The notes beneath the pieces were generated by a model. That model worked only from the letters and a program-made list of their open reading frames with translations. It had not been told where the DNA came from and ran no database searches. This document shows, piece after piece, positions 1 to 64,000 of a stretch of DNA of 64,000 nucleotides. The translations under genes and the position numbers were made by a program. The stretch covers positions 14,041 to 78,040 of the forward strand of contig JAFUKH010000025.1 in assembly GCA_017467845.1 (NCBI GenBank), given 5' to 3'. The stretch's first letter is position 1, and every line of letters starts with the position of its first letter. The stretch is from Lachnospiraceae bacterium. GTDB lineage: Bacteria; Bacillota; Clostridia; Lachnospirales; Lachnospiraceae.

Positions 1-1374
1 AGGCTGACAATGGGCATTATTGAGAATAAGCTGAAAGAACACGATCTTGTAAAGGGAACCAAGAGAAAGGTTGTGAAGTTCGGTCAGTCCATTAATCTGG
101 GAGATTTTAGAATTGAATTTATTAAGACCAACCACAGTATTGTAGATGCTGCGGCGTTGGCGATTTATTCACCGGCAGGTTGTGTGGTACATACCGGCGA
201 CTTTAAGGTGGACTATACACCGGTATTTGGTGATGCTATTGATTTGCAGCGTTTTGCGGAGATTGGCAAGAAGGGAGTTCTTGCTCTTATGTGCGATTCT
301 ACCAACGCAGAACGTCCCGGTTTTACGGCATCTGAGAGAACAGTGGGTAAGACCTTTGATACTTTATTTGAAGATCATAAGAATGATAGAATCTTTGTTG
401 CAACTTTTGCATCCAATGTGGATCGTGTGCAGCAGATTATTAACACTGCCTATAAGTTTGGACGAAAGGTAGTGGTAGAGGGCCGTAGTATGGTGAATAT
501 CATCGAGACGGCGCAGAATCTGGGCTGCATCAGCATTCCGGAGAATACTCTTATTGAAATTGATAAACTAAAGAACTATCCGGATGAACAGCAGGTAATC
601 ATTACTACCGGCAGCCAGGGGGAAAGTATGGCAGCACTTAGTCGTATGGCAAGCAATATGCACCGTAAGATTACCATAGGCCCGGGGGATACTGTAATCT
701 TCTCTTCCAGCCCGATTCCGGGTAATGAGAAGGCAGTTACCAGAGTTATTAACGAGCTTCTCCGTAAGGGCGCAGATGTTGTGTTCCAGGATACCCACGT
801 ATCCGGACATGCATGCCAGGAGGAGATTAAACTGATTTACTCTTTAGTGAAGCCTAAATATTCTATCCCTGTACATGGAGAGTATAAGCACTTAAAAGCA
901 CAGGCGAAGATTGCCCAATCTCTTGGCATAGATAAGGACAATATCTTTATCCTTTCTTCCGGTGATGTGCTGGAAATGGACGCGCAGGAGGCGAAAGTAA
1001 CCGGAAAAGTGCAGGTTGGTGGCATCCTGGTTGATGGTCTTGGTGTGGGAGACGTAGGCAATGTAGTTCTACGTGACAGACAGCATCTTGCAGAAGATGG
1101 TATCTTAATCGTGGTGATGTCGCTGGATAAATATACCGGTCAGCTGGCAGCAGGTCCGGACATTGTGTCCCGTGGCTTTGTGTATGTGCGTGAGTCTGAT
1201 GAGCTGATGGAAGAGGCCAGAGAGGTGGTTGATAGTGCAGTGAATGCTCTTATTAACAGAGGAATCAGTGATTGGGGCAAGCTGAAATCCACGACCAAGG
1301 AATCGCTCAGTGATTTTGTATGGAAGAAAACAAAGCGCAGACCTATGATTTTACCGATTATCATGGAGGTTTAA
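1..1374 (+). CDS. rnj: Ribonuclease J (5' end lies outside the window)
   Basis: MBL/beta-CASP motifs NHSI, HTGDFK, FASNVDR, HVSGHA, PVHGEY; C-terminal KRRPMILPII; frame open from base 1. Confidence 0.95.
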   Translation, partial: RLTMGIIENKLKEHDLVKGTKRKVVKFGQSINLGDFRIEFIKTNHSIVDAAALAIYSPAGCVVHTGDFKVDYTPVFGDAIDLQRFAEIGKKGVLALMCDSTNAERPGFTASERTVGKTFDTLFEDHKNDRIFVATFASNVDRVQQIINTAYKFGRKVVVEGRSMVNIIETAQNLGCISIPENTLIEIDKLKNYPDEQQVIITTGSQGESMAALSRMASNMHRKITIGPGDTVIFSSSPIPGNEKAVTRVINELLRKGADVVFQDTHVSGHACQEEIKLIYSLVKPKYSIPVHGEYKHLKAQAKIAQSLGIDKDNIFILSSGDVLEMDAQEAKVTGKVQVGGILVDGLGVGDVGNVVLRDRQHLAEDGILIVVMSLDKYTGQLAAGPDIVSRGFVYVRESDELMEEAREVVDSAVNALINRGISDWGKLKSTTKESLSDFVWKKTKRRPMILPIIMEV

Positions 1375-1377
1375 TAA

Positions 1378-1698
1378 ATGGAGCAGTCCATAAATGCAAT
1401 TGAGGCGTATGTGGGAGTTCTGAAGCAGAGCAAGGAATATAAGGACTATATGAGGGCTCTTTCGGCAGTGAAAGAGGTTCCGGGACTGAAGGCTCAGGTA
1501 GATGAGTATCGAAAGAATAATTTCCTTTTGCAGAATAGCGAAAATACTTCTTTTGACTCTATTGAAAACTTTGAACTTGAGTACGCTGAATTAAGAGAAA
1601 ATCCTCTTGTAGAAGATTTTTTGACTGCAGAGCTGGCTTTTTGCAGAATGATGCAGTATAATAACAGCTTGATTTTGGAGGCGTTGCACTTCGAGTAA
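1378..1698 (+). CDS. YlbF/YmcA-family regulator
   Basis: 106-aa helical protein ending NPLVEDFLTAELAFCRMM, downstream of rnj. Confidence 0.7.
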   Translation: MEQSINAIEAYVGVLKQSKEYKDYMRALSAVKEVPGLKAQVDEYRKNNFLLQNSENTSFDSIENFELEYAELRENPLVEDFLTAELAFCRMMQYNNSLILEALHFE

Positions 1699-1722
1699 AA
1701 GATGTGAGCTGGGAGGAGTATA

Positions 1723-2139
1723 ATGGATATTAAGAAGCTGATTGGCGTAGTGGCATCCACGATATTGAAGGTAGTAGTGTATGCTGCGATTATAATGTTT
1801 ATATGGCGGGCAGCATATTTGGCATACGATTACGGATATCGTATTTTTGAAGAAGCACCAATGTCTACCGGAAACGGCAGGGTGGTGACGGTTACGATTC
1901 CGGAGAATATGTCCGCAAAAGAAATGGGCACCTTGTTGGAACAAAAAGGGCTTATTCGTGATGCCAATCTCTTTATTTTACAGTATTATCTTTCAGAGTA
2001 TAAGGTGGATTTGCTTCCCGGAACCTTTGAGCTTTCCACTGCGATGACTGTAGATGAGATACTGAAGACCATGACAATTGTGCCGGAGGAAGCTGAGGAA
2101 GAATCTGCGGAGGAGACTCAGGAAGAAACAAGCGAATGA
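1723..2139 (+). CDS. Short MltG/YceG N-terminal-like membrane protein without a catalytic domain
   Basis: One TM, then VTIPENMS...LEQKGLI...PGTFELSTAMT as in the YceG N-terminal domain; occupies the mltG position before trmR. Confidence 0.7.
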   Translation: MDIKKLIGVVASTILKVVVYAAIIMFIWRAAYLAYDYGYRIFEEAPMSTGNGRVVTVTIPENMSAKEMGTLLEQKGLIRDANLFILQYYLSEYKVDLLPGTFELSTAMTVDEILKTMTIVPEEAEEESAEETQEETSE

Positions 2140-2792
2140 TAATAGATGATAGAATGGTTGCCTTTATTAATTCTTTTGATAAAGGCAATACCCCTTTTTT
2201 GGATGAAATTGAAAAGTCTGCATTAGAAACCGATGTGCCCATTATTCGTAAAAGCATGCAGAGCTTCTTGCGTTTTTTGCTGACAATGCAAAAGCCCATG
2301 AAGATTCTGGAGGTGGGAACTGCCATCGGTTTTTCTGCGTTACTTATGAGTGAATATGCGCCGGAGGGGTGTGAGATTACCACCATTGAAAAGTATGAGC
2401 CCCGTATTCCCATTGCACGGGAAAATTTTAAGAAGGCAGGAAAGGAAGAGGTCATCACTTTGCTAGAAGGAGATGCGACGGAAATATTGAAGGAGCTTTC
2501 CGGAAGCTACGACCTTATTTTTATGGATGCTGCCAAGGGACAGTACATTCACTTTATGCCGGATATCCTGCGCCTTCTTAAGGAGGGGGGACTTCTGGTG
2601 TCTGACAATGTGTTGCAGGATGGAGATGTGATAGAATCTCGTTTTGCAGTAACGAGAAGAAACAGAACCATTCATGCCAGAATGCGTGAATACTTATATG
2701 AATTGACTCATCACCCCGTATTGGAGACATGTATCTTACCGGTGGGGGATGGAATTACTCTTAGTGTGAAAAAGAAAGAGGAGAATGCATGA
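2136..2792 (+). CDS. trmR: O-methyltransferase (tRNA ho5U methyltransferase TrmR/YrrM-like)
   Basis: ILEVGTAIGFSA SAM motif, FMDAAKGQY, DNVL; adjacent to a U32 gene. Confidence 0.85.
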   Translation: MIIDDRMVAFINSFDKGNTPFLDEIEKSALETDVPIIRKSMQSFLRFLLTMQKPMKILEVGTAIGFSALLMSEYAPEGCEITTIEKYEPRIPIARENFKKAGKEEVITLLEGDATEILKELSGSYDLIFMDAAKGQYIHFMPDILRLLKEGGLLVSDNVLQDGDVIESRFAVTRRNRTIHARMREYLYELTHHPVLETCILPVGDGITLSVKKKEENA

Positions 2793-4027
2793 GAAGAGAG
2801 AAACCGGAATTATTAATCCCGGCAAGCAGCCTGGAGGTACTTAAAACAGCAGTTATCTTTGGCGCGGATGCAGTTTATATCGGCGGAGAAGCTTTTGGAC
2901 TTCGGGCGAAGGCCAAGAATTTCTCCATGGAGGATATGGCAGAGGGAATTGTCTTTGCGCATCAGTACGGGGTAAAGGTATATGTGACTGCCAATATTCT
3001 GGCGCACAATGCAGACCTGGAAGGTGCGGCAGAGTATTTTGCTCTGCTTCGGGATATGAAGCCGGAGCAGCCGGATGCGCTGATTATCTCTGACCCTGGT
3101 ATGTTCACCATTGCAAAGCAGGTGTGGCCGGAGGTGGAGATTCATATTTCTACACAGGCAAATAACACTAACTATCAGACATATCTGTTCTGGTGGAATA
3201 TGGGAGCAAAGCGAGTGGTTTCCGCAAGAGAGCTTTCTTTAGCAGAGATTGCACAGATTCGCAGCCATATTCCGGAGGATATGGAGATTGAAAGCTTTAT
3301 CCATGGTGCCATGTGCATTTCCTATTCCGGAAGATGTCTTCTCAGCAGCTATTTTACCGGAAGGGATGCCAATCAGGGAGCTTGTACTCATCCTTGTCGT
3401 TGGAAATATGCTGTGGTAGAGGAGAAGAGACCGGGAGAGTATCTGCCGGTTTATGAGAATGAAAGAGGTACGTATATCTTTAATTCTAAGGATTTATGTA
3501 TGATTGAATACATTCCTGAGGTAGTGAAGGCAGGCATTGACAGCCTTAAGATTGAAGGTCGTATGAAGACGGCTCTTTATGTGGCTACCGTTGCTCGTAC
3601 TTATCGTAAGGCTATTGATGATTTTTTTGAATCAGAGGAAAAGTATCGTCAGAATATGCCTTGGTATCAGGAAGAAATCTCCAAGTGTACTTATCGACAG
3701 TTTACTACCGGATTTTATTTTGGAAAGCCGGATGAAAATACTCAGATTTATGATTCAAACACCTATGTGAATGAATATACTTATCTGGGAATCTGCGAAG
3801 AAGTCCGTGAAGACGGAATGGTGCGCATTGAGCAGCGTAATAAATTCTGCGTGGGTGATTCTATTGAAATTATGCGCCCTGACGGGGAGAACACAGTAGT
3901 GATGGTAGATGGCATGTTTGATGAAGAATTTGCAGCTGTGGAAAGCTGCCCACATTCTAAGCAGACCATTTGGTTGAAATTGTCTGAAACACCGGACAGA
4001 TTTGATTTACTTCGTGTGAAAAGCTAG
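2789..4027 (+). CDS. U32-family protein (tRNA hydroxylation TrhP/YrrO-like)
   Basis: PELL.PA, HISTQAN, HGAMCISYSGRC, CTHPCRW, SLKIEGRMK. Confidence 0.9.
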   Translation: MRREKPELLIPASSLEVLKTAVIFGADAVYIGGEAFGLRAKAKNFSMEDMAEGIVFAHQYGVKVYVTANILAHNADLEGAAEYFALLRDMKPEQPDALIISDPGMFTIAKQVWPEVEIHISTQANNTNYQTYLFWWNMGAKRVVSARELSLAEIAQIRSHIPEDMEIESFIHGAMCISYSGRCLLSSYFTGRDANQGACTHPCRWKYAVVEEKRPGEYLPVYENERGTYIFNSKDLCMIEYIPEVVKAGIDSLKIEGRMKTALYVATVARTYRKAIDDFFESEEKYRQNMPWYQEEISKCTYRQFTTGFYFGKPDENTQIYDSNTYVNEYTYLGICEEVREDGMVRIEQRNKFCVGDSIEIMRPDGENTVVMVDGMFDEEFAAVESCPHSKQTIWLKLSETPDRFDLLRVKS

Positions 4028-4045
4028 GGTAAGCGAGAAGATACT

Positions 4046-5533
4046 ATGAAGATGAAATTCTCCGTTTTGCATATTGTGATGCTTGTGATTATGACTCTCC
4101 TGACAGGAGTGTCGTTTGTGTGCTCCAATATGTTTCCGCCGAATTATTATGAATATACGATTATCGAGATGGATTCCATAGGAATCCACGTGATAGTGTT
4201 GGGGATTCTTGTGCTCTATTTTGGAGTGCTTCGTCCGCACTGTTTGAAAAATGTGAATTGGAATTGGTTGGTTAAAATCCTGTTGCCTTGTAGCCTGGTT
4301 TTTTCGTTGGCAGCCAGTTGCTATTGGGCGATAAGATGTCAATATGTTCCGGTGTGGGATCCTGAGTATATTTGCAGAACTGCGCAGGTTTTGGCGGAGG
4401 ACGGGAGTTTAAGTGAAACCGATATAACATATTTGAGCCGGTATCCGCAGCAGATGGGGCTGGTCTGGATTTTTCGCCTTTTGATTGGTATTTTTGGTGC
4501 CGGCGGAGAGTGCTTTATGACATTGCATCTTTTTCTTGCAATCTGTATACCACTTATTATCTTGAATGGATATCTGCTGACAGATAGATTGTTTGAGGAT
4601 AAGGAAGCAGATTGCTATTTCCTGTTGCTTGGTACCGGATGTATTTGTCTCTATTTTTATGTAAATTTTTTATATAGTGATATCCCTGGTATTCTTTTTG
4701 TACTTTCCGCACTGAACTGTATTGTGGATTATGAGAAAACAGGAAAGAAGAAAAGTGGAATTTTCGGATGTCTGTTCTTTATCCTGGCGGTGGCAGTAAG
4801 AAAGCCCATCCTCATTTTTGTAATTGCGGCTGCAGGTATGTGGGTGCTTTACGGATTGTGTAAAAGAGACAAGAATGAAGTGGTTGTGGCGTTGGGTGCT
4901 GCATTTATTGTTCTGGTGGGAAGCCAGCTTTTTATTAATGGTCTGTGTAATCACTATGGTGTGAATTATCATAAAGCGGAACCCAGCCTTGCGTGGATAG
5001 CAATGGGAACTCAAAAGAGTGCCAACGGAGCCGGCTGGTTTAACGGATATGTGGACAATGTTTATTATGTGCATGAGTTTGATTCAGATTTGATTAAAGA
5101 GGATGCCGTAAGAACTATAAAAAACAACTTGATGGGTTTTATCAAAGAGCCAATAAGTGGAATTCAGTTTTATTTTGAAAAAATATTGATTCAGTGGAAT
5201 CAACCCTGTTATCAAGCTCTCGGTGTCAGTAAAGAGTATGAAGAGATACCGGGAGGGATTGTGGAAGCAATCTATCAAGGAGGGCTTTTTCAATCTACCA
5301 GAATTTATTTTGACTGCTATCAATGGGTAGTATACCTGGGATTTACCATATATCTTTGGAAAAACAGAAAAGGGAAAGAGATTGCAGTGTGTGCACTGAT
5401 CCCGGTCTTGGCGATTTTCGGAGGCATTTTATTTAGCCTTTTATGGGAAGCAAAGAGTAGGTATATTTTGCCATATTTGGTAATGATGTTGTCATATGCG
5501 GCAAAAGGGTGGCGTGAATTGCAAAAAGTATGA
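4046..5533 (+). CDS. Polytopic membrane protein, probable GT-C fold glycosyltransferase
   Basis: Many TM segments; D-containing loop after the early TMs (PVWDPEY...YLSRYPQQ); C-terminal WEAKSRYILP. Confidence 0.55.
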   Translation: MKMKFSVLHIVMLVIMTLLTGVSFVCSNMFPPNYYEYTIIEMDSIGIHVIVLGILVLYFGVLRPHCLKNVNWNWLVKILLPCSLVFSLAASCYWAIRCQYVPVWDPEYICRTAQVLAEDGSLSETDITYLSRYPQQMGLVWIFRLLIGIFGAGGECFMTLHLFLAICIPLIILNGYLLTDRLFEDKEADCYFLLLGTGCICLYFYVNFLYSDIPGILFVLSALNCIVDYEKTGKKKSGIFGCLFFILAVAVRKPILIFVIAAAGMWVLYGLCKRDKNEVVVALGAAFIVLVGSQLFINGLCNHYGVNYHKAEPSLAWIAMGTQKSANGAGWFNGYVDNVYYVHEFDSDLIKEDAVRTIKNNLMGFIKEPISGIQFYFEKILIQWNQPCYQALGVSKEYEEIPGGIVEAIYQGGLFQSTRIYFDCYQWVVYLGFTIYLWKNRKGKEIAVCALIPVLAIFGGILFSLLWEAKSRYILPYLVMMLSYAAKGWRELQKV

Positions 5534-5534
5534 A

Positions 5535-5564
5535 TTGATTAGAGCGAGTGGGCTGTGATATAAT
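5535..5564 (+). promoter_or_regulatory. Sigma-A promoter of the glutamine synthetase gene
   Basis: TTGATT-18-TATAAT with extended -10 TG. Confidence 0.55.
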
Positions 5565-5604
5565 GTGCGTTAGTGAACTTGCAAGATAATGAGGAGACAG
5601 GATC

Positions 5605-7716
5605 ATGAGTGAAAATATGAACGTGGAAGAAATTTTTGGCAGCAAAGCTTTTACAGTTGGAAAAATGAGAGAACGCCTTCCTAAGGGCGTATTTAAAGAA
5701 GTGCGAAATGTGATGGAGAATGGCGGCGAACTTTCTCTGGCTACTGCGGATATCGTTGCAAAAGCAATGAAGGATTGGGCAGTGGAGAATGGGGCTACAC
5801 ACTATACTCATTGGTTCCAGCCTCTTACCGGTATTACAGCAGAAAAGCACGATTCCTTCGTGACACATCCGGATGTAGAAGGGCGTATGCTGATGGAGTT
5901 CTCCGGTAAGGAGCTTATTAAAGGTGAGCCGGATGCTTCTTCTTTCCCCTCCGGTGGTCTTCGTGCAACCTTTGAAGCAAGAGGATATACCGCATGGGAT
6001 ATTACCTCTCCGGCATTTTTAAAGGAGGATGCAACAGGTGTAATCCTTTGCATTCCTACAGCGTTCTGTTCTTACAAAGGCGAAGCTTTAGATACCAAGA
6101 CTCCCCTTCTGCGTTCTATGGAAGCAGTTAGTGAGCAGGCTCTTCGTATTATTCGTTTATTTGGCAATACCACCGCAAAGAAAATTGTTCCCAGTGTTGG
6201 TATTGAGCAGGAATATTTTATTGTTGACAGAGAGAAGTACTTACAGCGTGAAGATTTAATCTTTGCAGGACGTACTCTTTTCGGTGCACCGGGGCCGAAG
6301 GGACAGGAGATGGATGACCACTATTTTGGTACCATCCGTGAGAGAATCGGTGCATATATGAAGGACTTAAATCTGGAACTCTGGAAGCTTGGCGTAACTG
6401 CTAAGACCCAGCATAACGAAGCTGCACCTGCGCAGCATGAGTTGGCTCCCATTTATGAAACTGCCAATATTGCAGTGGATCATAACCAGATTATTATGGA
6501 GACAATGAAGAAGGTGGCAAACCGCCACGGATTATCATGTCTTCTTCATGAAAAGCCCTTTGCCGGTGTCAATGGTTCCGGTAAGCATGATAATTGGTCA
6601 ATTACTACGGATACCGGTATAAATTTACTTGATCCGGGCGATACTCCCAATGAGAACATTCAGTTCCTGCTGGTACTGGCATGTATTATCAAGGCAGTAG
6701 ATACTCACGCGGATTTACTTCGTCAGAGTGCCGCTAATGTGGGTAATGACCACAGACTGGGAGCAGCAGAGGCACCACCTGCAATTATCTCCATCTTCCT
6801 TGGCGAGCAGCTGGAGGATGTAGTGAAGCAGCTGGTAGAAACCGGCGAAGCAGCGCACCTTATCGAGGGCGGAAAGTTAGAGACCGGTGTTTCTACTCTT
6901 CCTGATTTTGAAAAGGATGCAACAGACCGTAATAGAACATCGCCTTTTGCATTTACCGGTAATAAGTTCGAGTTCCGTAGTGTGGGCTCCTCTGACTCCG
7001 TAGGTCTTCCTAATACCATATTGAACACCATCGTGGCAGAGGCTTTCTGTGAGGCGGCGGATGCTCTGGAGAATGCGGAAGATTTCGATATGGCAGTGCA
7101 CGATTTGATTAAAGAGTATTTCACCAAGCACCAGAGAATCATCTTTAACGGTGATGGTTACTCAGAGGCATGGGTAAAGGAAGCAGAGAGACGTGGTCTT
7201 CCGAATAATAAATCTATGGTAGAGGCTATCGGCGCACTTACCACAGAGAAAGCAGAAAAGCTCTTTAGCAAGTTCCATATCTTCACAAAGGTAGAGCTGG
7301 ATTCCCGTGCAGAGATTCTTTACGAGACCTATTCTAAGACCATTAATATTGAAGCTAAGGTTATGATTGATATGGCGAAGAAGCAGATTCTTCCGGCAGT
7401 GATGAAATATACCAAGCAGCTTGCAGACACCGTAATCGCCCTTCGCGATGCCGGAACAGATGCATCGGTTGCATTGGAGACCCTGAATGAAATTACCGCA
7501 AAGCTTGCAGAGGCAAAATATGCCCTTAAGAATCTGGAGAAGGCGATGGAGATTACAACCCGTATCCAGGGCAACAAAGAGCTGGCCTTCTACTACAAGG
7601 ATGCTGTAAGAAACTCTATGGATAATCTCCGCAGACCGATTGACGAGCTGGAGACCATGGTAGACAAGAAAGCATGGCCGATGCCGACGTATGCGGATTT
7701 GTTATTTGAGGTATAA
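5605..7716 (+). CDS. glnA: Glutamine synthetase type III
   Basis: 703 aa; THWFQPLTG, GEPDASSFPSGG, HEKPFAGVNGSGKH, DRNRTSPFAFTGNKFEFR. Confidence 0.95.
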   Translation: MSENMNVEEIFGSKAFTVGKMRERLPKGVFKEVRNVMENGGELSLATADIVAKAMKDWAVENGATHYTHWFQPLTGITAEKHDSFVTHPDVEGRMLMEFSGKELIKGEPDASSFPSGGLRATFEARGYTAWDITSPAFLKEDATGVILCIPTAFCSYKGEALDTKTPLLRSMEAVSEQALRIIRLFGNTTAKKIVPSVGIEQEYFIVDREKYLQREDLIFAGRTLFGAPGPKGQEMDDHYFGTIRERIGAYMKDLNLELWKLGVTAKTQHNEAAPAQHELAPIYETANIAVDHNQIIMETMKKVANRHGLSCLLHEKPFAGVNGSGKHDNWSITTDTGINLLDPGDTPNENIQFLLVLACIIKAVDTHADLLRQSAANVGNDHRLGAAEAPPAIISIFLGEQLEDVVKQLVETGEAAHLIEGGKLETGVSTLPDFEKDATDRNRTSPFAFTGNKFEFRSVGSSDSVGLPNTILNTIVAEAFCEAADALENAEDFDMAVHDLIKEYFTKHQRIIFNGDGYSEAWVKEAERRGLPNNKSMVEAIGALTTEKAEKLFSKFHIFTKVELDSRAEILYETYSKTINIEAKVMIDMAKKQILPAVMKYTKQLADTVIALRDAGTDASVALETLNEITAKLAEAKYALKNLEKAMEITTRIQGNKELAFYYKDAVRNSMDNLRRPIDELETMVDKKAWPMPTYADLLFEV

Positions 7717-7866
7717 GTTCTGCCATGCCGTGCCGAGAACAAAAATCCTGCTTGCAGGATTTTGTGAACGAGCAACGGCATGAGAAGAGCGCACGTTCAT
7801 GAGCAAAGTTAGCTGCGTAGCAGCGAGAAAGCGACGAAGTCGCCTTTGCGAATGCGCGAGCAGAAC
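7717..7866 (+). repeat. Structured intergenic hairpin element, copy A
   Basis: Terminal IR GTTCTGC/GCAGAAC; AAAATCCTGC-TT-GCAGGATTTT; ATGAGCAAA..GCTGC-GTA-GCAGC..GCGAC-GAA-GTCGC..TTTGCGAA. Confidence 0.75.
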
Positions 7867-7901
7867 ATATAGAATTTATTTAAAAAAATAGAAAAAAAGT
7901 G

Positions 7902-7930
7902 TTGACATTCATCAGTGACTTTGGTATTAT
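7902..7930 (+). promoter_or_regulatory. Sigma-A promoter of tRNA-Gln
   Basis: TTGACA-17-TATTAT, extended -10 TG, A-tract UP element upstream. Confidence 0.8.
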
Positions 7931-7962
7931 AATCAAGTCGCTGATGAGTACGACACATACAT

Positions 7963-8034
7963 AGGGATATCGCCAAACGGTAAGGCAACGGACTCTGACT
8001 CCGTCATTTCAAGGTTCGAATCCTTGTATCCCTG
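7963..8034 (+). tRNA. tRNA-Gln (anticodon CTG), CCA not encoded
   Basis: Cloverleaf: AGGGATA/TATCCCT acceptor, GCC/GGC D-stem, ACGGA-CTCTGAC-TCCGT, CAAGG-TTCGAAT-CCTTG. Confidence 0.95.
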
Positions 8035-8039
8035 CTTTG

Positions 8040-8071
8040 AGGCTCAGTAGAGAAATCTACTGAGCTTTTTT
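8040..8071 (+). terminator. Intrinsic terminator after tRNA-Gln
   Basis: GCTCAGTAGA-GAAA-TCTACTGAGC followed by a T-run. Confidence 0.85.
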
Positions 8072-8160
8072 GTATTTAAACAGAAAGCACCGAAGATGCG
8101 TTTTTTGGAATGCGGCTCTGTTGCCTCGGAAATGGCTTTTTTCAGGGGGTTTTTGTGTTA

Positions 8161-8212
8161 GGTTAAGAAACGGTAAAGAAACAGTAAAGATTTGGCAAAA
8201 TGTATATATAAT
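8161..8212 (+). promoter_or_regulatory. Three 11-bp direct repeats plus -10 box upstream of cstA
   Basis: GGTTAAGAAAC/GGTAAAGAAAC/AGTAAAGATTT, then TATAAT at 8207-8212. Confidence 0.55.
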
Positions 8213-8275
8213 GTCGAAAAATAGGAGTATTATTAGGCAGAATGAATGAAATCCAAGTGAAACGGAGGGGTAAAA

Positions 8276-9775
8276 ATGATTACATTTATTTTGGGGTTAT
8301 TCATTTTATTTGCGGGTGCTGCTATATATGGCAGATTCTGTGAGAAAGTCTTTGGCCCGGATGACAGAAAAACACCTGCATACACTAAGGAGGATGGTGT
8401 GGACTATGTTCCTATGAAAGGTTGGAAGAATGGTTTAATTAACCTGTTAAATATTGCAGGTACAGGACCTATTTTCGGACCTATTCAGGGTATTCTCTTT
8501 GGACCGATTGCTTTTATTACAATTCCGATTGGAAATGTAATTGGTGGAGCAATGCACGACTATTTTTCAGGAATGATTTGCTTGAGAGATGGTGGTACAC
8601 AGATGCCGGAAATGATTCGTCGTTATAGTAATAAGGGCGTATTTAGAGTGTATCAGGTATTTGTTTGTCTGCTGTTATTATTGGTAGGTGCTGTATTTAT
8701 CTACACACCTGGTGATATTGCAGCAACGCAGGTATTTGGTTTTGATGGTAAAGCAACATCGATTTCGACCTGGGTTATTTACGGAGTAATTTTTGCATAT
8801 TATTTAATTGCAACCGTATTCCCGATTGATAAGATTATTGGTCGTATTTATCCGGTTTTCGGAGCAATTTTATTATTCTCCGCAGTTGGCGTTTTCGTGG
8901 GATTATTTGCAAAGGGATACCCATTAATTAATCTTTGGGATGATTGGAGTGCTCCTGCAATGCAGGCATACACCTTAGCAGCAGATGGAACGGCGGTTCC
9001 GTTCAATTATGGTGACTATTTTACAGCACAGAAGTTTATTCCTACATTCTTTATTACTGTTGCTTGTGGTATTTTATCCGGTTTCCATTCCACACAGACT
9101 GCAATTATTTCTCGTACAATGAAGACTGAGCGTCAGGGAAGAATGACCTTCTACAACATGATGATTCTGGAAGGTTTCATTGCGATGGTATGGGCAGCAG
9201 CAGCTATGGGTGTTTATAACCTGGGCTTACGTGAAGCAATCGCTTCCGGTGCGACCGGAACAGTTGGTGTGGTTTGTAAGGATATCTTAGGACCGGTAGG
9301 TGGTGTAATTGCATTATTGGGAATTATTGTACTTCCTATTACATCCGGTGATACTGCACTGAGAGGACTTCGTCTGACTATCGCAGAATCATTTAAAATT
9401 GACCAGAGCACCAATAAGAAGCGTATGGGATTATCCATTGTTATCTTTGCTTTGGTAGCAGCGATTCTGGTATTTGCAAAGTTAAATGCAAACGGATTTA
9501 ATATTTTGTGGCGTTATTTTGCATGGTCTAACCAGACCTTATCCTTATTTGCGTTCCTTGCGATATCCATTTGGATGTTTGAAAATGGCAAGAGTAAATA
9601 TGTATGGATTCCATTGATTCCTGGTGGCTTCTATGCATTTGTAACTACCGCATATTTGTTAAATGCAAAGATTGGCTTTGGTCTTCCTTGGACTGCCGCT
9701 TATGTGATTGCAGCAATCTTATGTGCAGCGTATGTGGGCGTAGTTCTTTGGTATGGAAACAAGAGAAAAAAATAG
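8276..9775 (+). CDS. cstA: Carbon starvation protein A family transporter
   Basis: DGVDYVPM, NIAGTGPIFGPI, GAMHDY, TVACGILSGFHSTQ, PITSGDTALR, WRYFAWSNQTL. Confidence 0.9.
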   Translation: MITFILGLFILFAGAAIYGRFCEKVFGPDDRKTPAYTKEDGVDYVPMKGWKNGLINLLNIAGTGPIFGPIQGILFGPIAFITIPIGNVIGGAMHDYFSGMICLRDGGTQMPEMIRRYSNKGVFRVYQVFVCLLLLLVGAVFIYTPGDIAATQVFGFDGKATSISTWVIYGVIFAYYLIATVFPIDKIIGRIYPVFGAILLFSAVGVFVGLFAKGYPLINLWDDWSAPAMQAYTLAADGTAVPFNYGDYFTAQKFIPTFFITVACGILSGFHSTQTAIISRTMKTERQGRMTFYNMMILEGFIAMVWAAAAMGVYNLGLREAIASGATGTVGVVCKDILGPVGGVIALLGIIVLPITSGDTALRGLRLTIAESFKIDQSTNKKRMGLSIVIFALVAAILVFAKLNANGFNILWRYFAWSNQTLSLFAFLAISIWMFENGKSKYVWIPLIPGGFYAFVTTAYLLNAKIGFGLPWTAAYVIAAILCAAYVGVVLWYGNKRKK

Positions 9776-10077
9776 AGAAAAGCTTAGTAAAAGATGCAAC
9801 GAGGGGTACCGTTTGAACGGTATCCCTCGCTTCGTTGTGGGTTTTCGGATTTGTAAGGAAACAATAAACTTTGTGAGAACTATACAAGTGTGATACAATG
9901 GTGGTACATCCTCTGGCTGGCAGATTGGTGTGCAGGCAAGGAGGGCATATGGCTTTTTGAGCACGCTCACTTGATGGAGCCGGAATTTTCCAATGCGTTA
10001 TGCAGCAGCTTTAAGCCGGAACGAGCGGACATGCTGGTGATAGTCGCCATGGAGAGTTAACATAATGGAGAAGTTGA

Positions 10078-10794
10078 ATGTATATCGGTATATGCGAAGA
10101 TGAGGAAATACAACTGAATTACCTGCAGAAGCATATTACAACCTACTGCGAGAGAGCCGGAGAAGTGCTGAAAATGGAATGTTTCTCCGGGGCGGAGGAG
10201 CTTTTGTTTAAGTATGAACAGGACTTGCCCTTCGATTGTCTGCTTCTGGACATTCGTATGGGGAAAATGGATGGAATGGAGCTGGCTGTAAAGATACGGC
10301 AACGGGACAGGCAGTTACCCATTATCTTCGTGACAGGGGATAAGGATGCGGTATTTGACGGGTATAAGGTAGGTGCTGTCCGTTATCTGTTGAAGCCTAT
10401 CAAGGATGAAGAGCTGGCGGAGGCGCTTGACTATGTGAGGCAGGAGTACACCGGACAGAGTAAGGTTGCCGAAAAAGAGGATTATTTCTGCTTTAACTAT
10501 GCCGGAGAGTATACGAAGATTGACAAGAACGCTATTATAACCGTAGAGGTACAGGGACACTATATCACCCTGCATGCGGAGAAGGAGTACACCTTTAAGG
10601 AGACCATGCGAGGCATCCGGGAGAAGCTGGCAGATGAGCGTTTTGTGCCGGCCAGTCGCTCGGTGCTGGTGAATCTGGAGCATGTGAAGTCCATCACCAG
10701 AAGGTCGTGCAGACTTTCCACGGGGCAAGTGATCCCCTTAAGCCGAAGTTGTTACAATGATTTTAATCAGGCATTTATTAAGCGCTATGTATAA
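10078..10794 (+). CDS. LytTR-family response regulator
   Basis: Receiver (ICEDE, LLDIRM, YLLKP) plus LytTR domain (SRSVLVNLEHV, IPLSRS). Confidence 0.92.
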   Translation: MYIGICEDEEIQLNYLQKHITTYCERAGEVLKMECFSGAEELLFKYEQDLPFDCLLLDIRMGKMDGMELAVKIRQRDRQLPIIFVTGDKDAVFDGYKVGAVRYLLKPIKDEELAEALDYVRQEYTGQSKVAEKEDYFCFNYAGEYTKIDKNAIITVEVQGHYITLHAEKEYTFKETMRGIREKLADERFVPASRSVLVNLEHVKSITRRSCRLSTGQVIPLSRSCYNDFNQAFIKRYV

Positions 10795-10804
10795 GAGAGA
10801 AGAT

Positions 10805-11539
10805 ATGGGACAAATGGGGACGATGATAATTGCAGGATATGCAGTGGTGATTACACTGGTATTTCTGTGGTATCTGATATTTAGAAAGCGGCAGCAGGAC
10901 AAGCATTACTATGCTTATCAGGACAAGGTTTTAAAAGAACAGATGGAAGAGATGAACGGCATCTACATGACTATGCGTGGGTGGCGTCATGATTATCACA
11001 ACCACATGCAGACTATTAAAGCGCATCTGGAGACAGAGCAGGTTGCGGAGGCTACCGGGTATCTGGACAGGATGGAGGATGCGCTGGAGCAGATAGACTT
11101 TGAGTACAAGACCGGCAATATTGGTGTAGATGCTATCTTAAACAGCAAGCTTTCCATTGCGAAAAAGCACAATATGGAGATAAAGTGTGATGCGGTGCTA
11201 TCCGGGGAAATTACGATTCCTCAGATTGATCTGTGTGTGCTGTTGGGAAATCTGGTGGATAATGCCATTGAGGCCTGCGACAAAATGGAGGAAGGCCAGC
11301 GCAAATTCTTACGCATCTACATGTGTATCCGTCAAAGTCAGCTATACATATCTGTGGCAAATGCCACAAATGAAGTCATCCGCAAGCTGGACAAGGACTA
11401 TATCAGTAACAAACGGGGCAATCATGGCCATGGCCTAAAGCGCATCAACCTGATTGTGGAGAAGCACAGCGGCTACATCAATCGCCAGAATGAACCGGGC
11501 GTGTTTGTGACGGAGGTTATGTTACCGCTTGCGCACTAA
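10805..11539 (+). CDS. Minimal GHKL histidine kinase (AgrC/LytS-like), single TM
   Basis: WRHDYHNH H-box, GNLVDNAIEA N-box, HGHGLK G-box; start placed at ATG 10805. Confidence 0.85.
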   Translation: MGQMGTMIIAGYAVVITLVFLWYLIFRKRQQDKHYYAYQDKVLKEQMEEMNGIYMTMRGWRHDYHNHMQTIKAHLETEQVAEATGYLDRMEDALEQIDFEYKTGNIGVDAILNSKLSIAKKHNMEIKCDAVLSGEITIPQIDLCVLLGNLVDNAIEACDKMEEGQRKFLRIYMCIRQSQLYISVANATNEVIRKLDKDYISNKRGNHGHGLKRINLIVEKHSGYINRQNEPGVFVTEVMLPLAH

Positions 11540-11563
11540 TTTTTGCATTTCAGGAACTAATTT
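11523..11563 (+). promoter_or_regulatory. Candidate LytTR operator, direct repeat with 21-bp period
   Basis: TACCGCTTG..ACTAATTT / TGCATTTCA..ACTAATTT, 21 bp apart, upstream of a TATATT -10 and the ABC genes. Confidence 0.45.
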
Positions 11564-11655
11564 ACAAAAGAAAAAAGAGTTATATTAGAATGAGCATGTG
11601 GAAAACACATGCTTATTCTGTTGTAGAGACTTGTGTATCCGGAAAGCGAGAGGGT

Positions 11656-13503
11656 ATGAAAAAGAAAGAGAAACCAAGGTATTCATTTTACAGTAATATA
11701 GGCTTTGTTTTAAATGTTATGTACGAGGATATGGGCTGGCGCACATGGGTGGTTCTGGCTGCATTGGTTCTTAGCCAGTTTGCAGGCATTGCGCTGGGAG
11801 TGGTGATTCCGGCGGTGGCAGTACATATTATTGAGCAGAAGCTGGGAGTACGCGCTTTTTGCATCGGTGTGGGCGGAGTGGCTCTACTGAAGGGAATATT
11901 GTCTCACGTGGAGGAGAATGCCAAGAAGTACTGGGAATATTATGGAACATTTACCCGTAGCTTTACCTTCGTGGAGAGAACCATAGAGAAGTCGCTGAGC
12001 ACCGATTACAAGAATATGGAAAGCCACAAGAATCATAGATTGATTGGGCTCGCCAGTGCTGCTTCGGATGGAAATTGGACGGGAATTGAGCGAGTGTATA
12101 AGGAGATTCCCTATGTGCTGATAAATGCCTTGGGATTAGTGGCCTATGGCAGTGCCATTGTGACGGTGGACATCCGCATTCTGATTGTGTTGGTACTGAT
12201 GCTGATTTGCAACATTTATTCTAATAAATTTGCCAGGGACTTTGTGAAGCGTACCAGAGAAGTGGATGCGGAGGTAAACCGGAAATTCTGGTATCTGACC
12301 GACAAATCCAGGGATATTGTAGCCGGTAAGGATGCCCGTATATATCGTATGGAAAACTGGTTTGGGAACCTTTTGGAAAGCTATGTAGAGAAGGGGGTAG
12401 CGTGGCAGAAGAGGGTGGAGAAGCATTACTATCTTCCGGTATTTTCCGATTCTGTGTTTATTGCCTTAAGGGACGTGCTGGCTTACGTGATTTTGATAGG
12501 GTTGGCAGTGCGGGGAGAGATTACCTTGGCTACCTTTACTCTGATGTTTGGTGTAATCAGTGAATTCTCCAATTGGCTCTTTGGTTTTGTGGGAGCTTAT
12601 AATGAGATAGTGGATCGTAGTGTATCCATCTCGGATTTGCGTACACTGCTGGACTTTGAGGATTCTTTTTTGCATGGTCAGGGAAAAGTGCCGGATTTTG
12701 CCAAGGGAGCACCGGACATAGAGCTTTGCAATGTATCCTTCTGGTATGATTCTGAGGAGGAGAAGATTTTAGAGAATATCAATTTACATATAACGCCCGG
12801 TGAGAAGCTGGCACTGGTGGGGAATAACGGTGCCGGTAAGACTACGCTGGTGAAGCTTCTTTGCGGCTTTTATCAGCCTACGGAAGGAGAGATTCTGGTG
12901 AATGGCATTCCCATTCACGAATACGATATCGAGCAGTATTTTAAGCTTCTGGGTGTGGTGTTTCAGGATGTAGAAGAGCAGGCCTTTACGCTCCTTAGTC
13001 AGGTGGCTTGTGTGAGGGAAGAAGAGGCAGATAAAGAGCTTTTCTGGAAGGCGATTAAGGAGGCCGGTCTGTACGAGAAGGTAAACAGTCTGGAAAAGAA
13101 GGAATATACCTCCATTACGCCCATATTGGATGAGAAGGGAATCCGCTTTTCCGGTGGCGAGATGCAGAAGCTGATGCTGGCAAGATGCATCTACAAAAAC
13201 GCACCATTCCTTATCTTGGATGAGCCCACCGCTGCACTGGATCCTATCGCGGAAAGTGCTATGTATGAGGAGTATGGAAAGCTTACGCAGAATAAGACCA
13301 GCTTGTTTATTTCTCATCGCCTTGCAAGTACCCGCTTCTGCGACCGTATTATTTTCTTGGAAAACGGGCAGATTCGGGAGATGGGAAGCCATGAGGAGCT
13401 GATGAAGCAGGGCGGAAGATATGCCCGCATCTATGATATTCAGAGTCATTATTACAGGGAAGATGCCAAGGAAGGGGATATGAAGGCTGCGTATGAGGGT
13501 TAA
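11656..13503 (+). CDS. ABC exporter (TMD+NBD), subunit 1
   Basis: TM region, GNNGAGKTT, FSGGEMQK, LDEPT, SHR; start placed after GAGGGT. Confidence 0.9.
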   Translation: MKKKEKPRYSFYSNIGFVLNVMYEDMGWRTWVVLAALVLSQFAGIALGVVIPAVAVHIIEQKLGVRAFCIGVGGVALLKGILSHVEENAKKYWEYYGTFTRSFTFVERTIEKSLSTDYKNMESHKNHRLIGLASAASDGNWTGIERVYKEIPYVLINALGLVAYGSAIVTVDIRILIVLVLMLICNIYSNKFARDFVKRTREVDAEVNRKFWYLTDKSRDIVAGKDARIYRMENWFGNLLESYVEKGVAWQKRVEKHYYLPVFSDSVFIALRDVLAYVILIGLAVRGEITLATFTLMFGVISEFSNWLFGFVGAYNEIVDRSVSISDLRTLLDFEDSFLHGQGKVPDFAKGAPDIELCNVSFWYDSEEEKILENINLHITPGEKLALVGNNGAGKTTLVKLLCGFYQPTEGEILVNGIPIHEYDIEQYFKLLGVVFQDVEEQAFTLLSQVACVREEEADKELFWKAIKEAGLYEKVNSLEKKEYTSITPILDEKGIRFSGGEMQKLMLARCIYKNAPFLILDEPTAALDPIAESAMYEEYGKLTQNKTSLFISHRLASTRFCDRIIFLENGQIREMGSHEELMKQGGRYARIYDIQSHYYREDAKEGDMKAAYEG

Positions 13504-15340
13504 AGATATTTGGCAGAAAAATGCCAAAATCATAAAGTGGATTCATAAGGAGTGTGCCTCCTATCTTCCGCTGATGTTGCTGGAGGAGGCAATAAGGACG
13601 GTGCGTCTATACTTAAATATCTGGGTGAGTGCTCAGGTAGTGGACCGGATTGTGGCAGGCCATTCTCAGGAGGAGATTACTCACCTTGCATTCTTTCTGG
13701 TAATGCTAAGCTGTGTACTGGCGCTGCTTCAGTGGGGCATTGATAAGGTGCTCATCGTCATGCGCAGACGTGTGGAAAATGGCTGGAAAGTATCCATGGC
13801 GCGCAAGTCTCTGACGATGGATTATCAGGTGCTGGAGAATGGGAAGACCCAGGATATCGTAAAGCAGATTGAAGAGGGCGAGAATTATGCCGGAGGAATC
13901 AATGGGTATTGTCAGAATCTGGCATGGGTTTCCAAGTGCGTCCTGGTGGTAATCTACTCTGTATTTGCACTGATACCACTGTTTCGGGCACAGGTGTTGC
14001 CGGAAAGTGGATTGAAAAAAACATTGGTGGATGTTTTAAACAGTGGCTGGATTGGAGCGATGGTAATCTTTATGTTCGGTGTGATGGTAATATACCTATA
14101 CAAGCTGATGAAAAGGATTACAGAGGTGCAGAATCGAAACTTCGAGTGTGCAATACCCAATAATCGGAGGTTCTTCTACTTTAAGTCTTATATCATGGAT
14201 TATGCCAAGGGCAAGAGCGTGCGTATTTATAATATGCTGCCGCTGGTTATGCAGAAGGTAAAAGAAGTAGCGGAGAACAATCGGAGACTCTGGGATGGTG
14301 AGGTGCAGCAGCTTCGGAGGATTAATGTGCGTCATAAGGGGCTCTTTAGCATATGTCTGCTTTTGGCATATCTTTATGTGGGGCTGAAGGTTCTCGGCGG
14401 AGCGGTCAGCATCGGTGAGCTGGCATTTTATGTGGGAATCATCATGAACCTGTTTGAATGTATCAGCAATACCATGGATATTGTGAGCTTTATGATGTTA
14501 AAGAGTGAGTACCTTTTTAATTATGTGGAGTACCTAGATCTTCCCAACGAAAAGTACGACGGTACCTTGCCGGTGGAGAAGCGTCTGGACAATGAGTATG
14601 AGCTGGAATTCCGCAATGTGTCCTTCCACTATCCTAACAGTGAAGAGATGGTGCTGGATCATGTAAATGCTAAGATACATGTGGGCAGGAAAATGGCCAT
14701 CGTGGGACCGAACGGCTGCGGAAAGTCCACCTTTATAAAGCTTCTTTGCAGATTGTATGACCCCACGGAGGGGGAGATACTGTTAAATGGTATCGATATC
14801 CGTAAGTATGATTATGATGAGTATCGGAACCTATTTGGTGTAGTATTTCAGGATTTTCAGCTCTTTGCCTTTTCTGTGGCTCAGAACGTGGCAGCAGGAA
14901 CGGATTATGATGTGGATAGAGTATGGTCTTGTTTGGAGCAGGCAGGCCTGAAAAAGCGCGTGACGGAATGGGAAAAGGGGATAGAGACCGCTATTTATAA
15001 GCAGGATGATGAGGGCGTGGAGATTTCCGGCGGAGAGGCCCAAAAGCTGGCCATCGCCCGAGCCCTTTACCGGGATGCGCCGGTGGTAATCTTGGATGAA
15101 CCCACCGCTGCTTTAGACCCCATCGCAGAGCTGGAAATCTACGAGAAATTCAATGAACTGGTGGAGGACAAAACGGCGATTTTTATCTCTCACCGAATGT
15201 CCAGCTGCAGGTTCTGTAAGAATATATTAGTGTTTGATGGTGGACAGATTGTTCAGATGGGAAGTCATGAGCAGCTGTTAGAGAATAAGGAAGGCTTGTA
15301 CACGCAGTTATGGAATGCACAGGCGCAGTATTATAGTTAA
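13493..15340 (+). CDS. ABC exporter (TMD+NBD), subunit 2
   Basis: GPNGCGKST, ISGGEAQK, LDEPT; overlaps the previous gene. Confidence 0.9.
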   Translation: MRVKDIWQKNAKIIKWIHKECASYLPLMLLEEAIRTVRLYLNIWVSAQVVDRIVAGHSQEEITHLAFFLVMLSCVLALLQWGIDKVLIVMRRRVENGWKVSMARKSLTMDYQVLENGKTQDIVKQIEEGENYAGGINGYCQNLAWVSKCVLVVIYSVFALIPLFRAQVLPESGLKKTLVDVLNSGWIGAMVIFMFGVMVIYLYKLMKRITEVQNRNFECAIPNNRRFFYFKSYIMDYAKGKSVRIYNMLPLVMQKVKEVAENNRRLWDGEVQQLRRINVRHKGLFSICLLLAYLYVGLKVLGGAVSIGELAFYVGIIMNLFECISNTMDIVSFMMLKSEYLFNYVEYLDLPNEKYDGTLPVEKRLDNEYELEFRNVSFHYPNSEEMVLDHVNAKIHVGRKMAIVGPNGCGKSTFIKLLCRLYDPTEGEILLNGIDIRKYDYDEYRNLFGVVFQDFQLFAFSVAQNVAAGTDYDVDRVWSCLEQAGLKKRVTEWEKGIETAIYKQDDEGVEISGGEAQKLAIARALYRDAPVVILDEPTAALDPIAELEIYEKFNELVEDKTAIFISHRMSSCRFCKNILVFDGGQIVQMGSHEQLLENKEGLYTQLWNAQAQYYS

Positions 15341-15344
15341 GTTC

Positions 15345-15386
15345 GCAGCCGCACCCTCGCAAATGGTGCGGCTGTGTCTTTTTTTT
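15345..15386 (+). terminator. Intrinsic terminator
   Basis: GCAGCCGCACC/GGTGCGGCTGT stem followed by a T-run. Confidence 0.75.
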
Positions 15387-15437
15387 ATGCATTGGATGTG
15401 GTAAACTATATATAAGATACAATGCGTGAGGTATGCC

Positions 15438-18400
15438 ATGTTTAACGAAAAGGAACGTAACAATCTGTTTTTACGACAAAGCTGTCTGGATTCCTGGGAG
15501 GAATATTGTAATTGGTTGGAGTCCGGAAAAGGCTGGGATTATATTGTTCTCACAGCGTCCAATGAGGCTCAGGCAGAAGGATATCGTCAGGAGATTGCAC
15601 ACCGAAAAGAACAGGGTTTCTTGCCGAAGGAATGTGAGTATATTGTACTTGCAGACCCGGAAGGAAAGCGTGTGGGCTCCGGGGGAGCTACTTTCAATGT
15701 ACTAAAATATCTGGCCTGTACCTATAGTGCAGGGAAGGCAGATGTGTTTCATGGCAGTCGCATTCTGGTGATTCATTCCGGTGGAGACAGTAAGCGTATT
15801 CCTCAGTACAGTGTGTGTGGAAAGCTTTTTTCTCTTGTACCGAGACTGTTACCGGATGGAAGACCGTCCACATTATTTGATGAATTTATGGTTTCCATGT
15901 CTGCTGTGGCAGGGAGATTCCGTGAGGGCATGCTGGTTTTATCCGGGGATGTGCTACTTTTGTTTAATCCCTTGCAGCTGGATTTCCAATATCGGGGAGC
16001 GGCAGCCATCTCTATCAAGGAGCCGGTGAGTATCGGTAAGAATCACGGTGTATTCTTGAATAATGGTCAGGGATATGTGGGAAGATTCTTACATAAGAAG
16101 AGCGAGAAAGAGCTTGCAGAGCTGGGAGCTGTTAACGGTAAGGGTAATGTAGACTTGGATACCGGTGCGGTGCTTTTGGATGCAGAGCTTTTAGAGGCGT
16201 TATATTCCTTAATTAGTGTGGAGGGCGTATATAACGAAGCAGCATTCGAAAAATATGTAAATGATAAGGCTAGAATCAGTTTTTATGGGGACTTTTTGTA
16301 TCCCTTAGCAACGGATTCTACTTTGGAGGATTATTATAAAGAAGCCCCGGAGGGCAGCCTGTGTCAGGAACTGTTAGATTGCAGAACCTGTATTTGGGAG
16401 GCTTTGTCACCATTTCAAATGAAATTAATCTGTTTGTCTCCGGCGCAGTTCATTCATTTTGGAACTACATGGGAGCTTGTTCAGTTGATGACAGAGCAGA
16501 CGGAGGATTATCATTATCTGGACTGGCAAAGGACTGTAGGAACGAATCTGGAGAATCCGGAGTTTGCAGTATATAACAGTGTGATTTCCAAGGAAGCGGA
16601 TATTGATGAGGATTGCTATATTGAGAATTCCCTGGTGGAAGGAGCGATACAGATTGGCGGTCCAACCGTGATTTCCGGACTTCGGCTGAAGGCTGAGAGG
16701 GGACAGAGGATTCGTATCCCGGGCGGAGTTACGCTTCATGGAGTGCAATTGGAGGATGAAAAATATGTAGTTCGTATCTATGGCCTTCAGGACAATCCCA
16801 AGAGTACTTTGGAAAAGGGCGGTCTTTGGCTTGGTCAGCCACTCAGTAAGGTGATGGAGTATTATTCCTTTACTGAGGAGGATTTGTGGGGTGAGGATAG
16901 CCGCGGTGAGGATGCGCATTACCTATGGTTTGCGAATCTTTATGTACCTTGCGATACTATGAAGAAAGCTGTAGAAATGGCACTTTTAGTGCATAAAATC
17001 TTTATGCTGGATGCAGATGCCAAGGAGCTGGAGGAGTGGCGAAATCAGCCAAGGATGAGCCTTTACAGTAGCTTTAACCAGGCGAAGGTGGGAAGTTATC
17101 GACTCTTTAATCAGGAAGTAACAGAGCAGATCTGCCGGGAGTGCTTTTTAGAAAAGCTTCGCAGAAGAGAAAGTTATGAAGAGGCGCTGGATGTATTTAA
17201 GGCCCATGGGATTTCGAAGGTACAGTTTAATAATTATATGAGATTGGCAGAGGAAGAAGATTTTTCTGTTAAAATCAGAATATATTATGCACTGGCTAAG
17301 TATGTGAGAGCCAATAAAAATATAGTGTTTGGAGTGAACGCAAGGGAGCTGGAGCAAAAATGCTTCACCACAATCAGTCAGGAAATATGTGCAGCTAATA
17401 TAGGCAAACTGGGGCAGATGAAGGATGCTCACATCAAAAAAGAGTTGGTAGAAGTAAAGCTGCCTATCCGTGTGAACTTCGGTGGCGGCTGGACGGATAC
17501 CCCGCCGTATTGTAATGAAAACGGTGGACTTGTATTAAATGCGGCACTTCAGTTAAATGGAATAAATCCTATTCAGGTTACGGTACGGAGACTTAAGGAA
17601 CTCCGTATTGAGTTTGCCAGTGAAGATATTGGTGTAGAAGGGATAGCAACCTCCGTTGAGGAAATTCAGGATTGTAAGAATCCCTTTGACCATTTTGCAC
17701 TGCACAAGGCGGCGCTTCTGGCATCCGGAATTATCCCTATGGAGGGAGAGAATTCCTGTCTGGAGGAGATTCTTTCAAAGCTGGGTGGTGGTATTTTCCT
17801 TTCCACCAAGGTGATAGGAATTCCTAAGGGCTCCGGACTGGGAACCAGCAGTATTCTCGCCGGGGCGTGTATTAAGGCTCTTTATGAGTTTATGGATATG
17901 CCTCTTTCTCAGGCGGCACTGTACGATATTGTGCTTTGTATGGAGCAGATTATGAGTACCGGTGGTGGCTGGCAGGATCAGGTAGGGGGCTTGTGCCCGG
18001 GAATTAAAATGATTTCGTCGGAAGCCGGGCTGGAACAGCTGCTTTCTGTAGAGAATGTAGAGATTTCAACCGAAACAGCGCAGAAACTGCAGCAGCGTTT
18101 CGCATTGATTTATACTGGCCAGCGCAGGCTTGCCCGTAATCTTCTCCGTGATGTGGTTGGAGGCTATGTGGGAGGCAGAAAGCTTTCAGTAGAGGCTCTT
18201 TCTAAAATGAAGGAAGTGGCAGTGCAGATGAAGGATGCTCTTGTAGAGGGCGATATTGATGAGTTTGCGCAACTTTTAAATCGGCATTGGGAGCTGTCTC
18301 TGCAGCTGGATAAGGGAGCGTCCAATACTTGCATTGATCAGATTTTTGCCTCCTGTGAGGATTTAATCTGCGGTAAGTTTATCTGCGGAGCCGGTGGTGG

Positions 18401-18518
18401 TGGATTCCTACAGGTGATTTTAAAAGAAAATGTTACCAAGCAGATGCTGGAAGAGCGATTATATGAGATTTTTCAGGATAGCGGTGTGTGTGTCTGGGAT
18501 AGTAGGTTTGTTCTTTGA
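15438..18518 (+). CDS. fkp: Bifunctional L-fucokinase / GDP-L-fucose pyrophosphorylase
   Basis: N-terminal RVGSGGAT, IHSGGDSKR, FIHFGTT; C-terminal GHMP kinase PIRVNFGGGWTDTPP, PKGSGLGTSS, GGGWQDQ, GAGGGGF. Confidence 0.9.
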   Translation: MFNEKERNNLFLRQSCLDSWEEYCNWLESGKGWDYIVLTASNEAQAEGYRQEIAHRKEQGFLPKECEYIVLADPEGKRVGSGGATFNVLKYLACTYSAGKADVFHGSRILVIHSGGDSKRIPQYSVCGKLFSLVPRLLPDGRPSTLFDEFMVSMSAVAGRFREGMLVLSGDVLLLFNPLQLDFQYRGAAAISIKEPVSIGKNHGVFLNNGQGYVGRFLHKKSEKELAELGAVNGKGNVDLDTGAVLLDAELLEALYSLISVEGVYNEAAFEKYVNDKARISFYGDFLYPLATDSTLEDYYKEAPEGSLCQELLDCRTCIWEALSPFQMKLICLSPAQFIHFGTTWELVQLMTEQTEDYHYLDWQRTVGTNLENPEFAVYNSVISKEADIDEDCYIENSLVEGAIQIGGPTVISGLRLKAERGQRIRIPGGVTLHGVQLEDEKYVVRIYGLQDNPKSTLEKGGLWLGQPLSKVMEYYSFTEEDLWGEDSRGEDAHYLWFANLYVPCDTMKKAVEMALLVHKIFMLDADAKELEEWRNQPRMSLYSSFNQAKVGSYRLFNQEVTEQICRECFLEKLRRRESYEEALDVFKAHGISKVQFNNYMRLAEEEDFSVKIRIYYALAKYVRANKNIVFGVNARELEQKCFTTISQEICAANIGKLGQMKDAHIKKELVEVKLPIRVNFGGGWTDTPPYCNENGGLVLNAALQLNGINPIQVTVRRLKELRIEFASEDIGVEGIATSVEEIQDCKNPFDHFALHKAALLASGIIPMEGENSCLEEILSKLGGGIFLSTKVIGIPKGSGLGTSSILAGACIKALYEFMDMPLSQAALYDIVLCMEQIMSTGGGWQDQVGGLCPGIKMISSEAGLEQLLSVENVEISTETAQKLQQRFALIYTGQRRLARNLLRDVVGGYVGGRKLSVEALSKMKEVAVQMKDALVEGDIDEFAQLLNRHWELSLQLDKGASNTCIDQIFASCEDLICGKFICGAGGGGFLQVILKENVTKQMLEERLYEIFQDSGVCVWDSRFVL

Positions 18519-18565
18519 CAGACGCGGACGGGTATGCAATAATAAAAGTGAGGGAGCTATAAGGT

Positions 18566-19285
18566 ATGTATAGTTTTTCAGGTAGAATTAGATATAGTGA
18601 GTGCGACCATGAGAAGAAGCTATCACTTCCGGCATTGATAAATTATTTTCAGGATTGTTCTACCCAGCATTCGGAAGATATTGGTATGGGTTTTGACTAT
18701 ATGGAGCCGCTGCATGTGGTATGGGTGCTGGCTGCATGGCAGATTGTGATACACAGATTTCCGAAAATAGGTGAAGCTGTTGAAATTGGTACATTGCCCT
18801 ATGATTTCAAGGGCTTTGTAGGTCTTCGTAATTTCTCTATGAAGAGCGCAGACGGAGAACTTTTGGCAGTTGCAAATTCTCAATGGACTTTGATTAGTAC
18901 CGATACGATGAAGCCGATGAAGCCAACAGAGAAGATGTTGGAGGCGTACGTGGTGGAGCCTAAATTAGAAATGGACTATGCGGGAAGAAAGATTACCATC
19001 CCGGAAGAGTGTCATAGGGAAGAGAGTTTTCAAGTACTGCGTAACCATTTGGATACCAATAATCATGTAAATAATGGACAGTATGTGTCTATGGCGGCAG
19101 CGTATATTCCGGAAGGCAGAAGCATTAGCCAGATGCGGGCGGAGTATAAGATTCAGGCTCGCCTGGGGGATATTATTGTGCCCATGGTTTCTGTGGAGGA
19201 GACGAAAGCGTATGTATCCTTGCAGAATGAACAGGGACAGGTGTATTGTAACGTTCAATTTATGTTCAGAACCAAGCGATTATAA
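18566..19285 (+). CDS. Acyl-ACP thioesterase
   Basis: RIRYSECD, FQDCS, WVL, catalytic DTNNHVNN; double hotdog length. Confidence 0.9.
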   Translation: MYSFSGRIRYSECDHEKKLSLPALINYFQDCSTQHSEDIGMGFDYMEPLHVVWVLAAWQIVIHRFPKIGEAVEIGTLPYDFKGFVGLRNFSMKSADGELLAVANSQWTLISTDTMKPMKPTEKMLEAYVVEPKLEMDYAGRKITIPEECHREESFQVLRNHLDTNNHVNNGQYVSMAAAYIPEGRSISQMRAEYKIQARLGDIIVPMVSVEETKAYVSLQNEQGQVYCNVQFMFRTKRL

Positions 19286-19405
19286 CCGGACTTTGAACGT
19301 CAAGCTTGCTTGTAAGGGCAGAGTACAGGTTAAAAGCATTTGGCGAGAGCCAAATGATGAGCAAAAGGAAAGCTGCGAAGCAGCGATTTTGCGAATGGTT
19401 CTGAA
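19265..19405 (+). repeat. Structured hairpin element, copy B (overlaps the thioesterase 3' end)
   Basis: Perfect 10-bp terminal IR TTCAGAACCA/TGGTTCTGAA; CAAGC-TT-GCTTG; ATGAGCAAAA..GCTGC-GAA-GCAGC..TTTGCGAA. Confidence 0.8.
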
Positions 19406-19434
19406 AAAGTATAGAATAAAGAAAGTGATAAAGT

Positions 19435-20271
19435 ATGATTAAATTAGGTGAATTACAGCAGCTTGTAATTATAAAAAAAGTAGATTTCGGAGTGTATCTG
19501 GCACCCGGCAAGGAAGAGGCAGAGGACAGAGTACTCCTTCCGATGAAGCAGCTTCCGGAGGGAAAGGATATCGGAGATAGTTTAGAGGTGTTTGTATACC
19601 GTGATTCCAAGGACAGAATCATCGCTACTACAACCATTCCTAAGCTGACCATGGGGCAGGTGGCACTTCTGAGTGTAGTACAGACGAACAAGTTTGGTGC
19701 CTTTTTGGACTGGGGGCTTGAAAAGGATTTAATGCTTCCTTTTAAGCAGCAGCTTTTTCGCGTAAAACCGGGGGATGAGGTACTTGTATCTCTTTATATT
19801 GATAAAAGTGACAGACTTTGTGCTACAATGAATGTATATAATAATCTTCGTGCGGACAGCACTTATAAAAAGGATGATATGGTAACCGGCAGAGTGTATA
19901 CTATCAGTGAGGAGTTTGGCGCTTTTGTGGCGGTGGATGATATTTATTCTGCACTCATTCCCAAGAAGGAGATGTATGGCAGCCTTAAATCCGGAGAGGT
20001 AATTACCGCCAGAGTGACTGAGGTGAAGCCGGACGGAAGATTGTCTCTCAGCATTCGTGAGAAGGGCCTTGCTCAGATTGAGAAGGATGCCGAGGAGGTG
20101 CTTCGCATTATAGACAGCTACGACGGTGTACTTCCTTTTAATGACAAGGTGTCACCGGAGATTATTAAAAGAGAGACAGGCATGAGTAAAAATGAGTTTA
20201 AGCGTGCAGTTGGAAATCTCTTGAAAGCAGGAAAAATCGAAATCGGAGAAAAGGTAATTCGTAGAAAATAG
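19435..20271 (+). CDS. cvfB: CvfB-family S1 RNA-binding protein
   Basis: FGVYL, GAFLDWGLEKDL, three S1-like repeats, C-terminal winged helix MSKNEFKRAVG. Confidence 0.88.
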   Translation: MIKLGELQQLVIIKKVDFGVYLAPGKEEAEDRVLLPMKQLPEGKDIGDSLEVFVYRDSKDRIIATTTIPKLTMGQVALLSVVQTNKFGAFLDWGLEKDLMLPFKQQLFRVKPGDEVLVSLYIDKSDRLCATMNVYNNLRADSTYKKDDMVTGRVYTISEEFGAFVAVDDIYSALIPKKEMYGSLKSGEVITARVTEVKPDGRLSLSIREKGLAQIEKDAEEVLRIIDSYDGVLPFNDKVSPEIIKRETGMSKNEFKRAVGNLLKAGKIEIGEKVIRRK

Positions 20272-21210
20272 ATGGAACAGGATTTGATAAAAAAGGATAA
20301 TGCTGACTGGTTTTTTCTGGCAGTTATTATTTTTCATATTTTTTTGGAACTGGTGATTTATTTTACTCCCTTTGTGGAGATTGTTCCGTGGAACATGGCC
20401 ACGAATCTGATTCTTTCGGAAAGTGTCATTTGGATTCCGGCACTGTTTTACTTTGTCGAAACAAAGCAGAATCCCATAGAAACCTGTCGGTTTCGGAAAA
20501 TTCGTCCGGCTACTGTGTTTATGACGGTACTGTTCACTATGCTGTGCGGGCCTTTGACTACGGTGGCAAATGCAATTTCTATGCTGTTTGTAGAAAATAC
20601 GGTATTGTCAATAAGTGGTAATGTACTGGAAATGCCTTTTCCGGTAATGTTTTTGCTGATGGCGGTATATGGACCTTTGGTAGAGGAAGTGGGATTTCGC
20701 GGGATTATTCATCAGGGATTCCGCAGTCGGGGCAATGTGTGGAAAGCCATATTATTGAGTTCGTTTTTATTTGCAATTATGCATATGAATGTCAATCAGG
20801 CTGCGTATGCATTTGTTCTTGGTATTATGATGGCACTTCTTATGGAGGCCACGGACAGCATATGGCCAAGCTTTATTATGCACATGTGCATAAACGGATT
20901 TTCCGTAGTGGTAATGTTTTTGACTAATGCGTTACCGGCGGAAACCATGGAAGTTGCTATGTCAGAGGCAGTTTATTCTACGCAGGAGCTGTTTTTGGTT
21001 ATCAGCATATACCTTGTGCTTGCAGTAATCTGTACGCCGCTTGCACTATGTGTTCTGACATGGATTGCCGGACACGAGAATCGTAAGGAAGCCCTGGCGG
21101 CTATCCTGCCCAATCGTAAATCATCCCATTCGAAGCTACTAACAATACCAATTATTGTTGGAACATTAATTTGCTTCGTGATGATGATTATAAATCAGAT
21201 ATTAGTATAA
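20272..21210 (+). CDS. CPBP/CAAX-II intramembrane metalloprotease
   Basis: EEVGFRG, FAIMH, HMCIN motifs; multiple TMs. Confidence 0.88.
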   Translation: MEQDLIKKDNADWFFLAVIIFHIFLELVIYFTPFVEIVPWNMATNLILSESVIWIPALFYFVETKQNPIETCRFRKIRPATVFMTVLFTMLCGPLTTVANAISMLFVENTVLSISGNVLEMPFPVMFLLMAVYGPLVEEVGFRGIIHQGFRSRGNVWKAILLSSFLFAIMHMNVNQAAYAFVLGIMMALLMEATDSIWPSFIMHMCINGFSVVVMFLTNALPAETMEVAMSEAVYSTQELFLVISIYLVLAVICTPLALCVLTWIAGHENRKEALAAILPNRKSSHSKLLTIPIIVGTLICFVMMIINQILV

Positions 21211-21241
21211 TATCACTTGTTAAACGAACATGTTAATGCGC

Positions 21242-21598
21242 CTAGTGCCGTTGAGGGGTATATTCCTATTTTGTGTACCTTTGTGAGGCGTCGGCACTTA
21301 GCAAGTGGGAGCATGTGCGAACCACGAGCTTAGTACCGTTACGCTGAACATAGAGCGCAATGTCGTTAAGTTTAGAAATTATGCAGGGAGGAAATGATAT
21401 GTTTTATGAAGACCGTTGGAAAACGTCAGTACTTAGCGAGGTACTTTCGAGCTTAGTACTGCTACGTTTTACATCGAGCGAGAGCGTGTCAGAATAAAAC
21501 ATTTCGTTTTTGACCTGAGTGATTACTAAACTTAATGACATTGACATAGAGCGAAAGCGTGTCACAAAATAGGAATATATCCACGAAATGGTATCTAG
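21242..21598 (+). ncRNA. Candidate large structured element (nested long stems, duplicated internal module); RNA or ssDNA unresolved
   Basis: 17-bp perfect IR 21259-21275/21563-21579; about 50-bp G·U-rich stem 21358-21407/21494-21543; no convincing ORF. Confidence 0.55.
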
Positions 21599-21624
21599 TG
21601 CACTGTCAAAGAAGGAGGAAAACT

Positions 21625-21816
21625 ATGGATATTGCTGCATTATCAACCGCATTAGCGAACGTGGAAACATTAGGTCAGGTTGGAACCGCTGTATTAAGTA
21701 AGGCAATGGACACCAATGAGTCACTGGGAGCAGGCCTTGTAGAGATGATTGACGCTGCTGCGATGGAAAGAAGCGTCAATCCTGGAGTTGGAGAAAATAT
21801 CGACGTAAGAGTGTAG
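21625..21816 (+). CDS. YjfB-family small protein (putative motility protein)
   Basis: MDIAALST...VGTAVLSKAMD...MERSVNPGVGENIDVRV; SD AAGGAGG. Confidence 0.8.
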   Translation: MDIAALSTALANVETLGQVGTAVLSKAMDTNESLGAGLVEMIDAAAMERSVNPGVGENIDVRV

Positions 21817-21832
21817 TATAAAAAGATATAAA

Positions 21833-21879
21833 AAATGTACAATAAAGTATTGATTTTTGTGCAATATTTTTGTACATTT
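21833..21879. promoter_or_regulatory. Candidate CdaR-type autoregulatory operator
   Basis: AAATGTACAA ... TTGTGCAA ... TTGTACATTT upstream of a CdaR-family gene. Confidence 0.45.
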
Positions 21880-21920
21880 GTATTAATAGTGAAATTCTAT
21901 TAGAATAGGAGCGATTACCA

Positions 21921-23006
21921 ATGATATCGAATCAAATACTGCAGAATACGATTGAAGGACTGAAAAACATTGCAAGAGTGGAAGTGTGTGTTATGGACAT
22001 AGACGGTAAACCGGTAGCATACACCATGGACATGCTGCATTTAGGTAAACCGGCCACTGAGTTTGCCAAATCCCCGGCGGATACTCAGGAGGTACAGGGC
22101 TATCAGTTTTTCAAAGTATATGATGAGCAGCAGCTTGAATATGTGCTTGTAGTGGCAGGCTCAGGCGAAGATGTATATACCATTGGCAAGATGATTGCGT
22201 TCCAGCTGCAGAATCTTCTGGTGGCTTATAAAGAGCGCTTTGATAAGGATAACTTCATTAAGAATCTCCTTTTGGACAATTTGCTTTTGATTGATATCTA
22301 CAGCCGCTCGAAAAAGCTTCATATCCAGACGGATGTGTCTCGAGTAGCGATGATCGTGGAGTCTGATAACAGCAAGGATAGCAATGCCCTGGAGCTGACC
22401 AGAGCTTACTTTGGTAATAACAGTAAAGACTTTGTCACTGCAGTGGATGAAAATAATGTAATCGTTGTAAAGGATTTATCGGAGTCAGATTCCCCTAAGG
22501 AGATTGAAAAGGTTGCTCGCAGTCTTGCAGCACAGCTTACTAAGGATGGTTTGAAGAACCTTCGTATCGCATACGGTACCGTTGTGCGTGAAATTAAGGA
22601 AGTGAGCCGCTCCTATAAAGAGGCTAAAATGGCACTTGATGTAGGTAAGATTTTCTTTGACGAGAGAAATGTAATTGCCTACAGCGAGCTTGGTATCGGA
22701 CGACTTATTTATCAGCTTCCGATTCCTCTTTGTAAGATGTTTATTCGTGAGATTTTTGATGGCAAGAGTCCGGATGAGTTTGACGAAGAGACTCTTACTA
22801 CTATTTACAAATTCTTTGAGAACAGTTTGAATGTGTCAGAAACATCCAGACAGCTGTTCATTCATCGTAATACACTTGTATACAGACTGGATAAGCTACA
22901 GAAGAGTACCGGTCTGGACTTACGTGTATTTGAAGATGCAATCACCTTTAAGATTGCACTTATGGTTGTGAAATATATGAAGTACATGGAGAGTTTTGAG
23001 TATTAA
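21921..23006 (+). CDS. CdaR/PucR-family transcriptional regulator
   Basis: C-terminal HTH LNVSETSRQLFIHRNTLVYRLDK. Confidence 0.9.
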   Translation: MISNQILQNTIEGLKNIARVEVCVMDIDGKPVAYTMDMLHLGKPATEFAKSPADTQEVQGYQFFKVYDEQQLEYVLVVAGSGEDVYTIGKMIAFQLQNLLVAYKERFDKDNFIKNLLLDNLLLIDIYSRSKKLHIQTDVSRVAMIVESDNSKDSNALELTRAYFGNNSKDFVTAVDENNVIVVKDLSESDSPKEIEKVARSLAAQLTKDGLKNLRIAYGTVVREIKEVSRSYKEAKMALDVGKIFFDERNVIAYSELGIGRLIYQLPIPLCKMFIREIFDGKSPDEFDEETLTTIYKFFENSLNVSETSRQLFIHRNTLVYRLDKLQKSTGLDLRVFEDAITFKIALMVVKYMKYMESFEY

Positions 23007-23749
23007 TGACAAGAAGGGAAAGAAAGAAATTACAACGGGAGGAGTTTGTCCGGGAAAATGGACTTATTTGTCTGGAAAACGTAAGTAAGTCCTATTCTAC
23101 CGGCTCTCCGGCCCTTAATGGTGTATCCTTGAGTATTAAGCCGGGAGAGTTTGTGTTTATTGTTGGTGACAGTGGTTCGGGAAAGTCTACCCTTATTAGA
23201 CTTCTTTTGCGTGAGCTGATTGCCACCTCAGGAAATGTTTGGGTGAAGGGCCATAATCTGAACAAACTGCGCCATAGAGAAATACCGAAATTTAGAAGGA
23301 ACCTGGGAATTGTTTTCCAGGATTTCCGTTTGCTTAACGATAGAAATGTATATGAGAACGTTGCATTTGCACAGCGTGTAGTGCAGGTTCCGGGCAGAGA
23401 GATTCGCAGAAATGTGCCTTCTATTCTGGCGACGGTAGGTCTTGCCGGAAAGTATAAGGCAAAGACAAAGCAGTTATCAGGTGGAGAACAGCAGAGGGTT
23501 GCGTTGGCAAGGGCGCTTGTCAATAGACCTTCTATTTTGCTTGCGGATGAACCTACCGGTAATCTGGATCCTAAGAATTCATGGGAAATCATGAAGCTGC
23601 TGGAAGAGATTAACGAAAGCGGAACCACTGTAGTGGTAGTAACTCATAATCGTGAAATTGTCAATGCCATGCAGAAGCGTGTAATTACCATGCGTAAGGG
23701 TGTTATTATCAGTGACGAAGAGGGGGGCATCTACATCGATGAAGATTAG
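23006..23749 (+). CDS. ftsE: Cell division ATPase FtsE
   Basis: GDSGSGKST, VFQDFRLL, LSGGEQQRV, ADEPTGNLD; precedes ftsX. Confidence 0.92.
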   Translation: MTRRERKKLQREEFVRENGLICLENVSKSYSTGSPALNGVSLSIKPGEFVFIVGDSGSGKSTLIRLLLRELIATSGNVWVKGHNLNKLRHREIPKFRRNLGIVFQDFRLLNDRNVYENVAFAQRVVQVPGREIRRNVPSILATVGLAGKYKAKTKQLSGGEQQRVALARALVNRPSILLADEPTGNLDPKNSWEIMKLLEEINESGTTVVVVTHNREIVNAMQKRVITMRKGVIISDEEGGIYIDED

Positions 23750-24647
23750 TACCTTTTTTTATACAATTAAGCAGGGCTTTGTAAACCTCTTCCGTAATAA
23801 GTGGTATACCCTTGCATCTGTGGCAACCATTGCGGCGTGCCTGTTTTTATTTGGAGTGTTTTATGCGATTATCGCCAACTTTACTCATATTGTAAAGAAT
23901 GTGGAGGAAGGCGTATCAATAACGGTTTTCTTTGTAGAGGGAACCACCGATGAGAGAATGGAAGAAATCGGTAAGCTTATTGCAGGACGAAGTGAAGTTG
24001 CGGATTTGAACTTTGTGTCTGATGAACAGGCATGGGAAGATTATCAGCAGGACTACTTCGGAGATAAGGTAGATGAGTTTATAGCCGGATACCCTACCAA
24101 TCCCCTGGAGGGCTTTGATAACTATGAGGTATATCTCAGTGATGTTTCTAAGCAGGCGGATTTGATTGCGTTTATTGAGTCTATTGAGGGGGTTGATTTT
24201 GTGAGACGTGAGGATGGTGTGGCAGAGACGCTGTCCGGTTTTAACCTGCTTCTCAGCTATGTATCTCTGGGGATTATCGGAATTCTTCTGGCAGTATCGG
24301 TGTTCCTTATCAGTAATACCGTTACCATTGGTATCTCGGTCCGTAAAGAAGAAATTAATATTATGAAATATATTGGAGCTACAGACTTTTTTGTAAGAGC
24401 ACCTTTTGTGATTGAGGGTGTTATGATTGGTCTTGTGGGTGCATCTATTCCCCTTGTAATTATTTATAATATGTACAGCGTGGTATTGGAATATGTAGTA
24501 GGGAATTTTGAGATGCTCAGCCAGCTTTTGGATTTCCTTTCTGTAGCAGCGTTATTTGAATTTTTATTGCCCATTTCTTTGATTGTGGGTGTTGGTATCG
24601 GATTTATCGGAAGCTACTCTACCGTGAGAAAGCATCTGCACGTGTAA
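23739..24647 (+). CDS. ftsX: Cell division permease FtsX
   Basis: Four TMs, ISNTV, EINIMKYIGAT..FVRAPFVIEG. Confidence 0.92.
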   Translation: MKISTFFYTIKQGFVNLFRNKWYTLASVATIAACLFLFGVFYAIIANFTHIVKNVEEGVSITVFFVEGTTDERMEEIGKLIAGRSEVADLNFVSDEQAWEDYQQDYFGDKVDEFIAGYPTNPLEGFDNYEVYLSDVSKQADLIAFIESIEGVDFVRREDGVAETLSGFNLLLSYVSLGIIGILLAVSVFLISNTVTIGISVRKEEINIMKYIGATDFFVRAPFVIEGVMIGLVGASIPLVIIYNMYSVVLEYVVGNFEMLSQLLDFLSVAALFEFLLPISLIVGVGIGFIGSYSTVRKHLHV

Positions 24648-24666
24648 TGGAGGAGTAAGAAGGACA

Positions 24667-25881
24667 TTGAAGAGAGTGACCATGACATTGGCCTGTGTGG
24701 TGCTGACTTTCTGTATGGCAATTACCTCAAATGCGACATCGCTGTCAGGTATTACCTCGGATAGTATTAAGCAGATGCAGGGGCAGATTTCTGATGCTAA
24801 TGATGAAAAAGAGGAGCTGGAAAATTCTCTTAAGGAAGTTAAAAATCTGGTCAGCCAGTTAAGACAGGAAAAGGCGGATTTAAATTCATACATTACGGAG
24901 CTGGATGCGAATCTGGAAGAAATCGAAACACAGATTGAAGATTTGAAAAATCAGATAACTTTGAAGGAAGCAGAGATTGTGGAGACGGAGGAGCTTCTTG
25001 CTCAGGCGAAAGAAGTTGAAGCAAATCAGCATGATGCAATGGATAACCGCATAAGATTAATGTATGTACAGGGTGAACAGCGTTATCTGGAATTGCTTTT
25101 AACTTCCAGTAGTTTTTCGGATTTCCTGAATAGAGCCGTATATGTGAATGCCATTGCCCAATATGACCAAGATCGTCTGGATGAGTATGTGCAGACCAGA
25201 GAGTATGTGGAGCTTTGTGAGGAGCAGCTTCGTTTGCAGAAGGAGATTCTTGATGCAACAAAGGTTGCAGTGGAAGAAGAACAGGCTGCACTGGAAGAAC
25301 TGATCGACCAGAAGAGAAACGAGATTGAAAAGTACGAAGCTAGTATTAGCAATAAAGAAGAAAGCATTGAAGAATATGAAGCAATGATTGCGGAACAGGA
25401 TGAGCTGATAAAAGAGCTTGAGGAAGCGGTCATAGCAGAACAAAAGAAGATTCTGGCACAGCAGGGCTCTGTTGTGATTTATGATGGAGGACAATTTAAG
25501 TTCCCCTTAGCATCTTATACCAGAATTTCAGACGATTACGGATGGAGAATTCATCCCATCTTAAATACAAAGCAGTTCCACAATGGTGTGGACTTTGCAG
25601 CTCCTAAGGGAACCGCGATTTATGCAGCCTATGATGGTGAGGTAGTGGCAGCAACATATAGTGCTACAATGGGTAATTATGTGATGATTAATCATGGTAG
25701 TGGTCTTTATACTATCTACATGCATGCATCGGCGCTTTACTGCTCTAAGGGAGATGTGGTGGTACGTGGAGAGACCATTGCGGCAGTAGGAACCACAGGT
25801 CGTTCCACAGGTAATCATCTGCATTTTTCTGTACGTAAGGATGGAAGCTATGTATCACCGTGGAATTATTTGAAAGAATAA
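24667..25881 (+). CDS. Coiled-coil M23 peptidase (EnvC/CwlO-like FtsEX partner)
   Basis: Signal peptide, long coiled coil, HNGVD and HLH zinc motifs intact. Confidence 0.88.
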   Translation: MKRVTMTLACVVLTFCMAITSNATSLSGITSDSIKQMQGQISDANDEKEELENSLKEVKNLVSQLRQEKADLNSYITELDANLEEIETQIEDLKNQITLKEAEIVETEELLAQAKEVEANQHDAMDNRIRLMYVQGEQRYLELLLTSSSFSDFLNRAVYVNAIAQYDQDRLDEYVQTREYVELCEEQLRLQKEILDATKVAVEEEQAALEELIDQKRNEIEKYEASISNKEESIEEYEAMIAEQDELIKELEEAVIAEQKKILAQQGSVVIYDGGQFKFPLASYTRISDDYGWRIHPILNTKQFHNGVDFAAPKGTAIYAAYDGEVVAATYSATMGNYVMINHGSGLYTIYMHASALYCSKGDVVVRGETIAAVGTTGRSTGNHLHFSVRKDGSYVSPWNYLKE

Positions 25882-25885
25882 GATG

Positions 25886-26036
25886 AACTATTCAGAGCCA
25901 TGCGCATTTATGAAAAACGGGTGGAGTAAGCTTGCTTACAGAGGGCTGTTTCCATAAATGCATATGGTGAGAAAGCCAACATGAGCAAAAGGAAAGCCTC
26001 GTAGAGGCGATTTTGCGAAGGTGGCTCTGGATAGTT
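25886..26036 (+). repeat. Structured hairpin element, copy C
   Basis: 15-bp terminal IR with one T·G; GTAAGC-TT-GCTTAC; ATGAGCAAAA..GCCTC-GTA-GAGGC..TTTGCGAA. Confidence 0.8.
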
Positions 26037-26068
26037 ATGAATGAAAGTATTTGGAGCTGATTTGTAGT

Positions 26069-27331
26069 ATGGAAAATAATAAGAAAAAGAAATCCGGTTA
26101 TTTCCTGGCCGGATTGGCAACAGGTGCGTTTGCCATTTTGATGCTTGCTGCATTCATTTATCTGGGATTTTCAGTGCAGAGATATATGGAAGCATTACAG
26201 GAGAGAACTCAGAATGATGAGGTATCTACGAACGATTCAGGGGAACTGATAGATGATGAAATGACCGCGAAGCTGGCAACGCTGGAGGCCATTATTGAGA
26301 AGTACTATTATCAGGATGATGTGAGTAAAGAGGATCTGGAAATCGGTATCTATCGCGGTTTGCTGGATGCTGTGGGGGATCCGTACACTGTGTATTATAC
26401 TCCTGAAGAAATTCAGGACCTTTATGAGCAGACGGAAGGGATTTACTATGGTATTGGTGCATACGTGGCCTTAGATGAGACCACCAACCGTACCAAGATT
26501 CTGTCACCCATTCCCGGAACGCCTGCGGAAGAGGCGGGACTTAGAGCAGATGATATCCTTTATGAGGTGGATGGTGTAGACACCTACGATATGGATATCA
26601 ATAATGTGGTATCCCTGATTAAGGGAGAGGAGGGCACTACGGTTTCCCTGACGATTTACCGTGAGGGTGAGCCGGATTTCCTTTATGTTGATGTGGAGCG
26701 ACGAAAAGTAGAGGCACCTACGGTAGAGTTTGAGATGCTGGAAGACGGCATGGCGTATATTCAGATTACGGAATTTGATGAGGTGACTGTGGATCAGTTC
26801 GCAGAGGCTTTGGCAGAAGCCAGAGCATCAGAGATGAAAGGTCTTATTATTGATGTACGTGCCAACCCCGGAGGAAGCCTGGATGCAGTAGTAAATATAT
26901 GTCAGATGTTGCTTCCGAAAGGCATGATTGTGTATACCGAGGATAAATATGGCAGCAGAAGTGAGTATACTTGTGACGGCAAGAGAGAATTTGATTTGCC
27001 ACTGGTACTTTTAATTGATGGTAATTCTGCAAGTGCATCCGAGATTTTAGCAGGTGCAATTCAGGATTATGAAATAGGAACCTTGGTAGGAACGACTACT
27101 TTTGGCAAAGGAATTGTACAGCAGGTGGTAAACTTAAGAGACGGTTCTGCGGTAAAGATTACCGTAAGCAGTTACTACACTCCCAGTGGTCGTAACATTC
27201 ACGGAACAGGTATTGAACCGGATGTGGAAGTGATTTTTGACGGAGAGCGTTATTACAGTGAGGAAGCGTTTGACAATCAGCTGGATAAGGCGAAAGAGGT
27301 TTTAAGAGACCTGATTGAGAAGGATAAGTAG
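26069..27331 (+). CDS. S41 C-terminal processing protease (CtpA-like)
   Basis: TM anchor, DPYTVY, PDZ GIGA, DVRANPGG, SASASE, TFGKG. Confidence 0.92.
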   Translation: MENNKKKKSGYFLAGLATGAFAILMLAAFIYLGFSVQRYMEALQERTQNDEVSTNDSGELIDDEMTAKLATLEAIIEKYYYQDDVSKEDLEIGIYRGLLDAVGDPYTVYYTPEEIQDLYEQTEGIYYGIGAYVALDETTNRTKILSPIPGTPAEEAGLRADDILYEVDGVDTYDMDINNVVSLIKGEEGTTVSLTIYREGEPDFLYVDVERRKVEAPTVEFEMLEDGMAYIQITEFDEVTVDQFAEALAEARASEMKGLIIDVRANPGGSLDAVVNICQMLLPKGMIVYTEDKYGSRSEYTCDGKREFDLPLVLLIDGNSASASEILAGAIQDYEIGTLVGTTTFGKGIVQQVVNLRDGSAVKITVSSYYTPSGRNIHGTGIEPDVEVIFDGERYYSEEAFDNQLDKAKEVLRDLIEKDK

Positions 27332-27340
27332 AGAAGATAT

Positions 27341-28009
27341 ATGAAAGTAATTGCTCATATATATACGGATTTTCCGGAGAAGTTCGGAATTCCCAGACAG
27401 AGCTCACTGGTAAAGGAGCTTACCGGCAGAATTGTATTTGAGCCGGAGTACCGCAGCCCGGATGCTGTAAAAGGTCTGGAGGGGTTTAATTATATATGGC
27501 TTCTGTGGCAGTTCCAGGTGCCGGCCAGCGACCGGTTTATTGCTACGGTGACGCCGCCCAGACTTGGAGGAAAGAAGCATATGGGTGTCTTTGCTACAAG
27601 GTCTCCCTTCCGCCCCAATAACATTGGTCTTTCTTCGGTACATTTGGACAGAATCGAGATGATAGAAAATGGTCCGGTACTTTATGTATCAGGGGTGGAT
27701 TTGAGAGACAAGACGCCGATTTATGATATTAAACCATATCTGCCCTACAGTGATTGCCATCCGGATGCAAAGGAAGGCTTCGTAGCAGATACCAAGGAGT
27801 ATGCGCTGGAGGTGGATTTCCCGGTGGAGCTTTTGGCAAAGTATCCGGAAGAGAAAAGAAATGCAATTATCGAGGTGCTTAGGCAGGATCCGCGTCCTTC
27901 CTATCACAGCGATCCCAATAGAAAGTATGGTGTTTCCTTTGCCGGATGGGATGTCCATTTTACCGTGGTAGAGAATAAATTAACCGTGTTCGAGGTTGTG
28001 AAATTATAG
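27341..28009 (+). CDS. tsaA: tRNA (t6A37) N6-methyltransferase TrmO/TsaA
   Basis: EKFGIPRQ, PPRLGG, GVFATRSPFRPN, TPIYDIKPY, QDPRPSY. Confidence 0.92.
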   Translation: MKVIAHIYTDFPEKFGIPRQSSLVKELTGRIVFEPEYRSPDAVKGLEGFNYIWLLWQFQVPASDRFIATVTPPRLGGKKHMGVFATRSPFRPNNIGLSSVHLDRIEMIENGPVLYVSGVDLRDKTPIYDIKPYLPYSDCHPDAKEGFVADTKEYALEVDFPVELLAKYPEEKRNAIIEVLRQDPRPSYHSDPNRKYGVSFAGWDVHFTVVENKLTVFEVVKL

Positions 28010-28022
28010 GATTTGCACATTT

Positions 28023-28070
28023 AGCCCAGCATAAGAATCAAAAACTAGGTTCTCGTGCCGGGCTTTTTTC
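28023..28070 (+). terminator. Terminator-like hairpin directly before the glycerol operon
   Basis: AGCCCAGCA..AGAATC/GGTTCT..TGCCGGGCT followed by a T-run. Confidence 0.6.
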
Positions 28071-28089
28071 ATCTTAATGGGAGGATGTT

Positions 28090-29538
28090 ATGTTTGATGT
28101 ACTGATTATCGGAGGCGGTGTCAGCGGATGCTGTATCGCCAGAGAACTTTCAAAGACGCAGAGGAGAATAGGGCTTTTAGAGGCACAACCGGATATCTGT
28201 GAGGGAACCTCGAAAGCCAACAGCGGTATTGCACATGCAGGTTTTGATGCAAAGCCGGGAACCTTGATGGCGAAGCTGAATGTGCGTGGAAATCAGCTTT
28301 TGGACGAGCTTGCACTGAAATTGGATATTCCCCTGAAAAGAAATGGTGCATTGGTCTTATGTTTTGAAGAAGAGGGGCTGGCGAAATTACAGGAATTATA
28401 TGACAGGGGCGTCACAAATGGAGTGGGAGAATTGCAGCTTCTTTCGGGTGAAGAAGCACGGGCATTGGAACCGGCTTTGAGTGAAGAGGTGAAGGGAGCA
28501 TTGTATGCGAAACGCTCCGGAATTGTCTGTCCCTTTGGTTTAACCATTGCAATGGCAGAGAATGCGGCGGAAAATGGGGTGGAATTCTACCGTGGCTACA
28601 GAGTATCTGCAGTTCATTTGAATGAGAGTGGAACATACTCGGTTTCCTGTGAAAATGGTGAAAGTTTTGAAACGAAAATCCTCATTAATGCAGCCGGAGT
28701 GTACAGTGATGTGATTCATAACATGCTTCCGGAAAAGGAGGGACATAATCACTTGGAGATTGTTCCCAGAAGAGGAGAATATTGCCTTTATGATAAACAG
28801 GCGGGGAATCTGGTGGAAAGAACTATTTTTCAGTTGCCCGGAGTCTATGGTAAAGGAACATTGGTAACTCCTACGGTTCATGGCAATCTGTTAATCGGTC
28901 CCACTGCGGAGGATGTACCCGGGAAGGAAGAAGTGAACACTACAAAGGCGGGGACAGACCTGCTTCTTTCAAATGGGGCAAGAAGTGTGAAGACACTTCC
29001 CGGTGGTAAGCAGATGATTACTTCTTTTGCGGGACTTCGAGCACATCATGCAGACCATGATTTTATCATTGAAGAGTCCAAGGGATATCCCGGCTTTGTG
29101 GATGTGGCTGCCATTGAGTCACCGGGGCTGACCAGTGCGCCTGCCATTGGTGAGTACGTGGCGGCAATTGTGCAGGATATAAAGCCGGCACCTATGAAGC
29201 CGGATTTTAAGGATACCAGAGCCGGAATTGTGACAACGGAAGGGAAAACATTGGCGGAGAAGAAGGCGATTGTAGCAGAAAATCCGGCTTACGCCAACAT
29301 CATCTGCCGATGCGAGTCCATTTCGGAAGGAGAGATATTAGCTGCAATTCACAGACCGGTAGGAGCTACTACGGTAGATGGCGTAAAAAGGCGTACCAGA
29401 GCCGGTATGGGACGATGTCAGGGGGGCTTTTGTTCCCCTAAGGTAACGGCAATTCTGGCACGGGAGCTGGGGATTCCGGTGGAAGGTGTACGCAAGTCGG
29501 GAGAGGCTTCCGTGATTCTCTATGGAGGACTAAAATGA
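28090..29538 (+). CDS. FAD-dependent oxidoreductase with BFD-like [2Fe-2S] domain (glycerol-3-phosphate dehydrogenase subunit)
   Basis: GGGVSG, GTSKANSG, SPGLTSAPA, CRCE...GMGRCQGGFC; same operon as glpK. Confidence 0.85.
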   Translation: MFDVLIIGGGVSGCCIARELSKTQRRIGLLEAQPDICEGTSKANSGIAHAGFDAKPGTLMAKLNVRGNQLLDELALKLDIPLKRNGALVLCFEEEGLAKLQELYDRGVTNGVGELQLLSGEEARALEPALSEEVKGALYAKRSGIVCPFGLTIAMAENAAENGVEFYRGYRVSAVHLNESGTYSVSCENGESFETKILINAAGVYSDVIHNMLPEKEGHNHLEIVPRRGEYCLYDKQAGNLVERTIFQLPGVYGKGTLVTPTVHGNLLIGPTAEDVPGKEEVNTTKAGTDLLLSNGARSVKTLPGGKQMITSFAGLRAHHADHDFIIEESKGYPGFVDVAAIESPGLTSAPAIGEYVAAIVQDIKPAPMKPDFKDTRAGIVTTEGKTLAEKKAIVAENPAYANIICRCESISEGEILAAIHRPVGATTVDGVKRRTRAGMGRCQGGFCSPKVTAILARELGIPVEGVRKSGEASVILYGGLK

Positions 29539-30812
29539 TTCGGAAAAGTTTAGTGATTATTGGCGGAGGCCCTGCCGGAATGGCTGCTGCTCTTGGTGCA
29601 GTCAAGGGAGGACTTGCCCCGCAGGAGATACTGATATTAGAAAGAGATAAACGTTTGGGAGGAATCCTGAATCAATGTATACATAATGGTTTTGGATTGC
29701 ATACCTTTAAGGAGGAATTAACGGGGCCGGAGTACGCGGCAAGGTACGAGGCTCAGATTGAGGAAAAGCAGATTCCTTATAAGCTGGAAACCATGGTGAT
29801 GAGTATCCGTGAGGGTGAGGAAAAGGAAATAATTGCCATGAATGGACGGGAGGGAATCCTGGAAATTTATGCAAAAGCCGTGATTCTTGCCATGGGATGT
29901 AGAGAGCGTCCAAGAGGTGCCTTGAATATTCCCGGCTATCGTCCGGCGGGCATATACAGTGCCGGAACAGCTCAGTACTATGTAAACATGGAGGGAAAGC
30001 TTCCGGGAAAGGAAGTGGTAATCCTGGGAAGTGGTGACATCGGGCTGATTATGGCGAGGCGTATGACCTTGGAGGGGGCCAAAGTGAAGGCTGTAGCAGA
30101 ATTGATGCCTTATTCCGGAGGTCTCAAGCGTAATATCGTGCAGTGTTTACAGGATTTTGATATACCGCTGCTTCTCAGTCATACCGTAGTAGATATCAAA
30201 GGAAAAGAGCGTGTTGAGGGGGTAACTATTGCACAGGTAGATGAGAAAAGTGTGCCCATTCCGGGAACGGAAGAGTTTTATCCTTGCGATACACTGCTTT
30301 TGTCCTGTGGCCTGATTCCCGAAAATGAATTGTCTCTGGGCTGCGGTGTGGAAATAAGTCCTGTAACCGGTGGTCCTGTGGTAAATGAATGTTTGGAAAC
30401 CAGTAAATCCGGTATCTTTGCTTGTGGAAATGTACTTCATGTACATGATTTGGTGGATTATGTATCCGGTGAAGCATTAGAGGCCGGTGAGCGTGCCGCG
30501 GAGTATGTTCTGAGTGAAGAGGATTCCGGGCCCGGTGGGCAGGAGCTGACTGTCTGTGGGGAGAATGGTGTGCGATATACTGTGCCATCCACTATAAATA
30601 TGAATCGAATGAAGGAAACTCAGACCATTCGCTTCCGAGTAGGCAGGGAATTTCAGGGTGTGAAGGTTTCGGTTTATCTGGAGGATACCCTTTTACGTAG
30701 TATTCCCAAGAAGACTATGGCACCGGGAGAGATGGAGAAGGTGATTTTGCTTAAGAAGGATTTGGAGGGCAAAGAAATTCAGCGCATTCGGATTACCATC
30801 GAGGAGGCATAA
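29535..30812 (+). CDS. NAD(P)/FAD-dependent oxidoreductase (second subunit)
   Basis: GGGPAG, GGILNQCIHNGFG, GSGDIG, CGNVLHVHDLVD. Confidence 0.85.
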   Translation: MIRKSLVIIGGGPAGMAAALGAVKGGLAPQEILILERDKRLGGILNQCIHNGFGLHTFKEELTGPEYAARYEAQIEEKQIPYKLETMVMSIREGEEKEIIAMNGREGILEIYAKAVILAMGCRERPRGALNIPGYRPAGIYSAGTAQYYVNMEGKLPGKEVVILGSGDIGLIMARRMTLEGAKVKAVAELMPYSGGLKRNIVQCLQDFDIPLLLSHTVVDIKGKERVEGVTIAQVDEKSVPIPGTEEFYPCDTLLLSCGLIPENELSLGCGVEISPVTGGPVVNECLETSKSGIFACGNVLHVHDLVDYVSGEALEAGERAAEYVLSEEDSGPGGQELTVCGENGVRYTVPSTINMNRMKETQTIRFRVGREFQGVKVSVYLEDTLLRSIPKKTMAPGEMEKVILLKKDLEGKEIQRIRITIEEA

Positions 30813-30813
30813 T

Positions 30814-31182
30814 ATGGAAGAGAAAAAAGAATTGACCTGTATCGGTTGTCCCATGGGATGTCAGATTACAGTTACCCTGAAGGATAATATGGTGACAAGT
30901 GTGTCAGGAAATACCTGCAAAATCGGAGATACTTACGCCAGAGAAGAGGTAACGGATCCAAGAAGAACAGTAACCAGCATTATGAAGGTTGACGGAGGGG
31001 AATTACCTGTAGTATCGGTGAAGACCAAGGAGAGCATTCCTAAAGGTCTCATGTTTGGGGTGATGGAGGAAATCGGTGCTGTGAAGGTAAATGCACCCAT
31101 AGCCATCGGGCAGATACTCATTGAGAATGTAGCAGGTACGGGTGTTGCAGTAGTAGCAACCAGAGAAATAAAAGAAAAGTAG
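30814..31182 (+). CDS. DUF1667 small Fe-S/Cys protein
   Basis: CIGCPMGC...GNTC...PRRTVTS. Confidence 0.85.
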   Translation: MEEKKELTCIGCPMGCQITVTLKDNMVTSVSGNTCKIGDTYAREEVTDPRRTVTSIMKVDGGELPVVSVKTKESIPKGLMFGVMEEIGAVKVNAPIAIGQILIENVAGTGVAVVATREIKEK

Positions 31183-31191
31183 GGGATTCAT

Positions 31192-32688
31192 ATGGAGCAG
31201 AAATATATAATGGCACTTGATCAGGGAACTACCAGTTCCCGCTGTATTTTGTTTGATAAGAGGGGTAATATCATCAGTATGGCTCAGAGAGAGTTTGAGC
31301 AGATTTATCCCCAGCCGGGCTGGGTAGAGCATAACCCCATGGAAATCTGGGCATCCCAGATGTCTGTGGCAATTGAAGCAATGACCAAGGTTGGTGTGGG
31401 AACGGACCGCATAGCAGCATTGGGAATCACCAATCAGAGAGAAACTACCATTGTATGGGACAAGGTTACCGGTGTGCCGGTATACAATGCCATCGTGTGG
31501 CAGTGTCACAGAACAGCGGATATGATAGAGCGTCTTAAGGATGAGGGGTATGATACGGTAATCCGCGAGAAGACGGGGCTTATTCCGGATGCGTATTTCA
31601 GTGCGACTAAGATTGCTTGGATTCTGGATAATGTGCCGGGAGCGAGAGAGAGAGCTAAGAAGGGAGAGCTTGCCTTCGGTACAGTGGACACCTGGCTTAT
31701 CTGGAACCTTTCCAAGGGGAAAATATTTGTGACGGATTATACCAATGCTTCCAGAACCATGCTCTTTAATATACATGAAAAATGCTGGGACAAGGAGCTT
31801 TTAGAGAAGTTCTGTATTCCGGAGGCTATGCTTCCGGAAGTAAAACCATCCAGCTGTGTTTACGGAACCACCGATGAGAGTGTGCTGGGAGGAGAGATTA
31901 TCATTTCCGGAGCTGCAGGTGACCAGCAAGCGGCACTATTTGGACAGTGCTGCTTTGCAGAAGGTGATGTAAAGAATACCTATGGAACCGGCTGTTTTCT
32001 TCTTATGAACACGGGGAATAAGGCGATTACATCCCAAAATGGACTACTGACAACGATGGCAGCCAGTGACACTACCGAAGCGCAGTATGCCTTAGAGGGC
32101 AGCGTGTTTGTGGCGGGTGCGGCAATCCAGTGGCTTCGGGACGAGATGCGAATGATTAAGTCCTCAGCACAATCGGAAGAATATGCAAAGGATGTGGAGG
32201 ATACGGCAGGAGTATATGTAGTTCCCGCTTTTACGGGGCTGGGAGCACCCTATTGGAACCAGTACTGCAGAGGTATGGTAGTAGGTCTTACCAGAGGCTG
32301 TAATAAGGAACATTTTATCAGAGCTACATTGGAATCTCTGGCATATCAGACCCAAAGTGTGCTTCGTGCCATGGAGCAGGATACCGGACTGGATATTACC
32401 GATCTGCGTGTGGATGGCGGTGCCAGTGCCAATAATTTCCTGATGCAGTTTCAGGCAGATATTTTAGATGCGCAGGTTCTGAGACCAAGCTGTATCGAGA
32501 CTACAGCACTTGGCGCAGCGTATTTGGCCGGCCTTGCAGTGGGATATTGGAAAGATAAGGAAGAAATTCGGGAGAATTGGGAACTCTCCTACAGGTTTGA
32601 ACCTGCAATGGAGGACAACATACGCCGCAAGAGGCTGAAGGGCTGGGAAAAAGCGGTAAAATGCGCGCTTCTCTGGTCGGAAGATTAA
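31192..32688 (+). CDS. glpK: Glycerol kinase
   Basis: [44 protein letters not shown]. Confidence 0.96.
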
Positions 32689-32768
32689 ATATTTATTTGA
32701 CTTTTAGAGGGCAGAATGATATTCTACACTAGTTAAAGTGCATATTTATGCACTTTTTTGGAGGAACT

Positions 32769-33923
32769 ATGGATCTAAAGAAGCTGGCGTATCAGACAGA
32801 AGATGTGAATAAAGAATGGTCCGAGAGGATTAGTGACTTTATATATAACCATCCGGAGCTGGGAGATGAGGAGTACGAATCCTCTGCTTATCTGGTGAAA
32901 TGTCTGGAAGAAATGGGCTTTACCTGTACTTATCCTTACCTGGGAATGGCTACGGCTTTTCGGGCAGAATATGGTGATGAGGAAGGTCCGGCAATCGGTT
33001 TTATGGCGGAATACGATGCCCTTCGCGGCTATGGCATAAACCATGATGAACTGGCACATGCCTGCGGGCACAATTGGATTGCGGCGTCTACTTTGGCAGC
33101 AGCAGTCTCGCTTAAGGGTACGAAGGAGCATTGGAAGGGTAAAATCGTAGTAATCGGAACTCCGGCGGAGGAGAATTTCGGACGAAAGGTAGATATGGCT
33201 GAGGCAGGAGTGTTTGATGGACTAGCCGCATGCTTTGAGATGCATTTGGACCGTGTCAACTGTGTGGAAAATACTGCCCTTGCCATGACCGATTTTATCT
33301 TTGAATTTGAAGGGAAAGCCGCCCACGCAGCTGGTCATCCTGCAGCAGGTGTAAATGCACTGGATGGCTGTAATCTGACCATTGCGGGCATTAATGCACT
33401 CAGGCAGCATTTAGAGCCGGACGTTCGTATCCATTACGTATATGTAGATGGCGGAAAATCGCCCAACGTAGTTCCAGAGCATGCTTCCCTGGCGGTATAT
33501 GTGCGTGCGGGTCAGAAGGATTATCTGGAGGAGGTTATTGAGAAGGTTTTGAACTGCGGGCGCGGGGCAGAACTGATGACCGGTGCCAAGTTTACCTATC
33601 AGAGGGCAGAAAATACCTATTATGATATCAAGCACTATCCGGAATTAGATGCCATGATGGTGGAGAATCTTGCGAATCTGGGTATTACGGATCTGGCAAA
33701 GGGAGATATTTATCATAGCGGCAGTACAGATGTGGGAAATGTAACCTACCGTTGTCCTACCTGCTATACACATCTGAGCCTTGGAGCAGTCACCGATGCA
33801 GGCGGTCACGAGGAAGAATTTTTAAAATATGTTAACTCCGCAGAAAGTAATAGATTATTGCACATTGGAGCAAAAGCTATGGCAGCTACTGCGTTGGATG
33901 TTATAAAAAATGGAGGATTTTAA
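32769..33923 (+). CDS. M20-family amidohydrolase
   Basis: HPELGDEE, EYDAL, HACGHN, GTPAEE, GSTDVGNV. Confidence 0.9.
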   Translation: MDLKKLAYQTEDVNKEWSERISDFIYNHPELGDEEYESSAYLVKCLEEMGFTCTYPYLGMATAFRAEYGDEEGPAIGFMAEYDALRGYGINHDELAHACGHNWIAASTLAAAVSLKGTKEHWKGKIVVIGTPAEENFGRKVDMAEAGVFDGLAACFEMHLDRVNCVENTALAMTDFIFEFEGKAAHAAGHPAAGVNALDGCNLTIAGINALRQHLEPDVRIHYVYVDGGKSPNVVPEHASLAVYVRAGQKDYLEEVIEKVLNCGRGAELMTGAKFTYQRAENTYYDIKHYPELDAMMVENLANLGITDLAKGDIYHSGSTDVGNVTYRCPTCYTHLSLGAVTDAGGHEEEFLKYVNSAESNRLLHIGAKAMAATALDVIKNGGF

Positions 33924-33926
33924 GAA

Positions 33927-34748
33927 ATGAAGAAACTTTTGGCACTTTTACTTACCGGCATGATGACCTTAAGTATGGTCGCATGTGGTTCATCTAAGGA
34001 GGAGTCTGCAAACAGATTAGAAAGCATTATGGCTGCAGGCAAAATCGTTATTTGTACTTCTCCTGACTACGCACCTTACGAGTTCGAGGACCCAACCAAA
34101 GAGGGTCAGGACAAATATGTGGGTGCAGATATGGAGCTTGCAAGATATATTGCCAAGGAGCTTGGCGTAGAGCTGGAAATCACCGCTATGGATTTTGATG
34201 CGTGTATCGCAGCTGTTGGTGAAGCTCGTGTAGACCTTGGTATCATTGGTATGGACGCAACAGAGGACAGAGCACTTATCATGGATTTTACCGATGAATA
34301 TTACAATGATACTGCACAGAAGATGATTATCCGTAAGGAAGATGCAGAGAAGTATACTACTATCGCATCTTTTGATGAGACCACTACTGTGGCAGCACAG
34401 AACGGTACACTTCAGGTTGGTTTAGTAACCGGTCAGACTACGGCATCTTTAGAGCCTATTGCAAAAATTACTGATGGTGTACTTATGCTTGAAGGTGGAA
34501 AGATTGACGGTCTTGCAGCTGCTGAGGTTGTTGCAAACAGCATTGTTGAGAAGAATGACGCATTAGCACTTGTTCCCGAGAACTTTGAGTACTCTTCTGA
34601 CGGAATTGTTTGTGGTGTTCCGAAGGGTGAGGAAGAATTAGTTGCAAAGTTAAACGAGATTATTGCAGAAGTTGTTGAGTCAGGTATTTATTATCAGTGG
34701 ATGGAAGAGGCTAACGTTTTGGCCAATTCTTTAGGGGTAACCAACTAA
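33927..34748 (+). CDS. Polar amino-acid ABC transporter substrate-binding lipoprotein
   Basis: Lipobox MVAC, SPDYAPYEF, GADMELA. Confidence 0.9.
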   Translation: MKKLLALLLTGMMTLSMVACGSSKEESANRLESIMAAGKIVICTSPDYAPYEFEDPTKEGQDKYVGADMELARYIAKELGVELEITAMDFDACIAAVGEARVDLGIIGMDATEDRALIMDFTDEYYNDTAQKMIIRKEDAEKYTTIASFDETTTVAAQNGTLQVGLVTGQTTASLEPIAKITDGVLMLEGGKIDGLAAAEVVANSIVEKNDALALVPENFEYSSDGIVCGVPKGEEELVAKLNEIIAEVVESGIYYQWMEEANVLANSLGVTN

Positions 34749-34774
34749 AAGCCTGAGTATTTGGAGGATAACAT

Positions 34775-35437
34775 ATGTTAGAAACAATGGGGATGCTGGT
34801 ACAAAGATATTACGGCTTATTCCTGGATGGTGTGAAATATACATTGCTGCTGGCCTTGATTGCCGTCACTTTGGGTACGGTCATCGGAACTGTTCTGGCG
34901 ATAATGAAGATGGCGAACTTTAAGCCTGTTTCCTGGCTTGCAACTGCCTATATTGAGATTTTTAGAGGGACACCTCTTTTGCTACAGCTGTATTTATTTT
35001 ACTTTTTAGTTCCTCAGATTTTACCTTTTGAGCCAAGTAAATTTGTGTGCGTATCCACGGCACTTGTACTCAATACCGGTGCATATGTATCTGAAATTAT
35101 TCGTGCAGGTATTCAGGCAGTTGATAAGGGACAGACGGAGGCGGCGAGAAGCCTTGGTTTGAATAGCGTGCAGACTATGAGAAAGGTTGTATTTCCTCAG
35201 GCTTTAAAAAATATTTTGCCTGCGCTGGGTAATGAGTTTGTTACCGATATTAAGGAAACATCCTTGGCATCAACCTTCTTCGTAGGTGATTTGATGACAT
35301 GTTACCGTACTATCAACGGAGCCTTATATATTACCTTAGAGCCTTTGATTATCGTGGGTATTATCTACTTTATTCTGACCTTCAGTTTGAGCAAACTGGT
35401 GGCATTTATCGAAAGGAGAATCCAGTATGATCATTAA
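34775..35437 (+). CDS. Amino-acid ABC permease
   Basis: [27 protein letters not shown]. Confidence 0.92.
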
Positions 35438-36152
35438 GGTTGAGAATTTACAGAAAAGCTTCGGTGATAATCATGTACTTACCGACATTAATGCAGAAAT
35501 TGAAGAGAATGAGGTAATCTCCATTATCGGAACCTCCGGCTCCGGTAAAAGTACTTTTCTTCGTTGCCTGAATTTATTAGAACAGCCTACCGGCGGTAAA
35601 ATCTGGTTCAAGGGCGTGGACCTTACCGCAAAGGGTGTGGATATCAATGTTCATCGTCAGAAAATGGGTATGGTATTCCAGAATTTTAATGTATTCCCGA
35701 ATATGAGGGTGGAAGATAATATTACCATGGCACCGGTGCTTCTTAAAAAGAAGACTAAGGAAGAGGCACATGACTTGGCGATGAAACTCCTTGACCGTGT
35801 GGGGCTTTTGGAGAAGGCATCTGCATATCCGGGTTCCTTATCCGGTGGTCAGAAGCAGCGTCTTGCTATTGTGAGAGCACTGGCTATGGAGCCGGAAGTA
35901 CTTCTTTTTGACGAGCCTACTTCTGCACTTGACCCGGAGATGGTAGGAGAAGTTCTCTCTGTTATCAAGGGACTTATGCATACCGGTATGACAAGTATCA
36001 TCGTTACACATGAAATGGGCTTTGCAAAGGAAGTTTCGGACAGAGTGTTCTTTATGAATGAAGGAATTCTGGCAGAGACCGGTACTCCGGAACAGATTTT
36101 TGACAATCCACAGCTTCCAAGACTGAAGGAATTTTTAAGTAAAGTACTGTAA
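35427..36152 (+). CDS. Amino-acid ABC ATPase (GlnQ-like)
   Basis: [35 protein letters not shown]. Confidence 0.92.
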
Positions 36153-36331
36153 TTACGGTACCGATTAACTACCAAAGCCTGTCCACTTATGGATGGGCTT
36201 TAACTATGCGTATACAGTAAGTTGTTTCTTGCTTTTTCCTAAACAGTATATTATAATTGCGATAGTACATTGGAGAAGTATGAACACTTAAAATTAGTGG
36301 TACTAAAATGAATACGAAAGGAAGAAAATTT

Positions 36332-37687
36332 ATGGAAAAATTTTTCAAGCTGAAAGAGAATGGCACCGACGTTCGTACTGAAGTTATGGCAGGTTTGACA
36401 ACATTCTTTGCCATGGCATACATTCTCTTTGTTAACCCTAACATTCTGTCTCAGTCCGGCATGGAATGGGGCGCGGTTTTTCTTGCAACAATTATCGCAT
36501 CTGTGGTTGGTACCTTAATCATGGGTCTTGTTGCTAATGTTCCTTATGCACAGGCACCCGGCATGGGCTTGAATGCATTCTTTGTTTATACTGTTTGCTT
36601 CGGTTTGGGATTCACCTGGCAGCAGGCATTGTCCATGGTATTTATCTGTGGTCTTCTTAACATCATGATTACCGTTACTAAGCTCAGAAAGTACATTATG
36701 AAGGCTATTCCTACCAGCCTGCAGAATGCTATTGGTGGCGGTATTGGTTTGTTTGTTGCTTACATAGGATTTTTAAATGTTGGCTTTGTCAACTTTGATG
36801 CAGGTGTTCCTGCTTTGGCTACTTTGAACACTCCTACTTTGTGGGTGTTCCTGATTGGTATGGTGATTACTATCGTCCTGATGCTCCTCAAGGTTAAGGG
36901 TGCGATGCTTATCGCTATTATTGCTACAACTATTATTGGCATTCCTTTTGGGGTTACTTCAATGGGTAGCTCTGTTAGCTTCTCAGATGCTTGTGCAGCT
37001 TTACCTACTACCTTCTTGGCAATCTTTAAGGACGGCGGCCTTTTAAGTCTGTTCTCTGACGCTTCTAAGTTACCGTTAGTGCTGATTACCATTTTCTCAT
37101 TCAGTATCACAGATACCTTTGACACTATCGGTACCTTTATCGGAACCGGACGTCAGAGTGGTATTTTCTCTGAAGAGGATGAGAAGATGATGGATAGTAA
37201 TGCAGGATTTAAGTCAAGACTGGATAAGGCACTTTTTGCTGATGCTACCGCTACTTCTATTGGTGCTCTGTTTGGAACATCCAATACAACCACTTTCGTG
37301 GAGTCCACAGCCGGTATTGGTGCAGGCGGTCGTACCGGACTTACATCTGTTGTTACTGCACTGTGTTTTGCACTTTCAGCATTCTTGGCTACTTTTGTTA
37401 GTGCTGTTCCGTCTGCAGCAACTGCTCCGGCATTGGTTATGGTAGGTGTTCTGATGGCATCTTCCTTCAAAGATATTAATTGGAATGAACTGGATGAAGC
37501 ACTTCCTGCATTCTTTGCTGGTCTGTTTATGGCTTTATGTTACAGTATTTCTTATGGTATCGCATTCGGTTTCATTACCTACTGCATCGTTAAGATTTGC
37601 GCTCGTAAGGCCAAGGAAGTACATCCACTTCTGTGGGGCTGTACTGCGCTGTTTATTTTGAACTTCGTTCTGATGGCAATTTTATAA
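36332..37687 (+). CDS. NCS2/AzgA-family purine permease
   Basis: AGLTTFFAMAYILFVNP, APGMGLNAFF, FDTIGT, ESTAG..GGRTGLTS. Confidence 0.92.
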   Translation: MEKFFKLKENGTDVRTEVMAGLTTFFAMAYILFVNPNILSQSGMEWGAVFLATIIASVVGTLIMGLVANVPYAQAPGMGLNAFFVYTVCFGLGFTWQQALSMVFICGLLNIMITVTKLRKYIMKAIPTSLQNAIGGGIGLFVAYIGFLNVGFVNFDAGVPALATLNTPTLWVFLIGMVITIVLMLLKVKGAMLIAIIATTIIGIPFGVTSMGSSVSFSDACAALPTTFLAIFKDGGLLSLFSDASKLPLVLITIFSFSITDTFDTIGTFIGTGRQSGIFSEEDEKMMDSNAGFKSRLDKALFADATATSIGALFGTSNTTTFVESTAGIGAGGRTGLTSVVTALCFALSAFLATFVSAVPSAATAPALVMVGVLMASSFKDINWNELDEALPAFFAGLFMALCYSISYGIAFGFITYCIVKICARKAKEVHPLLWGCTALFILNFVLMAIL

Positions 37688-37695
37688 TTATATAG

Positions 37696-37730
37696 AAGGG
37701 CGTTTCGGCTGGTAGTCGGAACGCCTTTTT
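37696..37730 (+). terminator. Intrinsic terminator
   Basis: GGGCGTTTCGGCT/AGTCGGAACGCCT followed by Ts. Confidence 0.75.
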
Positions 37731-37906
37731 ATTTAAATATAGTTGACAATAAATGTATTAAAGAGTATATTAAAATAAAGTGAAAATCTGGAGACTAATC
37801 TTGTAGCGGAGCTACATTCTAACACTTTTCTATGGCGATTCTGCCGTGTGTCAGGGTATCCTGCGTATTTCACAGAACATTTAGCAGGGCTGACCTGCGG
37901 AAAGGA

Positions 37907-38558
37907 ATGAATATGGAGAAGGATTTGGTAGAGTATGCATATCTATCAGATAATTTGCGTTATGCAGATTTGTTTAACGGAGTGCTGTTTGGTGGTGAAG
38001 AGGTGATTGACTCGGGGAGAAGCTTGGGATGGTCCTAAGAGTTTGAGAGAAATCATGCAGCTGGAGGAATTACCCGAGTCTCTACGAGGTTATGTGAATG
38101 ATTATTCCATACACTTTGTGAATGTAAGGGAATTTGAAGATACCAGTGTGTTTAAGACTGATTTGAAACTGGTATTTGACTTTATGAAGTACACAAAAGA
38201 TCGAAAGGGTATGCGAACTCTATTGAGCGAAAATGAAGCATACAAGAGGGTGGCACGTGATGCCTATGAGGTAATGTGCATACATACGAATTTGAAAGAG
38301 TTAGATAAAATTATAGAGAAGAACAGTGGAGAAGATAAGGAGGTAGTAGATATGTGCCAAGCTATTAGGGAGATGCTAGAAGAGGAAAGAGAACAAGGAA
38401 TAGAACAAGGAATAATGCAAGGAATCTTACTACATACATACCGAATGGTAGAACGTGGTAGGATGAGTGTGGCGGAGGCATTGGAAGATATAAAGTCGGA
38501 TCAAACAGAAAATGATTTTGTGGAAGGAATGCTGGCTGCTGGATTTAAAGTGCCATAG
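37907..38558 (+). pseudogene. Rpn / PD-(D/E)XK putative-transposase family gene with internal deletion and frameshift
   Basis: N-terminus (MEKD..RYADLFNGVLFGGEEVID) joined out of frame to the C-terminal half (GEAWDGPKSLREIM..NDYSIHFV..MCQAI..EQGIEQG); nuclease core absent. Confidence 0.7.
38352..38558 (+). CDS. Probable internally initiated small C-terminal protein (RpnS-like), 68 aa
   Basis: Perfect SD TAAGGAGGT (38336-38344), 7 nt before an in-frame ATG (MCQAIREMLEEEREQG...). Confidence 0.55.
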   Translation: MCQAIREMLEEEREQGIEQGIMQGILLHTYRMVERGRMSVAEALEDIKSDQTENDFVEGMLAAGFKVP

Positions 38559-38574
38559 TATAAAGCTTATGTTG

Positions 38575-38605
38575 ACGGGGAGTAGGAAAATACTCTCCGT
38601 TTTTT
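38575..38605 (+). terminator. Intrinsic terminator
   Basis: ACGGGGAGTA/TACTCTCCGT followed by a T-run. Confidence 0.75.
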
Positions 38606-38680
38606 ATAGGATACAATTAATATTTGCATACTTTAGATGAGATAAAAAGGATATACGCTACAAAAATCTATGCTATAATG

Positions 38681-38973
38681 TATACAGCACCAAAGAAAAC
38701 CAAGCGACGCGAAGCGGCATTTGGTTTTCTGGTGCGTATAACGAGCAAACGGTCTGCGGAGCAGACAATGAGTGCGAAGCACGAGTTTGCGAGTCAGCCA
38801 GAAGGAGTGGGAGGAGCAGACAAAAGTGCGAAGCACGAGTTTGCGAGTCAGCCAGAAGGAGTGGGAGGAGCAGACAATGAGTGCGAAGCACGAGTTTGCG
38901 AGTCAGCCAGAAGGAGTGGGAGGAGCAGACAAAAGTGCGAAGCACGGTTTTGCGAGTCTCTGAAAGTAGGAGG
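38681..38973 (+). repeat. Hairpin element copy D with tandem amplification (55/54/55/about 52 bp units)
   Basis: Units start at 38758, 38813, 38867 and 38922, each GGAGCAGAC..GTGC-GAA-GCAC..TTTGCGAG; preceded by a long stem capped CGC-GAA-GCG. Confidence 0.85.
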
Positions 38974-38981
38974 TACAAGAG

Positions 38982-39308
38982 ATGCGACCAAGAAGAGGGC
39001 ATAGAGGGGGCAGTTTTTTGGAGCGAACCATAACGAATGCGATTAACAGTGCATTGAGTAGTGTGATTCACACTACGGTGCATAAAGTTGCCAATACAGT
39101 AGTAGACACTTCTGTAAACAAATATAAGGCTGCTAAGGAAGCTGAATTAGCGCAGTATAAGCAAGAGCAGGAGCTGGCGTTGGCGGAGGCAACAAAGAAT
39201 GTTGTAAGGCAGGATGAGATGGCAAAGTATCCTGCAGAGTGTCCCAATTGTGCTGCAGCTACGGATGGTAGCAGATACTGCAAATATTGTGATGGAAAGC
39301 TGGTATAA
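38982..39308 (+). CDS. Small hypothetical protein with C-terminal zinc ribbon
   Basis: SD AGGAGG; helical region, then CPNC...CKYC. Confidence 0.7.
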   Translation: MRPRRGHRGGSFLERTITNAINSALSSVIHTTVHKVANTVVDTSVNKYKAAKEAELAQYKQEQELALAEATKNVVRQDEMAKYPAECPNCAAATDGSRYCKYCDGKLV

Positions 39309-39309
39309 T

Positions 39310-40482
39310 GTGAAAAAGAGGTGGTTTTTACTTGGAATCTGCATTTGTGTAATGCTGACGGGGTGTGGAAATGTGGAGCAGGAAGCTACTGAGGCGCGGG
39401 AGCCTGCCACCAACATTGAAACCGCAGTATCTGTGGCAGAGCTTGAGGTGACGCAGGCGCCCTCTCTTACAGAGTTCCCATCACCCACGCAGGAGCCTAC
39501 AGCCACGCCCATCCCCGGGGCGTATGATTTTACTGTATGCTTTGCAGGAGATATCAGTCTTGCAGAAGGCGCAGTAACAACCCAGAGAATGGATGCTTCG
39601 GAAAATGGAATCTATGATTGCATTTCAGCGGAGTTGATGGACTATATGAATCAGGCGGATATCTTTTGCCTGAACAATGAATTTACATATAGTCTCAGAG
39701 GGGAGCCACTGGCCGGGAAAGCATACACCTTTCGGGCAAATCCGGAGCGTGTAGCGGTACTTGGACAAATGGGAGTGGATGTAGTGAGTCTTGCAAACAA
39801 TCATGTATATGATTATGGGGAAGATGCATTGTTAGATACACTGGACATATTGGCAGAAGCTGATATATCATATTTTGGTGCAGGGACTAATCTGGAAGAG
39901 GCTATGAAGCCGATATATAAGGAGGTGGATGGTAAGACAATTGCTTTTGTAGGAGCATCCAGAGCAGAAAAGAACAAGATGACGCCTCAGGCGGGAGAAG
40001 ATACACCGGGAATTCTCAGGTGTTACGATACAGAGCTTTTCCGGCAGGTAATAAAGGAGGCAGATGCCAATGCAGATTTCGTGCTCGCCTATGTGCATTG
40101 GGGAACCGAATACAGCCATGAACTTGAGGATGTACAGCTTCAGACAGGTAAGGAATATCTGGATGCCGGAGCAGATGTGATTATCGGAGCACATTCTCAT
40201 TGTTTACAGGGGATGGAGTATTATGACGGGAAACCTATCATATATAGTCTGGGCAATTATTGGTTCAATAAGCGGACGCTGGATACCATGCTGCTTATGC
40301 TTCATTTTCAGGGAAATGATGTGGAGGAGCAGCTGGAAGTGAAAGTGATTCCGGCGATTCAGGCGGAGCAACAGACCAGAATTGTGGAGGACTCGCAGGA
40401 GAGAGAACGCATCTTTTCCTTTCTGGAAGAAATCTCTGTGAATGTGGAAATTAACGAGGTCGGAGTCGTTACATCACAGTGA
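39310..40482 (+). CDS. CapA/PgsA-family metallophosphoesterase lipoprotein
   Basis: GTG start, lipobox LTGC, FAGD, LNNE, LANNHVYDYG, HWGTE, GAHSH, YSLGN. Confidence 0.88.
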   Translation: MKKRWFLLGICICVMLTGCGNVEQEATEAREPATNIETAVSVAELEVTQAPSLTEFPSPTQEPTATPIPGAYDFTVCFAGDISLAEGAVTTQRMDASENGIYDCISAELMDYMNQADIFCLNNEFTYSLRGEPLAGKAYTFRANPERVAVLGQMGVDVVSLANNHVYDYGEDALLDTLDILAEADISYFGAGTNLEEAMKPIYKEVDGKTIAFVGASRAEKNKMTPQAGEDTPGILRCYDTELFRQVIKEADANADFVLAYVHWGTEYSHELEDVQLQTGKEYLDAGADVIIGAHSHCLQGMEYYDGKPIIYSLGNYWFNKRTLDTMLLMLHFQGNDVEEQLEVKVIPAIQAEQQTRIVEDSQERERIFSFLEEISVNVEINEVGVVTSQ

Positions 40483-40569
40483 TTATATAGGCTGAAAGTA
40501 CCTTGCATAATGTGGGTATCAATTTACGCCAAAATAACAAAAAATGGTCGACAAAACGCTATATTTTTA

Positions 40570-40588
40570 GTAGACTAAGGGAGTCGAC
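40570..40588. promoter_or_regulatory. Candidate BlaI-type operator
   Basis: Near-palindrome GTAGAC-N7-GTCGAC just upstream of the blaI-like SD; another GTCGAC at 40547. Confidence 0.4.
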
Positions 40589-40607
40589 GAAAGTAAAGGA
40601 GATTCAT

Positions 40608-41018
40608 ATGAACGAAAAATTCTTCGAAGAAGAGAGAAACTTAAGTGCAAGCGAAACTGTAATAATGAAAGCAATTTGGGATGCGAAAGAAGACATTTCC
40701 ATACCGGATTTAATTGACAAGCTGAGAGAAGAATACGGCAAAGATTATGCCAGAACAACCGTAGTTACATTTTTATTGAAACTGTCAGACAAGGGCTTTG
40801 TAAGAACTTATCGTAAAGGTAAGCTGTCTTATGCTCATATTATGAAGAGCGAAGAAGATTACAAGGCAAAGCTTTTATCAGAAGAAGCTGATTTCTGGTT
40901 TGAAGGTCAGGTTCCTAAGATGGTATCTGCCTTAGTCAGCAGGAGAGAGCTTTCTAAACAGGACGTCGCTGAAATAAGGAGCCTGTTAGATGGTCTGGAC
41001 GACGAGTCTGCTAAATAA
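40608..41018 (+). CDS. BlaI/MecI/CopY-family repressor
   Basis: LSASETVIMKAIW, YARTTVVTFLLKLSDKGFV. Confidence 0.9.
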   Translation: MNEKFFEEERNLSASETVIMKAIWDAKEDISIPDLIDKLREEYGKDYARTTVVTFLLKLSDKGFVRTYRKGKLSYAHIMKSEEDYKAKLLSEEADFWFEGQVPKMVSALVSRRELSKQDVAEIRSLLDGLDDESAK

Positions 41019-42366
41019 TATTGTAATTATTATGCTATTGACCTCCCTTAGCGGAGGCTTGCTGGTGGTCATCTGGTTGGGAATCGGTGCAATTCTGGAA
41101 AAATTGGGATTTATCAATATTGTGTATGAATTGCTCAAAATGGTAATCGCATTTTTCTTCTTACCGATTTCCTATCTGGGACTGAAGCTGTTTGGAAGAA
41201 AGTTAGGACACGGATTTTTGTTTGCTCCGATTTCTGCGGAATGGAAGGAATTAGTACTGATTCTGGGAATATGGGCATTTGTGGTAGTGCTGGCACTTGG
41301 TGCTTTGGGTTATGAGATATATCGCATGAACCGATATTTTCGTAGTGCATTCACTGCTAAGAAGGAAGCGCGTGAGCTATTAGCAGAGATCTGCGAGGAA
41401 TTAAAGATTCCTGTACATAAGGTGGAGTTAAAGTCATCCTATCGTACGCAGATTCCCTGTGTAACAGGGGTATGGCGTGCAAAGGTAATCTTACCGGTGG
41501 AGGAGTTCGAAGAGGAGACTCTTCGGGTAATTCTGACACATGAGCTGACTCATTTCAAACAGAAAGATTTATTATTGAAAAGAATATCTTTGATGGTATT
41601 GATTCTTCATTTCTTCAATCCGTTGGCCTGGCTTTTATTCGAAAAGATTCAGGTGTGGAGTGAATATGCTTGTGATTATCGGTCATATCCTCACTGCGGA
41701 GGCATTAAGCACTATTTCGAAGTGCTTATGGGGTTTGCATCAGAGAATAAGGGACGTGTGAGCTTTTCTTCTCAACTATATGAGGACCGGCATGAGCTGG
41801 TAGAGAGGGTGAAGAAATTGAGCAAGGTAAGTAAGATTAAAAAGAGAGCAAAGCTTAGTGTAGTATTGGTAATGTGCGTGGCCTTTATGGGTAGTAGCAT
41901 CTCTGTAGGTGCTGCAACCATGCAGACTGCCAAGGCATACGAGCATCTTTATAGAGCAGCAGAAAGCGCAACATCAGCGGAATTTGATGAGGCAGTCTCT
42001 AGTGAATATGTGTTATATACTGAGAGTGGGGAAACACTGGGAATTACGTTGATTGAAGATGCTACTGTGACAGTTACGCGGGCTTTATATAATATTGTTT
42101 GGGATGTACCTGCTCGTAGTCGTGTAAGTGCGCCATATTTTAGTTTGACGGAAGGACAATCTGTTGTTGTTACTGCGTCAATGTTACCGGCAGATATAGA
42201 AGTTAAAGTAGGTCTTGAGAGCGCTAATGGAACAAGGCGATATGTTTTGGCGGCAGATTGGGCATCATATTCATTCCCTATTGAGGAGGATGGTTCTTAC
42301 CGCGTATATATTCAGAATGACTCCTATACAGACGTGTCTGTCGAAGGCTCTTATATCATCAAATAG
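40990..42366 (+). CDS. BlaR1-like M56 metallopeptidase with a non-penicillin-binding extracellular domain
   Basis: HELTH, HFFNPLAW, EYACD; beta-rich C-terminal region of about 150 aa after a TM. Confidence 0.85.
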   Translation: MVWTTSLLNNIVIIMLLTSLSGGLLVVIWLGIGAILEKLGFINIVYELLKMVIAFFFLPISYLGLKLFGRKLGHGFLFAPISAEWKELVLILGIWAFVVVLALGALGYEIYRMNRYFRSAFTAKKEARELLAEICEELKIPVHKVELKSSYRTQIPCVTGVWRAKVILPVEEFEEETLRVILTHELTHFKQKDLLLKRISLMVLILHFFNPLAWLLFEKIQVWSEYACDYRSYPHCGGIKHYFEVLMGFASENKGRVSFSSQLYEDRHELVERVKKLSKVSKIKKRAKLSVVLVMCVAFMGSSISVGAATMQTAKAYEHLYRAAESATSAEFDEAVSSEYVLYTESGETLGITLIEDATVTVTRALYNIVWDVPARSRVSAPYFSLTEGQSVVVTASMLPADIEVKVGLESANGTRRYVLAADWASYSFPIEEDGSYRVYIQNDSYTDVSVEGSYIIK

Positions 42367-42625
42367 TTAATTCATATTTCTCATAAATCTTTCTGTGTGC
42401 GCTATCGAAAATAGTGCACACAGAAGGTAAACACAGGAGGTTACACGTAGGTTGTAGACAAAAAGTCCCCGATATTCCTACCGGAGACTCTATCTAAAAA
42501 TTCAATTTATTCAAGGGTATTCACCCATCTGTTCCACTCTATACAAAAAGTAAATATAATGTATTTCCGGTCATAAATGGGCAGGTTTATTTTTTGTGTC
42601 TTCGTCTACAATCTACGTGTGTTTT

Positions 42626-42943
42626 CTACTTCATTCTTTTGCACATCTCAAGTACAAATTCTAAAGCATCATCATCAAATTCCACCAGAAAGGAATTGAT
42701 TTCCTGTCTAAGCAGAGACGGCGGTACTTCATCATTCAAAAGCTGGCTGGAGCTGGTGGAGAAACAGTTTCCAAGCTCTACGAGCTTATCAAGCCGAGGA
42801 TTAATATCGCCGGACAAAAGCTTCTGTACATAGCTCGGTGATACACCCGCATCTGCACTTAGTTGTCGCATGGAAGTATTTGATTCATGCATTAATTTAT
42901 ATAAATTCTTTTGTAATACCTGTAATTGCATTTCGTAATCCAT
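42626..42943 (-). CDS. XRE-family HTH regulator
   Basis: SMRQLSADAGVSPSYVQKLLSGDINPRLDKL. Confidence 0.85.
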   Translation of the reverse strand: MDYEMQLQVLQKNLYKLMHESNTSMRQLSADAGVSPSYVQKLLSGDINPRLDKLVELGNCFSTSSSQLLNDEVPPSLLRQEINSFLVEFDDDALEFVLEMCKRMK

Positions 42944-43117
42944 TGTAAAACCCTCTTTCTTACTAGAACATTATAGTATTCACAGAAGTTTGAATGGGCG
43001 AGTGCGAGTATTTGATTAAATGGAAAGTGAATAGTGATATTATCTGAATAAAAGGTAAGAATATACTATCGAAAGTGAAATAGATTTTGTGTTATACTGA
43101 CAAAAAGGAGGAAGCCT

Positions 43118-44011
43118 ATGAGAATTGGTGGAATTGAAGCCGGTGGAACCAAGATGGTATGTGCCATCGGTGATGAAAACGGAAAGATTATTGATAGAGT
43201 AACCTTTCCTACAAGGGGACCGAAGGAAACCTTTGAGGATATGATAGGTTATTTTAGGAAATGGGAGATTGAAGCATTGGGAATCGGATGCTTTGGCCCT
43301 GTGGATTTAAATAAGAGTTCGAAAACCTATGGTTATATTACCAGTACCCCTAAGCCGGGCTGGAAGGATACGGATGTGGTGGGTACCTTTAAAAATGCTC
43401 TGGGAGTACCTGTAGGATTTGACACGGATGTGAACGGAGCCATTTTGGGAGAGGTGACTTGGGGAGCTGCCAAAGGGGCAGACACCGCAATTTACATTAC
43501 CATTGGTACCGGCGTGGGGGTAGGAGTGTATGTAAATGGTGGGCTGCTGCATGGTTTGGTGCATCCCGAGGCGGGGCATATGCTTTTAGCAAAGCATCCG
43601 GGCGACAGCTACGAAGGTAAGTGTCCATATCACCGCACCTGTCTGGAAGGATTGGCAGCAGGACCTGCAATCGAGGCCAGATGGGGACGCAAGGGTGCAG
43701 AACTTGCAGATAACGCAGATGTGTGGGAGCTGGAGGCATTTTATATTGCTCAGGCAGTGACAAATTACATCTTGGCTTATTCGCCCCAGAAGATTATTCT
43801 TTGGGGAGGAGTGATGCATCAGGAAAGCCTCTTTCCTATGGTACGGGAGAAGGTGAAGGAGATGCTTAGCGGATACATTTCTCATGAAATGATTTTCGAG
43901 AAGATGGACGAGTATATTGTAAAGCCGGCTCTCGGAGAGGACCCGGGAATTTTAGGTGCAATTAAATTAGGAATGCTGGCAATTTCAGAGTTCTCAATTA
44001 ATAAGGCATAA
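43118..44011 (+). CDS. ROK-family fructokinase
   Basis: EAGGTK, TPKPGW, DTDVN, TIGTGVG, HPEAGH, CPYH..CLEG. Confidence 0.92.
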   Translation: MRIGGIEAGGTKMVCAIGDENGKIIDRVTFPTRGPKETFEDMIGYFRKWEIEALGIGCFGPVDLNKSSKTYGYITSTPKPGWKDTDVVGTFKNALGVPVGFDTDVNGAILGEVTWGAAKGADTAIYITIGTGVGVGVYVNGGLLHGLVHPEAGHMLLAKHPGDSYEGKCPYHRTCLEGLAAGPAIEARWGRKGAELADNADVWELEAFYIAQAVTNYILAYSPQKIILWGGVMHQESLFPMVREKVKEMLSGYISHEMIFEKMDEYIVKPALGEDPGILGAIKLGMLAISEFSINKA

Positions 44012-44015
44012 ATAA

Positions 44016-44052
44016 AGGGCTGCCGTCACGTGATGAACGGCAGCCTTGTTTT
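44016..44052. terminator. Bidirectional terminator between convergent genes
   Basis: GGCTGCCGT/ACGGCAGCC stem flanked by A-rich and T-rich tracts. Confidence 0.75.
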
Positions 44053-44063
44053 ATATAGCATTG

Positions 44064-47000
44064 TTAATCTTTTATTTTTGCGGTTCCAATCTTATCAAAG
44101 ATGCCACCGGCATAAGAGTTTCCGTCAGCCTCAAAGGTTACGGTAATTGTATCCTTACCTTCTACAAGTTCTGCAGGAATTTCATAGTAAACATCGTAGA
44201 AATCATCCGGATTTACATTTTCAATCACTTCATCTTCCAACACTTCTCCATCCACGTAGATGCAGAAGCCTCTTCCGGCATCACCACTGAAATATTTCAC
44301 AAAAAGGTAGTTGGTAACACTGTCATCCACCGAGAATTCATAACTGAAATATCCGCCTGAGGCAGCGTCGCGGTAATTTAGACCTTTGTGAGTTCCCGTG
44401 TTTGTCAGGTCACCGTCCAGGTTATGAGAGAATTCGTATTGGTCGTTTGCTACGGGAAGCGAATCAATCACAATGTACTTATCGGATTCATCTTCCACGA
44501 CTTCTGTATTTGCATCTGCTAATTCAAAGTAAATACCATATCTGTTCTGATGCTGCATATAGTGTGGTGAGAATATAAGCTCTTGGTCGGTTCCCTTTAA
44601 TGTGAATTCTAAAGTCCCTTCTGTACGAAGCAGGTTCTCATTTACATTCGCCAGCCATTCTTCGATGGTGGTATCTGTAATTGTAAGCACATCGCTGATT
44701 TCCGTAAACAGAGTAGGGATAGTAACATTTACACCGGTAGTGCCGGTTGCCATGTCTTCATCTCCAAGGTCTGCGCTGAGAACGATAGGTCCATACTTAA
44801 AGGCAACCACATTCTCGTTGTCCGGAAGGTTATAAGCAACTACTTCCATAGGAAGTGTATAGGTGATGGTATCGCCATCTTTCCAGGTTCCTGACAGACG
44901 GATAAAATCATTTACAATATCTGCACTTGCAGCCTGACCGTTAATACTTACGACAGGAGTGTCACATGCCCAGTCCGGAACATAGAGTACGATATCTGCA
45001 GAAACATCTGCGCCGTTAGTATGAATAGTGAAGGAAGAGGTATCTGTATTTGGAATATCGGTTTCCTGTATCAAAGTCAGTCCCTTCTCCTCCCAAGAAA
45101 CCTCGGAAGAAGTAAAGCGGGTTACATAGATACTGCTCTCATCTTTGTAATAAATACTATCCCCCAGCTTGGAGAAGTTCTCCATACCGGAGCCGGTACA
45201 GCACCAGAAATGCCCTGTTGCAGAGCTATATACCTTGAAGTAGCCTGAGGCCATGGGCTGGAAGTAGGTGGTCATACCGGTCTTAGGATTCTGGGAAGAG
45301 AGAATCGCATTGATAAAGGTGTTCTCATAATATGCGGAATATTTGCTGTTACCGGTAATCTTAAACAGCTCCCTGGTCAGCTTTAGCATATTGTAGGTAT
45401 TACAGGTCTCACAGTTACAGTTGGTTCTCTCTGCATCCAGCACATTTGCTTCGCCGAAATGCTCCCATTCGCTGTTGCCGCCGGTGATATAGGTGTGGTT
45501 ATTTACCACGATTTCCCAGAAGTTCTCAGCTACCTGCAAGTAGTATTCCTCGGATTCTCCTAAAACAATATATCTGTTCAATGCGCCGATAATTTTGGGA
45601 ATAGTAGTGTTGGCGTGTAATCCGTTAAGTACATCGTCTCCATTATAAAGAGAGTCAAATAAATTCATTTCATCAAAGCTGTGAGCTGCGGAGAGATGAC
45701 CTTCATCTCCGGTGTGGCTGTAAAGCTGGTACAGGCAGTCGTTCATACCGCCGTATTCCACGTTCAGCACAGTAGCCTGCTTAGCTTCTGTCCAGGTAGA
45801 GGTTCTGGAGTAAACCCAGTCTCCTAAGGAAGAAGCGACAATGAGGGCCTGCTCGTTGCCGGTAAGCTCATAAGTGTCAATCAGCCCTGCGAGTACCTTG
45901 TGCATGGTATACCAAGGTACCCAGGTGCCGGAGGTGTTACCGCTTTCAATCTGGATATAATGGCTTTCCGGAATGGCAGCAAGGTATCCTGTTTCGCTAT
46001 CCTGACACTGAGAAAGCACATCTACAATATGCTCTGTAATAGCAAGAAGCTGAGTGTCTCCGCTGGTTGCATAGGCTTGGGAAAGTGCTGTTAAATAGTG
46101 GCCTAAGGTGTGGCCTTTAATTGCAGAATTTTCCCAGCCGCCATATAGGGTAGCGTCACTTTCCACACCTGCAATATCGCAGAAGCCCTTTAATAATCTG
46201 TCTGCATCCAAAGATTTTAAATAGTCTACCTCTAGGGCGAAAGCATTGGTCTCATAGGAATTCAAAAGGGTAACATTACCCATGGAAAAGTCTGCCAGAT
46301 TTTGAAAATCTGGCTGGGCTTCCACGCAGATGTCAAAGCTTTTTTCTCTGGTATAGTCAGCGTATGAGAGGGTAGCGGTCAAGGTTACTTCTGCGTCATT
46401 CTCTCCGGCTGCAGGTCTGGTTACGGTTCCGTCCGGGCTAAGAACCTTTTCGTCAGAAGAGAACCAGCTAATACTGCTTCCTGCGGAACCCTGCGTAGGT
46501 AGTGCAATATCGCTTTTAACAGATTTCAAGGAAATGCTGAGACTGTCATAATCGGCATCTACTACCTGAGAGCCGTCAAACTGTGCTCCATAAGCCGTGT
46601 AAAGTTCAATAATATCGCTTGAGGAAAGTACCTGATTATAAATGGATAGTTCGTCCATAATCATCTTGGCAAAGCCGCCATTGTACCCCGGAGAGTTAAA
46701 ACCAATGTATTTATTACTGCCTTCATCTGTATTAATTTCCTGAATTTCATTGATGTACTGTACATTCTGGGCAACACCGTTACGATAGATACCGCAGGTA
46801 TGTGTAGCAGAATCGTAGGTGACGGCAATGTGAACCCATTCTCCCACAGGGAAAAATTCAGACCGGCTTCCGGATACAAACATCTCCATTGGCTGTCCGG
46901 CAGATTTTCCTACAGAAAGCTTTAGTGGTGTATTGTTATCCAGACAGGAAAGGTACCAGCCTTCCCCCTGATAGTTTCCGCTGGGTTTAAACCAGGTAAT

Positions 47001-47402
47001 CATATGCTCTCCGGCCAGATTTTCCTCGACTTTTATCCATGATGCGAAGGTGAGTGCTTCCGGCTGAAGAGAAGCGGCAGTACCCAGGTCAATGTATGTG
47101 GACCCGTCAAAGCTCAGTGCTTTGCCGTCAACACCTTCCACATAGACACCATCCTTGTTCAGAACGCCATTGTTACCGGCAGCAGATGAGTCCTCTACAT
47201 TTCCCTCAAAGGAAAGTCCCAGAACCTTGTATTCCTCATATAGTGGTGCTTCCGGTGTTGGAGTGGGTGACTCTGTTTGAACCGGAGCATTTGTTGCACC
47301 CGTTTCGGCTACCGGTACTTCATTCGCAGTTTCCGTGCTGCCTCCGCAAGCAGTTAGTGTTAGGGTCATCAATATTCCCATTAGTAACTGTAACTTTTTC
47401 AT
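44064..47402 (-). CDS. Lipoprotein: LamG-like + Ig-like + GH127/GH146 beta-L-arabinofuranosidase + C-terminal domain
   Basis: Lipobox LTAC; YGGWE, GHTLGHYL, VPWYTMHK, EYGGMN, HANTTIPK, ETCNTYNMLK, FWCCTGSGME. Confidence 0.88.
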   Translation of the reverse strand: MKKLQLLMGILMTLTLTACGGSTETANEVPVAETGATNAPVQTESPTPTPEAPLYEEYKVLGLSFEGNVEDSSAAGNNGVLNKDGVYVEGVDGKALSFDGSTYIDLGTAASLQPEALTFASWIKVEENLAGEHMITWFKPSGNYQGEGWYLSCLDNNTPLKLSVGKSAGQPMEMFVSGSRSEFFPVGEWVHIAVTYDSATHTCGIYRNGVAQNVQYINEIQEINTDEGSNKYIGFNSPGYNGGFAKMIMDELSIYNQVLSSSDIIELYTAYGAQFDGSQVVDADYDSLSISLKSVKSDIALPTQGSAGSSISWFSSDEKVLSPDGTVTRPAAGENDAEVTLTATLSYADYTREKSFDICVEAQPDFQNLADFSMGNVTLLNSYETNAFALEVDYLKSLDADRLLKGFCDIAGVESDATLYGGWENSAIKGHTLGHYLTALSQAYATSGDTQLLAITEHIVDVLSQCQDSETGYLAAIPESHYIQIESGNTSGTWVPWYTMHKVLAGLIDTYELTGNEQALIVASSLGDWVYSRTSTWTEAKQATVLNVEYGGMNDCLYQLYSHTGDEGHLSAAHSFDEMNLFDSLYNGDDVLNGLHANTTIPKIIGALNRYIVLGESEEYYLQVAENFWEIVVNNHTYITGGNSEWEHFGEANVLDAERTNCNCETCNTYNMLKLTRELFKITGNSKYSAYYENTFINAILSSQNPKTGMTTYFQPMASGYFKVYSSATGHFWCCTGSGMENFSKLGDSIYYKDESSIYVTRFTSSEVSWEEKGLTLIQETDIPNTDTSSFTIHTNGADVSADIVLYVPDWACDTPVVSINGQAASADIVNDFIRLSGTWKDGDTITYTLPMEVVAYNLPDNENVVAFKYGPIVLSADLGDEDMATGTTGVNVTIPTLFTEISDVLTITDTTIEEWLANVNENLLRTEGTLEFTLKGTDQELIFSPHYMQHQNRYGIYFELADANTEVVEDESDKYIVIDSLPVANDQYEFSHNLDGDLTNTGTHKGLNYRDAASGGYFSYEFSVDDSVTNYLFVKYFSGDAGRGFCIYVDGEVLEDEVIENVNPDDFYDVYYEIPAELVEGKDTITVTFEADGNSYAGGIFDKIGTAKIKD

Positions 47403-47601
47403 TGTAATGTTGCCTCCCCATGTTTATTGTTGGTTTTAGCATACCTTTTTTGATACAGCAAAGTAAATTCTCATACATTGGAATAAGTGTAAAAATCTCA
47501 GTTATAATTTTTCACTTTACCGGGGGTAGATTTTGGGATATTATCGAGTTATAGACCATAGATATGATTATTTTTCGTAAGATAAGGTGTGATTTTGTTA
47601 G

Positions 47602-48453
47602 ATGAAAGTAGTTAAATTTAATTCTGCATTACCATTTCAATACAATTTTGCAGGAAAATTCACAGCACCCGGCAGTGAGTGGATGCATTTGACCAGACAG
47701 CTCTTTGACTTTGAATTATTTGTAGTTACTGACGGAGTTTTGTATATTGCTGAAAATGAGGTGGAATACGCCGTGAAAAAGGGAGAGTATCTTCTTATGC
47801 CGCCTACATTAAAGCAGCATGGTTATCGGGCCGGAGGGTGTTCTTTTTATTGGCTTCATTTCTATCCTTCCTCTGCATATGAGATGTTGGAAGCAGAAAG
47901 CGCAGGTGCGGCCCAAGACGCTACATCCATCACGGTGCCGATATATGGAGAATTACAATCCTTTGAGCGTATGGTAGTGCTGATGAAACAGCTGCAGGAC
48001 AGTGAACGCCGCTATGGTATGCGTTCGCTGAACAATTTTAGTACTTCGGTGATTTTGGCAGAGCTCAGCGCTCAAAGTTCCATTTATCGTAAATATGATA
48101 ATTCTGACAATAGCAGTCAGTTGTATAACGATATAGTGGATTACATTACATTAAATATTTGCTCCAATCTGAAGGTGGCGGACATTGCAGACTATTTTGG
48201 CTACAATGAGAAGTATTTAACTACATATTTTAAGAAATGGTCCAAGGTATCCATAAAACAATTTATCTTACTGACAAAAATGGAAAATGCCAAGGCGCAG
48301 CTCAGTGAGACCAATCATTCAGTTTCTCAGATCGGATATAACATTGGTTATTCGGATCCCCACAATTTCACCAATGCATTTAAAAAAGTCACCGGGCTTA
48401 CGCCCAGTGACTATCGTGACAGCTATACAAAACGCAGGGCAAATAGTGAATAG
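47602..48453 (+). CDS. AraC-family regulator, divergent from the GH127 gene
   Basis: Cupin N-terminus; IGYSDPHNFTNAFKKVTGLTPSDYR. Confidence 0.9.
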   Translation: MKVVKFNSALPFQYNFAGKFTAPGSEWMHLTRQLFDFELFVVTDGVLYIAENEVEYAVKKGEYLLMPPTLKQHGYRAGGCSFYWLHFYPSSAYEMLEAESAGAAQDATSITVPIYGELQSFERMVVLMKQLQDSERRYGMRSLNNFSTSVILAELSAQSSIYRKYDNSDNSSQLYNDIVDYITLNICSNLKVADIADYFGYNEKYLTTYFKKWSKVSIKQFILLTKMENAKAQLSETNHSVSQIGYNIGYSDPHNFTNAFKKVTGLTPSDYRDSYTKRRANSE

Positions 48454-48458
48454 TGTTT

Positions 48459-50237
48459 TTAGTATCCCTTTATGAGTTCATTGATTTCCTGCTCATTTAA
48501 AAGTACACATTGTTTACCACCGATGGAATAAACTCTCTTACAAATATTCAGTACAGAGGGTCTATGGGTGGTAACAATGGTAGTGCGGGGATATTTGTCC
48601 GCCATGATATTCTGTAAAACCTTTCTTTCGGTAACCATGTCAAGTGCAGAGGTTGCCTCGTCTAAAAGTAGAATGGGGGAGCGCCTTAAGAGTGCTCTGG
48701 CAATGGAGAGACGCTGTGCCTGTCCTTCAGAGAAGCCGCCACCCCGCTCTTTGATTTCACTGTAGATTCCTTCCGGCAGTTTTTCCACAAAGTCCCATGC
48801 ACAAGCCATTTTTAGTGCATCAATGATTTCTTCATCCGTAGCATTTTCCTTTACATTACGCATATTGTCGGCAATGGTTCCGGAGAACATGGTGTTGCCC
48901 TGGGGAACATATGCAAAAAGCTGTCTGGAGGATGCTGTCAAATCCACATGTGGAGCACCGCTTTCCGGAGTGCCGTTTCCGGCACATATATATCCGGCAC
49001 CTTCTTTGGGGCGGATAATGGATAAAAGGACACGGAGCATGGTAGTCTTGCCCTCACCGGATGGTCCCACCAGAGCGATTACTTCATGAGGATGTGCATC
49101 GAAGCTGGCCTGCTCAAAGACTTCGGTGCCGGTAGCGTAGGTATAAGCCACGTTACGGATACTTAAGCCCACACCAATGTCTTTGTTATCATCGAAGAAC
49201 TGCGCTACCTGCTTTTTCTGACTGTAATCCTCCTTGGGAAGATTTACGATACCCATAAGACGCTTGGCAGAATTGGCAAGGTGGATGGTGCTGGGTACAA
49301 AACTGATTAAATTATCAACAGAAGCACTCAACGTAGTGGAGAGGGACAGAAACATGGTCATAGTACCATAGGAAATCTGACCACTCCATACTTTATAGAT
49401 ACCCCAGCCGTAGGCAGAGTAAGAAACAATCATGGAGACAATTGTGAGGATAAAGGTATTAATAATCGTGGTACGTTGATACTTCATGCGCACGTCTGTA
49501 TACTGCTGTTGGAGCATACGAAGTCTCCTGGAATAAAGAGAAAGCATATCAAAGGCTTTAACTGTCTGGATATTAGAAAAAGTCTCTTGATTAAAAGTAG
49601 ACATACGCGTACTGGTGGTGAGGCTGCTCATATTACCCTGCTGTATTTTCTTCATTGTAGTTCTTGAAGTATAGATGCTGATGGGAATACTGATTAAAGC
49701 AAATACCGCGAAAGAAGCATCGTAGTAGAGAACCATGATTAATGCAGAAAAAAAGCGGAAGATATAAATAATCAGATTGGGCAAGGTATTAAGTATTCCG
49801 GAAGAAATGGTGCTTACATCCCCGCTCCATCTGACAAGCAAGTCACCGGAGTGATACCTGGTCAGGGATTCCCAATCCGTAATCAGAATGTCATCAAAAA
49901 TCTGTGCTTTAATGTGATTGTCTATCTTCAAACTTATTTTATTAGAAAGATAACTGGAAATTTGACTGATAACACTGCTTCCCAGAGCAATACCAATCAT
50001 TGTAGCAAAGGTGATCAACAATTCACCGGTGTTGTGTCCGGTAATGATATCTACCAAATCTCTGGAAACCAGACTACTGATTAGAGAGATGACTGTGGTG
50101 GATAATCCCAAAAGGGTATAGATTGCGATGTGGAAAATATGCTGTTTGGCATACTGATAAATCCAGCCCAATTGTGCCAATTTGTCTTGTAGACGCCCAT
50201 TTTTGAGTTGTTTTATATAGTGCATTAACTGAGACAT
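48459..50237 (-). CDS. ABC exporter (TMD+NBD, no C39 peptidase domain)
   Basis: HSGDLL, GPSGEGKTT, FSEGQAQR, LDEATSALD; SD GGAGG before ATG 50237. Confidence 0.9.
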   Translation of the reverse strand: MSQLMHYIKQLKNGRLQDKLAQLGWIYQYAKQHIFHIAIYTLLGLSTTVISLISSLVSRDLVDIITGHNTGELLITFATMIGIALGSSVISQISSYLSNKISLKIDNHIKAQIFDDILITDWESLTRYHSGDLLVRWSGDVSTISSGILNTLPNLIIYIFRFFSALIMVLYYDASFAVFALISIPISIYTSRTTMKKIQQGNMSSLTTSTRMSTFNQETFSNIQTVKAFDMLSLYSRRLRMLQQQYTDVRMKYQRTTIINTFILTIVSMIVSYSAYGWGIYKVWSGQISYGTMTMFLSLSTTLSASVDNLISFVPSTIHLANSAKRLMGIVNLPKEDYSQKKQVAQFFDDNKDIGVGLSIRNVAYTYATGTEVFEQASFDAHPHEVIALVGPSGEGKTTMLRVLLSIIRPKEGAGYICAGNGTPESGAPHVDLTASSRQLFAYVPQGNTMFSGTIADNMRNVKENATDEEIIDALKMACAWDFVEKLPEGIYSEIKERGGGFSEGQAQRLSIARALLRRSPILLLDEATSALDMVTERKVLQNIMADKYPRTTIVTTHRPSVLNICKRVYSIGGKQCVLLNEQEINELIKGY

Positions 50238-50248
50238 TTTAACCTCCG

Positions 50249-50278
50249 AAAAAAGCACCACTGTGTTAGTGGTGCTTT
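50249..50278 (-). terminator. Terminator between the precursor-like gene and the ABC gene
   Basis: AAAGCACCACT/AGTGGTGCTTT stem with a T-run on the minus strand. Confidence 0.75.
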
Positions 50279-50299
50279 CCTGTCCGTGTATTTATAAAA

Positions 50300-50794
50300 T
50301 TAACCGCATGTATAGCTTGCAACTTTACAATAATAAGCATCAGCGTTGTCTTCACCGATAGCACCCTCATAAGTACCACCTGTTTTTCTGGGCAGCTTTG
50401 AAGAGGTAACAATCTCAAAGTTAAAACCAACGCTTTCGGTAGGATTGAAATGGTTATTACGGGTAAGCGTGAAGCTGTATGTACCTACATTAGAAATGGT
50501 AAGACCACTTGCATTCTTAACTTCCTGAATAGGAAAATTGGTAACGAAATTCAGAACAAGAACGGAACCGGAGTGGTTACCACAATGATTACCAGTTACA
50601 TTGCATACAGAGTGGTGACCATTGTTGTGACCTGTCCAGGTACATGTCCAATTAATCCAGCAGTCTTCTGTAACCGCGCCCGGAGCATAAGGATCGGGGG
50701 TGGGGGTTGGATTGTAAGCACCGCTTCCCGCATAGATACCTTCGGCAGTATCTGCTTCTATAGCGAATAAAGCAGGGGTCTCATAAGTTTTCAT
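50300..50794 (-). CDS. Putative leader-bearing exported protein / RiPP-like precursor (164 aa)
   Basis: MKTYETPAL...AEGIYAGSG leader, PTPTPDP linker, beta-rich domain with 6 Cys; no Sec signal; SD GGAGG. Confidence 0.7.
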   Translation of the reverse strand: MKTYETPALFAIEADTAEGIYAGSGAYNPTPTPDPYAPGAVTEDCWINWTCTWTGHNNGHHSVCNVTGNHCGNHSGSVLVLNFVTNFPIQEVKNASGLTISNVGTYSFTLTRNNHFNPTESVGFNFEIVTSSKLPRKTGGTYEGAIGEDNADAYYCKVASYTCG

Positions 50795-50845
50795 AATAAA
50801 TATTCCTCCGCAATTTCAAAATCATTACATATTGTCACATATAGG

Positions 50846-50874
50846 AGTTTAGTCCCAAACCCCAAAAACGTCAA
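50846..50874 (-). promoter_or_regulatory. Sigma-A promoter of the precursor-like gene
   Basis: Minus strand TTGACG-17-TAAACT. Confidence 0.6.
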
Positions 50875-50901
50875 GCAATTGGCGAGAATCTAACAAAAAT
50901 G

Positions 50902-52065
50902 TTAGTTCCTGTCTAAAAATGCGTCGATTTCCTCTTTGATACAAGTAACGGCTTCCTCTGTCTTGGTGCAAAACAGATGACATATGAGAATGTGGTCGGA
51001 AATCTCGCGTATGATATCCAGATTCTTTTTCTGCATGGAACTTGCCCAGGAAGGAGAGACGCTTCGGTGCAATACTAATAATTGCCTGCGCTCCTTAAAC
51101 GGAAAGCCAACTCTGTTTTTCGTTCCCTGATTTAGCAGGATGATGCCGCCAAGCGGATGGGTACGAGTGTCATAAATTCCGGAGGTGCCGCACCAGGGGA
51201 TACCATAAACCACAGGGGTATCCTGGCGTAATGCAACCAGATTTAAGTCTCCGTTTATAATCGGTGTTCCTATGATATCATTCCAAAGTCCGGCATGGGT
51301 GGATTTGCCGGTTCCGGAGGGTGCAGAAAACAGCCATACCTTATCTCGGTAGAGGATGGAGGCGGAGTGAATTGCCAGCATACCGTGAAGCTGGGCAAAG
51401 TACAAAAAGGAAATTCTTATGGCATAAGAGATTTCCGTCGCGGCCTCTTCCGTAAAGAGAGGAGCACAGAAAATTGTGACATTTCGTCCACTTCTGCTGA
51501 CATGTATCTCTGAGATATACTTGGAAGTTGGGAAAAACAGAATATATTTGTCCAATCCTTCAATCACCAGAAGTTCCCCGGTTCTCAGAAGCAAGGTTCC
51601 GTTTTCTGTGTGACTAGGGGGAGCTGCCTGGATGCGTATATCCTGAATCGGGGCATCATCCGGGAATTCTACCGATGTTTCAAAGCTGAGAAGCTCTCCG
51701 GCGAAGGCCTCCGCGGGTCCATAGAGCCGGCAGAAGAGTCCGGCGATTTCCAAGGATTTATACAAAGGGATGCTGTTTGCTGTGCTTTCTTCCGGTAGCA
51801 GGATATCCATCTGCTGGAGCGATTTCACAAAGCTTGTCGTAGTCGCTTCCAAAATGTCATATTGCTCGGTCGGGCAACGGAAATGCTCTGCACATAGATT
51901 AATAAGCTCTTGGGTTGAGGATACGTTTTCTAAGTTTTCCCAAAGAAATACGCTGGTCTCGTTCAGGCGTACATCGTGTTTAAAGTCTGCGTTTGCCTGT
52001 CCGAAAGCCAGTAAATAGGGAAGTTCCGCGATATATTCCAGGTGATAATAGGGGTTGCGTCTCAT
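50902..52065 (-). CDS. PqqD/RRE domain fused to an HPr-kinase-like P-loop domain
   Basis: N-terminal LNETSVFLWENL...ELINLCAEHF...FVKSL (PqqD pattern); C-terminal HSAS, FSAPSGTGKSTH, INGD, YGIPWCGTSG. Confidence 0.8.
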   Translation of the reverse strand: MRRNPYYHLEYIAELPYLLAFGQANADFKHDVRLNETSVFLWENLENVSSTQELINLCAEHFRCPTEQYDILEATTTSFVKSLQQMDILLPEESTANSIPLYKSLEIAGLFCRLYGPAEAFAGELLSFETSVEFPDDAPIQDIRIQAAPPSHTENGTLLLRTGELLVIEGLDKYILFFPTSKYISEIHVSRSGRNVTIFCAPLFTEEAATEISYAIRISFLYFAQLHGMLAIHSASILYRDKVWLFSAPSGTGKSTHAGLWNDIIGTPIINGDLNLVALRQDTPVVYGIPWCGTSGIYDTRTHPLGGIILLNQGTKNRVGFPFKERRQLLVLHRSVSPSWASSMQKKNLDIIREISDHILICHLFCTKTEEAVTCIKEEIDAFLDRN

Positions 52066-52224
52066 GGATGATTCACTCCAACTTAAGTCTATGGTACTAT
52101 ATCTCTATTATACGGGTTTGCAGGGAAGGGGGCAACATAGATTTTACCGGGATTTGGGCAAAAATATTTGCTATCCGATGGCTGCATGTCGTACAATGCT
52201 ATAAGATATTATGGAGGTGAGCGT

Positions 52225-52671
52225 ATGGCTTATCGGGTGGCAATTTGCGATGACAGTACGCCGGATGCGGAATTTGTACAGAGCATTTTAAAGGATTGGG
52301 CGTTAGAGAGGAATGTAGTCATTCAGACAGAGGTTTTTCCCTCTGCGGAGAGCTTTTTGTTTCATTATGAGGAGAATAAGTCCTACGATATTCTTCTTTT
52401 GGATATCGAAATGGGAGCCATGGATGGTGTGGCTTTGGCCAAGGCAGTGCGTAGAGATAATGAGACTGTGCAGATTGTGTTTATTACCGGGTATTCCGAG
52501 TATATAGCGGAAGGGTATGAAGTGGCGGCACTTCATTACCTGATGAAACCTGTGAATAGGGAGAAATTGTGTGCCGTACTGGATAGGGCATTGGAAAAGC
52601 AGAGGCAGAACGAGAGCGTTTTAAATTTGGCATTGTTCGGGGAAATGGTGCGTATACCACAGAAATATTAA
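52225..52671 (+). pseudogene. LytTR response regulator truncated after the receiver domain
   Basis: Receiver intact (ICDD, LLDIEM, YLMKP); stops at GEMVRIP where the LytTR domain begins (compare 10078..10794). Confidence 0.75.
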
Positions 52672-52713
52672 TACCTCAGGTGTGATGTGACAGTTCATCC
52701 CCTGATTTGAACG

Positions 52714-52748
52714 ATTCGTCCCCGGAATGAGCCGGGGGCGAATTTTTG
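52714..52748 (+). terminator. Intrinsic terminator
   Basis: ATTCGTCCCCGG/CCGGGGGCGAAT followed by Ts. Confidence 0.7.
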
Positions 52749-52752
52749 TGTT

Positions 52753-52839
52753 ACTATTCAGAGACATGCAGATTGCTGAAAATAGGATGAGCAAGCTTGT
52801 TTGCAGCAATCTATATGGCGAGTAGCCATGCAATGAGCA
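52753..52839 (+). repeat. Hairpin element copy E, 3'-truncated
   Basis: ACTATTCAGAGACATGC..GCAAGCTTGTTTGC..TATATGGCGAG..GCCA..ATGAGCA aligns with the 5' two-thirds of copy C. Confidence 0.7.
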
Positions 52840-53676
52840 GAGTGGCCGGAGCCTTTTTGTTATGAAGAAGGAGAGTCACTTCCCAAGGATTTAGACAATG
52901 ATTATGAACTTTGCTTGGAAGATGTAAGCTATCGTTACCCAGAGGCGGAAAATGATACGATAAAGCATATGAATCTGACCATAAAACCGGGAGAAAAGCT
53001 GGCAATCGTGGGTCTCAATGGTGCAGGAAAAACAACGTTGGTAAAGCTGCTTTGCGGATTTTTAGACCCTACAGAGGGAAGGGTTCTTTTGAATGGTGAA
53101 GATATCCGCAAGTACAATAGAAGGGATTACTATGACTTATTCTCAGCGGTATTTCAGGACTTCTCCGTGCTGGAGGCCAGCGTGGCGGTAAATGTAGCGC
53201 AGAATGTGGATAACATTGACGAAAACAGAGTTCGGTTGTGCATAGAAAAGGCTGGCCTTACAGAAAAGGTGAATTCGTTGCCGGCGGGAATTGACAGTAA
53301 GATTGGCAGACAAATCTATGAGGATGGAGTAGAGTTGTCGGGAGGTCAGACCCAGATACTTATGCTGGCCAGAGCTTTGTATAAGGATGGTGCAGTGCTG
53401 GTATTGGATGAGCCAACGGCGGCATTAGACCCCATCGCAGAAAACGATATCTATCATAAATACAGTGAGATGACTAAGGGGAAGACATCTCTATTCATAT
53501 CCCATCGTCTGGCATCTACGCGCTTTTGTGACCGGATTTTATTCCTGGAAAATGGGGAAATCGCGGAAGAGGGGACTCATGAGTCTCTACTGGCTTGGGG
53601 CGGTGGATATGCAAAGCTGTTTGAGGTACAGAGCAGATATTATAAGGAAGGGGGAGAGAACAATGGAGAAGACTGA
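52840..53676 (+). pseudogene. ABC exporter remnant (linker + NBD only, TMD deleted)
   Basis: Frame opens at EWPEPFCYEEGESLP after an in-frame TGA; NBD paralogous to 11656..13503; no SD or proper start. Confidence 0.8.
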
Positions 53677-55540
53677 TAAGTTAACTGTCATGGAGAGCTG
53701 GAAGAGTAATTTACGTGCATGGAAAATCTGGTGGCAGATGTGTCCGGGGGTTTTTATTTCCAAGTTTGTTTATTCTGTATTTAATGCAGCGAGTCCTTAT
53801 GTGACAATTTACTTTTCTGCCAGATTGTTAGAAGAATTGGCCGGAAGGCGAGATTCAGAGCAGTTAATGCGATGGATTATCCTCATTCTGGCAGTAGAAG
53901 CAATGCGGAAATTAATGGGTGGGATACTGAGCCACTTAACTGCTTACGAGCAACTCAGTGCAAAAAAGATGGATGACCGGATTTATATGAAAAAGATGTT
54001 GCAGCTGGACTATGCAGATATAGACAGGCAATATGTGTATGACCTGTATTCTCAGATTATTCAAACGGAAAATTGGGCAGGCTGGGGAATGCGCAGATCA
54101 TTGGATATTTTTGAAAAAATGGTCTGTGGAGTAATCCGGATGCTGTGCGGTATTGGTCTTTCGGTAAGCTTGTTTATCCAGAGAGTTCCGGAGAGTAGCA
54201 CACTGGCAGGTTTAAATCACCCTATTTTTATTGTGGTCATCATTGTCCTGATGCTTATTATTGCCTTGGCAGCACCAGCTTGTCGTAACCGGGGGAATGA
54301 TTATTGGAATTCTTATGCGGAAGAAGCTAGGTTTGGAAATCGGTATTTCAGCTTCTTTGGCTTTATGAGCGGGGATAGAAAAAGGGCGCTGGATATCCGC
54401 ATGTACCGTCAGCAGGAAAAGGTGTGCAGTGTCTATATGGAACGGGTAAATTCCTTTGGAGTAAAATCCATAATGGCAAAATGGGCGAGAGGTATCATGG
54501 GTTTTTGGTATGTGGCATCCGTAGGTGTCTCCGTGATTCTAACCGGTATTGTGTATCTGTTTGTCTGCCTGAAAGCCTGGGGCGGAGCCTTTGGAGTAGG
54601 CTCAGTGACCCAGTATGTGGGGGCGATTACCAATCTATTTCAGGGGATTGCGCAGTTTATCGAGACTTTGGGCGAGATGCGTGCCAATGCAGGCTTTCTG
54701 AAACCCTGCTACGAATTCTTTGACATTCCTAACAATATGTATCAAGGCAGCTTGACTACGGAAAAACGTTCTGACAGACAGTATGAAGTGGAGTTTAAAG
54801 ACGTATCCTTCAAGTATCCGGGAACGGACGCGTGGGCACTTCGACATGTGAATATGAAGTTCAAAGTGGGTAACCGCCTGGCCGTGGTAGGCATGAATGG
54901 CAGCGGTAAGACGACTTTTATTAAGCTGCTGTGTCGACTGTATGACCCTACGGAAGGGGAAATCCTTTTAAATGGCATTGATATCCGCAAGTACAAATAT
55001 GATGATTATATTGACATCTTTTCCGTGGTATTCCAGGATTTTCAGTTGATGGCGCTACCCTTAGGAGAAAATGTTGCCGGCGGCGCAGAGTACGATGAGG
55101 AACAGGTGAAACGATGTCTTGAGGACGCAGGCTTTGATAAACGTCTGGAAGCCATGACAGCAGGCTTAGATACATATCTGTATAAGGATATTGATAAGGA
55201 GGGTGTGGAGGTGTCCGGCGGAGAAGCCCAGAAGATTGCCATTGCAAGAGCGCTTTATAAGGATGCACCATTTATCATTCTGGATGAGCCGACGGCAGCG
55301 CTTGACCCCATTGCGGAGGCGGAGATTTACAATAAGTTTAACAATATCGCCGGGGACAAAACGGCCATTTACATCAGTCACCGCTTATCCTCCTGCAAGT
55401 TCTGCGATGAAATCGCAGTATTTCATGAAGGAAGCGTGATTCAGCAGGGAACTCACGAGGAGCTGGTAGCGGAGGAAAACGGGAAGTATTATGAACTCTG
55501 GAATGCCCAAGCACAGTATTATGTGGAGAAGGACGCGTAA
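53663..55540 (+). CDS. ABC exporter (TMD+NBD), paralog of 13493..15340
   Basis: GMNGSGKTT, VSGGEAQK, LDEPT; shared LCRLYDPTEGEILLNGIDIRKY. Confidence 0.9.
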   Translation: MEKTDKLTVMESWKSNLRAWKIWWQMCPGVFISKFVYSVFNAASPYVTIYFSARLLEELAGRRDSEQLMRWIILILAVEAMRKLMGGILSHLTAYEQLSAKKMDDRIYMKKMLQLDYADIDRQYVYDLYSQIIQTENWAGWGMRRSLDIFEKMVCGVIRMLCGIGLSVSLFIQRVPESSTLAGLNHPIFIVVIIVLMLIIALAAPACRNRGNDYWNSYAEEARFGNRYFSFFGFMSGDRKRALDIRMYRQQEKVCSVYMERVNSFGVKSIMAKWARGIMGFWYVASVGVSVILTGIVYLFVCLKAWGGAFGVGSVTQYVGAITNLFQGIAQFIETLGEMRANAGFLKPCYEFFDIPNNMYQGSLTTEKRSDRQYEVEFKDVSFKYPGTDAWALRHVNMKFKVGNRLAVVGMNGSGKTTFIKLLCRLYDPTEGEILLNGIDIRKYKYDDYIDIFSVVFQDFQLMALPLGENVAGGAEYDEEQVKRCLEDAGFDKRLEAMTAGLDTYLYKDIDKEGVEVSGGEAQKIAIARALYKDAPFIILDEPTAALDPIAEAEIYNKFNNIAGDKTAIYISHRLSSCKFCDEIAVFHEGSVIQQGTHEELVAEENGKYYELWNAQAQYYVEKDA

Positions 55541-55597
55541 AAGTAGTGAAGTAGGAAGAAGCATGGAGAGATTGCTTTTATTGGTAAAGTGTGTTAT

Positions 55598-55633
55598 ATT
55601 AGCCTCGGTTAGCTAAAACTAACCGAGGCTAAT
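55598..55633. promoter_or_regulatory. 15-bp perfect inverted repeat containing a GTTAG-N6-CTAAC box
   Basis: ATTAGCCTCGGTTAG-CTAAAA-CTAACCGAGGCTAAT, overlapping the end of TGTGTTATATT. Confidence 0.65.
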
Positions 55634-55640
55634 CGTTTAA

Positions 55641-55823
55641 ATTCCTTTCGTTGTCGATGTGCCGAAGTGGATGGTACTGATGAATCCGATTGTTACTACC
55701 ATAATCGGTTGGATTTTGCGGGCAGTCAATAAGAACATATTCTATGATATGCCTGCAATAATTATGAGCAATGTTGGCGTTGTTCTGATGTGTGTGGTTA
55801 GTGTAGTGAGCATCTTGGGATAG
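55641..55823 (+). pseudogene. 3' remnant of a membrane protein gene (not in the ORF track)
   Basis: Open frame ..DVPKWMVLMNPIVTTIIGWILRAVNKNIFYDMPAIIMSNVGVVLMCVVSVVSILG*, two TM-like segments, no SD. Confidence 0.5.
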
Positions 55824-55840
55824 GAGTGCATAGAGGGAAA

Positions 55841-56473
55841 ATGGCAGTTCAAGTAAAGAATTTACCAATAGAACAAATAGACATAATATGCAGAGCAATC
55901 GGAGACTCTTTCTATGATCATGATTATGGTGAGAGGGAGAAGGGAATTTGTAAATTAATAGATGATAGAGAAATGATGTTTCAGTACATGAAAGCTATCT
56001 TTGTTGCAGGAGTAAAAAGTGGCACGATTTATTCAACCAGCGAACAGGGGGAGGGTTATATCATGCTGTCCGGCTCCAAGTGGGAGAAAATGAAGATTGG
56101 CCCTGCCATTGTATTGTTAAAGGACATGATAAAGGCTTTAGGGGGATTTCCAAGTGCACTACAGTTTTTGAAGGATATTAAAGTAGGCGGGATTCCTTTG
56201 GATGATAAGTTCAAAAAGGAAAAGAAAGATTACCTTAAAGTTGAGATGCTTGTGGTATTAAAAGAATATCAGGGACAGGGCTATATGCGGCAACTGATAG
56301 AATTTGCCTATGAGAAGGCCGATGAATATGGTGTCCCTTGTATTTTGGATACTGATGCAAAGAATAAGCTGGATAAATACTGTCACTTGGGAATGAAACA
56401 TGTAGCGACCCGTAAGCTGGCAGGGGATTGTTATTTGTATGACTTGATGAGAGAGGTACAGGATGTGAACTGA
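55841..56473 (+). CDS. GNAT-family N-acetyltransferase
   Basis: LVVLKEYQGQGYMR acetyl-CoA motif, LDTD..KYCHLG. Confidence 0.85.
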   Translation: MAVQVKNLPIEQIDIICRAIGDSFYDHDYGEREKGICKLIDDREMMFQYMKAIFVAGVKSGTIYSTSEQGEGYIMLSGSKWEKMKIGPAIVLLKDMIKALGGFPSALQFLKDIKVGGIPLDDKFKKEKKDYLKVEMLVVLKEYQGQGYMRQLIEFAYEKADEYGVPCILDTDAKNKLDKYCHLGMKHVATRKLAGDCYLYDLMREVQDVN

Positions 56474-56528
56474 TTACGAATAGTAGCATTGATTTTAAAT
56501 TGTTTATAGAAGAAGGAGTAGGTAATCC

Positions 56529-57032
56529 ATGTGGGTATTAATAATTGCGGCAATAATTATATGTCTGCTATTCACAGTTATAATCATTTCAGGAGCGAAG
56601 AAAAATCCAATCTCCGGCTTACATAATCTTCCATTAGATATTCAAGAGAGGGCACATTCTTTGACGGAGTATGAGGGAAAGCTTGAAAGAATATTGTCTA
56701 CAAAGGAGAGGATTGTAAAGAAGCTTCCGGCTGTTACAGTTTTGTTACTTCTGTTTGCGGGAATTGTGTATTTAGCCGGTGCCAGAACTTTTTTGCAAGG
56801 TTTTGGCTATACATTTGGATTGTGGACTGTAACAAAGATATATGTAGCATTAATACTTAACTGTGGATGGTATGCACATACTCCTTCTGCATGGATTCCC
56901 GGAACGGAGGATATGAAAAGGTCCTATCAGAATTACAAATTTTACTTAAGTAGTATTCCGCGGAGCTTGTTGGCAGGTGCTATTGTGGGTGTGATTAATG
57001 GTGTTCTGATTATATTTATAACTATGTTATAG
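56529..57032 (+). CDS. Small membrane protein of unknown function
   Basis: Four hydrophobic segments, WIPGTED motif, strong SD. Confidence 0.7.
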   Translation: MWVLIIAAIIICLLFTVIIISGAKKNPISGLHNLPLDIQERAHSLTEYEGKLERILSTKERIVKKLPAVTVLLLLFAGIVYLAGARTFLQGFGYTFGLWTVTKIYVALILNCGWYAHTPSAWIPGTEDMKRSYQNYKFYLSSIPRSLLAGAIVGVINGVLIIFITML

Positions 57033-57051
57033 GAAAAAGTGGGGATAAATA

Positions 57052-57642
57052 ATGAAGCTGGTAGAAAATGTTTCAAAGCAAGAACTTGCACGAATCAAAG
57101 AAATAATCGGGGAAGCCTTTATAACCAATGAGTTATTTCATGAGTTTGGTATGGTGGAAGAGCGTAGAGAGTTGGTACTGAAATACATGGGTATCTATGT
57201 AGACTATGTTTATGAGACAGGTGCTCTCTATCAAAATGTAGATGGTACTGCTTTTATAGGCTTGGAATATAGTGATAAGCACGCTGTACTGCCGAAACTA
57301 AAGATGTTGTGTCGCTTGATATTTGCTATTCCGTTCCGGGTTATGAAAAAGTATTTGGGACATATCAAACAAATCAAGGATGGAAACAGCAGATATACAA
57401 GTCAACCTCATTTAGCGACATTGATGGTATGTGTATCCAAGGATAATCAAGGTAAGGGATATGCACGAGGATTGGTTGACTTTGCAAAACGAATGGCACT
57501 TGAGAAGCATGTTCCCCTATTATTTGATACAGATATGAAGAACTACGCAGAGATGTATCAACATATGGGTTGTGAATTATACAATACCCAAACAGCTTCA
57601 AATGGTGTAACAAGATACAATCTTGTGTGGAAGGATATATGA
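57052..57642 (+). CDS. GNAT-family N-acetyltransferase
   Basis: VCVSKDNQGKGYAR, FDTD..MYQHMG. Confidence 0.85.
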   Translation: MKLVENVSKQELARIKEIIGEAFITNELFHEFGMVEERRELVLKYMGIYVDYVYETGALYQNVDGTAFIGLEYSDKHAVLPKLKMLCRLIFAIPFRVMKKYLGHIKQIKDGNSRYTSQPHLATLMVCVSKDNQGKGYARGLVDFAKRMALEKHVPLLFDTDMKNYAEMYQHMGCELYNTQTASNGVTRYNLVWKDI

Positions 57643-57745
57643 ATGGAGAGATAGTGAAAGAGAGAAGCTCTTAATTCTGCCGATTGTGTATTGTAAGAGG
57701 GGCAACAGATGTATTCCGTGGTTTCCGAAGAAATAAAATGAAAGA

Positions 57746-57783
57746 GGTGCAGTGTTCCGGAAAACGGGATGCTGCATTTTTTT
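57746..57783 (+). terminator. Intrinsic terminator
   Basis: GGTGCAGTGTTCCG/CGGGATGCTGCATT followed by a T-run. Confidence 0.7.
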
Positions 57784-57880
57784 GTGCAAGAAACTGTAAT
57801 TGAGAAAAATATCTAAAAGGACTAAAAAAGTCCAAATGGACTACATAAAAATAAGATTATGTGCTATATTGTGACGTGAC

Positions 57881-57896
57881 GTTAGTTGAGACTAAC
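57881..57896. promoter_or_regulatory. GTTAG-N6-CTAAC operator upstream of the ECF operon
   Basis: GTTAGTTGAGACTAAC downstream of TGTGCTATATT (-10). Confidence 0.6.
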
Positions 57897-57925
57897 TATA
57901 ATATAGCATTGAAAGGAAGAAAACT

Positions 57926-58519
57926 ATGAACAAACAAACTAATTCGAATCGTTTAAATGGACGTGATCTCATTAACATCGGTATTTATTCCGCAATCTAT
58001 CTGGTGCTTGCCATAGCACTCGCTATGACAGGATTAATTCCCATTTTCTTAATTTTGTTATCATCTATGTATGGCATTATCTGTGGGATACCATTCATGT
58101 TGTTTTTGACAAAGGTAAAGAAGCCGGGAATGATTTTTATTATGAGTGTGATTATGGGTGTTGTCATGTTTGCAACAGGAATGACATGGATGCCTATACC
58201 GTTCTCTGTAGTCACAGGAATTATTGCAGAGATTGTCTATAGAAGTGGTAATTATTCAAGCATGAAGGCCGCAGTACTTACTTGTGGTATTTTCCCTATG
58301 TGGGCTTGTGGCAACTATTTACCTCTGTTCGTACAGAGAGAGCAGTATTTTGCAGAACGTGCAAGCTATGGTCAGGAGTATGCGGATGCTGTCATGCGTA
58401 TGACTCCCAACTGGATGTTCTTCGTTTTGCTAATCATGACTTTTGTATGCGGAATTATGGGAGGTCTGATTGGTAAGAAGCTTTTAAAGAAGCATTTTGT
58501 GAAAGCAGGTATTGCATAA
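57926..58519 (+). CDS. MptD-family ECF transporter S component
   Basis: DLINIGIYSAIY, GIPFMLFLTKVKKPG, LLKKHFVKAGI. Confidence 0.88.
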   Translation: MNKQTNSNRLNGRDLINIGIYSAIYLVLAIALAMTGLIPIFLILLSSMYGIICGIPFMLFLTKVKKPGMIFIMSVIMGVVMFATGMTWMPIPFSVVTGIIAEIVYRSGNYSSMKAAVLTCGIFPMWACGNYLPLFVQREQYFAERASYGQEYADAVMRMTPNWMFFVLLIMTFVCGIMGGLIGKKLLKKHFVKAGIA

Positions 58520-59232
58520 TGAGTGGAAACGCTTCTAAAAAGAGCTTTCTGGATCCAAGGACTAAATTGCTTCTTGTATTAGTGGAAGCAGTGCTTGTAC
58601 TTGCCACGGCAGGGGGAGAGCGACTGTTCTGGTTCCGAATATTGTTTACTGTATTGCCTTTTTTGTTGCTTTTTACAGCCGGAAGATACAAAAGCTGCAT
58701 TACCGGAGGCATTGTGCTTGGAATTACACTGTTTTTGCAGTATGCCGTCTTTCCGAAAGCGCAGGGAGGATTGGCGATGATATTGTTGATTGTTACTTCG
58801 GTCATTACCAGATTCCTTCCGGCGTATCTGATAGGAGCCTATGTGATTCAGACGACTAAGGTCAGTGAATTTAAGGCAGCAATGGAGAAGATGCATATGC
58901 CGGATGAATTGACTATTCCTATGTGTGTTATGTTCCGGTTCTTTCCTACTGTTAGAGAAGAGAGTACATCTATCCAGGCAGCCATGAAAATGAGAGGAAT
59001 CGGAATGGGCGGAAGAAAGGCATCAGAGATGCCGGAGTATCGTTTGGTTCCTATGATTTCCTGTTCTGCGAAAATCGGAGAGGAGCTTTCTGCAGCTGCA
59101 CTTACCAGAGGGCTTGGAAAGTCAAGAAAGCGTACCAATATATGTCGGATTGGTTTTGGGATTTTTGATTACCTGATTTTTGCTCTTGTTCTGGCAACCT
59201 GTGTTTATTGGATAACGGGGGTAATCGGATGA
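58519..59232 (+). CDS. ECF transmembrane component T
   Basis: LDPRTK, VMFRFFPT, AMKMRG, AALTRG. Confidence 0.9.
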   Translation: MSGNASKKSFLDPRTKLLLVLVEAVLVLATAGGERLFWFRILFTVLPFLLLFTAGRYKSCITGGIVLGITLFLQYAVFPKAQGGLAMILLIVTSVITRFLPAYLIGAYVIQTTKVSEFKAAMEKMHMPDELTIPMCVMFRFFPTVREESTSIQAAMKMRGIGMGGRKASEMPEYRLVPMISCSAKIGEELSAAALTRGLGKSRKRTNICRIGFGIFDYLIFALVLATCVYWITGVIG

Positions 59233-60674
59233 TACAGTTTGAAAAGGTTAATTTTACATATACAGCTAATCCGGAGGAAATGAGCCTTAGGAATATTTCC
59301 TTGGCAATAAAGGATGGAGAGTGTGTTCTGCTGACAGGTCCGTCCGGGTGTGGCAAATCAACATTACTGAGGCTCTTGAACGGATTAATACCGGAATTCT
59401 ATGATGGGGACATGACAGGAAAAATATTTATAGATGGAACAGATATTTCGGAAAAGGGTATCTATGATTTTGTGGGAAAAATCGGTACAGTGTTTCAAAA
59501 TCCAAGGTCGCAATTTTTTAATGTGGATACTACAAGTGAGCTGGCTTTTGGATGTGAAAACATGGCAATTCCGGAAGCAGAGATTTTGTCCCGTATGGAA
59601 GGAACGGTATCTGCATTTCGGATTGAAAAGCTTATGGACAGAAATATCTTTGAACTGTCCGGTGGAGAAAAACAAAAAATAGCCTGTGCTTCCATTCATG
59701 TGTTAGGACCGGATATTATCCTGCTGGATGAGCCATCTGCAAATCTGGATTATGAAGCAGCAGAGAATTTGCGACAGATTATTCAGTGCTGGAAAGAGGA
59801 GGGGAAAACCATTCTCATAGCAGAGCATCGAATTAATTATGTCTGGGATTTGGCAGATCGAGTAGTTATTTTTGAGGCTGGCAGAGTGGTGCATGATTTT
59901 GAAAAAAAGGAAATCAGTTCCTTCACCGATGAACAGTGCAGGGGGTATAAGCTGCGTTCTTTGAAGCGCATTTCACCGCAGGAAATTGCTTTTGAAAAAA
60001 GAAACCGGGCGGAGAATCGGAAGAAAAACATAAACGCTGAAGGTAGAGAAGGGAATGATTTCAGGAAAGAGGATATCCGGTTAGAAGGCTTCACTTATGC
60101 CTACAAAAGTGGGGAAAATGTTCTGAACATCCGGAAGATGCAAATCAAAAGAGCAAAAGCCACAGCCATTGTTGGAGCCAATGGCGCAGGAAAGACTACT
60201 TTTCTGGAGTGTCTGTGCGGTATCCGAAAAAATAAAGGGAAGATGTGGCTTGACGGAAAAGAATATGACAGCAAAGCAAGATTAAAAGTAATTTTTATGG
60301 TCATGCAAGATCCGAATCATCAACTTTTTACGGAATCCGTGCTGGATGAAGTGTTGATCAGCATGCCGGAGGAAAACGAGGAAAGAGCAAAGCAGATTCT
60401 GTCACAGGTAGATTTGTCTGATTTTGCAGACAGACATCCTATGTCTCTATCCGGTGGACAAAAACAGCGCGTTGCCCTTGCATGTGCCATTGCATCAGAA
60501 TGTCCGATTTTACTTTTGGATGAGCCTACCAGTGGATTGGATTTGACACACATGCTCGAGGTGGCAGAAATTTTGAATCAGTTAAAGAAACAGGGGAGAA
60601 CTATTATTACGGTAACCCATGACAGCGAGTTTATTGAGAAGTGTTGTGATGAGGTGATAGTGTATGGAAAATAG
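59229..60674 (+). CDS. ECF double-NBD ATPase
   Basis: Two Walker A motifs (GPSGCGKST, GANGAGKTT) and two LSGG signatures. Confidence 0.92.
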   Translation: MIQFEKVNFTYTANPEEMSLRNISLAIKDGECVLLTGPSGCGKSTLLRLLNGLIPEFYDGDMTGKIFIDGTDISEKGIYDFVGKIGTVFQNPRSQFFNVDTTSELAFGCENMAIPEAEILSRMEGTVSAFRIEKLMDRNIFELSGGEKQKIACASIHVLGPDIILLDEPSANLDYEAAENLRQIIQCWKEEGKTILIAEHRINYVWDLADRVVIFEAGRVVHDFEKKEISSFTDEQCRGYKLRSLKRISPQEIAFEKRNRAENRKKNINAEGREGNDFRKEDIRLEGFTYAYKSGENVLNIRKMQIKRAKATAIVGANGAGKTTFLECLCGIRKNKGKMWLDGKEYDSKARLKVIFMVMQDPNHQLFTESVLDEVLISMPEENEERAKQILSQVDLSDFADRHPMSLSGGQKQRVALACAIASECPILLLDEPTSGLDLTHMLEVAEILNQLKKQGRTIITVTHDSEFIEKCCDEVIVYGK

Positions 60675-61644
60675 CAAAAAATATGTCTGGGAAGCATTCC
60701 GGCAGATAGGTGATATTGGAGACTATCGGCTGATAGCTGATACCGGAGATTGTGTGGTAATAAGAGTAGAAAATGAAACAGGAGAAGGGGATATGATCGT
60801 ACATCAGGTATTTGAGGGAGTGTATCTGATGTACAATGACTTCCACATGTCCTATTATGAATCTACCTACCAATCAGTCGAGACGGTTCTGGCAGTGGAT
60901 TTTTGCCGGGAAGGGAGTCTTATGATGGAAGGAGAAAATGGGGCGTGTCAGGTAAAGAAATCAGGAGATGTGTGCCTGGATACCCGTGTCCATCATAAGG
61001 GAATTGTACACTTTCCGACGAATCATTTTCATGGAATCACCATTGGATTTGAAAATAAATTGGCAGAGAAAACATTGATGGAGCAGGCAGCAGGAATACC
61101 GGTGGACATCACTGCTATACGGGAAAAATTTTGTAAAAGTGATGGTTGCTTCTTTATCAGGGAAAATGAAACCTTAAGACGATTGTTCACGGATCTGTAT
61201 CATGTGCCGGAAAGGGCAAAGCAGAGCTATTACAGAACGAAAGTATTGGAGCTTTTGGTCTGTATATCCGCTATGGAAATAGAGGATATGGAGAGTGAGA
61301 AAACATATTTTTATAAAGACAAGATTGAAAAAACAAGTGCTGCAAAACGATTAATGGAAGAGGATCTCAGAAAGGATTACACAATCGAAGAACTGGCGGA
61401 GCGTTTTGACATCTCTCAAACCGCACTGAAATCATGCTTCAAGAATATGTATGGAAAGCCAATCCACACATGGTTTACCGAATATCGTATGCAGAGGGCG
61501 GCGGAAATGCTGATAGGAAAAGAAGATATGAGTATTGGGGATATTGCTTTTTCAGTGGGGTATGAAAGTGCCGGAAAGTTTGCCGGAGTATTTAAACGAG
61601 TGATGGGCATGACTCCGAAAGAGTATCGGAACCAACCACACTAA
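60664..61644 (+). CDS. AraC-family regulator (PchR/YbtA-like)
   Basis: C-terminal VGYESAGKFAGVFKRVMGMTPKEYR; CREG motif; lies between ECF and ABC genes. Confidence 0.88.
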   Translation: MENSKKYVWEAFRQIGDIGDYRLIADTGDCVVIRVENETGEGDMIVHQVFEGVYLMYNDFHMSYYESTYQSVETVLAVDFCREGSLMMEGENGACQVKKSGDVCLDTRVHHKGIVHFPTNHFHGITIGFENKLAEKTLMEQAAGIPVDITAIREKFCKSDGCFFIRENETLRRLFTDLYHVPERAKQSYYRTKVLELLVCISAMEIEDMESEKTYFYKDKIEKTSAAKRLMEEDLRKDYTIEELAERFDISQTALKSCFKNMYGKPIHTWFTEYRMQRAAEMLIGKEDMSIGDIAFSVGYESAGKFAGVFKRVMGMTPKEYRNQPH

Positions 61645-61666
61645 TTATAGGAAGGAGCGAACCGCT

Positions 61667-63433
61667 TTGGAAGAGCAGACAAAACAAAAAGGTTTGATGA
61701 GTTACATCCTCAAATTTGCAGGGGATGACAAGAAGGATTACATAAAAAGTGTTATTTTAGCGTTGATGGGTGTTGTTTTTTCACTGATTCCCTATCTGCT
61801 GATGGGAGATATAGTGAGAAAATTGATGGAAGGAGAGAAGGATTTTGGTTTATTTTTAAAAGAAGGATTGTTGATGGCGGTATGCTGGATTTTGAGAGTA
61901 GTATTTCATACAGCATCCACAAACTTATCCCATAAAACAACATTCCGTTTGTTGGGAAATGTGAGGACTGCGCTTTGCGACAAGCTCTCTCGACTTCCCC
62001 TTGGAACAGTGCTGGATATTCCGTCCGGAGCTATGAAAAACATCATTGTTGAGAGAGTAGATTCCATGGAACCGACTCTTGCCCATGTGGTACCGGAGTT
62101 CACATCCAATATTGCGGCACCGATTTTGATGTTTATTTATCTGCTTACCATAGACTGGAGAATGGCACTGTTATCTCTTGCCACGCTGCCAATCGCTATG
62201 GTGTGCATGATGAGTATGTTCAAGGATTATGAGACACCGTTTAGGCGGACTCAGGATACCACAAAGGTACTCAATGATACAGCAGTGGAATATATTAACG
62301 GAATTGAAGTGATTAAGGCATTTGGTAAGGCGGAAAGCTCCTATCAGAAGTTTGTAGACGCAGCAAAGGACAATGCAAACAGCTTTATTGACTGGATGCG
62401 TTCCTGCATCGTACCTTTTGCAGCGGCAATGGTAATTGCGCCGGCGACGCTGCTTGCAGTTCTGCCTATGGGTGCCATATTTACCATGAATGGTAGCCTG
62501 GCACTGACGGATTTTGTGATGATTATCATTTTGTCCTGTGGACTGATTACACCTTTAGTCACTGTTATGGGATATAATGATGATGTTGGAAAAGCGAAAT
62601 CTATCTTTGGAGAAGTTGATGATGTGCTGGAGTTACCGGAATTAAATCGTCCTGAGAAGAGTAAGGCACTTCCGAAAGACCACAGCATAGAACTTTCTGA
62701 CGTGCGATTTGGTTATAAGGAAAAGGAAGTGTTGCATGGACTGAATTTATCTATTCCGGATGGAAGTGTGACTGCTTTGGTAGGACCATCCGGCAGTGGA
62801 AAATCTACGGTTGCAAGACTGATTGCATCATTATGGGATATCAATGCAGGAAGCATCAAAATCGGCGGTGTGGATATTCGGGATATGTCATTGGCAGATT
62901 ATAATACGCAGGTTGCGTATGTGTCCCAGGATAATTTCCTGTTTGATACTACAATTCGTGAAAACATCCGTATGGGAAGAGCTTCCGCAACAGATGCAGA
63001 AGTAGAACAGGTTGCAAGAAAAAGCGGTTGCTATGATTTTATTATGGGACTGGAAAAAGGATTTGATACGGTTGTCGGAGGAAGCGGTGCACATCTAAGT
63101 GGTGGTGAGCGCCAGAGAATCTCTGTTGCCAGAGCCATGATGAAAGATGCTCCTATTTTGATATTGGATGAAGCTACAGCTTATACAGATCCGGAAAATG
63201 AAGCAATCATCCAGCAGTCGGTGGCTAAGCTGGTACAGGGGAAGACATTGATTGTGATTGCACACAGACTTTCTACCATTGTGGATTCAGACCAGATTAT
63301 TGTGATTCAAGACGGAAATATCAATGCGTGTGGCACACACGAGGAATTGTTGAAACAAGGCGGCTTATATGCCGGGATGTGGAATGCACATATTTCTGCA
63401 AGGGATACTGTAGAGGGAGGTGCAAGAGAATGA
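61667..63433 (+). CDS. ABC transporter TMD+NBD (YbtP/IrtA-like)
   Basis: MEPTLAHVVPE, VEYINGIEVIKAF, GPSGSGKST, LSGGERQR, DEATAYTDPENE; TTG start after GGAAGGAG. Confidence 0.88.
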   Translation: MEEQTKQKGLMSYILKFAGDDKKDYIKSVILALMGVVFSLIPYLLMGDIVRKLMEGEKDFGLFLKEGLLMAVCWILRVVFHTASTNLSHKTTFRLLGNVRTALCDKLSRLPLGTVLDIPSGAMKNIIVERVDSMEPTLAHVVPEFTSNIAAPILMFIYLLTIDWRMALLSLATLPIAMVCMMSMFKDYETPFRRTQDTTKVLNDTAVEYINGIEVIKAFGKAESSYQKFVDAAKDNANSFIDWMRSCIVPFAAAMVIAPATLLAVLPMGAIFTMNGSLALTDFVMIIILSCGLITPLVTVMGYNDDVGKAKSIFGEVDDVLELPELNRPEKSKALPKDHSIELSDVRFGYKEKEVLHGLNLSIPDGSVTALVGPSGSGKSTVARLIASLWDINAGSIKIGGVDIRDMSLADYNTQVAYVSQDNFLFDTTIRENIRMGRASATDAEVEQVARKSGCYDFIMGLEKGFDTVVGGSGAHLSGGERQRISVARAMMKDAPILILDEATAYTDPENEAIIQQSVAKLVQGKTLIVIAHRLSTIVDSDQIIVIQDGNINACGTHEELLKQGGLYAGMWNAHISARDTVEGGARE

Positions 63434-64000
63434 TAGCAATTTTGAGAAGATTTTTTGCATTTTGTGCAGAGGACAACCGGAAAAAGTTTTATAAAACACT
63501 TTGGATGGGAGTATTGATGGCGGTATTAAACGGATTAAAATTCCCGGCAATCGGATTGGTATTACTGGGATTCTTTAATAGTACCATTTCTTATGGAAAG
63601 ATTCTGGCAGGTTTTCTGATTCTATTATGTTCAGTAATTGCCGAAGCGGTTGTAAGAGCCTATTCCACAATGCTGCAGTGCAGAGCAGGTTATGGTGAAT
63701 GCGCGAACAAAAGAATTGAAATTGCGGAACATCTAAGATTCTTACCCATGGGATATTTTAACGACAATAGCCTTGGTAAGATTACGTCTGTTACCACGAA
63801 CACCATGGAAAACCTAGGCGATGTGGCAACCAGAGTGGTTATGCTGACAACGCAGGGAATATTGAACACTGCTATTACAGTTTTGCTCATTCTTCTCTTT
63901 GACTGGAGAATTGGCATGGTATGTCTGGTAGGAATCGGTGTTTTTGCAATTGTAAATCATAATATGCAGAAAATGACAGAGGTAATCTCCCCGCAGAAAG
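63430..64000 (+). CDS. ABC transporter TMD+NBD (YbtQ/IrtB-like), runs off the window
   Basis: ATG overlaps the previous stop; MIAILRRFFAFC...RIEIAEHLRFLPMGYFN..SLG. Confidence 0.85.
   Translation, partial: MIAILRRFFAFCAEDNRKKFYKTLWMGVLMAVLNGLKFPAIGLVLLGFFNSTISYGKILAGFLILLCSVIAEAVVRAYSTMLQCRAGYGECANKRIEIAEHLRFLPMGYFNDNSLGKITSVTTNTMENLGDVATRVVMLTTQGILNTAITVLLILLFDWRIGMVCLVGIGVFAIVNHNMQKMTEVISPQK

What the first reader, a model, noticed from the sequence alone, without database searches (positions are those of the whole stretch)
48459..52065. RRE-kinase + leader-bearing folded protein + ABC exporter: a candidate undescribed 'protein-RiPP' modification and export system
Seen: three co-oriented minus-strand genes. 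(i) A 387-aa fusion of a PqqD/RRE-pattern domain to a P-loop domain (HSAS, GTGKST, INGD). (ii) A 164-aa protein with no hydrophobic signal peptide, starting MKTYETPAL...AEGIYAGSG. (iii) An ABC exporter with no peptidase domain. Established: YxxPxL is the RRE-binding motif of lasso-peptide leaders, and paeninodin-type lasso clusters carry HPrK-like kinases that phosphorylate the precursor. Unusual here: no lasso cyclase, no B2/C39 peptidase, and a core of about 140 aa rather than about 20. Inference: RiPP leader recognition is reused to phosphorylate or chaperone a full protein domain and hand it to a dedicated ABC exporter, a Sec-independent route in a monoderm.
Basis: partly seen in the sequence, partly recalled or inferred. 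Interest (0 to 1): 0.85.

Follow-up and report, generated by a model that had tools for sequence, protein, structure and literature searches.

The report
Peptidase-less LPP-type protein phosphorylation-export cassette
Three real, conserved genes in a gut Lachnospiraceae genome most likely use a peptide-recognition domain fused to a kinase to tag a small folded, sugar-binding-like protein on one serine and pump it out through a dedicated ABC exporter; this is a stripped-down, undescribed variant of the 'linear polyphosphorylated peptide' pathway first published in May 2026.

Summary
Three minus-strand genes encode a PqqD/RRE domain fused to an HPrK/PEPCK-fold P-loop kinase, a 164-aa protein with no Sec signal, and a 592-600-aa ABC exporter without a peptidase domain.

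The 164-aa protein has a conserved 25-aa leader, a variable Pro-rich linker and a confidently modelled CBM2-like beta-sandwich.

The same gene order recurs in all six related species loci fetched and in one further 99%-complete Lachnospiraceae genome. A conserved terminator hairpin lies between the cargo and exporter genes.

It is not a lasso cluster: no cyclase or B2 protease accompanies it.

The closest known system is the LPP pathway (Popov et al. 2026, PMC13381572). [quoted passage not shown]

This cassette has the RRE fused to the kinase. It lacks the peptidase and the nucleotidyltransferase, and its core is a folded domain. Relatives with other cores keep both enzymes.

Phosphorylation (probably Ser24) and export are inferred, not shown.

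The scan has met this cassette and its relatives before on other DNA (e1-4420268 and others).

Verdict: a new variant of a known kind, of moderate interest.

The parts
52107..52135 (-). Promoter-like site (TTGCCC-17-TATAAT) upstream of the RRE-kinase gene
   Evidence: 10 of 12 consensus match. The number of such sites in the region equals the shuffle expectation, so this is only a candidate.
50902..52065 (-). RRE-kinase fusion gene (387 aa)
   Evidence: ORF. PF05402 at 27.1 bits. Weak HprK_rel_A hit, E = 0.004. 2321 homologous clusters, many carrying PF05402 plus PF27840 'ScmC'. AF2 model with pLDDT 89.6.
51790..52065 (-). RRE (PqqD-like winged helix) domain, residues 1-92
   Evidence: VIA-align: TbiB1 5v1u_A, Z 10.9, rmsd 2.7, 84 aligned; FusB1 6jx3_B, Z 10.7, rmsd 2.4, 83 aligned; many other RiPP RREs follow. 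The family profile's best PDB hit is LppB 9x8z_B, E = 0.005.
51391..51774 (-). Middle beta-rich domain, residues about 98-225
   Evidence: Together with the kinase domain it aligns to ATP-dependent PEPCK: 1ii2_B, Z 13.8, rmsd 5.0, 250 aligned, model residues 94-387.
50905..51384 (-). HPrK-like P-loop kinase domain, residues 228-387 (H233, S236, G251, G253, K254, T256, N271-G272-D273 invariant)
   Evidence: HPrK/P 1ko7_B, Z 11.2, rmsd 2.7, 123 aligned; also 3tqf, 1jb1 and 1knx. Foldseek finds PEPCK and HPrK/P. Invariant columns in A2. 37% identical to a stand-alone ScmC-type kinase in L026.
50846..50874 (-). Promoter-like site (TTGACG-17-TAAACT) ahead of the cargo gene
   Evidence: 9 of 12 match; candidate only. 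A GGAGG lies 11 nt before ATG 50794.
50720..50794 (-). Leader, residues 1-25 (aromatic-xx-P-x-L, then E18-G-[VI]-Y-A-G-S24-G25)
   Evidence: E18, S24 and G25 are invariant in 29 of 29 sequences. S lies at E+6 in 29 of 29, and in 41 of 47 superfamily representatives. The aromatic residue lies 13-15 residues before E. Disordered in the model.
50663..50719 (-). Variable Pro-rich linker, residues 26-44
   Evidence: Length (SG to first C or W) is 14-36 residues in 27 of the 29 family members. pLDDT below 50. Not conserved.
50300..50662 (-). Folded CBM2-like beta-sandwich core, residues 45-164, plus stop codon
   Evidence: pLDDT about 90. VIA-align top hits are CBM2 chitin/cellulose-binding modules at Z 8.6-9.2, rmsd 2.4-3.0, 90-104 aligned. 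Atlas hits are CBM_2 clusters. The terminal cysteines C45 and C163 covary: both present in 26 sequences, both absent in 3.
50249..50278 (-). Terminator or attenuator hairpin between the cargo and ABC genes
   Evidence: A stem of 9-12 bp (core AGCACCACT / AGTGGTGCT) plus a T-run, read directly. The same stem sequence and position occur in all six related loci.
48459..50237 (-). MsbA-like ABC exporter (half-transporter, TMD-NBD, no peptidase domain)
   Evidence: PF00664 and PF00005. Best NCBIfam matches are MsbA_rel, CydD and MsbA, all below their cut-offs. 76-84% identical in the six related loci.
48387..48412 (-). Terminator-like hairpin closing the cassette
   Evidence: 11-bp stem, 7 GC pairs, T-run, 47 nt after the ABC stop codon.

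Best explanation
This is a minimal, peptidase-less relative of the LPP (linear polyphosphorylated peptide) pathway that acts on a small protein rather than a peptide.

Proposed steps:
1. The N-terminal RRE of the 387-aa enzyme binds the aromatic-xx-P-x-L strand of the 25-aa leader (inferred from fold and motif).
2. This holds the invariant E18-G-V/I-Y-A-G-S24-G25 segment at the fused HPrK-like P-loop kinase, which phosphorylates Ser24 one or more times with ATP. This is inferred by analogy with LppK acting on Ser+3 just after the conserved E-T of LppA.
3. The still-unfolded precursor is exported by the dedicated MsbA-like ABC half-transporter (inferred from the conserved gene trio).
4. Outside the cell, the 120-residue CBM2-like beta-sandwich folds and its terminal cysteines pair.

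No dedicated leader peptidase exists in this subfamily. The phospho-leader and Pro-rich linker either stay on as a tail or are trimmed by a housekeeping protease.

A conserved hairpin between the cargo and exporter genes sets a high cargo-to-pump ratio.

The function of the product is unknown. The fold suggests glycan or cell-surface binding.
For: RRE:
- PF05402 is matched above its cut-off.
- The model aligns to TbiB1 and FusB1 at Z 10.9 and 10.7.
- The family profile's best PDB match is LppB, the LPP RRE (9x8z_B, E = 0.005).

Kinase:
- HPrK/P domains match at Z 10.3-11.2 and PEPCK at Z 13.8.
- The P-loop G-x-G-K-[ST]-T and the N-G-D motif are invariant in 28 sequences.
- A stand-alone ScmC-type kinase with a separate 92-aa PqqD serves a homologous cargo in L026.

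Leader:
- E18, S24 and G25 are invariant, the E-to-S spacing is fixed, and the aromatic residue lies 13-14 residues before E in most sequences.
- This layout parallels the LPP motif YxxPxVLxHQxIxFETxxS, where Y is 14 residues before E, cleavage follows T and the Ser is polyphosphorylated (PMC13381572).

Linkage:
- The trio has the same order in 6 of 6 species loci and in G132.
- Broader RRE-kinase loci carry 1-5 proteins of 130-160 aa with the same leader and unrelated cores.

No Sec signal. The terminal Cys pair covaries, as expected for an extracytoplasmic disulfide.

Peptidase-less:
- No LppS-like gene in this 86%-complete genome or in the 99%-complete G132.
- None within 8 kb in the six loci.
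- Four other fused-kinase genomes have one directly adjacent.

The attenuator hairpin is conserved in 7 of 7 loci.
Against: - There is no experimental evidence for phosphorylation, leader binding or export of this protein.
- The kinase domain reaches no curated family cut-off (HprK_rel_A E = 0.004, far below 200 bits), so activity and substrate are inferred from fold and motifs.
- The conserved Ser lies 6 residues after the Glu, against 4 in LppA, and the residue after Glu is Gly, not Thr. The analogy in register is therefore imperfect.
- The genome is only 86% complete, so a distant peptidase or nucleotidyltransferase could be missed here, although G132 argues against that.
- A beta-sandwich with up to three cysteine pairs in a strict anaerobe could instead bind metal through its conserved His and Cys residues.
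Confidence: 0.6

Rival explanations
1. The RRE-kinase is an ATP-dependent holdase or gatekeeper. It keeps the cargo unfolded and hands it to the ABC exporter without transferring phosphate to it. Alternatively it phosphorylates the exporter or itself.
For: The fusion places leader binding and an NTP-binding domain in one chain. The downstream enzymes that use the phosphate in related systems (nucleotidyltransferase) or prefer the phosphorylated precursor (LppS) are missing here, so the phosphate has no obvious later use.
Against: The invariant Ser at a fixed distance from the invariant Glu is kept in 29 of 29 family members and in most superfamily members. Every characterised enzyme of this clade (LppK, paeninodin-type kinases) phosphorylates a precursor Ser (PMC13381572). 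The N-G-D motif next to the P-loop is invariant.
Confidence: 0.13
2. The 164-aa protein is not the exporter's cargo. It could be an intracellular regulator, an immunity factor or a metal-binding protein, and the ABC protein exports something else, such as a lipid-linked glycan.
For: The exporter's best matches are MsbA-, CydD- and PglK-like families. Related loci lie within polysaccharide gene sets. The core is rich in conserved His and Cys.
Against: The minimal cassette has no glycan genes, yet the trio keeps its order in 7 of 7 genomes, with an attenuator coupling cargo and pump transcription. The terminal cysteine pair covaries like the disulfide of secreted CBM2 modules. In LPP the homologous exporter belongs to the core peptide gene set.
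Confidence: 0.12
3. The cassette is a decaying remnant of a full LPP or lasso cluster and is no longer functional.
For: The peptidase and nucleotidyltransferase found in related loci are absent. The neighbouring LytTR/ABC module in this window is visibly truncated.
Against: All three ORFs are intact in the window, in six species-level relatives and in G132, with invariant catalytic and leader residues. 39 cargo clusters at 54-100% identity show purifying selection on the core. The regulatory hairpin is conserved.
Confidence: 0.05
4. It is a lasso-peptide or double-glycine bacteriocin locus whose other genes lie elsewhere in the genome.
For: The RRE is lasso-B1-like. The leader starts with a YxxPxL-like strand. 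The weak DUF5972 hit covers residues 1-10.
Against: The only PqqD over its cut-off in the genome is this one. No Transglut_core3 hit is over its cut-off. The Asn_synthase hits lie on other contigs. The exporter has no C39 domain. The 120-aa core is a conserved folded domain.
Confidence: 0.02

Closest known systems
LPP (linear polyphosphorylated peptide) clusters, lppA-K-B-S-D-N of Paenibacillus alginolyticus DSM 5050 (Popov et al., Nat Commun 2026, PMC13381572)
   Same: Both have a PqqD-type RRE, an HprK-like kinase and an MsbA-like ABC exporter, and neither has a cyclase. In both, the precursor leader has an aromatic-xx-P strand followed about 13-14 residues later by an invariant Glu and then a conserved Ser. 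Precursors of up to 200 aa are reported. The RRE profile's best PDB match is LppB.
   Different: Here the RRE is fused to the kinase rather than discrete. There is no archaeal-type signal peptidase LppS, which is the gene by which the family was discovered, and no LppN nucleotidyltransferase. The Ser lies at E+6 rather than E+4. The core is a conserved, folded CBM2-like domain behind a Pro-rich linker, not a 45-aa linear peptide. The host is Lachnospiraceae rather than Bacilli. The paper's data list only a few Lachnospiraceae entries, with discrete RREs, in side clusters it did not study.
Fused RRE-kinase loci of gut Clostridia that keep the peptidase (L002, L003, L028, L029, L030; G014, G162, G153, G035)
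   Same: The RRE-kinase is homologous (41-45% identity) and so is the ABC exporter (57-61%). The leader is the same, ending in EGVYA[AG]SG.
   Different: Those loci add an LppS-like peptidase of 148-154 aa (TIGR02228, E = 9e-7), large NTP_transf_5 proteins and Stealth transferases, and they lie in polysaccharide loci. Their cargo cores are unrelated and follow the leader with little or no linker.
Paeninodin-type lasso peptide clusters (B1 RRE, B2 protease, C cyclase, D exporter, HPrK-like kinase, nucleotidyltransferase)
   Same: Both have a B1-like RRE fold, an HPrK-like kinase that polyphosphorylates a precursor Ser, and an ABC exporter (background in PMC13381572 and PMC7533575).
   Different: Here there is no cyclase and no B2 protease. 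The Ser is near the leader-core junction, not at the C-terminus. The precursor is 164 aa with a folded domain.
CBM2 carbohydrate-binding modules (e.g. Cellulomonas fimi Cex CBD 1exg, Streptomyces Chi18aC 2rtt, Bacillus thuringiensis ChiA74 6bt9)
   Same: Both are beta-sandwiches of about 100-120 residues; the match is Z 8.6-9.2 at rmsd 2.4-3.0. Cysteines at the two ends of the domain covary, which resembles the terminal disulfide I recall for CBM2a. Conserved tryptophans are present.
   Different: There is no sequence-level match in Pfam or PDB profile searches. The module stands alone instead of being attached to an enzyme. The conserved H-N-x-G-x-H-S and N-H-F-N-P motifs have no known CBM2 counterpart. 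Binding has not been tested.
QhpC maturation (gamma subunit of quinohemoprotein amine dehydrogenase); recalled from memory, not tested here
   Same: A leader-bearing small protein is modified in the cytoplasm and exported by a dedicated ABC transporter rather than by Sec. This is a precedent for RiPP-like handling of a protein.
   Different: The chemistry differs (radical-SAM thioethers), a subtilisin-like leader peptidase is used, the hosts are Gram-negative, and there is no RRE-kinase.

Membership tests
LPP biosynthetic gene cluster (PMC13381572) | Archaeal-type signal peptidase I (LppS) as leader peptidase | tested here: not met
   No LppS-like match in the window's genome (best E = 0.118; 86% complete). 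None in the 99%-complete G132, which carries the same cassette. None within 8 kb in six related loci. The query P0160 does find adjacent copies in four other fused-kinase genomes.
LPP biosynthetic gene cluster (PMC13381572) | PqqD-type RRE that binds a [Y/W]xxP leader | tested here: met
   PF05402 over its cut-off. B1-RRE fold at Z 10.7-10.9. Best profile hit is LppB. The RRE is fused rather than discrete. Binding itself was not shown.
LPP biosynthetic gene cluster (PMC13381572) | HprK-like kinase | tested here: met
   HPrK/P fold at Z 10.3-11.2 over residues 228-387. Invariant P-loop and NGD motif. Only sub-threshold HMM hits. Activity was not testable.
LPP biosynthetic gene cluster (PMC13381572) | NTP_transf_5 nucleotidyltransferase (LppN) | tested here: not met
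   No PF14907 match at E <= 1 in the genome (86% complete). It is present in the peptidase-bearing relatives.
LPP biosynthetic gene cluster (PMC13381572) | MsbA-like ABC exporter | tested here: met
   PF00664 and PF00005. Best NCBIfam matches are MsbA_rel and MsbA. No peptidase domain.
LPP biosynthetic gene cluster (PMC13381572) | Precursor motif YxxPxVLxHQxIxFETxxS | tested here: inconclusive
   Shared: an aromatic-xx-P-x-hydrophobic strand, an invariant Glu 13-14 residues later, and a conserved Ser after it. Different: E-G rather than E-T, Ser at E+6 rather than E+4, and no HQ. No LppA sequence was available for a direct alignment.
LPP biosynthetic gene cluster (PMC13381572) | Polyphosphorylation of the conserved Ser | not testable with these tools
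   This needs mass spectrometry.
Lasso peptide cluster | Asparagine-synthetase-like macrolactam cyclase (C) next to the RRE | tested here: not met
   There is none in the cassette. The genome's Asn_synthase matches lie on contigs C75, C10, C69, C24 and C32, none of them a contig with a PqqD match (C9, C51, C35).
Lasso peptide cluster | Transglutaminase-like B2 leader protease | tested here: not met
   The only PF13471 match is below its cut-off (22.6 against 26 bits) and lies on another contig.
Double-glycine bacteriocin export (C39 peptidase ABC transporters) | N-terminal C39 peptidase domain on the exporter | tested here: not met
   The exporter aligns to these models only from about profile position 148 onward, and its TMD starts at residue 46.
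CBM2 carbohydrate-binding module | CBM2 sequence family membership and glycan binding | tested here: inconclusive
   Fold resemblance at Z 8.6-9.2 and in the Atlas search. No PF00553 or PDB sequence match. Binding is untested.

The most novel reading that the evidence does not exclude
RiPP leader recognition has been taken over as a Sec-independent secretion route for small folded proteins in monoderm gut bacteria. A fused RRE-kinase licenses the cargo by serine phosphorylation, and a dedicated ABC pump exports it with its phospho-leader still attached. In the fuller relatives, the same phospho-serine would be the attachment point for sugar-phosphate or polysaccharide. The many leader-bearing 130-170-aa proteins with unrelated cores would then be a family of secreted or surface-anchored proteins that use this route.
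Probability: 0.3. Interest if true: 0.75.

Novelty: new variant of a known kind. Interest (0 to 1): 0.55.

Why it matters
The LPP pathway was described only in 2026, from Bacilli. Its final product and its biological role are unknown.

This cassette is its simplest form: one enzyme, one cargo and one pump. The cargo models confidently as a folded domain. That makes it an unusually clean system for three questions: what the serine phosphate is for, whether an ABC exporter of this type can carry a whole protein domain, and whether a RiPP-type leader can stay on the product.

The enzyme family is large. There are 2321 clusters at 90% identity, and fused forms occur in roughly a dozen of 200 sampled Lachnospiraceae genera. 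The answer would therefore apply to many gut and rumen anaerobes.

The RRE-kinase and the cargo have diverged much faster (45-64% and 53-63% identity) than the exporter (76-84%) and the flanking AraC gene (91-92%). This hints at specificity co-evolution or conflict.

Tried and rejected
- Complex prediction with the full RRE-kinase (A2) and cargo residues 1-45 (A1) returned 'no answer' (score 0.01, mark 0.32). It counts neither for nor against binding.
- The look-up of sequencing runs listed no RNA holder, only four gut-metagenome DNA runs of one study.
- Single-sequence phmmer of the 387-aa protein against PDB found nothing useful. Only the family profile reached LppB, TbiB1 and PbaB1.
- The leader (residues 1-30) against PDB chains gave no hit, so no direct alignment to the LppA leader could be made. 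LppA and LppK sequences were not retrievable with the tools.
- PF27840 (ScmC) is not in the local Pfam copy. Literature searches for 'ScmC', 'ScmA/B/C' and 'SynChlorMet' gave nothing relevant.
- The A1 profile against PDB, and the A1 members against Pfam, gave no CBM_2 or other meaningful sequence match. Only weak DUF7055 and DUF5972 hits appeared.
- A double-glycine leader reading was considered and rejected. The hydrophobic spacing does not fit and the exporter has no C39 domain.
- A Sec or lipoprotein signal was rejected on hydrophobicity and charge.
- BLASTP of the discrete 92-aa PqqD of L026 against the fusion found no significant similarity. The RREs are too diverged for pairwise comparison.

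Full report
OBSERVATION

The 387-aa product of 50902-52065 matches Pfam PqqD above the gathering score (27.1 against 23.4 bits, residues 32-86). It gives only weak hits to NCBIfam HprK-related kinase A (E = 0.004). The motifs IHSAS, SGTGKST and INGD are present.

The 164-aa product of 50300-50794 matches no curated family. It has no hydrophobic N-terminal stretch, and residues 1-25 carry a net charge of -3.

The 600-aa product of 48459-50261 is a TMD-NBD ABC half-transporter of the MsbA/CydD type. It aligns to peptidase-bearing bacteriocin exporters only downstream of their peptidase domain. Its real start is probably ATG 50237, just behind a GGAGG.

THE ENZYME

An alignment of 28 family members (A2) gave an AlphaFold2 model with mean pLDDT 89.6.

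An exhaustive structural search split it cleanly into two parts:
- Residues 1-92 align to the lasso B1 recognition elements TbiB1 (5v1u_A, Z 10.9, rmsd 2.7, 84 residues) and FusB1 (6jx3_B, Z 10.7, rmsd 2.4, 83 residues). A long list of other RiPP RREs follows (PqqD, NisB, MibB, TbtB, CteB, MccB, PbtF).
- Residues 228-387 align to HPr kinase/phosphorylase catalytic domains (1ko7_B, Z 11.2, rmsd 2.7, 123 residues; also 3tqf, 1jb1, 1knx).
- Residues 94-387 as a whole align to ATP-dependent PEPCK (Z 13.8, 250 residues).

Foldseek agrees.

By sequence, the family profile's best match in the PDB is LppB, the RRE of the LPP pathway (9x8z_B, E = 0.005). TbiB1 (0.02) and the paeninodin-type PbaB1 (0.09) come next.

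The P-loop (G251, G253, K254, T256), H233, S236 and N271-G272-D273 are invariant.

The family is large: 2321 clusters at 90% identity. Many are annotated with PF05402 plus PF27840 'ScmC'.

THE CARGO

It has 39 homologous clusters at 54-100% identity, all 159-180 aa. A profile search of 1.8 billion representatives finds 67 clusters at 50% identity. Nearly all are 130-180 aa and match from residue 1.

The alignment (A1) shows three parts:
- A 25-residue leader: M-K-x-[FY]-x-x-P-x-L ... E18-G-[VI]-Y-A-G-S24-G25. E18, S24 and G25 are invariant.
- A Pro-rich linker that is not conserved and is 14-36 residues long in 27 of the 29 members.
- A well-conserved domain of about 120 residues.

In the leader, the Ser is always 6 residues after the Glu. 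The aromatic residue lies 13-15 residues before the Glu.

AlphaFold2 leaves residues 1-42 disordered and models 45-164 as a beta-sandwich at about pLDDT 90.

Three independent structure searches put CBM2 chitin- and cellulose-binding modules on top:
- Foldseek against PDB, E about 1e-3.
- VIA-align, Z 8.6-9.2, rmsd 2.4-3.0, 90-104 residues.
- ESM Atlas, CBM_2 clusters.

There is no sequence-level link, so this is a fold resemblance only.

Cys45 and Cys163, at the two ends of the domain, covary perfectly: both present in 26 sequences, both absent in 3. That is what a terminal disulfide of a secreted module would look like.

LINKAGE

In the six species-representative genomes that encode an A1-type protein (Acetatifactor and other Lachnospiraceae MAGs), the order RRE-kinase, cargo, ABC is the same in 6 of 6. 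Three share the flanking AraC gene and two share the response regulator.

The same adjacency occurs in G132.

Identity to the window is as follows:

| Gene | Identity to window |
|---|---|
| RRE-kinase | 45-64% |
| Cargo | 53-63% |
| ABC exporter | 76-84% |
| AraC flank | 91-92% |

The recognition enzyme and its substrate therefore diverge much faster than the pump and the surroundings.

A hairpin with the stem GCACCACT/AGTGGTGC and a T-run sits between the cargo stop codon and the exporter's ribosome-binding site in all seven loci. This fits an attenuator that yields more cargo than pump.

WIDER FAMILY

More distant fused RRE-kinase genes (41-45% identity) lie in loci L002, L003, L028, L029 and L030. 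These loci contain:
- a homologous exporter;
- one to five proteins of 130-160 aa carrying the same leader (M-K-x-Y-x-K-P ... E-G-V-Y-A-A-S-G) in front of unrelated cores;
- a peptidase of 148-154 aa of the archaeal signal-peptidase-I type (TIGR02228, E = 9e-7; S, H and D at positions matching the LppS triad);
- large NTP_transf_5 proteins and Stealth transferases (in L002, L028 and L029, not seen in L003 or L030);
- polysaccharide genes around them.

L026 shows the split form: a 92-aa PqqD, a 288-aa ScmC-type kinase 37% identical to residues 159-381 of the window protein, an A1-superfamily cargo and the exporter.

WHAT IS KNOWN

Earlier notes of this scan pointed to Popov et al., Nat Commun 2026 (PMC13381572), which I then read.

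That paper defines linear polyphosphorylated peptides (LPPs) of Bacillota. The conserved gene set is an archaeal-type signal peptidase (LppS), a discrete RRE (LppB), an HprK-like kinase (LppK), an NTP transferase (LppN) and an MsbA-like exporter (LppD). The clusters are often embedded in capsule loci. Precursors are 35-200 aa and share YxxPxVLxHQxIxFETxxS.

The experimental findings are these:
- LppK places several phosphates on Ser+3.
- LppS cleaves after Thr-1, needs LppB, and prefers the phosphorylated precursor.
- LppN was silent in the heterologous host.
- The final product and its role are unknown.

The paper does not discuss RRE-kinase fusions. Its supplementary table lists only a few Lachnospiraceae peptidases, with discrete RREs, in side clusters it did not study.

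MEMBERSHIP

The peptidase-bearing Clostridia loci fit the LPP definition, with a fused RRE-kinase. The window's cassette does not fit it fully:
- No LppS-like gene was found in this 86%-complete genome, in the 99%-complete G132, or within 8 kb in the six relatives.
- The same query does find a copy directly next to the fused kinase in G014, G162 and G153, and elsewhere in G035.
- PF14907 is also absent.
- The only PqqD over its cut-off in the genome is the cassette's own.
- No B2-type protease is over its cut-off.
- The Asn_synthase matches lie on other contigs.

It is therefore not a lasso cluster.

MECHANISM

Shown:
- the folds and invariant residues;
- the leader-linker-domain architecture;
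- the conserved gene order and hairpin;
- the absence of a dedicated peptidase.

Inferred by analogy with LPP:
- the RRE binds the aromatic-xx-P strand;
- the fused kinase phosphorylates Ser24;
- the ABC protein exports the product.

The leader layout is close to LppA up to the Glu, which lies 13-14 residues after the aromatic residue against 14 in LppA. The next residue is Gly rather than Thr, and the Ser lies two residues further on.

Because the E-G-V-Y-A-[AG]-S-G block is equally conserved with and without the peptidase, it is more likely a kinase or exporter determinant than purely a cleavage site.

I do not know whether the leader is removed here. The long Pro-rich linker, which is specific to this peptidase-less subfamily, would fit a retained phospho-tail. 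That is speculation.

NOVELTY AND SCORE

The kind is known (LPP, 2026). This scan has already met the same three-gene cassette on another genome (e1-4420268) and its relatives several times (e1-4100987, e1-4265845, e1-4757291).

- structural proof of the three enzyme domains;
- the CBM2-like fold and covarying terminal cysteines of the cargo;
- the clean split between peptidase-less A1-type cassettes and peptidase-bearing loci with other cores;
- the unequal divergence rates of the genes;
- the conserved attenuator.

I rate it a new variant of a known kind, with interest 0.55.

Noticed in passing
window 50249-50278; L019-L024 between the cargo and ABC genes: The terminator stem sequence (GCA[CT]CACT / AGTGGTGC) is conserved across seven species, although the flanking proteins are only 53-84% identical. 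The hairpin may therefore be recognised for its sequence and not only act as a structure.
   Followed up: partly
window 52168-53676: The divergent response regulator is cut to 167 aa, against 232-255 aa in L020 and L021. The next ABC gene is an NBD-only piece of 253 aa overlapping a 670-aa ABC ORF.
   Followed up: partly
L027:1306-1764: A distant member of the cargo superfamily (P0212, same leader type) sits on a 5.8-kb contig next to a phage-type lysozyme/amidase and a RuvC-like gene. No RRE-kinase or ABC gene is seen downstream. This may be a phage-borne copy.
   Followed up: no
L030:8001-16000: One locus holds two fused RRE-kinase paralogues, one LppS-like peptidase, one exporter and five leader-bearing proteins of 130-158 aa with unrelated cores. 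It lies next to PelG and glycosyltransferase genes.
   Followed up: partly
L026:1-5800: Upstream of the split PqqD, kinase, cargo and ABC set lies a second PqqD and ABC pair, together with a 1177-aa papain-like (Peptidase_C1) protein carrying Flg_new repeats.
   Followed up: no
P0104, P0135; L003: Two fused RRE-kinase proteins come from MAGs labelled Candidatus Gastranaerophilales. The system is therefore either not confined to Bacillota or these contigs are mis-binned.
   Followed up: no
P0189, P0201, P0205, P0225, P0228: The A1 core profile also hits repeated segments in long proteins of 514-1889 aa. In P0201 the repeats are Thr/Asp-rich and look like surface-protein repeats. This may be composition-driven.
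   Followed up: no
window 44064-47402 (-): A 1112-aa protein with a lipoprotein-like N-terminus (LTACGG) lies just beyond the convergent AraC gene. It was not analysed. It and the AraC gene appear to be host flank rather than part of the cassette.
   Followed up: no
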